Shown here in pieces: positions 1 through 32,000 of a stretch of 32,000 nucleotides of DNA (the stretch's first letter is position 1; each line of letters begins with the position of its first letter). Location: contig JAVVGB010000003.1 of the NCBI GenBank assembly GCA_032249315.1, forward strand, positions 19,099-51,098, read 5' to 3'. This DNA is from Thermoproteota archaeon (GTDB lineage: Archaea; Thermoproteota; Thermoprotei; Gearchaeales; Gearchaeaceae). The notes under the pieces were generated by a model. It was not told where the DNA came from. It saw only the letters and a list, made by a program, of their open reading frames with translations, and did no database searches. The position numbers and the translations under genes are program-made.

Positions 1-203
1 AGAATATAATCTTCAATCTTCTTAATTTCTTCGTCATTTAAGTATCCTATTTTGGTTAACGGATTTATATTTAGCATCTTACAGATAGCTAAAGCAGTAT
101 TAAAACCTATACCCTTGATCTTTTGTAATGCATAATAAACTTGATCCTCTCCTTTCAGATCTTTACCTGTTATTCTAACTATTTGTTTGATTTCGGTGCT
201 CAC
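1..203 (-). CDS. rps13: 30S ribosomal protein S13 (uS13), N-terminal part, continues past window start; GTG start
   Basis: Minus-strand translation from GTG at 203: (M)STEIKQIVRITGKDLKGEDQVYYALQKIKGIGFNTALAICKMLNINPLTKIGYLNDEEIKKIEDYI; typical S13 helix-turn-helix N-terminus and expected position after cbf5. Confidence 0.9.
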   Translation of the reverse strand, partial: MSTEIKQIVRITGKDLKGEDQVYYALQKIKGIGFNTALAICKMLNINPLTKIGYLNDEEIKKIEDYI

Positions 204-287
204 GATAAAAGTATATTATTATTTTTTGCTTAAATTTTTTTCTAAAAGAAAAAGCAAAAATATTTCTGAAAAAATTATTTCTTTAGA

Positions 288-372
288 GCCGGGATTGCCT
301 AGCCTGGTAAGGCGCAGGCCTGGAGAGCCTGTGGGGATTTTCCCCGCGTGGGTTCAAATCCCACTCCCGGCG
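288..372 (+). tRNA. tRNA-Ser(GGA), 85 nt, long variable arm, no intron
   Basis: Acceptor GCCGGGA/TCCCGGC + G73, D arm GCC-TAGCCTGGTAA-GGC, anticodon loop CTGGAGA, variable arm GGGGATTTTCCCC, T arm GTGGGTTCAAATCCCAC. Confidence 0.95.
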
Positions 373-1333
373 TTTTCTATAATTCTTAATACTTTATCTA
401 CTTTTGCAACTATACCAGATTTTGACTTTACAATTTCCTCAGAATTTAGCTCAGATTTAGCTATAGCAATTATTTCGTTATATACTGTATTAATAGTAAC
501 TATAGATTTAGCTTTAACATCAGAAGTTACAGCTATAACTGCAGGAGAAGCTACAAAGGATCCATGGGTAATCGAAAATAAAGAAGAATCTTTAACATAA
601 ATTTTAGGTAAAAAGAATAACAATTCTTCCAAAGGTCTTACAAATTCATTTAAATAAGTAGGATTATTATAGTTTTTCCATTCTCTATAAGCACCAAAAA
701 GTTCATGCAAGGTTATTACTCTTTTATCATTTTCATTTAAGGTTCCTATTCCTATTCTTCTTAAATCTTTCATATGAGCTCCACAACCTAATATTTCACC
801 TATATCATGACATAATTTTCTAACATATGTTCCTGCTTGACATTTAATTTTTAATAATACATCTCTATCTTTAAAATCAAGAATTTCTATGTTGTAAATT
901 TTCCTTCTCCTAGGCTTTTTGCTAACAGCAGATCTTAAAGGTGGTTTTTGATAAATCTCTCCTATAAACATTTTAATAACTTTTTCAAGTTCATTTTTAT
1001 CTACATTTTCATGCAATTGCATTTCGCAAATATATTCTTTATCCATTTTAGCTAATAAATCAGCTACTTTTCTAGCTTTTCCAAAAAGTATTATTAATAA
1101 ACCCGAAACAGCGGGATTTCTCCTTAATAATCTAGAGTCCCGCTGTGGGCTACAGGAAATTGAAATTCATCTCTTATCCATGCAGCTATTTGATGACTTG
1201 TAGGTCCTTTAGGTTTGTCAATAATTGAATAACCTAATTGTAATTTTTCTTCGATACTTTTTTTTACCAAAGGTACTGGAGAAAGTATAATTTTATGTTT
1301 TGTAGTCTCTTTATATAAGATCTTTCTTTGCAT
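354..1333 (-). CDS. cbf5: Cbf5/TruB-family tRNA/rRNA pseudouridine synthase (H/ACA RNP catalytic subunit), interrupted by a 14-nt intron: join of complement 1132..1333 and complement 354..1117, 321 aa
   Basis: Two ORF-track fragments (1124..1333 and 354..1046) join in frame after removal of 1118..1131: ...HSGTLD-PAVSGLLIILFGKARKVADLLAKMDKEYICEM...; 202+764=966 nt=322 codons; catalytic GTLDP motif restored; position after L14e. Confidence 0.93.
1118..1131 (-). other. Predicted 14-nt archaeal (splicing-endonuclease type) intron in cbf5: ATTATTAAGGAGAA
   Basis: Exon helix ACAGCGGGA/TCCCGCTGT (9 bp), central helix CTCT/GGAG (one G-U), 3' bulge AA|A, 5' side AG|A; splicing gives GGG ACT CTA GAT CCC GCT GTT. 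Confidence 0.88.
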
Positions 1334-1610
1334 CTATAACAACACCTTCCCTAAAGAAAGAGATTAGATTTTCTTTCTCTATACTTTGTAATACTTCAGA
1401 ATCTGAAGCATTTTTGCTTATTTTTAATACATGTGGCAAAAATATTAAATGGTCAATATTTACTTTTCTCCTTCTTACTCCTGTTAAGCTTTTTGGTCCT
1501 GTCACAACAACATAATTTTTATCTATAATGTTAACTATTACGCATTTTCTTCCAGCATCCCTTCCTCTTATTTTAACACAAACCCTTCCTAATGTTACCA
1601 ATGGTGGCAT
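1311..1610 (-). CDS. rpl14e: 50S ribosomal protein L14e (eL14)
   Basis: MPPLVTLGRVCVKIRGRDAGRKCVIVNIIDKNYVVVTGP..GVRRRKVNIDHL; KOW-type L14e, gene order. Confidence 0.93.
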   Translation of the reverse strand: MPPLVTLGRVCVKIRGRDAGRKCVIVNIIDKNYVVVTGPKSLTGVRRRKVNIDHLIFLPHVLKISKNASDSEVLQSIEKENLISFFREGVVIDAKKDLI

Positions 1611-2148
1611 TTTTCTTAGAAAGATATGATTTTATTATAAATATAAGTATTTTTGCAACATCTTCAATTCCAAATAATGCAGTATTGATCATTATATCTA
1701 TAGGAGACAAATCATCAATGTTTATTCCATAAATTTCCATGTATCTTTTTTTATTGCTTTTCTCTCTAGCTAAAATTTCTTTTTTTGCTTCTTCAAAGCT
1801 TTTACCTTCTCTTTCCATTAGCCTTTTAATTCTTTCATTCAAAGGTGCAGTTACATAAATTTTTATATCTGCTATGTCCTTTAAGAGCCAACAAGCTAAA
1901 TGTCCTTCAACTACAATGTTACCTTTTTTAGCTTCTTCCAAAGCCATTTTATCTACCATAATATCATATTCATAATTCTTTTCAGCTAAAGCATGGAATT
2001 CTTCTAAGTTTATATTTAATTTTTTAGCTATTTCTCTGAATGCTGCACCAGTTGAAAATAATCTTAATCCTAATTCTTGAGATATAATTTTAGCATATGT
2101 TGATTTACCTGACGCAGGAGGGCCGCTAACAGTTATTATTATATTCAA
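1573..2148 (-). CDS. cmk: Cytidylate kinase (archaeal type)
   Basis: N-terminal SGPPASGKSTYAK P-loop, STGAAFREIA, EGHLACWLL; located between L34e and L14e as in many archaea. Confidence 0.9.
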   Translation of the reverse strand: MNIIITVSGPPASGKSTYAKIISQELGLRLFSTGAAFREIAKKLNINLEEFHALAEKNYEYDIMVDKMALEEAKKGNIVVEGHLACWLLKDIADIKIYVTAPLNERIKRLMEREGKSFEEAKKEILAREKSNKKRYMEIYGINIDDLSPIDIMINTALFGIEDVAKILIFIIKSYLSKKNATIGNIRKGLC

Positions 2149-2405
2149 ATTTGAAAAGACTCAATTATTTTATTTTCAAGAATTTTTTTCAAACAATTGG
2201 GACATAAATATCCACCAAAGATTCTTTTAGGTCTTCTTGAAGATCTAGGTAAGCTTTTATAACCGTGATTTGTTCCGTGCAATTCAGATTTGCAAATTGC
2301 ACATTTATCTCTATTTCTTTTTTCTTTCAAGTAATGTATTGCATACCTTCCGCCAGGTGTCCTTACAATATGATATTTTTTACTTCTTAATGAAGGTTTC
2401 GGCAT
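2145..2405 (-). CDS. rpl34e: 50S ribosomal protein L34e (eL34)
   Basis: MPKPSLRSKKYHIVRTPGGRYAIHYLKEKRNRDKCAICKSEL..YLCPNC. Confidence 0.92.
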   Translation of the reverse strand: MPKPSLRSKKYHIVRTPGGRYAIHYLKEKRNRDKCAICKSELHGTNHGYKSLPRSSRRPKRIFGGYLCPNCLKKILENKIIESFQI

Positions 2406-2426
2406 GTTATAATATACATATAATGT

Positions 2427-2888
2427 TTAATAAGAATATATACCTAATATTCTGTTTATTAAGAAACTTATAAAGAAAGTACATATCATATACCAAGCAA
2501 CAAAACCTATTTCATGGGAAATTAAAGGGAAAAAAGCAATACCTTGGATTAAACTAAAAGTTTGGTATAACCAAATAAAAAACAAATAAAAAGGTATAAT
2601 GAGAATAGTAAAATTCAAGAGACTTATTCTCAATGTTTGCCATTTCATTTTATCAATATAAGGTTTCTTTGCTTGTAATTTATTTAATTTTTGAGTATCT
2701 TTATTTCTCACTGCTTTAAAAAATTCTGAATCAAATTCTCTTATTTCCTTCATTATTCTTCTATATCTTTCCAAACCAAAAAATTTGCTTATAATTATTC
2801 TGCTAACCAATGCTGAAATTAAAGGAGAGGGTATAGCAAATAAAAATATTAAAAAAGTAGCAATGAATGGTGAATCGGCTATTATCAT
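2427..2888 (-). CDS. DUF106 membrane protein (EMC3/TMCO1/YidC-like insertase superfamily)
   Basis: Three hydrophobic segments with charged coiled region RIMKEIREFDSEFFKAVRNKDTQKLNKLQAKKPYIDKM; adjacent to secY. Confidence 0.8.
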   Translation of the reverse strand: MIIADSPFIATFLIFLFAIPSPLISALVSRIIISKFFGLERYRRIMKEIREFDSEFFKAVRNKDTQKLNKLQAKKPYIDKMKWQTLRISLLNFTILIIPFYLFFIWLYQTFSLIQGIAFFPLISHEIGFVAWYMICTFFISFLINRILGIYSY

Positions 2889-4306
2889 TCTCCCTTCAAA
2901 AATCTTGCAAGTGATGGGAATTCTTCTTCAATTTTTTGCTGCAACAAAATTCTGTAATATTGATATATAATACCAACAGATAATAAAATACCTATTCCTG
3001 TTCCAATTATTCCCAAAGCGTCAGAAACTGATGCAAGAAGTCCTATAATTAAACCGCTAAACCAAGTTAATGTAGGTATATATCTGTTAAGAAGTTGCTT
3101 TAAAACAATTTCACTATGTCTAAATCCTTTTACTTGTATACCTGATTTGATCATTCTTTTAGCTTGTTCTTCAGCACTCATCCCAGATGTTTCTACCCAT
3201 GCTTTTGCAAAAAGAACACAAAGACCTGAAAAAATTAAAATATATATTATTGCATGAAGCGGATCATGCATCACATTATATATGTTTCTTGGCGGAGATA
3301 AATAATAAATTAAGCCACCAGTAGGCACTGCTTGATTTCCTACAACATTAAATTGAGCTATCATGTTTAAAAGAGGATCAGTATTAGATCTGTTATAATT
3401 ATTCCAAGTCATTTGAGAAAAGAAAAGTAAGTTAGCAGTTAAAGCTCCAGCTAATATTACAGGAACGTTTGAAACATATATTAACTGTAATGGTATTTTA
3501 GCTTTTAACCCTCCATATTTAGGATAAGCTACAGGAATTTCTATTTTTACTCCTTGAAGATAAACTATTAAAAATAAAACTATAATCATAGCTATTAAAC
3601 CTATAAGTGAAGAAGATCTTGCAATGTTAGGATTGCCAAATATTAAGTTACTAACAACATCGCCTCCAGCAGCAACATGAACCAAACGGGGAAAGAATCC
3701 AACATAGCTCCCGTTAATAATTACAGGGCTAAATAATTCAGTGAAAATTTGTGAAGCTACACCTGCTAATATGAATAGACTTACTGCACTACCAAAACCC
3801 CAGCCTTTTTGTAATATCTCATCAAATAAAATTATTAATATACCTACAGCAAACAACTGAATAACAACCAAAACTGCTGCAGACATACTTTGAACTCTTA
3901 ATAATCCACCTGCTATGAAAACAATTGCTTCCAATAAAGTAAATAATATTGCAAGTAATTTTTGAGTTCCAGTAAATAAAGCTCTTTGCTTTTTATCGGT
4001 AAGATCCAAATTAATTATCTTTGAACCTACCAGCAATTGCATTATTAAACCTGCAGTAACAATTGGTCCTACACCGAGTTGCGCTAAAGTACCAAATTTA
4101 GCAGCAAAAATTATCGAAAATAAAGGCGAAAATGCTTCTTGTTGTTCCTTTGCAATAGGATATAAAGGTATTTGTGTAAAAGCTAAATAAATTGTTAAAA
4201 CAATAACAGTCCAAACCAACTTTTCTCTAAAACCTACTATTCTTTTTGCTTTGGGTACTTCAGGTAATATAGATAATATAGGTCTTAAGGATTCAAGAAC
4301 TGTCAT
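2885..4306 (-). CDS. secY: Protein translocase subunit SecY/Sec61 alpha
   Basis: 473 aa multi-spanning protein, ..PKAKRIVGFREKLVWTVIVLTIYLAFTQIPLYPI.., ..VPNVPVILAGAL-like SNVPVILAGALTANLL; spc-operon position. Confidence 0.96.
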   Translation of the reverse strand: MTVLESLRPILSILPEVPKAKRIVGFREKLVWTVIVLTIYLAFTQIPLYPIAKEQQEAFSPLFSIIFAAKFGTLAQLGVGPIVTAGLIMQLLVGSKIINLDLTDKKQRALFTGTQKLLAILFTLLEAIVFIAGGLLRVQSMSAAVLVVIQLFAVGILIILFDEILQKGWGFGSAVSLFILAGVASQIFTELFSPVIINGSYVGFFPRLVHVAAGGDVVSNLIFGNPNIARSSSLIGLIAMIIVLFLIVYLQGVKIEIPVAYPKYGGLKAKIPLQLIYVSNVPVILAGALTANLLFFSQMTWNNYNRSNTDPLLNMIAQFNVVGNQAVPTGGLIYYLSPPRNIYNVMHDPLHAIIYILIFSGLCVLFAKAWVETSGMSAEEQAKRMIKSGIQVKGFRHSEIVLKQLLNRYIPTLTWFSGLIIGLLASVSDALGIIGTGIGILLSVGIIYQYYRILLQQKIEEEFPSLARFLKGE

Positions 4307-4748
4307 TTCTAACCACAGGTATGCTTCCTAATGATTTTATCTTTTCTAAAGCTTTCTCACTAAAGAATTTTGCTTTTATAATGAACTTATTATTTAATGA
4401 ACCATTACTTAAAACTTTATCATATCCCCATTCAGTTAAATCTATTTCATAGTAACCATTTTCATTAGGTTTTAAAATTCCTTTTTCAATTAAAGAAAAG
4501 GCAATATTTGAAATTTGGCTCAGATTTATTGTATTATAATATTTTCTATTTGGTCTTACAAATCCATGTTTACCAAAATAATCAGGCTCATACCTTAATA
4601 CCCAACTCCATTTGTGTTTGCCACTTTTTCTTCCTGCATTTCCAACACCACCCTTAGAACCGCTTTTTCTATGCTGACCAACTCTACCATAACCATGAGT
4701 ACGATAACCTCGAAGTTTTCTTGACTTTTTTTCTTTCCTTGTTACCAT
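4293..4748 (-). CDS. rpl15: 50S ribosomal protein L15 (uL15)
   Basis: KKSRKLRGYRTHGYGRVGQHRKSGSKGGVGNAGRKSGKHKW. Confidence 0.95.
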   Translation of the reverse strand: MVTRKEKKSRKLRGYRTHGYGRVGQHRKSGSKGGVGNAGRKSGKHKWSWVLRYEPDYFGKHGFVRPNRKYYNTINLSQISNIAFSLIEKGILKPNENGYYEIDLTEWGYDKVLSNGSLNNKFIIKAKFFSEKALEKIKSLGSIPVVRNDSS

Positions 4749-4794
4749 ATAAGTATAATATAAAATACATATACAAAGAAATAAAAAGTTAACC

Positions 4795-5256
4795 TTAAAT
4801 CATACGTAAAATTAGCTCATTAATTTTTTCTCCTCTATACCCTAATTCCCCTCCTTGAGAGAAAAACTTTTTTGTAGAATGTTTAAAGCCTTTCTTCGGA
4901 GGTGAAAGTCTAAATACAGGTTTAATAAAGTTAGGAATTTTTCCTGTTTTTAAAATATATTCAGCTAATTCTTCGAACGTTGCAAAGTTATACTTTTGAA
5001 GAATTTCTTCAGTTAATTTTTTATTTCCTTTAATTCTACCTCTTTTCTTTAAAAGTTCTATAAGCACATCTTTATTTATTTCTCCATAGGTTGTAACTTC
5101 AGAAACAACTTTTAACATTCCAAGTATAGAAGAAGTTTTTGGATACAATGTACATATATTTACTCTTGTTAATCTCAAAAGACGGGCAGTAAACCTAACT
5201 TCAGGCCTTCTATCTATTAAGCTTCTTATTCTAATTACAGCTAATAATTCTGGCAT
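4795..5256 (-). CDS. rpl30: 50S ribosomal protein L30 (uL30, archaeal/L7-like)
   Basis: MPELLAVIRIRSLIDRRPEVRFTARLLRLTRVNICTLYPKT..; ends FRLSPPKKGFKHSTKKFFSQGGELGYRG. Confidence 0.95.
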   Translation of the reverse strand: MPELLAVIRIRSLIDRRPEVRFTARLLRLTRVNICTLYPKTSSILGMLKVVSEVTTYGEINKDVLIELLKKRGRIKGNKKLTEEILQKYNFATFEELAEYILKTGKIPNFIKPVFRLSPPKKGFKHSTKKFFSQGGELGYRGEKINELILRMI

Positions 5257-5870
5257 TAGAAAACGTTTAATTTATATAGATTTTTAAAAGCGTCATAAAC
5301 AGCAAATGCAAAATTTATATGATTACTTGTGTTCCCTTTTGTCCATGTCCATACATCATTTATGCCAGCCAATGCAAATATAGGTTTTATAAATTCTCCT
5401 GCTACTAAACCTAAACCATATGGTGCAGGAAACAAAGCTATTCTTACGCTTCCATATTTTCCTCTAACTTTAAAGGGAATACTATGAGGTCTATTACATG
5501 AGCATTCCCAACTCCCACAACCCCTTATCACAGGTATTATATTTAGTTTCGCATTATAGGTTGCTTTTTCTATAGCATTTCTTGTTTGTTTTGCTTTACC
5601 TAACCCTATACCTACATGGCCATTTTTATCTCCCACCACCACAAGACTTTCAAACCTTGTAACTTCCCCTGCAGCTGTTTGTTTTTGTACAGCTCTTGTA
5701 AAAAGCACCTGTACTTGTAAATTAGGAATTAAAATATCTACAATAGCTGGTTCTTGAATTCTTAAATTATTTTCAAAGATCTCATCTATAGAATTTATTT
5801 TACCTTCTCTTACTAATTTTCCTAATGTTGTGGTAGGCTCCCAACTTTCCAAGCTCGTCATTTTATCCAA
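5256..5870 (-). CDS. rps5: 30S ribosomal protein S5 (uS5)
   Basis: SFESLVVVGDKNGHVGIGLGKAKQTRNAIEKA-type S5 motif, ..IRRGCGSWEC-like IPVIRGCGSWECSC. Confidence 0.95.
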   Translation of the reverse strand: MDKMTSLESWEPTTTLGKLVREGKINSIDEIFENNLRIQEPAIVDILIPNLQVQVLFTRAVQKQTAAGEVTRFESLVVVGDKNGHVGIGLGKAKQTRNAIEKATYNAKLNIIPVIRGCGSWECSCNRPHSIPFKVRGKYGSVRIALFPAPYGLGLVAGEFIKPIFALAGINDVWTWTKGNTSNHINFAFAVYDAFKNLYKLNVF

Positions 5871-6474
5871 ACCTCTCTTTAATTAATGAAAAAGTTTTAT
5901 TAAAATATTCTTCTATATTTTCAGGCATAATATTTTGGGAAATAAGATAAGAAAAACGTTTTTTGTAATTTTCTTCATTTGTTTCTTTTAAAAGTTTAGC
6001 ATATTTGATTATATGATTACCTTTTATACGTTCCTCAGAAGGAAGCATTTCTGGATCTACAGGAACTTTTAATCCTGCATCCAAAATTCCTTTGATTACA
6101 GCAAAAATTCTTGAGCCTTTTGTAGCTGAATGTAAGCCTATGTCTAAAGCTACATTTTCTATTTTTTTCTGCAGAGCAATTTTTCCAGCTATATACCCAA
6201 TTAAATAACATGCAGACAAGTTTTTACAACTGTAAGGCCATCCAAATTTCTTTAAAATTATTGAATTGATACCTGCTAAACATATATCTCCTTTAATAGC
6301 TGGTTTAATAAATTGAATATTAATATATTTATTAGATCTTCTTACAACTAACCTTGTTTTCCCAGAAATTACGAATATTTTACGTTTATAATAATTGGTT
6401 AAACCTTTTCTTCTACGCTTAAATTTTAATAATTTCTTAGCCATTTTAAGTTTGACCGCTTTTATAACTTTCAA
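5863..6474 (-). CDS. rpl18: 50S ribosomal protein L18 (uL18)
   Basis: FKRRRKGLTNYYKRKIFVISGKTRLVVRRSNKYINIQFI.. ; gene order. Confidence 0.93.
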   Translation of the reverse strand: MKVIKAVKLKMAKKLLKFKRRRKGLTNYYKRKIFVISGKTRLVVRRSNKYINIQFIKPAIKGDICLAGINSIILKKFGWPYSCKNLSACYLIGYIAGKIALQKKIENVALDIGLHSATKGSRIFAVIKGILDAGLKVPVDPEMLPSEERIKGNHIIKYAKLLKETNEENYKKRFSYLISQNIMPENIEEYFNKTFSLIKERFG

Positions 6475-6889
6475 TATATGCCCTAATTCTTGCTCGAGAT
6501 GTTAATATTCCTGCTTTAACATATTTTCTTAACTTTTGGTATAATTTATTATCAATAAGTCCTTTATCGTATAGATTCCTTAGGTATTTTCTTAATCCTC
6601 TTATCTTTTTTACATATTCCTTTTTCTTAATTTTGATCTTCTTCCCTTTTATGCTTCCTGGACCTTTTCGTAATCCTTTTCTCTTTTGCTTTAATTTTTT
6701 CCTAAACCTTCCTTTACTAATTCCTTTTTTTGACTTGATTTTTATTATACCATCTTCAATTAATTTCCTTATTTCTTCACGTGAAATTACTGTTGATAAC
6801 TTATCATAATATTCAGGATCAATATATACTCTGCTTTTACCTACGCCTTTTACTTTAGCAGCTAATTCTCTAACATAATCTAAGCTCAT
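6446..6889 (-). CDS. rpl19e: 50S ribosomal protein L19e (eL19)
   Basis: GKSRVYIDPEYYDKLSTVISREEIRKLIEDGIIKIKSKKGISKGRFR..RKGPGSIKGKK. Confidence 0.95.
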   Translation of the reverse strand: MSLDYVRELAAKVKGVGKSRVYIDPEYYDKLSTVISREEIRKLIEDGIIKIKSKKGISKGRFRKKLKQKRKGLRKGPGSIKGKKIKIKKKEYVKKIRGLRKYLRNLYDKGLIDNKLYQKLRKYVKAGILTSRARIRAYIESYKSGQT

Positions 6890-7273
6890 TTAAATCACCG
6901 GATTAGCTACTTTTATACCAAGTTTATTGGCAATATCTAATATTTGTAATCTTTTCTTTTTACCTACGGAAGCAGCTATTCTTATTATATGTTTATTTTT
7001 ATCTAATTTTTCTACTTCTTTAGCATTATGAACGATAACTTCCATTAAACCAGAGGGGTGCAAATATCTTGCCTTTTTAATTTTTCTATATCCTATATTT
7101 ACTATAGGAGGCCAACCTTTTCTCTTTAAACGCATTTTGGTATCTAAACCTTTAGGTCTTCTCCAACCCGAATCTTCAAGTCTTTTAACTTTCCATGAAT
7201 CTGCTCTTACAAAATCTGGCATTTTTCTTTTTTGTTTTTCTCTAATTTTTAAGGCTTTATTTATCTCCTTCAT
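6890..7273 (-). CDS. rpl32e: 50S ribosomal protein L32e (eL32)
   Basis: FVRADSWKVKRLEDSGWRRPKGLDTKMRLKRKGWPPIVNIGYR. Confidence 0.95.
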   Translation of the reverse strand: MKEINKALKIREKQKRKMPDFVRADSWKVKRLEDSGWRRPKGLDTKMRLKRKGWPPIVNIGYRKIKKARYLHPSGLMEVIVHNAKEVEKLDKNKHIIRIAASVGKKKRLQILDIANKLGIKVANPVI

Positions 7274-7839
7274 TTTCCTCTATAATAAACATAAATTCCA
7301 TCTAAGAATTTCCTAGGATCCTTATCTTTAATTTTTGTTGCTAATTGAATATTAAAAGCTGTTTGGCTTACTTCATCTTTATCTATTCCACTTATTATTA
7401 CATCTTCTCCTTCAACTTTTACCTGCGTATACTTACCTAAAATTTTTGCTACTCTTGGTGATCTCTCACCTATAAAGTTTTCAATATATACGGTATCTCC
7501 TTTAACTTTAACATTAATAGGAAAGTGAGTATGAACTATTTTAAGTTTATAAACATATCCTTCAATTACTCCTTTTATTGAATTTTTTATTTTCGATGCT
7601 AAAGTATATAATAAGGATTTACCTCTTTTGCCTTTAATATAAACTTCTATTATTATCTTGTTATTTTCCTTGTAGATTTTATACTTATTTTTGGAAATGT
7701 TTAACTTTCTTGGACTAAAGTCTTTTACAATTTCACCTTTTGGACCTTGTATTTTTACCAAATAATTATCGTCGATATCCACATTTATATCCTCAGGTAT
7801 AGGTAATTCCTCTTTAAAAATTAATTGATTAATAGACAT
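7270..7839 (-). CDS. rpl6: 50S ribosomal protein L6 (uL6)
   Basis: VKIQGPKGEIVKDFSP..; THFPINVKVKGDTVYIENFIGERSPR. Confidence 0.95.
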   Translation of the reverse strand: MSINQLIFKEELPIPEDINVDIDDNYLVKIQGPKGEIVKDFSPRKLNISKNKYKIYKENNKIIIEVYIKGKRGKSLLYTLASKIKNSIKGVIEGYVYKLKIVHTHFPINVKVKGDTVYIENFIGERSPRVAKILGKYTQVKVEGEDVIISGIDKDEVSQTAFNIQLATKIKDKDPRKFLDGIYVYYRGK

Positions 7840-8212
7840 AAGCTAAAGCTACTCCTCCAATTCTTTTTTCAAATGCCTCTTTAGTTGTCATGACACCTTG
7901 GTTTGTTGTCACTATAATTATTCCAATATCTCTGCTAGGCAAGTACTTGCTCTCTAATTTTACAAATTCCCTATAACTATATCCTAGTCTAGGTTTTATT
8001 ATACCGCAATTATTTATTCTTCCAAGTAATTGTATTCTAATCTTAGAACCTCTTCCATCATCTATTACTTCAAATTCTCCAATATATCTATGACGTTGAA
8101 TTGTTTTTAACACCTCAATCAAAAGTTTTGATGAAGGATAAACTAGGCATTCTTTTTTATTCCTCATCTCTGCATTTTTAATTGAAGTTATCATATTAGC
8201 AAGGAGCCTCAT
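7829..8212 (-). CDS. rps8: 30S ribosomal protein S8 (uS8)
   Basis: LANMITSIKNAEMRNKKECLVYPSSKLLIEVLKTIQRHRYIGEFE..GVMTTKEAFEKRIGGVALAYVY. Confidence 0.95.
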   Translation of the reverse strand: MRLLANMITSIKNAEMRNKKECLVYPSSKLLIEVLKTIQRHRYIGEFEVIDDGRGSKIRIQLLGRINNCGIIKPRLGYSYREFVKLESKYLPSRDIGIIIVTTNQGVMTTKEAFEKRIGGVALAYVY

Positions 8213-8249
8213 GATAACTTATTATTTTAAAAAAGCAACATATAAACCT

Positions 8250-8411
8250 TTATTCATATTTTTTAAATCCGACCAAAGGAGCAATTTCCCTAAAACATCT
8301 TCGACAATAATATAAATTATATTTCTTTATTACACCTTTTGTAGTACCGCATCGTTTGCATTTAGAAACGATTTTACCAAACTTTCTTTCCTTGGGTTTT
8401 ATTTTACCCAT
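8250..8411 (-). CDS. rps14: 30S ribosomal protein S14 (uS14, zinc-binding), 53 aa, missed by ORF track
   Basis: Manual minus-strand translation MGKIKPKERKFGKIVSKCKRCGTTKGVIKKYNLYYCRRCFREIAPLVGFKKYE*; CxxC...CxxC, between L5 and S8. Confidence 0.95.
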   Translation of the reverse strand: MGKIKPKERKFGKIVSKCKRCGTTKGVIKKYNLYYCRRCFREIAPLVGFKKYE

Positions 8412-8959
8412 TATTCTATCACCGTGTTAAATCTTTCCTGCACAAATTGAATTGCTTCCTCTTTTTTAACTAAATGATTTTTTCCTATTTTATTTCTTCT
8501 CCTTTTCCTAAACTTAACTCTATAACCAGGTTTTTCTAAATTAACACAAACATCCATACCTACAATTCCTATTGTAGGATCATATTTCATACCAGGTATG
8601 CTTATATGCTCCTTTATTCCAAAGCTGAAGTTTCCTAACTCAGTAAACGAAGATGCTTTTAGTTTTTTATTTACAGCTTCTAATAATTTATCAAGCAAAA
8701 TTTCAGCTTTTTTACCTCTTACTGTTGCTATGCAAGCTATAGGTTCACCCCGCTTAATTTTAAATTCCTTAATTGTTTTTTTAGCTCTTCTTATAGAAGG
8801 CTTTTGCCCAGTTAATTTTTCTAATACGATCATGGCTTTTTTAAGCTTTTCTTCATTAGCTCCAACGCTAATATTTAATGTAACTGAACGCAATTTTACT
8901 TTAGTCATAGGATTTATTTTACTCTCCTCTTTAATTTCCAAAGTTTGTGTTTCGCTCAT
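8411..8959 (-). CDS. rpl5: 50S ribosomal protein L5 (uL5)
   Basis: VTLNISVGANEEKLKKAMIVLEKLTGQKPSIRRAKKTIKEFKIKRGEPIACIATVRG. Confidence 0.95.
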   Translation of the reverse strand: MSETQTLEIKEESKINPMTKVKLRSVTLNISVGANEEKLKKAMIVLEKLTGQKPSIRRAKKTIKEFKIKRGEPIACIATVRGKKAEILLDKLLEAVNKKLKASSFTELGNFSFGIKEHISIPGMKYDPTIGIVGMDVCVNLEKPGYRVKFRKRRRNKIGKNHLVKKEEAIQFVQERFNTVIE

Positions 8960-9711
8960 GTGTGATAAATTACAGGTTTAACTATATCTTCTTCTTTTTC
9001 TGCAACCTTTATTAAAGGCTTATCATATCCTATTGGCATAGTATACTTAAGACTTGTTCGAATTATTTTTCCATCATGAGATTCTATTTCTACTATCGAT
9101 TTTCTCCTAGGCATCAATTCAATAATTTTCTTTAGGAAACCATAATAGCCTGCATTTACTCCTCCTATAATTAGGCATAAAACTCCTTCTTGTAGCTTAA
9201 TTGTTTCTTTTATTTTTTGGTTTGGTAACTCTAATAAAATACTATCATAAGTTTTGAAATTGTTAGATTCAGTTTTATCTATTAAAAAATTTCTACCATC
9301 ATTTAAATTCACTTGCAATTTATTTCCTTTGATAGCAACTTTATTTTCTATCCTACAAATTTTTAAAGAAGATTCCTCTAAAGGAATTTTTGTAACGACT
9401 AGCGGATAACCTTTAAATGGTAATAATCTGTAAGCGAAAGGATCCTTAGCAAATTCCAGAGTATCCATTAAGCCTACAGGGAATTTATAGTCTTTTACTA
9501 CCGCTTTATCCCTTTTAACATAACCTTGATCTAAAATATACTTTACTTCTTTTAAATTTGAAGCATAACCTAGTATATCTCTGATAATTATTCCTAATGG
9601 TATACAGCTGGTTTTTTTATGGGGTCCTGGTGAAGGAGAAATTGTCCATTTATATTGTTTTTTAAGAATAGACCAAAAATCAGGAGCAGCTAACCTTTTT
9701 ATATGCGTCAT
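8956..9711 (-). CDS. rps4e: 30S ribosomal protein S4e (eS4)
   Basis: THIKRLAAPDFWSILKKQYKWTISPSPGPHKKTSCIPLGIIIRDILGYA. Confidence 0.95.
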   Translation of the reverse strand: MTHIKRLAAPDFWSILKKQYKWTISPSPGPHKKTSCIPLGIIIRDILGYASNLKEVKYILDQGYVKRDKAVVKDYKFPVGLMDTLEFAKDPFAYRLLPFKGYPLVVTKIPLEESSLKICRIENKVAIKGNKLQVNLNDGRNFLIDKTESNNFKTYDSILLELPNQKIKETIKLQEGVLCLIIGGVNAGYYGFLKKIIELMPRRKSIVEIESHDGKIIRTSLKYTMPIGYDKPLIKVAEKEEDIVKPVIYHT

Positions 9712-9712
9712 G

Positions 9713-10069
9713 CTACACTGCTTTTAACTTTTCAGCACGATATTTATCATCTAAATATAACTTTACTATCATTACTTTCGAAGCATGAACAGGTATCATA
9801 ACAGGTCTTCCACGAATATTTTTCCTTGTAAGACCTTCAATAAATACATAGCCTTTTTTAGGATTAACCTTAGCTACTTTACCTTCAAACCCTTTATATG
9901 TCCCTCTCATCACTCTTACAATATCATTTACACGGACACGTAAAGATCTCCTTTTATATTTTTGTCTTAATTCTTCAGATAAATGAGCCGATAATAGTTT
10001 TCCGTAATCTTTATTGGTAAACTTTTTAAAAATTAACCTTCTTTGCTTTCTCGGTTGCGAAGATGTCAT
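9713..10069 (-). CDS. rpl24: 50S ribosomal protein L24 (uL24)
   Basis: LSAHLSEELRQKYKRRSLRVRVNDIVRVMRGTYKGFEGKVAKV; KOW motif. Confidence 0.95.
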   Translation of the reverse strand: MTSSQPRKQRRLIFKKFTNKDYGKLLSAHLSEELRQKYKRRSLRVRVNDIVRVMRGTYKGFEGKVAKVNPKKGYVFIEGLTRKNIRGRPVMIPVHASKVMIVKLYLDDKYRAEKLKAV

Positions 10070-10491
10070 ATTATAATTGAAGCAATACTTGCTATCTTTG
10101 GCCAGCGTTCCACAGCTTCTTTGGCAACAGGACCAATAATTTCCGTTCCTTTAACATCTCCTTCAGGTGTTAGAATTATTACAGCATTATCTTCAAATGA
10201 TATCCATGTTCCATCAATTCTTTTGTAGGGTTTTCTTTGCCTAATAACAACCGCATTCATTAATTGTCCTATTAATTCTGGTTTTCCTTTAGTTACGGAA
10301 ATCTTTACCATGTCTCCTACAGATGCTCCAGGAACTCTTCTTCTTCTGGTTTTAATACCAAATACATTAATTACTCTCCCCATTAATACACCGCTATTAT
10401 CTGCACATTTTACTATAGTATAATTAAATATACCTGCACTAAGTCTAGGTCTAATTATTGCAGCTGAAACTTTTCCTCCTCTTTTAACCAT
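10066..10491 (-). CDS. rpl14: 50S ribosomal protein L14 (uL14)
   Basis: IVKCADNSGVLMGRVINVFGIKTRRRRVPGASVGDMVKISVTKGKPEL. Confidence 0.95.
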   Translation of the reverse strand: MVKRGGKVSAAIIRPRLSAGIFNYTIVKCADNSGVLMGRVINVFGIKTRRRRVPGASVGDMVKISVTKGKPELIGQLMNAVVIRQRKPYKRIDGTWISFEDNAVIILTPEGDVKGTEIIGPVAKEAVERWPKIASIASIII

Positions 10492-10542
10492 ATTTCACAC
10501 CGATATGAATTATTTGCATGATTTTTACTTATTAATTTTTCT

Positions 10543-10869
10543 TTATTTTATTACTTTTAAAATAACAGATGAAACAGTCTTAGAAATGGGCCTTATTTCA
10601 CCTATAATTACTCTGTCATTTTCTTTTACTTTAATACAGTCAGGTATATGAACATGATATTTACTTCTTCTCCTTTCATATCTTTGATATTTTCTAATCC
10701 AAACTAACCTTTCTTTAACAACAACTGCAGTTTTATTCATTTTTATTTTTAAAACTGTTCCTTCGTCAATTCTGCCTCTAACACTAATTTCACCATGAAA
10801 AGGACATGTTTTATCATTACATTCGGCTTCTGGAGGTTCTATACCAAAAATTATTCTTTTTCTCCTCAT
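10543..10869 (-). CDS. rps17: 30S ribosomal protein S17 (uS17)
   Basis: CPFHGEISVRGRIDEGTVLKIKMNKTAVVVKERLVWIRKYQRYERRRSKYHVHIPDCI. Confidence 0.94.
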   Translation of the reverse strand: MRRKRIIFGIEPPEAECNDKTCPFHGEISVRGRIDEGTVLKIKMNKTAVVVKERLVWIRKYQRYERRRSKYHVHIPDCIKVKENDRVIIGEIRPISKTVSSVILKVIK

Positions 10870-11129
10870 AGTTTTTTTATTCTATCTTCAGGTTTTCCTA
10901 AAAGATCTTCTCCTTTTATCATTACTTTATCACCATTTATTAAAAATAAAAAATTAAAACATCTTTTTAAATACTTTTTTATTTTATTATCTTTTGTTAA
11001 TACTTTTATAGTTTCCTTAGTTTCATCGATAATCATACCTTCACCTACTTTTTTATATTTTTTATCATAACATTCAACAAATAAACCCAACAATTCATGA
11101 TATATTATATTATCTTTTCTTAGCTTCAT
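10866..11129 (-). CDS. rnp1: Ribonuclease P protein component 1 (Rpp29/Pop4 family), 87 aa
   Basis: IIYHELLGLFVECYDKKYKKVGEGMIIDETKETIKVLTKDNKIKKYLKRCFNFLFLINGDKVMIKGEDLLGKPEDRIKK; position between L29 and S17. Confidence 0.88.
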   Translation of the reverse strand: MKLRKDNIIYHELLGLFVECYDKKYKKVGEGMIIDETKETIKVLTKDNKIKKYLKRCFNFLFLINGDKVMIKGEDLLGKPEDRIKKL

Positions 11130-11322
11130 TTTTAAGTTCCTCTTCCCTATTTATAGTTAAAATTCTAGCGATCTCTTTTCTTATATTTTTAAGGAGTTTA
11201 ACATTTTTAGGAGGTTTTCCTGCTTCAAATAATCCTCTATTTTTTATTAATTCAAGCCTTAATTCTTCTAATCTTTTTAATCTTTCTTCTTTAGATAATT
11301 TTCTAAGTTCCTTTGTTTTCAT
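11110..11322 (-). CDS. rpl29: 50S ribosomal protein L29 (uL29)
   Basis: MKTKELRKLSKEERLKRLEELRLELIKNRGLFEAGKPPKNVKLLKNIRKEIARILT. Confidence 0.93.
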   Translation of the reverse strand: MKTKELRKLSKEERLKRLEELRLELIKNRGLFEAGKPPKNVKLLKNIRKEIARILTINREEELKNEAKKR

Positions 11323-11944
11323 TTGTACTCACCTCCAAAGCTTTTATTTTATCTACTAATTTAGGTATCTCATCCCAATATTCTAAAGGCGGAAATATTT
11401 TAACAGATATTCCATATATGCCTGGCTTTAAAAGAATGGAAGTTTTAGCTTTTTTAACGTATTTTTCATAAGGTTCACCAGATTTTGGCATAAAGCCAAA
11501 CCTAAATCTTTCAGTTCTTGCTCTATCACTATCAAGTTTTCCACTTATTTCTATTTCGGCACCTTTAGCTCCTGCATCCATTATTTGTTTAAGTATTAAG
11601 TTAGCAGCTCTTCTGAAATGTATGCCTTTTTCAATTAAACTAGCTAGTCTATTAGCCATAATAGATGCACTTAGAGCAGGCTCTTTTACTTCATTTATGA
11701 ATATTTCAATATTTTTAATGTTAAACTTCAATTTTAATTCTTCTTCAACTTCTTTTATTTTCAATCCGTGAGGACCTAATGCAAGCCTCGGTTTTTCAAC
11801 ATCAATAATTATTCTTATTCCTGCAGCGAATTGCTGTATATCAACATTATCGACACCTGATTCTTTTAATTTTTCAAAAATGTATTCTTTTATTCTAGCA
11901 TATAATTCATTAATTTGAAGAAATTGTTTTGCTAAGTTTACCAT
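11303..11944 (-). CDS. rps3: 30S ribosomal protein S3 (uS3)
   Basis: KH domain IDVEKPRLALGPHGLKIKEVEEEL; MDAGAKGAEIEISGKLDSDRARTERFRFGFMPKSGEP. Confidence 0.95.
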   Translation of the reverse strand: MVNLAKQFLQINELYARIKEYIFEKLKESGVDNVDIQQFAAGIRIIIDVEKPRLALGPHGLKIKEVEEELKLKFNIKNIEIFINEVKEPALSASIMANRLASLIEKGIHFRRAANLILKQIMDAGAKGAEIEISGKLDSDRARTERFRFGFMPKSGEPYEKYVKKAKTSILLKPGIYGISVKIFPPLEYWDEIPKLVDKIKALEVSTNENKGT

Positions 11945-11945
11945 G

Positions 11946-12407
11946 TTATTCCTCTATACCGGCAACTTCGATATGAACAAGTTCTTTAAAATAAGGTGAA
12001 GAACGTCCAAATGCTCTAGGAATATACTTTTTTATTTTCATACCTTTCTGAGCAGCACAATGAATAATTTTAATCTTGGAAGTATCAAGACCTTTAAATT
12101 CAGCATTAGCTTCAAGAGATTCAAGAATTTTTAAGAGATGCTTAGAAACTTTTATAGGATATCTTGCAGGACCACTAGTATTATCATATTTATGATGTGG
12201 TACTTTTTTGTTAAACCTTTTATAAGGTATTGCTCTTTTACCTTCAATTACCTCTTCAAGAATTTTTTTGGCTTCGTCAAGTTTTCTACCTTTTATATAT
12301 CTACAAACTTCAACAGCTTCTTTAAATGAAATATTTAAATCTCTTCCACTTGCTAATACAGATTTATCAGGATCAAGTCCTTTAATTGAATAACCAAATT
12401 CTGGCAT
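11946..12407 (-). CDS. rpl22: 50S ribosomal protein L22 (uL22)
   Basis: GRDLNISFKEAVEVCRYIKGRKLDEAKKILEEVIEGKRAIPYKRFNKKVPHH; AFGRSSPYFKELVHIEVAGIE. Confidence 0.95.
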   Translation of the reverse strand: MPEFGYSIKGLDPDKSVLASGRDLNISFKEAVEVCRYIKGRKLDEAKKILEEVIEGKRAIPYKRFNKKVPHHKYDNTSGPARYPIKVSKHLLKILESLEANAEFKGLDTSKIKIIHCAAQKGMKIKKYIPRAFGRSSPYFKELVHIEVAGIEE

Positions 12408-12802
12408 TATTTCAATGCAACATACATAGAGCCTCTTGTAGCTCTTAGACCTGGTTCACCATGTATAACTTTCTTCGTAGTTATTGAAAACTCACCCAAT
12501 CTATGACCTATCATTTCAGGAGTAATTTCAACTGGAACAAATTCTTTACCATTGTAAACGTGAATTGTTAATCCGACCATTTCAGGTAAAATAATCATGT
12601 CTCTTGCATGCGTTCTAATCGGTTTACTATATGTTCCTTCTTTAGCTTTTCTAATTTTTTCTATGAGCACTTTATGTTTCTTTAGCAAACCTCTTTTTAT
12701 ACTTCTTCTTTCTCTTGCGTTTAGTAAATTTATAAATTCATCCATAGGTAATGATTTTAATTGATCTATTGTATAACCGCGATAGGTAAATTCTCTTGGC
12801 AT
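12407..12802 (-). CDS. rps19: 30S ribosomal protein S19 (uS19)
   Basis: [55 protein letters not shown]. Confidence 0.95.
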
Positions 12803-12834
12803 ATTAAATTATTTTATAAGGTATAAATATAAAA

Positions 12835-13566
12835 TTATCCTTTTCTCCTTCCAGTCCTTCTAGGTCCATAATAACCTACTTTTTTGCCTGGCGGAGATGT
12901 TTTTTTAACAGGTCTTCCTCCTTTAGGATGGGCTCCCCCACCGTGAGGATGCGAAGCAGCATACATAGCTTTACCTCTTACAGTAGGCCATTTAAATGAT
13001 TTTGCTTTAGAAATATGATATTTCTTACCAGCTTTTAATAAAGGTTTTTCAATTTTTCCTCCTCCTGCAATCACTCCAATAGTAGCTAAACACTTTTTAT
13101 CAAGCTTTATTAATTTACCTGAAGGTAAGCTTACAATTGTTCCATCTATAGTTTGAGAAAATACTGTTGCATAAGATCCAGCAACTCTTACAAATTTTCC
13201 TCCATCAGCAGGTCTTCTTTCTATATTAAAAATTAAAGTTCCTTCAGGAAGAGAACCTATTTGCGTTATGTTGCCAGCTTTGATAGGAACGTTTTTACCT
13301 ATAAAACACTCACTTTTCTCAAATATTCCTTCAGCAGCAATTGTATAAAATTCTTTGCCGTCGCCTAAAGAAATCAAAGCTAGAGGTGCTTCCCTTCCAC
13401 TTTCAGAATCTATTTCCTTTACTATGCCTTTTATAGGTTGCTCACTATTCTCAATTAACTCATGAAGCCATGAAGGATATTTTATAGGAGCTATTCTTCT
13501 CCAAGTGGGCGCTATAAATGTAGATGAACCACGCCCAGCTCTTTGCTGCCTTAATCTCTTACCCAT
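12835..13566 (-). CDS. rpl2: 50S ribosomal protein L2 (uL2)
   Basis: MGKRLRQQRAGRGSSTFIAPTWRR..; MYAASHPHGGGAHPKGGRPVKKTSPPGKKVGYYGPRRTGRRKG. Confidence 0.96.
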   Translation of the reverse strand: MGKRLRQQRAGRGSSTFIAPTWRRIAPIKYPSWLHELIENSEQPIKGIVKEIDSESGREAPLALISLGDGKEFYTIAAEGIFEKSECFIGKNVPIKAGNITQIGSLPEGTLIFNIERRPADGGKFVRVAGSYATVFSQTIDGTIVSLPSGKLIKLDKKCLATIGVIAGGGKIEKPLLKAGKKYHISKAKSFKWPTVRGKAMYAASHPHGGGAHPKGGRPVKKTSPPGKKVGYYGPRRTGRRKG

Positions 13567-13567
13567 A

Positions 13568-13825
13568 TTATATTAAACCTAATTTTGAGTATAATTCTAA
13601 AGCGGAAAACTCCTTTGACAATTTTACTATGGCCTTTTTTTCATACTTTGGGGTGATTAAAACGTTTACTTTTTCTACCTTTACATTATATAAGTTTTCA
13701 ATAGCTTTCTTGATTTCTCTTTTATTTGAATTAATATCTACAATTAAAGTTAATTTATTTTCAAATTCAGCTAGTTTCAACGCTTTTTCTGTCACTATAA
13801 ACCTATGTATAATTTTAGAACTCAT
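13568..13825 (-). CDS. rpl23: 50S ribosomal protein L23 (uL23)
   Basis: [60 protein letters not shown]. Confidence 0.93.
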
Positions 13826-14637
13826 GTCAATTCACCAATATAACCAAATTTTTCAGCTAAATATTTATATGAATTTATTGTCCAAATAGTAAGCCTTCCA
13901 GGCAAGCAACCAGGAGCTAATGCATGTATTGGTAAATTTCTTACATCATAAACATCTACACCTGGTAAATTTTTAAAAGCTTTTTTTATTGGTTCTTCAC
14001 CTAAAACTACCAATAAAGGTCCTTTTCTTTCTTTATATCTTCTTCCTCTTCTTTTACCTTTACCTGCTCTTATTTTAATGTTATCTTTAACTCTAATAAT
14101 ATCATCATAAATACCTATTTTTTTTAGAAATTCTTCGACCTCTTTAGTTTTGTTTATTTTCGCCACCTCTTCTCCAATTACTAGGGGTAATTTAAGTTCA
14201 GAGTTAGATATTTTATGTCCACGTTTTAATATCATGTTTAAATTAGCAGTACAGGCTATAGCGCTAAAGAAAGCTTTCCTTTTTTCTTTTTTGTTAATTT
14301 TAACTTTGATTACTTTATTAGATTTTGGTGCTGTAGGATTATAACCTCCTCGAGTCATAGGAGCAAAAGCTCCTTGAGATGCTTTTGGATAACCTGAACC
14401 TTTTACTCTGGGTACTCTTGCAATACCATAACCTACCCCCCAACTTTCAGCTGTAGTTTTTTTACCTGCCAAAGGATCAACACCTTTAGGTTGTTTCATA
14501 TTTTGAAGTTCGGTGAGAACAGCTCTTTTAATTAAATCATATCTATATTCTGTTAAAAAAGGTATGGGAACAAAATTTAATTTAGCTATTTCTTTTCCTT
14601 CAGCTCCAATTAAAGAAACAGAAAGCGATTTGCTCAT
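13822..14637 (-). CDS. rpl4: 50S ribosomal protein L4 (uL4, archaeal L4/L1e)
   Basis: [35 protein letters not shown]; [31 protein letters not shown]. Confidence 0.95.
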
Positions 14638-15611
14638 TTTATAATTTGAATTAATTTATAACTTCTAGCATGTTTTGGAGGCTTAATAGGAGCTCTTAAA
14701 AATATTACTCTTTTAGGTGGTCCCATAACAGAGCCTAATAATAATATAAATGAATTCTTGATTATGCCGTAATGAGGAATTCCTCCTTTTTTATTTATAA
14801 TTGAAGGATCCTTACCTAATAGAATTATTTTTTTATTATATATTGTCCGTTTATGAAAACCCATTTGGCCTGCTCTAGGCACAAATCTCATAAGAGTAGG
14901 TTCTATTGGTCCAATTGAACCAACTTTTCTATACCCCTTTCGATGCTTATGCCACCTTGGTAAGATTTTGACACCAAACCTTTTAACTACTCCTTGAAAA
15001 CCTTTACCTTTTGTTATTCCTATGATATCTATGTATTCTCCTTCATTAAACACATCATCTATTTTTACTTCTTTTCCTAATATACTTTGAGCATATTCTA
15101 AAGCTTTTACAGGTTCCCCTCCTACCTTTATTTCAAATATTTCAGGTTTTTTCCTACCTATTGTTGTTAAATAAGGCTGCGTACATGCTATTACTCTCAC
15201 TTCTGCTATATGATTTTTTAAAGAATCAACATTGATAGGTTTTTTGTTTTTGAATTTATAATACTTAGAAATTTTTTCAGGGATTTTTTCAGTAAAAATC
15301 GTGGTTAAATTAACCAATCTTCCATATCTATTACCATACAGTTTTATTCCTGCTATAAATAGAGGAGGTACTTCTATTACAGTACATGCTTTTACTACTT
15401 CTTTACCGTAGGTAGGAGATTTTTCATATGAATCAAGCAGTAAAACACTACACATAAAGGCCTTATATCCTACGAAACCTAATAACTTAGGCGTAGTTAA
15501 AGATATTTTAGGCCAAGATTTAACAGTAACACGAATACTTTTTGCTCTTACTCTTGGATAAAAACCCATTGAACCTCTTCTAGGAGCGCCCATTTTTAAA
15601 TTGAATAACAA
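14634..15611 (-). CDS. rpl3: 50S ribosomal protein L3 (uL3)
   Basis: GAPRRGSMGFYPRVRAKSIRVTVKSWP; GITKGKGFQGVVKRFGVKILPRWHKHRKGYRKVGSIGPIEP. Confidence 0.96.
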   Translation of the reverse strand: MLFNLKMGAPRRGSMGFYPRVRAKSIRVTVKSWPKISLTTPKLLGFVGYKAFMCSVLLLDSYEKSPTYGKEVVKACTVIEVPPLFIAGIKLYGNRYGRLVNLTTIFTEKIPEKISKYYKFKNKKPINVDSLKNHIAEVRVIACTQPYLTTIGRKKPEIFEIKVGGEPVKALEYAQSILGKEVKIDDVFNEGEYIDIIGITKGKGFQGVVKRFGVKILPRWHKHRKGYRKVGSIGPIEPTLMRFVPRAGQMGFHKRTIYNKKIILLGKDPSIINKKGGIPHYGIIKNSFILLLGSVMGPPKRVIFLRAPIKPPKHARSYKLIQIIK

Positions 15612-15764
15612 AAATACTATTAAAAGGTATTAATAAATTTTGCTTTTAATTTATATTCAAGAAGAAGTGTTAATTGTATGATTTTAAAAAATTAAAAACC
15701 TAGCCTTTTATGGTGAGACGAAAGATTAAATATTTAAAAAGATATTTTTCTTCAACATGATAGC

Positions 15765-15965
15765 AACATCCCCTAGCTTGGATGATAATTAATGAGACTG
15801 GTGGAGAAGCATCCAGTATACATCAAACTTTTTTCTATGAATGATCTTTATTTTATCCAATCCAGAGACTCAAGAAATTTAAATTGCGTGACCATCTGTG
15901 TCACCTGACCACCCTCAAAGCTAGATTTGGCAACAAATCGATGAAAGAAACGATGAACTGTTTTG
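15765..15965. ncRNA. Candidate structured non-coding RNA in a 384-bp gap, family and strand unresolved
   Basis: Non-coding gap 15612-15995 in an otherwise tightly packed array; nested complements CTAGCTT(15773-15779)/AAGCTAG(15918-15924), GAG(15794-15796)/CTC(15914-15916), GGTGG(15800-15804)/CCACC(15909-15913), and hairpin GTGAC(15888-15892)/GTCAC(15900-15904); locally higher GC than flanks. Confidence 0.4.
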
Positions 15966-15995
15966 AAAAGTGAAATCTTAAGCTTTTTAAGTCAG

Positions 15996-16802
15996 CTAAA
16001 AAATTAGATTAAAAATACTTAATGTTCCGAAAATAGCTTCATCTGTTCTTATTGTAATCACTCCTTGATTTGGAAAAACATTTAAAATGACATCAGCTAG
16101 ATCATCTAGATTATAATTAAGTTTAAGAAATATTTCATATAATCCCTCTTTGGGCGAACCAAATAAAAAAATCAATTTTTGCTTGTCTTTTATAAGTTTT
16201 TGTAAAATTAATAAGTTTTCCAAGTTCAAAATTTTGCATTTAGGAGAGAAAAGTTCTTTGGAAGTTGCAATTATAAAAGATTTTGGTTTTTCAGATTTTA
16301 AGAAATTAATAAGATCATTTATTACTTTAATAGAGAAATTAAAATATTTTTCACTTTCATTAAATACCAATTCCCAACGACCATTAATAAAAGAAAGTTT
16401 GACAATTTCTCCTTTCTTTAGTTTAGAATTTTTAATTTTTATTAACTGTTTTAAGCCTGCATTTATAAAAGCAATTCCTTTTTCATTTTTAACAACAAGA
16501 CCTATTCTATTTTCTTTATCTTCTTCAATATTAGCTCTTATTGGAGGGGCTGCTCCTACATATTTTAAATCTTCATCTATTTTATACACATATTTACGCA
16601 AATAAGAAGGAATAGAAAAGAAATTTAACAGTTTAATTAAAACCTTATCATAGTTTTCATAATTAAATAAAATAGCTTCATTTACATTAAAAGTAAAAAA
16701 TGTTCTAGCTAAATTGGCTATTCTTATAGTTTTTTCACGTAAATGGGAAATATCAGAAAAAACGTTTGTGGGAAAAACTACACATATTTTTCGTTTTATC
16801 AA
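15996..16802 (-). CDS. Putative SPOUT-class RNA methyltransferase (archaeal family usually encoded next to L3)
   Basis: ICVVFPTNVFSDISHLREKTIRIANLARTFFTFNVNEAILF..; PSYLRKYVYKIDEDLKYVGAAPPIR; C-terminal LIFLFGSPKEGLYEIF..VILNVFPNQGVITIRTDEAIFGTLSIFNLI. Confidence 0.82.
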   Translation of the reverse strand: MIKRKICVVFPTNVFSDISHLREKTIRIANLARTFFTFNVNEAILFNYENYDKVLIKLLNFFSIPSYLRKYVYKIDEDLKYVGAAPPIRANIEEDKENRIGLVVKNEKGIAFINAGLKQLIKIKNSKLKKGEIVKLSFINGRWELVFNESEKYFNFSIKVINDLINFLKSEKPKSFIIATSKELFSPKCKILNLENLLILQKLIKDKQKLIFLFGSPKEGLYEIFLKLNYNLDDLADVILNVFPNQGVITIRTDEAIFGTLSIFNLIF

Positions 16803-16926
16803 TTTACTTCTTTTTTTCCTTCTTTTCTTCTTTTCTTTCTTCTACAGATTTTGTTTCTTCTTTAAATATAGAAGTTCTTTGTCTTCCGCCCATATAGTAA
16901 TAATAAATACTTTAATAGGATAAAAA

Positions 16927-17322
16927 TTATTCGTTAAAATTAAAACCTCTTTTAATTTCTATTACGTTAACATATTTAGGTTTTAGTTTACTGATTATAT
17001 ACATATATGCGTCCCAAGGCTTTGATTTTTCTCCGCATGTAAATATATCTATAGCTACATAACCATATTCAGGCCATGTATGTACAGAAATATGGGATTC
17101 AGCAATAAATAGCATTATTGAAAGTCCGCCCGTATTTTCAAAAATAACATACTTCTCATCTAAAATTTTAATATTTGCCAACTTTGCAGCTTCATAAAGT
17201 AATTCTTTCATTAAATGTATGTTGGTTAAATAAGAAGAATTTTTATCGATTCTAAGGTCTGCTATTACATGCTTTCCAATCTCGAACAACTTTACAGGTT
17301 CTAATTGTTCACCTACCCCCAT
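16927..17322 (-). CDS. speD: SpeD-family pyruvoyl decarboxylase proenzyme (S-adenosylmethionine or arginine decarboxylase)
   Basis: Self-processing motif AESHISVHTWPEYGYVAIDIFTCG. Confidence 0.9.
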   Translation of the reverse strand: MGVGEQLEPVKLFEIGKHVIADLRIDKNSSYLTNIHLMKELLYEAAKLANIKILDEKYVIFENTGGLSIMLFIAESHISVHTWPEYGYVAIDIFTCGEKSKPWDAYMYIISKLKPKYVNVIEIKRGFNFNE

Positions 17323-17504
17323 TTAACATTTTTAACTTCATAATTTTAGCTTAAAAATTTTTCTTTTTTTAAAAATCAATGTAAATTCGGATTAAACTAA
17401 TGCACCTTCTTAAAAGATAAGAATTTCAACCCCTGTAATTTATTTTACAAAAAAATTAAAGGTATGTAATTTATGGAGGGGAAAATCAGATAAATGGAAT
17501 TATA

Positions 17505-17601
17505 CGCCGGGAGTGGGATTCGAACCCACGAGGGGAAAAATCCCCACAGGCTCTCAAGGCCTGCGCCTTGTCCACTAGGCTTTCGGGAATTTTATCCCGG
17601 C
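17505..17601 (-). tRNA. tRNA-Ser(UGA) with a 12-nt insert (candidate noncanonical intron) between positions 8 and 9; 85 nt without the insert
   Basis: Acceptor GCCGGGA/TCCCGGC + G73, D arm GCC-TAGTGGACAA-GGC, anticodon loop TTGAGA with TGA, variable arm GGGGATTTTTCCCC, T arm GTGGGTTCGAATCCCAC. Confidence 0.88.
17582..17593 (-). other. Candidate 12-nt intron AAAATTCCCGAA in tRNA-Ser(UGA)
   Basis: Central helix CGGG (positions 3-6) / CCCG (intron), bulges AU|A and AA|A; removal restores U8-A9 and 85-nt length equal to tRNA-Ser(GGA). Confidence 0.6.
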
Positions 17602-17671
17602 TAATTTCCCGGCAATATTATTAATAATAGAAATATAAAATAAATCTAAATATAAATGCAAACCATAAAAC

Positions 17672-17980
17672 TTACTTTATATTTATTGAAATTTTTACGT
17701 TAGGAGGTAATTTTATTCTTGCTAACTGTCTTACCATATATTCTGTAGCAAGCACATCAATTACTCTTTTATGAATTCTTAATTCCCATCGATCAAAGGT
17801 ATGAGTACCGTCTCCACAAGGGGTTTTTCTAGTAACAACTTTTAACCTCTTTGTCGGTAACGGTATCGGTCCAGCTATTCTTGCATTCAAACTATCTGCT
17901 AGCTCTTTTATTTCTTTAGCTACTCTTTCTAATTCTTCCACATTTGTGGCTGTCAAAAAAATTCTTGCTATTCTAGGCAT
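17672..17980 (-). CDS. rps10: 30S ribosomal protein S10 (uS10)
   Basis: ARIAGPIPLPTKRLKVVTRKTPCGDGTHTFDRWELRIHKRVIDV. Confidence 0.96.
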   Translation of the reverse strand: MPRIARIFLTATNVEELERVAKEIKELADSLNARIAGPIPLPTKRLKVVTRKTPCGDGTHTFDRWELRIHKRVIDVLATEYMVRQLARIKLPPNVKISINIK

Positions 17981-19281
17981 TAAATTTTAGCCGGCTCAAC
18001 GTCCAATACTACTCCTGCAGCTATTGTTCTACCCATATCACGTATAGCAAATCTGCCTAAAGCTGGAAATTCAGAATATTTCTCAACTATTACTGGTCTA
18101 ATAGGTCTTAGTTTAACTATAGCTGCGTCTCCTTGTTTTATAAATTTAGGATTTTCTTCTATCGTTGCGCCTGTCCTTATATCCAGTTTCTTTTGTATTT
18201 CTTCAAATTTTGTAGCTACTGTAGCTGTATGAATATGCATTACAGGAGTATAGCCTACTGCAATAGATGTTGGGTGGTAAATTACAAAAATTCTTGCTAT
18301 AAAGGAATTTGCTACTGTAGGAGGATTGCTAACATGACCTACTACATCTCCTCTTTTTACATCTTCTTTAGCTATTCCTTTAATGTTAAAGCCTATGTTA
18401 TCGCCAGGTAACGCTTCTTGAATTGGTGTATGATGAGTTTCTATTGATCTAACCTCACCTTTCTTACCTGAAGGCATCACAACAACAGTATCTCCAACTC
18501 TTAATCTGCCACTTTCAACTTTACCTACAGGAACTGTACCAACCCCTGTTATTGAATACACTGCTTCTATAGGAATTCTTAAAGGTTTATCTACAGGTCT
18601 TGGAGGGATTATAAATTCATCTAATGCTTCGACTAGAGTAGGGCCTGTATACCATGGCGTATTTTTACTTCTTTCTATTAAGTTATCACCGTACCATGCA
18701 GATATTGGAACAACCCTAATTTTATCAACAGGATAACCTAATTGTTTTAGTAAATCTAAAATTCCTTTTTTAACTTCCTCATACCTTTCTTTACTATAAT
18801 TTACTGAAGGATCGTCCATTTTATTAATTGCAATTACTAATTGGTTCACGCCCATAGTTCTTAAAAGGAAAGCATGTTCTCTTGTTTGTCCGGTTGCTCC
18901 TATGCCTGCTTCAAATTCTCCTTTTTTAGCTGAAACAACCAATATTGCTGCATCTGCTTGAGAAGCTCCGGTAACCATATTTTTAACGAAATCTCTATGC
19001 CCTGGAGCGTCTATGATCGTAAAGAAGTATTTCTTTGTTTCAAATTTTAAGAAAGTTAAATCGATCGTCATATCTCTTTCTCTTTCCTCTTTATAAGTAT
19101 CGAGTATCCATGCATATTTAGCAAATTCTTTACCTCTTTTCTTTGCTTCTTCTTCAATCTCTTTTAACTTTTTTTGGTCTACAACACCTAGTTCATATAA
19201 AAGATGACCTGTAGTAGTACTTTTACCATGGTCTACGTGTCCTGCCACTATTAAATTAAGATGCGGTTTCTTTTCCGACAT
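17980..19281 (-). CDS. tuf: Translation elongation factor 1-alpha (aEF1A)
   Basis: NLIVAGHVDHGKSTTTGHLLY, ERERDMTIDLTFLKFET, DAPGHRDFVKNM, NKMDD. Confidence 0.98.
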   Translation of the reverse strand: MSEKKPHLNLIVAGHVDHGKSTTTGHLLYELGVVDQKKLKEIEEEAKKRGKEFAKYAWILDTYKEERERDMTIDLTFLKFETKKYFFTIIDAPGHRDFVKNMVTGASQADAAILVVSAKKGEFEAGIGATGQTREHAFLLRTMGVNQLVIAINKMDDPSVNYSKERYEEVKKGILDLLKQLGYPVDKIRVVPISAWYGDNLIERSKNTPWYTGPTLVEALDEFIIPPRPVDKPLRIPIEAVYSITGVGTVPVGKVESGRLRVGDTVVVMPSGKKGEVRSIETHHTPIQEALPGDNIGFNIKGIAKEDVKRGDVVGHVSNPPTVANSFIARIFVIYHPTSIAVGYTPVMHIHTATVATKFEEIQKKLDIRTGATIEENPKFIKQGDAAIVKLRPIRPVIVEKYSEFPALGRFAIRDMGRTIAAGVVLDVEPAKI

Positions 19282-19330
19282 ATGAACTTAGAAAAATATT
19301 ATGTTTTTAGATTTATAAATATTTTTAGTT

Positions 19331-19909
19331 TTATCTTGATGATAACGCTATCCTTTCTACTTCTTCTTTTTTCTTTATAGCATAAGATTCAGGACTATTT
19401 TGAGCTGCTAATATTATTTCATCAGCTAAACTTTCTTCTATAGGTTTTGGTTTGTTAAACGAAGATAAACGTGCTCCTTCACAAATCCATCTTAACGCCA
19501 AATCTACTCTTCTTTGTGGAGCGACATCTACAGCAACATGATATACAATACCACCAAGTAATATTCTTGTTGTTGCTTCTCTTGGAGCTACATTTTCTAT
19601 AGCATTAACTAATACTTGTATTGGATTCATTTTTGTTTTTAATTCAATTATAGTAAAAGCTTTTCTGACAATATTTAAAGCTTTGATTTTTTTACCTTGA
19701 TTTCTACCTTTCTTCATTAAATGATTTGCCAATCTTTCATAAATAGGCATATTTGACTTACCAAATCTTTTATTTGCATATATTCCACTTGTGGTAGGTG
19801 CATGTAAAGCAGACAAATTAATATATTTTACTAAACTGATATCATTAACTTTTACGTCTTTAGTACTCCATTTATTAAATACTAAAATTTCTTTTTGAGC
19901 TAATACCAT
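19331..19909 (-). CDS. rps7: 30S ribosomal protein S7 (uS7)
   Basis: [35 protein letters not shown]; [14 protein letters not shown]; [18 protein letters not shown]. Confidence 0.96.
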
Positions 19910-19911
19910 TT

Positions 19912-20352
19912 TTATCTTTGTGGTTTTTGTTTTTTACCCTTTAAAATTTCGCTTAACGCAACACCATTTACTTTTACCACTTTCCATCTTACACCAGGTA
20001 AGTCACCGTAAGCTCTTCCTTGAGGGCCTCCAATACCCTCTACAATAACCTCATCATGTTCACTAATTATATTCAAAGCTCCATCCTTAGGTACAAAAGC
20101 TGTTATTTGCTTTCCGTTTTTTACAAGTTGTACTCTTACACATTTTCTTACAGCTGAATTTGGTTGTCTTGATTCTACTCCTACTTTCTCAATAACTATA
20201 CCTCTTGCTTGCGGAGCACCCTCCAAAGGATCATACTTTTCTTTTAATCTTAGCAATCTTCTTTTATATTCTATCTTACTCCATCTAAATTTTTGCCTTT
20301 TTTTCCTTAATTTCCTAGCAGCAAATAAACCTAATGGAGATTTTTTACCCAT
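19912..20352 (-). CDS. rps12: 30S ribosomal protein S12 (uS12)
   Basis: [52 protein letters not shown]. Confidence 0.97.
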
Positions 20353-20384
20353 GATAAAGATAATATAAGTTAATATTTTTAAAT

Positions 20385-20822
20385 TTAAACAACAATAACA
20401 TTGCTTATTTCAAAATATCTTTTTGATATTATTCTGGCTCTTCCTACATTTTTACCCTTATATCCTATCACTTTAGCTTTAATCTCAGGATCAACATATA
20501 CTAATGCATATTTATTTCCTTTTGGATTGGTTATAATTTTTACATCTTGGATCTCAAAAGGAGAAAAACAACTTTTTATTAATTCTATAGGGTCTTCATA
20601 GTATGGAATTATTTCGGTATCTCTTTTAATTATTTTCTTTAATAATTGCACATTTTCTCCATTTTTACCTATTGCAAGGCCAACATATTTAGGTTCAACC
20701 AAAAAAATCACTCTATTAAAATTATCATCTATTATACAATCTTTAGCTTTAACAGAAGTTGTTAATTCAAAAATATTTAAAAACTCTAACTCAGTATTAG
20801 ACAAATTGATGCCTTCTTTCAT
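20385..20822 (-). CDS. nusA: NusA-like transcription/KH-domain protein (archaeal NusA)
   Basis: Two KH-like segments: [29 protein letters not shown] and [23 protein letters not shown]; position between S12 and L30e. Confidence 0.9.
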
Positions 20823-20825
20823 ATT

Positions 20826-21137
20826 CTAAGTCTTAAATAATTCAAAAATATTAGATTCACCAGGAGAAATTATAGCTATTGAAGTTATCGGAAACTTTTT
20901 ACCACATAAATTACCCAATTCTATACTGCTACCATTAAAAATGTATACTGGTGTTTCAGCTAATTTTGCATAGTAGAGAATTTTTGAATATATTTCCTTA
21001 GGTATTTTAGAAGCTAATATTATTCCTAATACTTTTTTATGATAAAGGGCATCCAATACCTCTTTGAAACCATAATAACATTTTCCTGTTTTTAACAATA
21101 ATTTTAGTTCTTTTTCAAGATCCACCATGGCTTTCAA
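20826..21137 (-). CDS. rpl30e: 50S ribosomal protein L30e (eL30)
   Basis: [84 protein letters not shown]. Confidence 0.92.
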
Positions 21138-22332
21138 TTCCTACTAAATTAAGATATTTTTCTATATCTAAATAAGTTTTAATTATTGCAGTGCCTGTGG
21201 GAATATATTGACCAGCGATTATGTTTTCTGCTATTCCTTTAAGATTTTCATGCTCGCCACGAGCTGCAGCTTCAAATAGATGTTTAGTGGTTATTTCGAA
21301 AGCAGCTTTTGCTAATGGGCTACTTTTAATACCTACCACTCCGTGTCTACCTATCTGTCTAATTTTACCTGTTCTTGTAATCATATCAGCTAAAAGCATT
21401 ATATGTTTAACATTTACATCAAGAGCTTGTTCTTCAAGTAATTTCATCGATTCTTTTATAATGAGGTTCCGAGCTGCTTCTATTCCTAATATACTATAAA
21501 CTTCAAAAATGTCATTAGTATAAACCCTCCTCTTATCTACTTCCTCAATACTTAAGATTTCCTTTAAGTTTGATCCTTCAGCTTCTATTATATATTCTTC
21601 TTTGCCATCTTCAAGCGTAATTTTTCTAACCATAGTTCGTCTTATCTTAGGCACACCTTTTAACCTTATTTTTAAAATTTTTTCCCTTAGCTTATATAAT
21701 TGTGATACATTTAACGGTTTTTTAGCTTTGATTTTAATCGCATTTAATTTTTTAGATAAATGTACATCTACACCTTTAATTTGATTAATAGCTTTTAGGA
21801 TTGTATCAAAAGAGATATTTCGTTCCTTTATTATATTAGGATTCAAATAAAGCGTGATCGTAGATTCTAAGATATCTGAATCATATTTTTCTATAAGATC
21901 ACCAACAAATAATTCTTCAATTTTCTTTGCTATTTCATAAGCTTTTTTAAAACTTTGGCAGTAAGGTTGTTTTAAGGGTATGCGCATAATAGGTGTAGAA
22001 GGCCTCTTTCTTGCATCAAAAATTTCAATTAAACGAGGTAAACCTAAAGTTACATTTAATTCTTTAACACCTACAAAGTGAAATGTACGTAAAGTCATTT
22101 GGGTACCTGGTTCTCCTATACTTTGGGCTGTTACTACACCTATGTTTTCTCCAGGATGGATCTGTGCCTTATTATAACTTTCTATTACTTTTTTAATTAT
22201 TCTTCTTACCACCTTATTCCTAAGCTTTTTATATTTTTTTAATTCATCTTTAAGTTTTTCTATAACATATTCGGAAATTCCTTCGTTCCTTAATTTTTTA
22301 ATATAATATTTAGACAGTTTCATTTTCCACAA
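21115..22332 (-). CDS. rpoA2: DNA-directed RNA polymerase subunit A''
   Basis: [30 protein letters not shown]; [34 protein letters not shown]. Confidence 0.97.
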
Positions 22333-24913
22333 CTTCTTTTACTATATCATTTACATCAATTGGATCATGCCAGACACTCATACTTGGATCTACACCATCT
22401 TCCCCATATAAAAATTGAATTATATTTCCTTCAGCATCTTTAACAGTTCCGTCATAATCTACATAAACATCTAATAACGCATTGATCAATCTTCGTTGCA
22501 TATACCCACTTTGGGAAGTTCTTACTGCAGTGTCCACCAAACCTTCTCTGCCAGAAACTGCATGAATGAAAAACTCTATTGGAGTTAGACCAATTTTATA
22601 ATTACTCTTTATAAAACCTTTTGCGAAAGCCCCTAAATCTCCTTTATTGAAATGAGCTAAAATTCTTCCTTCATATCCTCTTGACATTCTTTTACCTCTT
22701 AATGTTTGTTGTCCAATACAAACAGACATATGAATAAGATTTAGCATTTTACCCCTTGCTCCTGTTTTAGCGGTGATCAAGATAGAATTATCTTTGGAGA
22801 AATATTTTTCTGCAAATCTTCCTGCCTCATCTCTAGCTAAATTTAATTCATCTATTATTTTTTGTTCTAAAGTATCTTCCAATGTAGAACCAGGTTCTCT
22901 TTCCAATTTTCCTTTCTTATATAACTCTATATATTCATTAACTTTTTCAACATGTTTATTGATTATTTTTTCTATTTCTTTATATGCTTCTTTTGGCAAA
23001 TCTTCTTCATCAAGACCTATTGTAAAACCATAATGATCTAAGAAAAATACCAATGCCCAACCCAATTTATTTAAGAAATCTTTGGTTTTCTCAGGTCCAT
23101 ATTTTAAGTATATTTTATGTAATAGCGTCTTGGCTTTTTGATCTCCAATAGCATTATGATCAATAACTCCTTTCAATATTTTACCTTTTTTTATAACTAA
23201 ATCTTTGTCTTCTTCTCTAAAAGCTGCCAAACATTTTCCTTCATAATTTATCTCAGGTAAGAAAAATTCGAATATTTCCTTACCTAAATATTCATCCTTC
23301 ACCAATTTTTCTTTATACTCTGAATGAGCAAGTATAGAAGCTGTTAAGAATTTATTTAATTTTGTTTGTCTATTTGTTAACAAATATGAAGCTGTAATAT
23401 AATCATGTAAAGCGCCTATTATCATACCGCCATATCTAGGTGTTACCATTTGCTTTTCTACTTTCATTATTACTTCTAACTCACTTTTTGCTTCTTCGTC
23501 TTGAGGAACAAATAAATTCATTTCGTCACCATCAAAATCGGCATTATAGGGTGGACAAACTAAAGGATGAATTCTGAATGTTTTATATGGAAGAACTTTA
23601 ACACGATGTGCCATCATTGACATTCTATGCAGAGAAGGCTGTCTATTAAATATAACAAGATCTCCATCCTTTAAATGTCTCTCAACAATATAGTTTAAAG
23701 TAAGCTGTTGCGCTAATTGATTTCTGTCTTTTACAAAACGTAAATCTATTTGACGACCTTCTGGCGTTATAACATAATTTGCACCTGGATGAGCATCAGG
23801 ACCATTTATTACATATGTTTGAAGTTCCTTTAAATTCCAACTTGTAACTTTTACAGGTATAGTTAGCCTTTTAGCAATTTCATATGGTACACCTACTTCA
23901 TCGATACTTATATATGGATCTGGTGAAATCACAGTTCTTGCAGAAAAGTCGACTCTTTTACCTGAAAGGTTACCTCTGAATCTTCCCTCTTTACCCTTTA
24001 ACCTTTGGGCTAAGGTTTTTAATGGTCTACCTGATCTATGAATTGAAGGTGAAGCACCTGCTATTTCGTTATCGAAGTAGGTAGCTACATGAAACTGTAA
24101 AAGATTCCAATGTTCATCTATTATTAACTGTGGAGAGGCTGAGTCTATACTTTGTTTTAATTTTTCATTTGTCCTTACAATATCTCCAAGCTTATGGGTT
24201 AGGTCATCTTCGGATCTTTCACCTGTTTCCAAAGTAATGGATGGTCTAATAATTATTGGAGGAACAGGTAAAGAGAATAAAATGGTCGATTCAGGTCTTG
24301 AATAAGGCGGATCAAATCCCAATAGCCTAGCTTCCTCATCACTAATCTTCCTTAACCTTTCGTATATATCAAAAGGAGTTAATGGTCTAGGTATTTTTTC
24401 TCTTTCTTCGTAAAAATAATATGGCCTTTCAAATTTTATTTTAGGCTGAATAGATTTACAGTGAGGACATGTTTCAATTTGAGAAGCACGTTTTATTACT
24501 AAATTAATTATTAAATTTGCTAATAAAGTAAGATTCTGCTGCTTAAACTTATCTAGTAATTTTTTATATTTTTCGATTCTTGCATCATCTAATAACAGTC
24601 TATTACAATTAGCACACGTGGCTTGTAAAGAATTTAAAATATTCTTAGTAAAGCCAATATGAATAACTGGCCTTGCCAAATCTATTCTACCAAAATGTCC
24701 TGGGCATTGATCTATCTTACCACCACAAGTATCACAACTTTGACCTGGTTCTAAAGTTCCTAATTTTTTATCCATAAGACCAAAGGGTATGGGAGTCCAT
24801 TCTTCATCATAAGTATCAGGAACGGTAACAGCTACAACTGATAACCTTCTAATTTGTTCTTGTGAAAGTATTCCAAATTTGATACCACCAATAATATATT
24901 CTTCTATTTCCAT
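22310..24913 (-). CDS. rpoA1: DNA-directed RNA polymerase subunit A'
   Basis: Catalytic [50 protein letters not shown]; zinc motif [16 protein letters not shown]. Confidence 0.98.
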
Positions 24914-27900
24914 TTTTTAACCACCTCTTCTACAATTATACGCGGCATAATGCACATGCTCATTAATTCTTGCAATAATAACTTAAACGCATAAGCTGTT
25001 TTAACTTTTGCCATATCATTATGCGGACCACAGAAATGACATGTCGTAACATTTCTTTTGAAATCAAAATAAGCTAAAGCATTGCATTTCTTACAAACAT
25101 AAATATACGTTGGATCAGATGCTTCGAGCAATCTATCTTTTAATGAAGCTGATGCACCGTGAGCAATTAAACAGTCTCTTTCCATTTCTCCAAAACGTAA
25201 CCCTCCTTCTCTTGCTCTACCTTCTGTAGGTTGTCTAGTAAGTATTTGAACAGGACCTCTTCCTCTTGCATGAATTTTATCACTCACCATATGATGCAGT
25301 TTCTGATAATAAACTATTCCAATAAAAATCTCTGCTATCATTTTCTCTCCAGTTAACCCGTTATACATGACCTCTTTACCTGTAGACTTAAAACCATATC
25401 TTTCCAACTCTTTTCTAATAAAATCTTCTTTAACATTTTCAAAAGGTGTACCATCTACTTGTTTAGCTGCTATTGCTGCATATTTACCTGCTATTGTTTC
25501 AAGTAATTGACCTACAGTCATTCTTGAAGGAATTGCATGCGGATTAATTATTAAATCAGGTATTATTCCGCTTTCAGTAAAAGGCATATCTTCTTGGTTT
25601 AAAAGTATACCTATTACTCCTTTTTGCCCATGCCTTGATGCAAATTTATCTCCAATTTCAGGTATTCTTTCATCCCTTACACGAACTCTAACCAAAACGT
25701 TACCTTCTATAGTATTACTTAGCAATACGGTATCTACAACTCCCTTTTCTTCATGTCTTAATGTCACAGAAGTATCTCTACGAGCTGCAGGACCAAACTC
25801 TTTAAATTCTTCAGCGAATCTGGGTGGGCTAGTTTTACCTATTAGAACATCTCCTCCTTTTACTTCCACTTCAGGCAATATTACACCATCATCTTCAAGT
25901 TTTGAATAAAATTCATGGGAATAATATCCTCTTACACCTGGCTGAGGTATTTCTATATGATCGCTTTCTCCTCCTGCATATCTATGCTCTTCTGCTTCAT
26001 ACAATCTCATAAACAATGACCTAGCCAAACCTCTATCTACAGCTGATTTGCTTATTATTACAGCATCTTGTATATTATAGCCTGTATAAGATAATACTGC
26101 AACAACCATATTTTGACCTGTAGGTCTCTTCTCTAATCCTATTAATTTTAACGGTTTAGTATAAACTAAAGGTACTTGTGGATAATAAAGTAGATGAAAA
26201 CGAGTATATGCTGTTCTATGAATATTTGATACCGGTAAACCTAATGCTTGCTTACCCATAGCTGCTTGAAAAGTATTCCTTGGAGAATGATTATGTTCAG
26301 CATATGGTATTATTGAGGCAACAACTCCAAATAATGTTGCTGGTGGAAATTCAGCATAATTATGTTCCTTTGTTATCGAATTAATATCTATACTAATATA
26401 GGCATTTTCTTCCTCTTCTGCATCAAGATATTCCACTGCATACCCAACAAGATCACTCCAGCTTAATTCTCCACGTTTTACCATTTCTACATATTGCTTT
26501 GTTAATTTTAGTTTTCCATTTTCTACTATTAGTAAAGGCCTTAATACTCGACCACCATCGGTATTAATGTATACCTCATTCCCAGCAGGCTTTTTATATA
26601 ATACAACATTTACCTCGAAACTAAGCTCAGCTTCTGAAAAAGGCGATTTCTTTCTTCTTAATTTTCTTAAATTATTAACTAATAATTCAGGATTTTTATG
26701 CTTCCCTACCAGCTCACCATCAACATAAACAGGAGTTAAATCTTCTCCTTTTTCTGTAGGAGGTAAAAGTCCTAATTTGCTTTTTAAAATTTCTTTTACC
26801 CTTTCAGCATGCCCTCCTACAGAAATCCTTGCAAGTAAAGCTAAATTTTTAACTAAACCACAATTAGGACCTTCAGGGGTCTCTATAGGACAAATCCTTC
26901 CCCATTGAGTAAAGTGCAAATCTCGAGCTTCAAAATGAGGCTGGGTTCTACTTAACGGTGAAACACATCTTCTTAAATGACTTAGTGTAGATAAATAATT
27001 TGTTCTATCAAGAAGTTGACTAACACCAGTTTTTCCTCCTACCCAATTTCCTGTTGCTAAAGCATATAGTATTTTTTCCGTTATTATATCAGTTCTTATT
27101 AAATTACTTAAATCAGCGAAAGCTGTTTTTTCACGAGTTTTTGAAAGCGTTTTTTCAATTTGATATTGTAAATCTTTAATAAATTGTTTAAACACGCTTC
27201 TAAATAATATAGCCAACAAATCTCCTGCAAGCTTTAATCTTTTATTTTTATAATGATCCTTATCATCTAATGGAACCAAACCTAAATATGCTTCTATTAC
27301 TTTTCTAGCCATTTGAGCTAAAAACTGAGCTTTAGCTAACCTTTTATCTTTAGTTGTTCCAAGATGAGGTAAAAAGTTTTTATCAAGAACATTTTCTGCA
27401 GCTTCTTTTCTTTTTTCTAAAGGTCTTCCGTGAGCTATTCTATTACCTATGTATTCTAACGCTTCATCCTCATTTCTAATTTTCTCAGCTTGGAATAATG
27501 AAACATAAAGTTCATTTACAATTTCAGGTTTTGTTGAGATAGCTTCTATAATTTCACTATCAGAAACTAAACCTAAAGCTCTTAACATTATCACCAATGG
27601 TATTTTAGCTGGGATGGCTGCGAATGAAACGTATAAAGAGCCGTCTCTGCGTCTCTCTACCAACATAGGTACTCTTTGACCTGGTGTTGCAGAAATGACT
27701 TTAGCTACATGTGTTGCAGAAGAACCTTTTTGAGCTGCTGTGACAATTATCCTATTTTCTGCCATATCTTCTTGTGCAATAAGCACTCTTTCGGAACCAT
27801 TAATGATAAAATAGCCTCCAGGATCTTCGGGATCTTCACCTAATGCTATTAATTCTTCTTTGCTAAGTTTAGAAAAATAACATATATCAGATTTAACCAT

Positions 27901-28293
27901 AACAGGCAGGTAACCAATTAAAAACTTACCTTTTTGCCTATTAATATGGTCCAATACTAATTCCATTTCAAGCATTAAGGGAGCTGAATAAGTTAAACCC
28001 CTAAGTCTACAGTCTGTGGGAGTAAGTTTAATTTCAAAACCTTTGGCTTCTTTAATTTTTGGTTCTTCAACAGTTATTTTACCTAAGATAATATAGCTTC
28101 CTTCCACAGCTTCTCTTTGTCCTGTTGTGGTTTTTATCATTATTTGAATAATTTTATTTTCATCGATAATCTGCTGTAGACCTTTTCTAATAAAATCGTT
28201 ATAAGAATCAAGATGTAATCTTGCTAAACCTTTTTCTTTTATAAAAGATTCTACTAGAACCCATAAATCTTCCCGTGTAATTTCCGTACTCAT
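24904..28293 (-). CDS. rpoB: DNA-directed RNA polymerase subunit B (unsplit, 1129 aa)
   Basis: [19 protein letters not shown]; [15 protein letters not shown]; [32 protein letters not shown]; C-terminal zinc motif [22 protein letters not shown]. Confidence 0.98.
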
Positions 28294-28550
28294 GCTTCCC
28301 TCACCTTAATAGGTACAACATATCGATAAGCTACAGTTTTGCCTGCAGTAGGACTTTTTCTTATTATCATTATTACATCTCCTGGTTTAGCACCTATTCT
28401 TTTACAAACAGGATCCGATACTAATATCCATGGTAATTGATGGGGTTTAATGTTTAATTCCTTTAAAAGTTTTATTTTCTCTTTTTTGCTAAGTATAATA
28501 TGTTCTGGAACTAACTCATGCTCTAGAATATCAAAATTCTTCTTCCCCAT
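28290..28550 (-). CDS. rpoH: DNA-directed RNA polymerase subunit H
   Basis: [71 protein letters not shown]. Confidence 0.95.
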
Positions 28551-28580
28551 TAATAATTGACTAATAAATATATATTAACT

Positions 28581-28590
28581 AATATAAAAA
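28581..28590 (-). promoter_or_regulatory. Possible TATA box (TTTTTATATT) for the rpoH-rpoB-... transcript
   Basis: AT-rich TATA-like element preceded by GAAA about 30 nt upstream of the rpoH ATG; implies a very short leader. Confidence 0.4.
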
Positions 28591-28655
28591 ATTTCACCAC
28601 TGAAAAATTATTTATTTAAAGTAAATAAGAAAAATAAAATAATATAAGGTTTAAA

Positions 28656-28729
28656 GGGCGCGTAGCTCAGCCAGGAAGAGTATTGGGCTTTTAACCCAAG
28701 GGTCGCGGGTTCGAATCCCGCCGCGCCCG
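28656..28729 (+). tRNA. tRNA-Lys(UUU), 74 nt, no intron
   Basis: Acceptor GGGCGCG/CGCGCCC + G, anticodon arm TTGGG-CTTTTAA-CCCAA, T arm GCGGGTTCGAATCCCGC. Confidence 0.96.
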
Positions 28730-28734
28730 TATTA

Positions 28735-29796
28735 ATGAAAGAAAAAAATTATTTTAAGAAACCTGTTTTAGGCGTAAGTAAAAATTATGCCGAAGAAATA
28801 AGAAATTTTTTAAATAAATTGGATTTAATTGATAAACTTTATCATGTTTCAAGAAAAAATAATTATGTCTTTTTCCCTTTAAAAAAACCCTTATCAGAGA
28901 AAGAAATAAGTGATATCCGCAATATTACTAATGAGTTCATTTTAACCGAACAAGAAATGCTTGCCAGAGGAAAAATTTTTAAGATAAAAGAAGTTGTTAA
29001 CAAAATTAAAGAAAAAAAATTAATAAGTAAAGTTCCTTTCCGTTATTTGTCTCTCAATGGAATTGTTATAGCTGAAATTGAAGAGGAATTTGAAAAAGAT
29101 GCGATAGAATACTTTTTGTTGATTAAAAAAAATATTGAAGCTATCTATAAAATAGATAATCTTAATTTTATCTATAAAGGAGTAAAACCTCAATTAATTT
29201 TTGGGCAAGAGATTTCTGAGTATAAATTTAAGGAGAAAGATATAATCATGCAATTTAATTTTACACAATTTATTCCTGACCCTAGATTAATGTTATTTAT
29301 AAGAAAAATTTCAAATGAAATCACATTTGGCGAATTAATAGCCGAAATCGGTGCTACAACAGGTTATACTTCAATATTAATCGCAAAAAAATTTCAAAAT
29401 ACAGTTTATGCTTTTGAAGAAAATTTGTCCCTGTATTTTTATCTTTTGCAGAATATCAAGCTGAATAATGTAGAAAAATTTGTCTTCCCAGTTTATTTAA
29501 ATACTCTTAATTTTGAAATAAAATATTTAAACGGAAGATTTGACAGAATTATAATTTCCAAACCGCATAATTACTTAGAAATGCTTAACCTTGCATTACA
29601 ATTAATAAAAAATAAAGGAAAACTTTGTCTATTCGCAATATCAAAGGAAGAAGATTATCTTGATGTGAAAATAAATCTTGAAGAAAAATTACAACAGAAA
29701 GGTTGCTTTATACAACAAATCACTTTCAAAAAGGTTTTAAATTTATTTATTAACGAATATCTAGTTTATTCTGAACTAACTATTTTAAAGGAATGA
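28735..29796 (+). CDS. Trm5/Taw2-related class I SAM-dependent methyltransferase with divergent catalytic motifs
   Basis: Linker IYKGVKPQLIFGQEISEY; FNFTQFIPDPRLMLFIRKI upstream of Rossmann motif I AEIGATTGYTSILIAKKF; VYAFEENLSLYFYLLQNIKLNNV. Confidence 0.65.
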   Translation: MKEKNYFKKPVLGVSKNYAEEIRNFLNKLDLIDKLYHVSRKNNYVFFPLKKPLSEKEISDIRNITNEFILTEQEMLARGKIFKIKEVVNKIKEKKLISKVPFRYLSLNGIVIAEIEEEFEKDAIEYFLLIKKNIEAIYKIDNLNFIYKGVKPQLIFGQEISEYKFKEKDIIMQFNFTQFIPDPRLMLFIRKISNEITFGELIAEIGATTGYTSILIAKKFQNTVYAFEENLSLYFYLLQNIKLNNVEKFVFPVYLNTLNFEIKYLNGRFDRIIISKPHNYLEMLNLALQLIKNKGKLCLFAISKEEDYLDVKINLEEKLQQKGCFIQQITFKKVLNLFINEYLVYSELTILKE

Positions 29797-30385
29797 AAAT
29801 TTCATCAGTGGTCGCCGTATCTATTATTAACATATCTACCCCATCACCTGATAAAACGTCTCTTCCACAAGCTAATTTTATTGCTTTATATGCCAAATTC
29901 TTAGCTTCTTCATAAGTCATTTTTTCATCATATTCACCTTCTATTACACTTAAAGCTAGTTCTGAACCGCTGCCCAATGCTGTATATTTATCTTCAATTA
30001 AAGAACCAATAGGATCTAAGCTAAATAAATGCTTACCTTCTTTATCTATTCCGCCTATTATAGTTGATGTAAGAAAAGGAAAATATTTTCTGCTATATAA
30101 TATATTAGATAACAATTTAGCAGAAGTTCTAACCGAAGCTTGCCTTTTATTCTCAAGTTCATATAACTTTATATCCGCAGCTAAAATTTTAGCGATTGCT
30201 TGCATATCAGCTAAGATACCTGCACTCGCAATTCCTATTTTATCTAGAACTCTAAAAACTTTTTTACCAGTTTTACTTAAAAGATAATTTCCTATCGCTA
30301 CTCTTTTTTCTCCTGCCAGAATAACACCAGTTGAATATATAATTCCTACAACAGTCGCTCCCGTAAATTCAAATTCGTATGGCAT
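29780..30385 (-). CDS. psmB: 20S proteasome beta-type subunit, predicted non-catalytic (Ala at Thr1 position)
   Basis: EFTGATVVGIIYSTGVILAGEKRVAIGNYLLSKTGKKVFRV..; TALGSGSELALSVIE; aligns with canonical TG|TTTVGI start. Confidence 0.92.
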   Translation of the reverse strand: MPYEFEFTGATVVGIIYSTGVILAGEKRVAIGNYLLSKTGKKVFRVLDKIGIASAGILADMQAIAKILAADIKLYELENKRQASVRTSAKLLSNILYSRKYFPFLTSTIIGGIDKEGKHLFSLDPIGSLIEDKYTALGSGSELALSVIEGEYDEKMTYEEAKNLAYKAIKLACGRDVLSGDGVDMLIIDTATTDEIFIPLK

Positions 30386-30414
30386 AGATTAAAAATATTT
30401 GAGAAAATATTAAT

Positions 30415-31473
30415 TTATATTCCTTTACCTTCAATAATTATACGGGCTGGCTCGTGCAATTTTCCTTCAACAGTATAATTGACTTCTAAAATTTCTTTTA
30501 AAATATGTAAAGTTGTAAAAGCATGTAAAGTAAATTTATGTGTTTTGACAACAGTTTTCCCCTTGGCAATAGAAGCCCATATTAATATTTGATCTCCAGC
30601 AAACATATCCAAAGGAGCGTTAGTATTAAATATATTTTCCAACAATATTTGAGTAGGTTCTCGAGAAACTTTTTCCGCAGGTATTCCTTTTAAACCTATA
30701 CTGTCATATCCTATTATTGCATCAGTTATACTCTTGCTCATAATAAAAAAGAAGTTACCAATATTTCCTTTACTTTCTTCTAATCTTAATGATTTTTGAT
30801 TTACTTTAATTATTTTACTCGAAATATTATGAGAAGTTAAAATTCTTAAACACTCATTTATTTCTCTCATGACAACGTGTTCAGGCAAACCTTCTGAGTA
30901 AGCTTCACAATATACTTCTTTTATTTCACCAAATTTTTCATAGGTTAATGCGTTTAATTTTGAAGGTTCTAAATTTACTTCTAAGATCCCACCTCCCTTA
31001 GGATAAAAACCATGTTTTATTAAATTAACATCAACATGAAGACCCATTTTAGATAAATAATGTAATAAAACATTTTTAAAATAAGAAAACGTAGGAGATT
31101 TAGGTACTTCAGTACCTCCTATAAGACGAATAAAAATTGGTCTTTCTGCAAAATTTAAAACAGGAAGAAGAGCTTGCAAGACCAGAGTAACTGAACCAGC
31201 GGTTCCGATATTAAATTCATAATTTTTTGCTAAAATATTTCCAGGAATAAATGTTATTTCCTTCGACTCTATTTTTAATCCCTCCACTTTAGCGTTACAT
31301 ATTTCTGCAATAGCCTTAACAGCAGTAAGATGTTGAGGCCTTAAACCTGGTTTATCCCTTTTAGCTCTTATGTTATATATATGTATTGGTTTTCCAGTTA
31401 TTGCAGATAATGCAATTGCTGTTCGTAATATTTGACCTCCTCCTTCACCGAAACTTCCATCTATTTTTATCAT
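30415..31473 (-). CDS. rtcA: RNA 3'-terminal phosphate cyclase
   Basis: IDGSFGEGGGQILRTAIALSAITGKPIHIYNIRAKRDKPGLRPQHLTAVKA; GSVTLVLQALLP; FTLHAFTTLHIL. Confidence 0.96.
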   Translation of the reverse strand: MIKIDGSFGEGGGQILRTAIALSAITGKPIHIYNIRAKRDKPGLRPQHLTAVKAIAEICNAKVEGLKIESKEITFIPGNILAKNYEFNIGTAGSVTLVLQALLPVLNFAERPIFIRLIGGTEVPKSPTFSYFKNVLLHYLSKMGLHVDVNLIKHGFYPKGGGILEVNLEPSKLNALTYEKFGEIKEVYCEAYSEGLPEHVVMREINECLRILTSHNISSKIIKVNQKSLRLEESKGNIGNFFFIMSKSITDAIIGYDSIGLKGIPAEKVSREPTQILLENIFNTNAPLDMFAGDQILIWASIAKGKTVVKTHKFTLHAFTTLHILKEILEVNYTVEGKLHEPARIIIEGKGI

Positions 31474-32000
31474 GCTCTGCTAAGTTGAAGTCGATCATTA
31501 ACATTTGCTTTAAAAAAATTCCTAGCATCGCCTTGGTTAACAGCCAACTCGACTAAGTTGAAACTATTTATTAAAATAAGAGGGGAGCCTACACTTACTT
31601 CAGAGTATGTTCGAACAAAAGGCAATTTGTATTCAATATCATTGATGTTAACCTTTAATTGACTAACTGATGTTAGATTAGCTTTTATAAGATCATTTTT
31701 CGATATGTTGGTTATTAAATTCCCAAAATCATCTACGTATATAATTTTTCCTGAAACTGACTCATTAGTTATTGATGGTTTTTCTATTTCCAATTCTGAC
31801 ATAAAATTTATAAGCGTACCAAAAACATCTGGCCTAAAACCTATGTCTAACATGGCTGCAACCTTAGCAAATATATCCCTTCCATGAAAAGTCATTGAAA
31901 TATTATTAAATATTTTTGAAATTTCAATTCTGTAAATAGAATGTATTCCTTCATTTTTAGCAACGTAATAGAATAAGCCATTATCTGGACCTACGTAAAT
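31470..32000 (-). CDS. DUF62-family S-adenosyl-L-methionine hydrolase/hydroxide adenosyltransferase, C-terminal part; continues past window end
   Basis: Open frame continues upstream of the ORF-track start: IYVGPDNGLFYYVAKNEGIHSIYRIEISKIFNNISMTFHGRDIFAKVAA..; VDDFGNLITNI typical of DUF62. Confidence 0.88.
   Translation of the reverse strand: MYVGPDNGLFYYVAKNEGIHSIYRIEISKIFNNISMTFHGRDIFAKVAAMLDIGFRPDVFGTLINFMSELEIEKPSITNESVSGKIIYVDDFGNLITNISKNDLIKANLTSVSQLKVNINDIEYKLPFVRTYSEVSVGSPLILINSFNLVELAVNQGDARNFFKANVNDRLQLSRA

Follow-up and report, generated by a model that had tools for sequence, protein, structure and literature searches.

A predicted 14-nt intron of the archaeal endonuclease type in the cbf5 pre-mRNA of an uncultivated NAG1 archaeon

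Introduction

The cbf5 gene is still the sole archaeal protein-coding region known to require splicing by the endonuclease EndA. [quoted passage not shown]

Here we analyze the cbf5 locus in a 32,000-nt stretch of archaeal DNA (referred to as the window). A reading of its sequence (the original prediction) had placed a 14-nt intron in cbf5 and had rightly noted that introns in cbf5 mRNA were already known, as published for Sulfolobales and Desulfurococcales (PMC2738675). We consider it highly probable (roughly 90%) that the cbf5 pre-mRNA of a NAG1 archaeon contains, at 1131..1118 of the minus strand, a 14-nt intron of the archaeal endonuclease type, with an EndA/RtcB mechanism. Every test that could be run supported the core of the original prediction, namely that cbf5 is interrupted by a non-spliceosomal intron of the bulge-helix(-loop) type.

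Results

The host belongs to the NAG1 lineage

The host is an uncultivated hot-spring archaeon of the NAG1/'Geoarchaeota' group, which stands outside the Desulfurococcales and Sulfolobales and is treated in the literature either as a phylum of its own or as a deep branch of the Thermoproteales. Its GC content is 30.4%, as compared with 28.6–32.2% for NAG1, and one of its relatives (L010) is the single-cell genome AAA471-B05, a listed NAG1 SAG. Outside this clade, the nearest RpoB matches are found in Thermofilaceae, Methanomethylicia and Nezhaarchaeales MAGs, at no more than 59%.

Removal of 14 nt restores the cbf5 reading frame

On the minus strand, the junction between the two cbf5 frames reads CACAGCGGGACTCTAG^ATTATTAAGGAGAA^ATCCCGCTGTTTCGG. 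The upstream ORF (1333..1124) terminates with HSGTLDY and a stop codon, and the frame beyond the junction is open to position 354 (Table 1). Deletion of 1131..1118 creates a single 966-nt ORF (321 aa plus stop) containing the sequence AHSGTLDPAVSGLL, in which joining at G^AU recreates the Asp68 codon of AHSGTLDPAV and the GTLDP motif is regained. A deletion of 1130..1117 gives the identical product because an A is present on both sides; we place the intron at 1131..1118 because the EndA rule sets the cuts after the second nucleotide of the bulge or loop. The intron, its exact frame repair and the 321-aa ORF with a restored GTLDP motif had thus been predicted correctly to the nucleotide, and so had the need for excision to rebuild the catalytic Asp codon.

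Table 1. Features of the cbf5 locus and of its predicted splice motif (positions in the window)
Feature	Positions	Strand	Remarks
cbf5 exon 1	1132..1333	-	codons 1-67 and G, the first base of codon 68 (Asp)
Predicted intron, AUUAUUAAGGAGAA (DNA: ATTATTAAGGAGAA), 14 nt	1118..1131 (equivalently 1117..1130)	-	removal restores the frame and GTLDP
cbf5 exon 2	354..1117	-	AU of the Asp68 codon through the stop codon
In-frame UAA within the intron	1124..1126	-	stops unspliced translation after 69 aa
Outer exon-exon helix, 5' arm, ACAGCGGGA	1138..1146	-	His-Ser-Gly-Thr codons
Outer exon-exon helix, 3' arm, UCCCGCUGU	1108..1116	-	(Asp)-Pro-Ala-Val codons; pairs with 1146..1138
Central 4-bp helix, exonic arm, CUCU	1134..1137	-	pairs with GGAG 1123..1120
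Central 4-bp helix, intronic arm, GGAG	1120..1123	-	GGAG or GGGG in relatives, matching exonic U or C
10-nt loop, AGAUUAUUAA	1124..1133	-	AG^A, predicted 5' splice site (1132/1131)
3-nt bulge, AAA	1117..1119	-	AA^A, predicted 3' splice site (1118/1117)

The spliced protein contains the TruB_N, TruB_C_2 and PUA domains and, at 321 aa, is colinear with solved Cbf5 structures; its alignment with the P. furiosus Cbf5 protein (3hjw; E = 1e-72) is gap-free at the junction, and the GTLDP motifs are aligned. The 14-nt intron is short and non-coding, with no homing-endonuclease ORF. In the NCBI annotation, the locus appears as a 69-aa 'hypothetical protein' followed by a 270-aa Cbf5 whose N-terminus is read in the wrong frame, and the unspliced exon-1 product exactly matches a database protein of 69 aa (P0121). 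Genomes with this mis-annotation, a 69-aa protein and a Cbf5 that is truncated or read in the wrong frame, would therefore be scored as lacking Cbf5 or as having a broken copy.

Selection continues across the junction

Compared with two sister species, exon 1 has a dN/dS ratio of 0.06–0.10. Codons 69–91 have a ratio of 0.06–0.09 although any conserved start codon is located downstream of them, so that values of 0.06–0.10 extend over exon 1, this start-less segment behind the junction and the remainder of the gene. Such ratios point to strong purifying selection on both exons that continues across the junction. They also bear on the idea of a truly split enzyme, one in which products of 69 aa and about 230 aa are made separately and assemble without any splicing, an arrangement with which two intact and conserved ORFs would agree. 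We hold this to be very improbable. Codons 69–91, which are part of the conserved motif II region and reach from the junction to the first downstream ATG, offer no conserved start, and Met92 is replaced by Leu in a sister species; the low dN/dS of these start-less codons would then be out of place. Moreover, the N-terminal fragment would carry the catalytic Asp as its penultimate residue, or E or G instead, and the split would break the catalytic loop.

The junction folds into a bulge-helix-loop motif

The transcript around the junction is predicted to form a 9-bp outer helix, a 4-bp central helix (CUCU/GGAG) with one U-G wobble pair, an AAA bulge and a 10-nt loop, which together make up a BHL motif. 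Apart from the wobble pair, the sole adjustment, this reproduces what had been proposed from inspection: the exon helix, the 4-bp helix, the bulge and a 5' cut within the loop. The minimum free energy (MFE) of the 61-nt segment is −24.2 kcal/mol, as compared with a mean of −12.7 for shuffled sequences (z = −4.4), and none of 200 shuffles was equally stable. The predicted cuts AG^A and AA^A, each set by the rule, independently yield the frame-restoring junction. When held against the strict hBHBh' motif, the window sequence is missing the inner helix, and the 5' site sits in the hairpin loop; because of the missing inner helix we classify the motif as relaxed hBH/BHL, not as a canonical BHB. 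The MFE structure of the window contains an extra outer helix (AGCCC/GGGUU) and a second 3-nt bulge, which are unconserved beyond the closest relatives and were left out of the motif.

RNAalifold, applied to 16 distinct junction sequences from relatives, returned the same 13-bp structure. In this set, 99% of the cells are paired, versus 37–52% with slid partners, and in the outer helix alone 98.6% are paired, with variation that is wobble-compatible save for two A.G cells; this invariance is in part ascertainment, since 7 of the 16 sequences were retrieved with a DNA pattern that fixes most of both helix arms. One pair (alignment columns 18/39) is compensatory, being C-G in nine sequences, U-A in six and U-G in one, with no C.A. 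It joins an exonic synonymous Thr position to a base of the intron, and the covariation consists of this single pair, most paired bases being under coding constraint as well. The loop invariably begins with AG, followed by A or G, and its remaining positions vary freely; the bulge is AAA in 14 of the 16 sequences, AGA in one and ACA in one.

The insertion recurs at the same codon in relatives and in independent assemblies

The same 14 nt were found in all ten contigs sampled (L115–L124), and the exon-1 ORF is present in 135 blocks of the collection. Independent assemblies (JGI, ENA, NCBI single-cell genomes and Logan) contain the identical insert. The species-level relatives recovered by protein search all have 13 or 14 nt at this codon, in both family-level branches of NAG1, and an insert of this size is retained in lineages down to 58% Cbf5 identity; in some relatives, the intronic in-frame UAA is absent. 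A pseudogene, or a sequencing or assembly error, would make the 14 nt a disabling insertion or an artefact, and the display of the locus as two ORFs in public annotation may suggest as much. We attach practically no probability to either. The occurrence of the identical insert in many independent assemblies rules out an assembly error, which the original prediction had named as a possible objection. A pseudogene is contradicted by the retention of the insert at the same codon over this range of divergence, by the strong purifying selection on both exons and by the fact that no second intact cbf5 of this lineage, the other objection raised at the outset, was seen among 5.8 billion proteins, the probably RNA-derived intron-less contigs described below aside.

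A flank-anchored scan of metagenomes returned inserts of 13, 14, 15 and 20 nt, in which all three phases are represented. Exon flanks of the form CYCUAG ... AUCCYGCUGU, and introns ending in GGRGAA, are shared by the other intron-bearing lineages found here; one unrelated lineage with a 20-nt insert (L105) does possess an inner hairpin (GGCUU/AGCCU). In a local comparison with 80 named loci, these lineages matched at 50–60%, values that are uninformative for placement, and most matches of a profile search were full-length Cbf5 proteins without an intron, about 60% identical and named Aigarchaeota, Nitrososphaerota or Wolframiiraptor. The scan, which allowed a gap of N{0,30}, returned no zero-length inserts; a zero gap was possibly not matched, or the samples concerned lie outside the collection, and the intron-less JGI contig L001 was likewise not returned.

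The range of insert lengths speaks to translational recoding, in which the ribosome, with no splicing involved, would change frame by +2 or −1 or else skip the 14 nt. With its two overlapping frames and a stable hairpin where they join, the locus superficially resembles a recoding site, but inserts of 13, 14, 15 and 20 nt would demand different shifts, and the 15-nt insert would need a zero shift, yet contains an in-frame stop. Any frameshift would add about five residues inside the invariant GTLDP motif, and the window sequence offers neither a slippery site nor a matching pair of take-off and landing codons. The unspliced frame is itself unconserved, and its catalytic position reads D, E or G, while both predicted cut sites fit the geometry of EndA. 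Recoding is therefore an extremely improbable explanation, and we retain an intron as the preferred reading.

Intron-less contigs contain the exact exon junction

Four contigs lack the insert. Two of them (L113 and L114) represent the strain group of the window itself, lack exactly 1131..1118 and are otherwise 98.4–98.6% identical to the window; L114 is identical at 796 of 796 positions to the intron-bearing contig L118 (810-nt stretch compared). The other two (L001 and L002) derive from a sister species diverged by about 10%, lack its intron and are 99.0% identical to the intron-bearing contig L009. Two samples (IMG 3300043273 and 3300058333; SRR35977026/28) are the source of all four, and an intron-bearing contig is also present in the series to which these samples belong. 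L114 terminates at nucleotide 1 of the mature tRNA-Ser.

Judged by these sequences, the intron-less contigs most likely represent spliced transcripts. Alternatively, they might be genomic DNA from strains in which the intron was recently lost, either by precise deletion or by recombination with a spliced cDNA. Some lineages are documented to have lost the cbf5 intron (Yokobori 2009, PMC2738675), L001 is a 17-kb contig covering several operons and intergenic regions, the intron-less contigs have SNPs of their own, and their RNA origin is something we infer. Loss would, however, have to have occurred precisely in each of two species some 10% apart and be confined to the same two samples, while both species are intron-bearing everywhere else. 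Furthermore, L114 matches an intron-bearing contig without a single difference and ends exactly where mature tRNA-Ser begins, the sequences without the intron are paraphyletic (14 sites versus 4), and the source assemblies are small, contig number 18 being just 17 kb long. We therefore regard a genomic origin as unlikely, though it keeps an appreciable share of the probability. It concerns the interpretation of these contigs alone; under either reading the exon junction is pinned and a removable intron implied. If the two samples are metatranscriptomes, the spliced-transcript reading would mean that mRNA splicing is documented in situ for an uncultivated archaeon.

Splicing enzymes and a proposed pathway

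The single-cell genome AQYM01, from a sister species with 86% Cbf5 identity, encodes both an intron-bearing cbf5 and a NAG1 EndA protein (P0376). The best matches of P0376 (2cv8_A, 3p1z_B and 2zyz_B) are alpha subunits of crenarchaeal alpha2-beta2 EndA enzymes, the alpha subunit alone being seen. Residue K37 of P0376 aligns with Lys44 of the A. pernix enzyme, a Crenarchaea-specific loop lysine needed for the cutting of BHL motifs. A tblastn search with the M. jannaschii EndA gave no match in the window or in any of the loci. The window encodes an RtcA-type cyclase (30415..31473) and no ligase.

In a published RAST table for GBS NAG1, EndA is listed as ORFs of 85 aa and 88 aa that are 20 nt apart. 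We rejected an intron within endA itself because a full-length, 181-aa version is present on at least 24 contigs; the split reflects a one-base difference in an A-run (GGAAAAAAT versus GGAAAAAAAT).

The pathway that we propose builds on the observed anatomy of the junction, its conservation and covariation, the selection across it, the exact junction in the intron-less contigs and the EndA alpha subunit of the sister genome. In the transcript, the His-Ser-Gly-Thr codons would pair with the Asp-Pro-Ala-Val codons to form the 9-bp helix, and the following four exonic bases would pair with the intronic GGAG. The AAA bulge on the 3' strand, together with a 10-nt loop that replaces the second bulge and the inner helix, would present an hBH-L motif. 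An EndA enzyme of the crenarchaeal alpha2-beta2 class, with its broad specificity, would make its two cuts, AG^A and AA^A, two bases beyond the 3' end of either arm of the 4-bp helix, and an RtcB-type ligase would join the exons to give GAU, the catalytic Asp codon of GTLDP, and the 321-aa Cbf5 protein. An mRNA left unspliced would lead to a 69-aa dead end. For this organism, both the cutting by EndA and the joining by RtcB are thus predicted steps.

Discussion

The presence of the intron in both NAG1 branches challenges an origin in the ancestor of Desulfurococcales and Sulfolobales; independent gain or transfer are the alternatives. Tentatively, and with somewhat less than even odds, we suggest that the cbf5 mini-intron is old, or spreads horizontally, across the wider Thermoproteota (NAG1 and perhaps Aigarchaeota-like lineages). 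In NAG1 it would have been pared to a BHL minimum of 13–14 nt (1 + 6–7 loop + 4 helix + 2 bases), held in place by an outer helix made of catalytic-motif codons. If this wider distribution is real, public environmental transcript assemblies would already show in-situ splicing at the predicted bonds. Each added lineage helps to date the gain and the losses of the cbf5 intron, and the 13–14-nt forms putatively represent the smallest natural BHL substrate within an mRNA.

Judged from published descriptions, the intron resembles those in cbf5 of Sulfolobales and Desulfurococcales in its relaxed BHB/BHL class, its exon-intron borders two bases into each bulge or loop, the lack of an intron ORF, the dependence of the enzyme on splicing and a crenarchaeal-type host EndA, the latter predicted here from the alpha subunit of a sister species (Watanabe 2002; Yoshinari 2006; Yokobori 2009, PMC2738675); it differs in its host, NAG1/'Geoarchaeota', and in its size, 14 nt (13 nt in sister lineages) versus 16–44 bp. 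The label 'extremely small' given to it at the outset holds against this published range, but not against the 13-nt forms of sister lineages or the 5–7-nt BHL introns of A. pernix tRNAs. A loop-type motif and an interrupted catalytic Asp codon, which had been put forward as unusual, are both present; the intron is nonetheless typical, because the catalytic-codon position and the relaxed motif have already been published for cbf5 introns. The intron of Haloferax volcanii HVO_1309 is likewise an mRNA substrate of EndA, but it lies in a 5' UTR, has a canonical BHB motif and occurs in a euryarchaeal host with a narrow-specificity EndA (Schwarz 2020, PMC7714728).

The BHL/hBH tRNA introns of Crenarchaeota and Nanoarchaeota share with the cbf5 intron the outer helix, the 3-nt bulge, the 4-bp helix and the loop, and also the cut geometry and the alpha2-beta2 EndA class, both of which are predictions here (Hirata 2011, PMC3241643). 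Their size is comparable, the tRNA introns being even smaller (5–7 nt), while the substrate in NAG1 is the coding region of an mRNA. Since the outer helix consists entirely of codons, RNA structure and protein sequence constrain each other.

In eukaryotes, a small intron in a coding region (26 nt in XBP1) is removed from HAC1/XBP1 mRNA by the endonuclease IRE1 and a tRNA ligase or RtcB. There too, a protein endonuclease cuts two RNA structures and leaves 2',3'-cyclic phosphate ends, and ligation changes the reading frame; HAC1/XBP1 splicing, which is regulated by stress, differs from that predicted for cbf5 in its use of IRE1 instead of EndA and in its twin stem-loops. Set beside these systems, what is new in the NAG1 cbf5 gene is the host lineage and the smaller size of the intron; the mechanism is not new.

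cbf5 is restored by removal of 14 nucleotides

The minus strand of the window, whose G+C content is 30.4%, carries a gene string conserved among archaea: secY, a gene for an EMC3-like membrane protein, those for L34e, cmk and L14e, and finally cbf5. Two ORFs represent cbf5, and their products are exactly the proteins P0121 and P0122. In the NCBI annotation, the gene (354..1333) is split into MDT7885939.1 and MDT7885938.1 (P0121 and P0128), a 69-amino-acid 'hypothetical protein' and a 270-amino-acid 'Cbf5', in which the first 17 residues (MSISCSPQRDSRLLRRN) extend over the intron in the wrong frame.

The junction reads ...CACAGCGGGACTCTAG^ATTATTAAGGAGAA^ATCCCGCTGTTTCGG... on the minus strand, and deletion of 1131..1118 creates an ORF of 966 nt encoding 321 amino acids with TruB_N, TruB_C_2 and PUA domains. 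Residues 20-311 of this spliced product align with Pyrococcus furiosus Cbf5 (3hjw; E = 1e-72) without a gap at the junction, where AHSGTLDPAVSG is placed on GHGGTLDPKVSG. Deleting 1130..1117 would give an identical product because an A stands on both sides; the endonuclease rule picks the former of these two equivalent cuts. The original prediction of the 14-nt intron and the frame repair holds in every detail.

A tRNA-Ser(GGA) gene converges on cbf5, and the two genes share the final 19 nt of cbf5 with its stop codon, an arrangement kept in the related loci L001, L009, L010 and L107. In several members of the host lineage NAG1 ("Geoarchaeota"), Cbf5 has the same AGSGI tail together with an N-terminus that is shortened and divergent compared with other archaeal Cbf5 proteins (alignment A1).

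Features of the window discussed in the text
Feature	Position	Strand	Remark
First cbf5 ORF	1333..1124	-	C-terminal end HSGTLDY*
Second cbf5 frame	to 354	-	open from upstream of the junction
cbf5 intron	1131..1118	-	14 nt
9-bp exon helix (predicted)	1146..1138 with 1116..1108	-	ACAGCGGGA with UCCCGCUGU
4-bp helix (predicted)	1137..1134 with 1123..1120	-	CUCU with GGAG
3-nt bulge (predicted)	1119..1117	-	AAA
10-nt loop (predicted)	1133..1124	-	
Additional MFE helix	1147..1151 with 1101..1105	-	AGCCC/GGGUU
AGSGI tail of Cbf5	354..371	-	
tRNA-Ser(GGA)	288..372	+	overlap with cbf5 354..372
tRNA-His	17505..17584	-	ARAGORN 17505..17580; Rfam 17511..17584
tRNA-Lys(UUU)	28656..28729	+	
Trm5/TYW2-like tRNA methyltransferase	28735..29796	+	
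Proteasome beta subunit	29780..30385		
RtcA-type RNA 3'-terminal phosphate cyclase	30415..31473	-	
SAM hydroxide adenosyltransferase-like	31470..31895		

The junction folds into a relaxed splicing motif

The 61 nt at the junction have a predicted folding energy of -24.2 kcal/mol, as compared with -12.7 ± 2.6 kcal/mol for shuffled sequences (z = -4.4; 0/200 shuffles as low), and folding recovered the predicted 9-bp exon helix, 4-bp helix and AAA bulge with the 5' site in the loop. Both cuts (AG^A and AA^A) lie after the second base 3' of each arm of the 4-bp helix, as expected from the geometry of the tRNA-splicing endonuclease EndA, and taken independently these two cuts yield the frame-restoring junction. 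[quoted passage not shown] Beyond a second 3-nt bulge (UUC), the minimum free energy structure adds a helix that is present in the closest relatives and not conserved deeper in the clade.

Inserts at the same codon in relatives

A protein search returned one seemingly uninterrupted 321-amino-acid homologue (97% identity), followed by truncated fragments at 58-86%. At the DNA level, every species-level relative within the clade carries an insert at the same codon, of 14 nt (L009, L010, L011, L012, L013, L014) or 13 nt (L091/L092/L015 and L093). The 13-nt form is carried by One Hundred Springs Plain contigs (Yellowstone) and by the single-cell genome (SAG) AAA261-N23. Loop bases 1-2 (AG) are conserved, as are the arm GGRG and the bulge ARA; the rest of the loop is free to vary.

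A flank-anchored scan of public metagenomes revealed inserts of 13, 14, 15 and 20 nt at this Asp codon in several further, non-NAG1 lineages (L094, L097, L101, L103, L104, L105, L110), with Cbf5 38-46% identical to that of NAG1, a G+C content of 27-56% and the common flanks CCCUAG ... GGGGAA^AUCC. The nearest named full-length Cbf5 proteins to L103/L104 are intron-less ones of Aigarchaeota, Nitrososphaerota or Wolframiiraptor (~60% identity), and Cbf5 of L097/L101 has IGQGGTLD where G-H-x-G is usual. The 20-nt intron of L105 (GGCGGGACCCTAG^GAGGCTTAAAGCCTGGGGAC^ATCCTGCTGT) contains an inner hairpin (GGCUU/AGCCU), which makes its motif a complete hBHBh'; the forms of 13-15 nt resemble this design minus the inner stem.

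RNAalifold independently returned the proposed structure from 16 distinct junctions, in which 99% of the cells pair, versus 37-52% when the partners are slid. One pair, between an exonic synonymous Thr position and an intron base, is compensatory (C-G 9, U-A 6, U-G 1, C.A 0), and exon-helix changes are wobble-compatible except for two A.G cells. The covariation is real but thin, since the flanks are coding sequence and 7 of the 16 junctions were found by a pattern fixing most of both arms.

Artefact, pseudogene and frameshift

The collection lists protein P0121 in 135 blocks. Of its contigs, ten were sampled; all contain ATTATTAAGGAGAA, and two match the window at 810/810. Relative to two sister species, dN/dS is 0.06-0.10 for exon 1 and 0.07-0.11 for the rest of the gene; codons 69-91 gave 0.06-0.09, though they have no conserved upstream start codon. 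Presence of the insert in all ten contigs and the low dN/dS of both exons argue against an assembly error, a pseudogene or a split protein. A conserved frameshift or functional unspliced product is excluded: insert lengths among relatives span all three phases, the 15-nt insert has an in-frame stop, and the catalytic position reads D, E or G in the unspliced frame. No full-length Cbf5 at between 46% and 97% identity was found among 5.8 billion proteins, so there is no sign of a second intact cbf5 in the lineage. The insert is a genuine EndA-type mini-intron, as originally proposed; the mechanism is not new.

Contigs lacking the intron

Exactly the intron is missing from four contigs. L113 (JGI Ga0450860_01299) and L114 (SRR35977026) belong to the strain group of the window (98.4-98.6% identity), with the intron as the sole large gap, and L114 is identical to the intron-bearing ENA contig L118 at 796/796 shared positions. 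L001 (JGI Ga0450875_000018) and L002 (SRR35977028) represent a sister species diverged by ~10% from the window; L001 shares 99.0% identity with L009, which bears the intron, and the 14 nt are the sole gap between the two in 5.9 kb. If the contigs are DNA, they reflect a precise and recent intron loss. The intron-less sequences are paraphyletic, however, and the intron-less state of both species is limited to two samples, whose series also holds a 54-kb intron-bearing contig (Ga0450853). The assemblies with intron-less contigs are small. L114 stops exactly at nucleotide 1 of the mature tRNA-Ser (window 288), and L113 has a chimeric junction at the anticodon of this tRNA (window 322), where a copy of 83 nt from the 5' region of L14e is joined on; these features suggest an RNA origin for the public 'metagenome' assemblies. 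The most economical reading, with a probability of about 0.8, is that the libraries derive from RNA and that the contigs represent spliced cbf5 mRNA. Whether RNA or DNA, they fix the exon junction as CUCUAG^AUCCC.

EndA and RNA end-processing genes

No EndA gene is present in the 32,000-nt window. The NAG1 EndA sequence came from the supplement of Becraft et al. (2017); its full-length form (P0376) comprises 181 amino acids with both EndA domains. The best matches are catalytic alpha subunits of alpha2-beta2 enzymes, from S. tokodaii (2cv8_A, E = 1e-39), A. pernix (3p1z_B, E = 6e-32) and P. aerophilum (2zyz_B, E = 1e-31), compared with 3e-20 for the alpha4 enzyme of M. jannaschii. K37 falls, in an ungapped alignment, on A. 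pernix residue 44, the lysine of the Crenarchaea-specific loop required for the loop-side cut of BHL motifs (Hirata et al., PMC3241643). The endA gene (AQYM01000032) lies in the same SAG as an intron-bearing cbf5 (AQYM01000033); neither the beta subunit of NAG1 EndA nor RtcB was found. A tRNA-deacylase-family (PF04414) gene lies downstream of endA. An intron in endA itself was considered and rejected: the peg.93/peg.94 split on contig00002 (Becraft et al., 2017, Supplementary file 1) is a one-base homopolymer frameshift of that assembly, as judged from at least 24 other contigs (L125-L131 among them).

The window lacks an RtcB ligase gene and contains an RtcA-type cyclase gene, which adjoins those for a SAM hydroxide adenosyltransferase-like protein and a proteasome beta subunit. 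RtcA handles the same end chemistry as that of EndA products. Elsewhere in the window, tRNA-Lys(UUU) is followed after 6 nt by a same-strand methyltransferase gene, and the acceptor end of tRNA-His may be unusual, given its Rfam score of just 39.7 bits with model positions 6 to 65 matched.

Host lineage and comparison with known cbf5 introns

Locus L010 (86% identical) stems from SCGC AAA471-B05, which Becraft et al. (2017) list among the NAG1 SAGs of Great Boiling Spring; NAG1 assemblies have a G+C content of 28.6-32.2%. Outside the clade, the sequences nearest to the RpoB encoded in the window (≤59%) are from Thermofilaceae, Methanomethylicia and Nezhaarchaeales MAGs, with no Sulfolobales or Desulfurococcales among the best 120 matches. 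Published work either gives NAG1 a candidate phylum of its own or regards it as deeply branching in the Thermoproteales, and the NAG1 paper examined makes no mention of introns or splicing.

In a survey of 43 crenarchaeal species (Yokobori et al., 2009; PMC2738675), cbf5 introns of 16-44 bp occurred in Sulfolobales and most Desulfurococcales; Thermoproteales, Korarchaeum and Thaumarchaeota were intron-less. Nearly all had an unconventional BHB motif, with borders between bulge residues two and three, and are cleaved by hetero-oligomeric EndA; the A. pernix cbf5 motif has been named BHL (PMC3241643). As of 2020, cbf5 was the sole coding-region example. For specialists in archaeal RNA processing, the intron described here widens the phylogenetic range of this sole known archaeal coding-region intron, is near the minimal size of a BHL motif, and may already be caught spliced in environmental data. 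Since position, motif and presumed enzyme agree with those of the Sulfolobales and Desulfurococcales, it is a member of the cbf5-intron family, but it differs from the published introns in its length (14 nt, 13 in sisters) and its host lineage.

What the first reader, a model, noticed from the sequence alone, without database searches (positions are those of the whole stretch)
17582..17613. tRNA-Ser(UGA): probable noncanonical 12-nt intron between positions 8 and 9
Minus strand reads GCCGGGAU^AAAATTCCCGAA^AGCCTAGTGGACAAGGC.... A normal tRNA has only positions 8-9 between the acceptor and D stems. Excising AAAATTCCCGAA restores U8-A9 and gives an 85-nt tRNA, the same length as tRNA-Ser(GGA) at 288-372. 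The insert can form the expected splice geometry: exon CGGG (nt 3-6) pairs with intron CCCG, a 3-nt AA^A bulge follows, and the 5' site AU^A lies in the loop, flanked by two further G-C pairs. This matches the layout of the cbf5 intron in the same window (central helix, AA^A bulge, A/U-rich loop). An intron this small at 8/9, competing with the acceptor stem for the same CGGG, would be unusual and implies refolding after cleavage.
Basis: partly seen in the sequence, partly recalled or inferred. Interest (0 to 1): 0.78.

Follow-up and report, generated by a model that had tools for sequence, protein, structure and literature searches.

The report
tRNA mini-intron with leader decoy strand
An archaeal serine tRNA gene carries a conserved 12-base intron right after its eighth base, and just upstream sits a conserved extra copy of the tRNA's first seven bases that probably holds the molecule together while the intron is cut out.

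Summary
On the minus strand, 17601-17505 reads GCCGGGAU|AAAAUUCCCGAA|AGCC... Removing 17593-17582 gives a perfect 85-nt tRNA-Ser(UGA). The insert is identical in five independent metagenome assemblies. An equivalent insert of 12-18 nt lies at the same site in 10 further related lineages. Exons and the 3' end CCCGA(A/U) are invariant; the 5' part of the insert varies.

The splice geometry is a relaxed bulge-helix-loop: exon C3-G6 pairs with intron CCCG, and each cut lies 2 nt 3' of its helix strand. A 14-nt cbf5 intron in the same window follows the same rule, as does an intron-bearing/intron-less pair of sister genomes.

It is present in every intron-bearing lineage, absent from intron-less orthologues, and changes along with the acceptor stem.

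Folding predicts that this copy pairs with the 3' acceptor strand. That would free the real 5' strand to form the splice helix and tether the 8-nt exon. This is a new variant of endonuclease-spliced introns. There is no RNA evidence yet.

The parts
17607..17613 (-). Leader copy (L) of the acceptor 5' strand, GCCGGGA. Predicted to pair with the 3' acceptor strand in the precursor.
   Evidence: Present in all 12 intron-bearing lineages and 7/7 complementary to the 3' acceptor strand in each. It is 100% identical among 8 lineages whose flanks are 46-50% identical. Predicted P(L:T) is 0.79-0.99.
17602..17606 (-). Spacer AAUUA between the leader copy and the real 5' end. It is 3-6 nt long and variable in relatives.
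17594..17601 (-). 5' exon, tRNA positions 1-8 (GCCGGGAU). C3-G6 form the central helix with the intron.
17582..17593 (-). 12-nt intron AAAAUUCCCGAA between U8 and A9. CCCG pairs with exon C3-G6. The last two A plus A9 form the 3-nt 3' splice bulge.
   Evidence: Excision gives a perfect tRNA-Ser(UGA). The intron is conserved at this site in relatives, with a variable 5' part.
17505..17581 (-). 3' exon, tRNA positions 9-73. It includes the anticodon UGA, the long variable arm, the 3' acceptor strand UCCCGGC and the discriminator G.
1118..1131 (-). 14-nt intron AUUAUUAAGGAGAA in the cbf5 mRNA, with the same motif style: an 8-bp outer helix, central helix CUCU:GGAG, 3' site AA^A, and 5' site AG^A in a loop. 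Comparison case from the same organism.
   Evidence: Excision gives CTCTAGATCCCGCTG, exactly the uninterrupted cbf5 of relative L016.
288..372 (+). tRNA-Ser(GGA) with the identical acceptor stem but no intron and no leader copy. Internal control.
10869..11129 (-). Gene for RNase P protein subunit Rpp29. The enzyme needed to remove the leader copy is probably present.
   Evidence: PF01868, E=3.5e-15

Best explanation
The gene encodes tRNA-Ser(UGA), interrupted between U8 and A9 by a 12-nt intron that the archaeal splicing endonuclease removes. The splice motif is a relaxed bulge-helix-loop. Exon bases C3-G6 pair with intron CCCG to form the 4-bp central helix. The 3' cut lies in the 3-nt bulge A-A^A9. 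The 5' cut, A7-U8^a1, lies at the symmetric position in the hairpin loop. The same exon strand must later form the acceptor stem, and the 5' exon is only 8 nt long. To cope with this, the precursor carries a second copy (L) of the acceptor 5' strand 3-6 nt upstream. In the precursor, L pairs with the 3' acceptor strand (T) to make a 7-bp stand-in acceptor stem. That frees the true 5' strand (E) to form the splice helix. It keeps the tiny 5' exon tethered to the tRNA body during cutting and ligation. It also hides the RNase P site until splicing is done. After ligation, E replaces L on T and RNase P removes L plus the spacer. Shown here: the sequence anatomy, its conservation and co-variation, the coupling of L with the intron, and the predicted folds. 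Inferred: transcription of L, the actual cuts, the order of events, and removal by RNase P.
For: (1) Excision restores a perfect 85-nt tRNA-Ser(UGA). The predicted junctions GCCGGGAU|AGCCUAG and GCCGGGGU|GGCCGAG are the sequences of intron-less orthologues L100 and L093.
(2) Eleven lineages (S10 97% down to 58% identical) keep an insert of 12-18 nt at the same site. CCCGA(A/U) is invariant and the 5' part is only 41-46% identical. In L221 and L018 the insert can form a full bulge-helix-bulge with an inner helix.
(3) The rule 'cut 2 nt 3' of each central-helix strand' is borne out twice by intron-less relatives. The window's 14-nt cbf5 intron, once excised, gives relative L016's uninterrupted cbf5. 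L029 (intron) and L032 (no intron; S10 93% identical) give the junction U8|C9.
(4) L is present in 12 of 12 intron-bearing lineages and always 7/7 complementary to T. It is G at position 7 where the stem is G7-C66, and A at position 5 where the stem is A5-U68. It is 100% conserved where flanks are about 50% identical.
(5) L is absent from tRNA-Ser(GGA) in the same window, which has the same acceptor stem. It is also absent from intron-less L032. In the roughly two dozen tRNAs of outgroup loci, the only other upstream copies lie 24 nt or more away, against 3-6 nt for L.
(6) Folding: in all 8 clade-A lineages folded, the minimum-energy fold is L:T plus E:intron. With L, P(central helix) is 0.8-1.0 in 9 of 11 lineages. 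With L deleted or scrambled at 75 C, E:T wins (0.72-0.97) and P(central helix) falls to 0.22 or less.
(7) After splicing, the L:T and E:T cloverleaves are iso-energetic (-46.4 against -45.9 kcal/mol), so exchange is feasible.
(8) An Rpp29 gene is in the window.
(9) Bulge-helix-loop substrates are cut by endonucleases that carry the crenarchaeal or ARMAN loop (PMC12397907; PMC3241643).
Against: There is no RNA evidence for splicing, for transcription of L, or for the order of events. The transcription start is unknown. AT-rich flanks allow TATA-like boxes that would start transcription either at L or at E. In L011 and L128 the central helix is a bare 4 bp, with low predicted probability (0.06-0.71) even with L. 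In L029 it has a G.A mismatch, and the predicted fold is less clear. The outer helix next to the 3' bulge is only 2 bp (G1C2:G10C11) and competes with the D stem. The nearest-neighbour model still favours L:T after splicing. Tertiary contacts or RNase P would have to drive the exchange. Co-variation of L rests on two events, and the one in clade B could be an independent origin by local duplication. The host's endonuclease type was not determined. In M. kandleri, end trimming precedes intron removal (PMC3695527), the opposite of the order proposed here.
Confidence: 0.6

Rival explanations
1. The intron is real and spliced, but the leader copy is only a footprint of the event that created the intron, such as a local duplication or a mobile-element integration scar. 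It has no role in maturation.
For: L029 and L032 show that the copy and the intron appear or disappear together on a short time scale, as a single insertion event would produce. Partial 5' duplications of tRNA genes occur upstream of other archaeal tRNAs (L051, L088). The mobile-element model of intron gain predicts scattered tRNA fragments (PMC3293823).
Against: L is 100% identical across 8 lineages in which the spacer, promoter region, intron 5' part and 3' flank have diverged to 46-70% identity. It follows the stem change A7 to G7. Deleting it in silico abolishes the splice helix.
Confidence: 0.15
2. The upstream copy is not transcribed. It acts at the DNA level as a promoter-proximal element, or is kept identical by gene conversion. 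Transcription starts at the real +1.
For: In some lineages a TATA-like octamer lies about 19-22 nt upstream of the real 5' end (L006, L014). Uninterrupted tRNAs in the window seem to have very short leaders.
Against: In L018 and L221 the only good BRE/TATA-like box ends 22-23 nt before L. In L009, L017, L011 and L128 a conserved CTTA(A)TTA block lies about 24-31 nt before L (read by eye). No known archaeal promoter element is a GC-rich copy of the acceptor stem. L's complementarity to the 3' acceptor strand is unexplained at the DNA level.
Confidence: 0.08
3. The upstream copy is the true 5' exon. The intron is the 24-30-nt stretch spacer + second copy + insert, spliced through pairing of L with the intron CCCG.
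For: L also carries CGGG, so it could form the same central helix. L may sit at the transcription start. In five lineages L is followed by U, giving the same mature sequence.
Against: The base after L would become position 8. It is A, C or U depending on lineage, whereas U8 after the second copy is invariant. The window would give A8. L:intron together with E:T is a pseudoknot. The second copy's full 8-nt identity to a tRNA 5' end would be unexplained for an intron.
Confidence: 0.05
4. It is a decaying pseudogene, or a tRNA that keeps the insert as an extra hairpin. No splicing occurs.
For: Standard finders fail on it. No expression data exist.
Against: It holds a conserved position after S10, where many archaea keep a tRNA-Ser. 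Exons are invariant while the intron loop is variable. A UGA-anticodon serine tRNA is needed in a 30% GC genome (inference). An unspliced RNA would lack a U8-A9 connector. The identity of E to the complement of T, including G1C2 and U8 that lie outside the hairpin, is needed only if E ends up in the acceptor stem.
Confidence: 0.04

Closest known systems
Non-canonical archaeal tRNA introns with relaxed bulge-helix-bulge / bulge-helix-loop motifs (Crenarchaeota/Thermoproteales, ARMAN), cut by (alpha-beta)2 or epsilon2 splicing endonucleases
   Same: It is a short intron outside position 37/38. It has a 4-bp exon-intron helix, a 3-nt bulge at one splice site and a loop at the other, and excision restores a canonical cloverleaf. 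The same organism also has a cbf5 mRNA mini-intron, as known for Crenarchaeota.
   Different: The position is 8/9. That is not among the positions listed in the review I could read: 3/4, 20/21, 22/23, 25/26, 29/30, 30/31, 45/46, 53/54, 56/57, 59/60 'etc.' (PMC4090602). The central helix uses the acceptor 5' strand itself. A conserved upstream copy of that strand accompanies the intron. I found no description of such an accessory element.
Split (trans-spliced) and permuted tRNAs, where leader/trailer sequences pair to build the splice motif and hold the pieces together
   Same: Sequence outside the mature tRNA is used to hold exon pieces together so that the endonuclease and ligase can act (PMC4090602, PMC4033280, PMC3218864).
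   Different: Here the gene is contiguous. The helper pairs with a mature-tRNA strand (the 3' acceptor strand) rather than with another leader or trailer. It mimics the acceptor 5' strand and must later be displaced and removed.
Partial tRNA-gene duplications left by integrating elements (att sites), and the mobile-element model of intron gain
   Same: A repeated piece of the tRNA 5' end lies upstream of the gene. Intron and repeat are gained together (L029 against L032).
   Different: The repeat is only 7 nt and lies 3-6 nt away. No element sits between the copies. The repeat is kept under purifying selection and co-varies with the stem. True att-like duplications seen in passing are 25-46 nt long and 68-115 nt apart.

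Membership tests
Endonuclease-spliced (BHB/BHL) archaeal tRNA intron | Removing the insert restores a canonical tRNA cloverleaf with all conserved positions | tested here: met
   ARAGORN calls an 85-nt tRNA-Ser(tga) after excision. The junction equals that of intron-less orthologues.
Endonuclease-spliced (BHB/BHL) archaeal tRNA intron | A 4-bp central helix with splice sites in 3-nt bulges (or a loop) at symmetric positions, 2 nt 3' of each helix strand | tested here: met
   C3-G6:CCCG pairs 4/4 in the 11 clade-A lineages and 3/4 in L029. The 3' bulge is AA^A, AA^G, AU^G or AA^C. The 5' site A/G7-U8^N lies in the loop (BHL). Full BHB is possible in L221 and L018. The rule was checked on cbf5 and on L029/L032.
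Endonuclease-spliced (BHB/BHL) archaeal tRNA intron | Exons conserved; intron free to vary except where it builds the motif | tested here: met
   E and the intron 3' end are 100% identical; the intron 5' part is 46% identical.
Endonuclease-spliced (BHB/BHL) archaeal tRNA intron | Host encodes a broad-specificity endonuclease ((alpha-beta)2 with the crenarchaeal loop, or epsilon2) | not tested
   No endonuclease gene was identified in the regions whose gene products were examined; much of the window was not scanned. The genome is known only as a 'Thermoproteota archaeon' MAG. The cbf5 mini-intron implies that such an activity exists.
Endonuclease-spliced (BHB/BHL) archaeal tRNA intron | Spliced mature RNA observed | not testable with these tools
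   No RNA data are available here.
Split / permuted tRNA | Exon pieces encoded at separate loci or in permuted order | tested here: not met
   The gene is contiguous and colinear: L, spacer, exon 1, intron, exon 2.
Integrase att-site duplication of a tRNA gene | A repeat of about 20 nt or more of the tRNA flanking an integrated element | tested here: not met
   The repeat is 7 nt and the spacer 3-6 nt, with no element between them. Contrast L051 and L088.
tRNA pseudogene | Loss of constraint on stems and conserved bases; patchy occurrence | tested here: not met
   Exons are invariant across 11 lineages. Synteny after S10 is kept.

The most novel reading that the evidence does not exclude
A leader-encoded copy of the acceptor 5' strand is an obligatory cis-acting stand-in and tether. 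It makes introns within the first eight nucleotides of a tRNA workable and forces splicing to precede RNase P cleavage, the reverse of the order reported for M. kandleri. It is created in the same insertion event as the intron. The L029/L032 pair would then be a snapshot of how non-canonical tRNA introns are born.
Probability: 0.45. Interest if true: 0.82.

Novelty: new variant of a known kind. Interest (0 to 1): 0.72.

Why it matters
It would extend the known positions of archaeal tRNA introns to the acceptor/D-arm junction. It would also show a simple RNA solution to a real mechanical problem: one strand cannot serve both the splice helix and the acceptor stem, and an 8-nt exon would diffuse away after cleavage. 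It makes three predictions that are easy to test in vitro: dependence on the leader copy, rescue by compensatory mutation, and splicing before 5' processing. It gives a closely related with/without genome pair for studying how such introns arise. On the practical side, standard finders miscall this gene as tRNA-His or as a fragment. MAG annotations of these lineages will therefore appear to lack tRNA-Ser(UGA).

Tried and rejected
It supplied outgroups but not the clade or a precise taxon.
Of its 120 hits, 117 were chance matches in GC-rich bacteria, and only 3 were true tRNA hits.
- The look-up of the window's right-edge protein found nothing. The left extension added no further tRNAs, so I could not examine other tRNAs of this genome.
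- MAFFT split the leader copy with gaps, so I counted pairs with a script instead.
- The TATA-box scan in AT-rich flanks was inconclusive for most lineages.
- Sugahara 2008 and Marck & Grosjean 2003, which hold the full position lists, are not in the library. 'Position 8/9 not reported' therefore rests on reviews only.
- I considered the leader copy extending the outer helix next to the 3' bulge. There is no complementarity beyond G1C2:G10C11.
- I considered endonuclease-based removal of the leader. There is no conserved helix at the -1/+1 site.
- I considered L:intron plus E:T as the productive fold. It is a pseudoknot, and it would yield a non-U base at position 8.

Full report
OBSERVATION. 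On the minus strand the window reads UAUU-GCCGGGA-AAUUA-GCCGGGAU-AAAAUUCCCGAA-AGCCUAGUGGACAAGGC...CUCCCGGCG.

ARAGORN miscalls the unspliced locus as a 76-nt tRNA-His. Rfam's tRNA model matches only positions 6-65, at 39.7 bits. Deleting 17593-17582 yields a perfect 85-nt tRNA-Ser(UGA) with U8-A9. That is the same length as tRNA-Ser(GGA) at 288-372.

The window is 30.4% GC and the tRNA is 64% GC. The heptamer GCCGGGA occurs 5 times in the window against 0.44 expected. Those five are the two strands of each of the two tRNA-Ser acceptor stems plus the upstream copy.

NOT AN ARTEFACT, NOT A PSEUDOGENE. The gene follows the conserved cluster rpoA''-L30e-NusA-S12-S7-EF1alpha-S10. Many archaea keep a tRNA-Ser directly after S10.

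The region is base-for-base identical in five contigs assembled from different JGI and ENA samples. The organism is known only as a 'Thermoproteota archaeon' MAG.

Using S10 homologues, I fetched the syntenic locus from relatives and from a metagenome pattern scan. Eleven distinct lineages, with S10 identity from 97% down to 58%, carry an insert at exactly the same place. Lengths in nt are given in parentheses.
- window: AAAAUUCCCGAA (12)
- L006: AAAAAAAUCCCGAA (14)
- L007: AAAAAAUCCCGAA (13)
- L009: AAUAUUUCCCGAA (13)
- L017: AAUAAUUUCCCGAA (14)
- L011: AUGAAAACCCGAA (13)
- L128: ACGAAAGCCCGAA (13)
- L014: AACUUUCCCGAA (12)
- L223: UUGCAUCCCGAA (12)
- L018: UGUAAAAACCCCGAA (15)
- L221: UGUCGAAAAGACCCCGAU (18)

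Among the eight lineages of the window's group, exon bases 1-8 and the last six intron bases are 100% identical. The first five intron bases are 46% identical, like the flanks at 47-50%. This is the signature of an intron constrained only where it builds a splice motif.

SPLICE GEOMETRY. In all 11 lineages exon C3-G6 is complementary (4/4) to intron CCCG. Two intron bases follow (AA, or AU in L221), then position 9 (A or G). Cutting 2 nt 3' of each strand of that 4-bp helix gives ...A/G7-U8 | A/G9-G10..., which is exactly the junction a tRNA needs.

The same junctions are the native sequence of intron-less orthologues: L100 reads GCCGGGAUAGCCUAG and L093 reads GCCGGGGUGGCCGAG.

In the window the 5' site lies in an 8-nt hairpin loop, a bulge-helix-loop. 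In L221 a full bulge-helix-bulge is possible: the bulge G7-U8^u and an inner helix guc:gac closed by a GAAAA loop. L018 has a 2-bp inner helix.

The cutting rule holds in this very organism. The window's cbf5 gene is interrupted at 1131-1118 by AUUAUUAAGGAGAA. The motif has an outer helix CAGCGGGA:UCCCGCUG, a central helix CUCU:GGAG, a 5' site AG^A in a loop, and a 3' site AA^A. Excision gives CTCTAGATCCCGCTG, which is identical to the uninterrupted cbf5 of relative L016.

Bulge-helix-loop substrates are known to be cut by endonucleases that carry the crenarchaeal or ARMAN-specific loop (PMC3241643; PMC12397907; PMC4033280).

THE LEADER COPY. Every intron-bearing lineage has a second copy (L) of the acceptor 5' strand, 3-6 nt upstream of the real 5' end (E). 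The spacers are AAUUA, UUA, UAA, AAA, CUA, UUUA, CUCCUA and UACUA.
- L is 7/7 complementary to the 3' acceptor strand (T) in all lineages.
- Where the stem is G7-C66 (L018, L221), L is GCCGGGG as well.
- L is 100% identical in eight lineages whose surrounding non-coding sequence is about 50% identical.
- The base after L is A, C or U depending on lineage, whereas U8 after E is invariant. E, not L, is therefore the exon.

Controls lack L:
- tRNA-Ser(GGA) in the same window, which has the identical acceptor stem.
- Among the roughly two dozen tRNAs in 80 outgroup loci, the only other upstream copies are distant: 24 nt or more away, against 3-6 nt for L. Those I examined are 25-46-nt partial gene duplications lying 68-115 nt upstream (L051, L088).

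A SECOND, INDEPENDENT CASE. That same scan of outgroup loci found L029, an uncultured archaeon with 37% GC and S10 only 54% identical to the window's. Its sequence is GCCGAGA-CUAGUU-GCCGAGAU-[UAUUGAUAAUAUCGAA]-CGCAU.... Removing the 16 nt gives tRNA-Ser(GGA), which also has a 19-nt intron near position 30/31.

Its sister L032 (S10 93% identical) has the uninterrupted GCCGAGAUCGCAU... and no leader copy. Three things follow:
- The junction predicted by the cutting rule is confirmed.
- L again matches the local acceptor stem (A5-U68).
- L and the 8/9 intron are gained or lost together.

FOLDING. RNAfold pairs L with T (7 bp) and E with the intron in all eight precursors tested. For the window, L009 and L017, the minimum-energy structure at 37 C is a complete cloverleaf built on L:T.

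For the window, three alternative folds compare as follows:

| Fold | 37 C (kcal/mol) | 75 C (kcal/mol) |
|---|---|---|
| L:T plus E:intron plus cloverleaf | -56.0 | -17.8 |
| Ordinary E:T cloverleaf, intron unpaired | -45.9 | -14.5 |
| L:T plus E:intron, with the 2-bp outer helix replacing the D stem | -47.4 | -14.9 |

In the partition function with L present, P(central helix) is 0.81-1.00 in 9 of 11 lineages. It is 0.06-0.71 in L011 and L128, where the helix is a bare 4 bp. P(L:T) is 0.79-0.99. With L deleted or scrambled at 75 C, E:T takes over (0.72-0.97) and P(central helix) is 0.22 or less.

After intron removal the L:T and E:T cloverleaves differ by only 0.2-0.5 kcal/mol. The unconstrained model still prefers L:T.

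MECHANISM (inference). One strand cannot be both the splice helix and the acceptor stem. In addition, an 8-nt 5' exon held only by a helix to the excised intron would be lost after cleavage. L solves both problems.
1. L occupies T, so E is free to present the motif.
2. L:T keeps the 5' piece (L-spacer-E) tethered to the body for ligation.
3. L:T also keeps E out of an acceptor stem, so RNase P cannot remove the leader prematurely. A leaderless, intron-bearing intermediate would be trapped in the non-spliceable E:T fold.
4. After ligation, E and L compete on equal terms. tRNA tertiary contacts (U8, for example) and RNase P are expected to pull the equilibrium towards E:T.

An Rpp29 gene is present in the window. 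This order, splicing before 5' trimming, is the reverse of that reported for M. kandleri (PMC3695527).

TATA-like boxes end 22-23 nt before L in L018 and L221. A conserved CTTA(A)TTA block lies about 24-31 nt before L in four other lineages. Transcription may therefore start at L itself, but the AT-rich flanks make this uncertain.

RIVALS.
- L as a mere footprint of the insertion event. This fits the L029/L032 coupling and the mobile-element model (PMC3293823). It does not fit L's perfect conservation amid diverged flanks.
- L as a DNA-level element that is not transcribed. This cannot be excluded without transcript 5' ends.
- L as the true exon. This is contradicted by the variable base that would become position 8.
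- A pseudogene or an unspliced extra arm. This is contradicted by the conservation pattern, and by the need for E to match T outside the hairpin.

COMPARISON AND NOVELTY. The intron belongs, by every feature testable here, to the endonuclease-spliced non-canonical archaeal tRNA introns. Position 8/9 is not among the positions listed in the reviews I could read. The primary catalogues were not available.

I found no description of a leader copy of the acceptor strand accompanying an intron. The nearest concept is the leader/trailer pairing of split and permuted tRNAs. I rate it a new variant of a known kind.

LIMITS. There are no RNA data. The endonuclease type is unknown. Other tRNAs of this genome could not be examined. 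Co-variation of L rests on two events. Two lineages have a weak predicted central helix.

Noticed in passing
window 1118-1131 (-), within cbf5 (exon 1 from about 1333 down to 1132; exon 2 from 1117 down to 387): There is a 14-nt bulge-helix-loop intron in the cbf5 mRNA. Gene callers split the gene into 69-aa and 230-aa ORFs. Relative L016 has an uninterrupted cbf5, so the intron is polymorphic within the clade.
   Followed up: yes
window 17505-17580 (-): ARAGORN reports a false tRNA-His(gtg) here, and Rfam reports only a truncated tRNA. Automated annotation of these MAGs will probably miss tRNA-Ser(UGA) or mislabel it.
   Followed up: yes
L029 2128-2260 (+), compared with L032 1878-1962: An unrelated uncultured archaeon has the same leader-copy plus 8/9-intron architecture in tRNA-Ser(GGA), together with a second 19-nt intron near 30/31. 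Its sister genome (S10 93% identical) has neither intron nor leader copy. This looks like a recent gain or loss.
   Followed up: partly
window 16804-16893 (-); L001 5389-5478; L014 3047-3160: A small conserved ORF of 29-37 aa lies between the AdoMet decarboxylase and RNA methyltransferase genes in all relatives. Its N-terminus is MGG(R/K)QRTSIF, followed by a lysine/glutamate-rich tail. It has no Pfam hit on record.
   Followed up: no
L051 1900-2165; L088 2800-3030: Altiarchaeales and Thermoplasmatales loci carry 25-46-nt duplications of a tRNA 5' part (with its promoter in L051), 68-115 nt upstream of the intact gene. These look like integration (att) scars.
   Followed up: partly
L016 compared with L014/L015 (same S10 protein): There are two gene orders downstream of the S10-tRNA-Ser pair in one population. 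cbf5-cytidylate kinase-L34e follows directly in L016, and AdoMet decarboxylase follows in L014 and L015. The rearrangement breakpoint is at the tRNA 3' end.
   Followed up: no
window 10869-11129 (-): The RNase P protein subunit Rpp29 is encoded between L29 and S17 in the ribosomal protein operon.
   Followed up: yes
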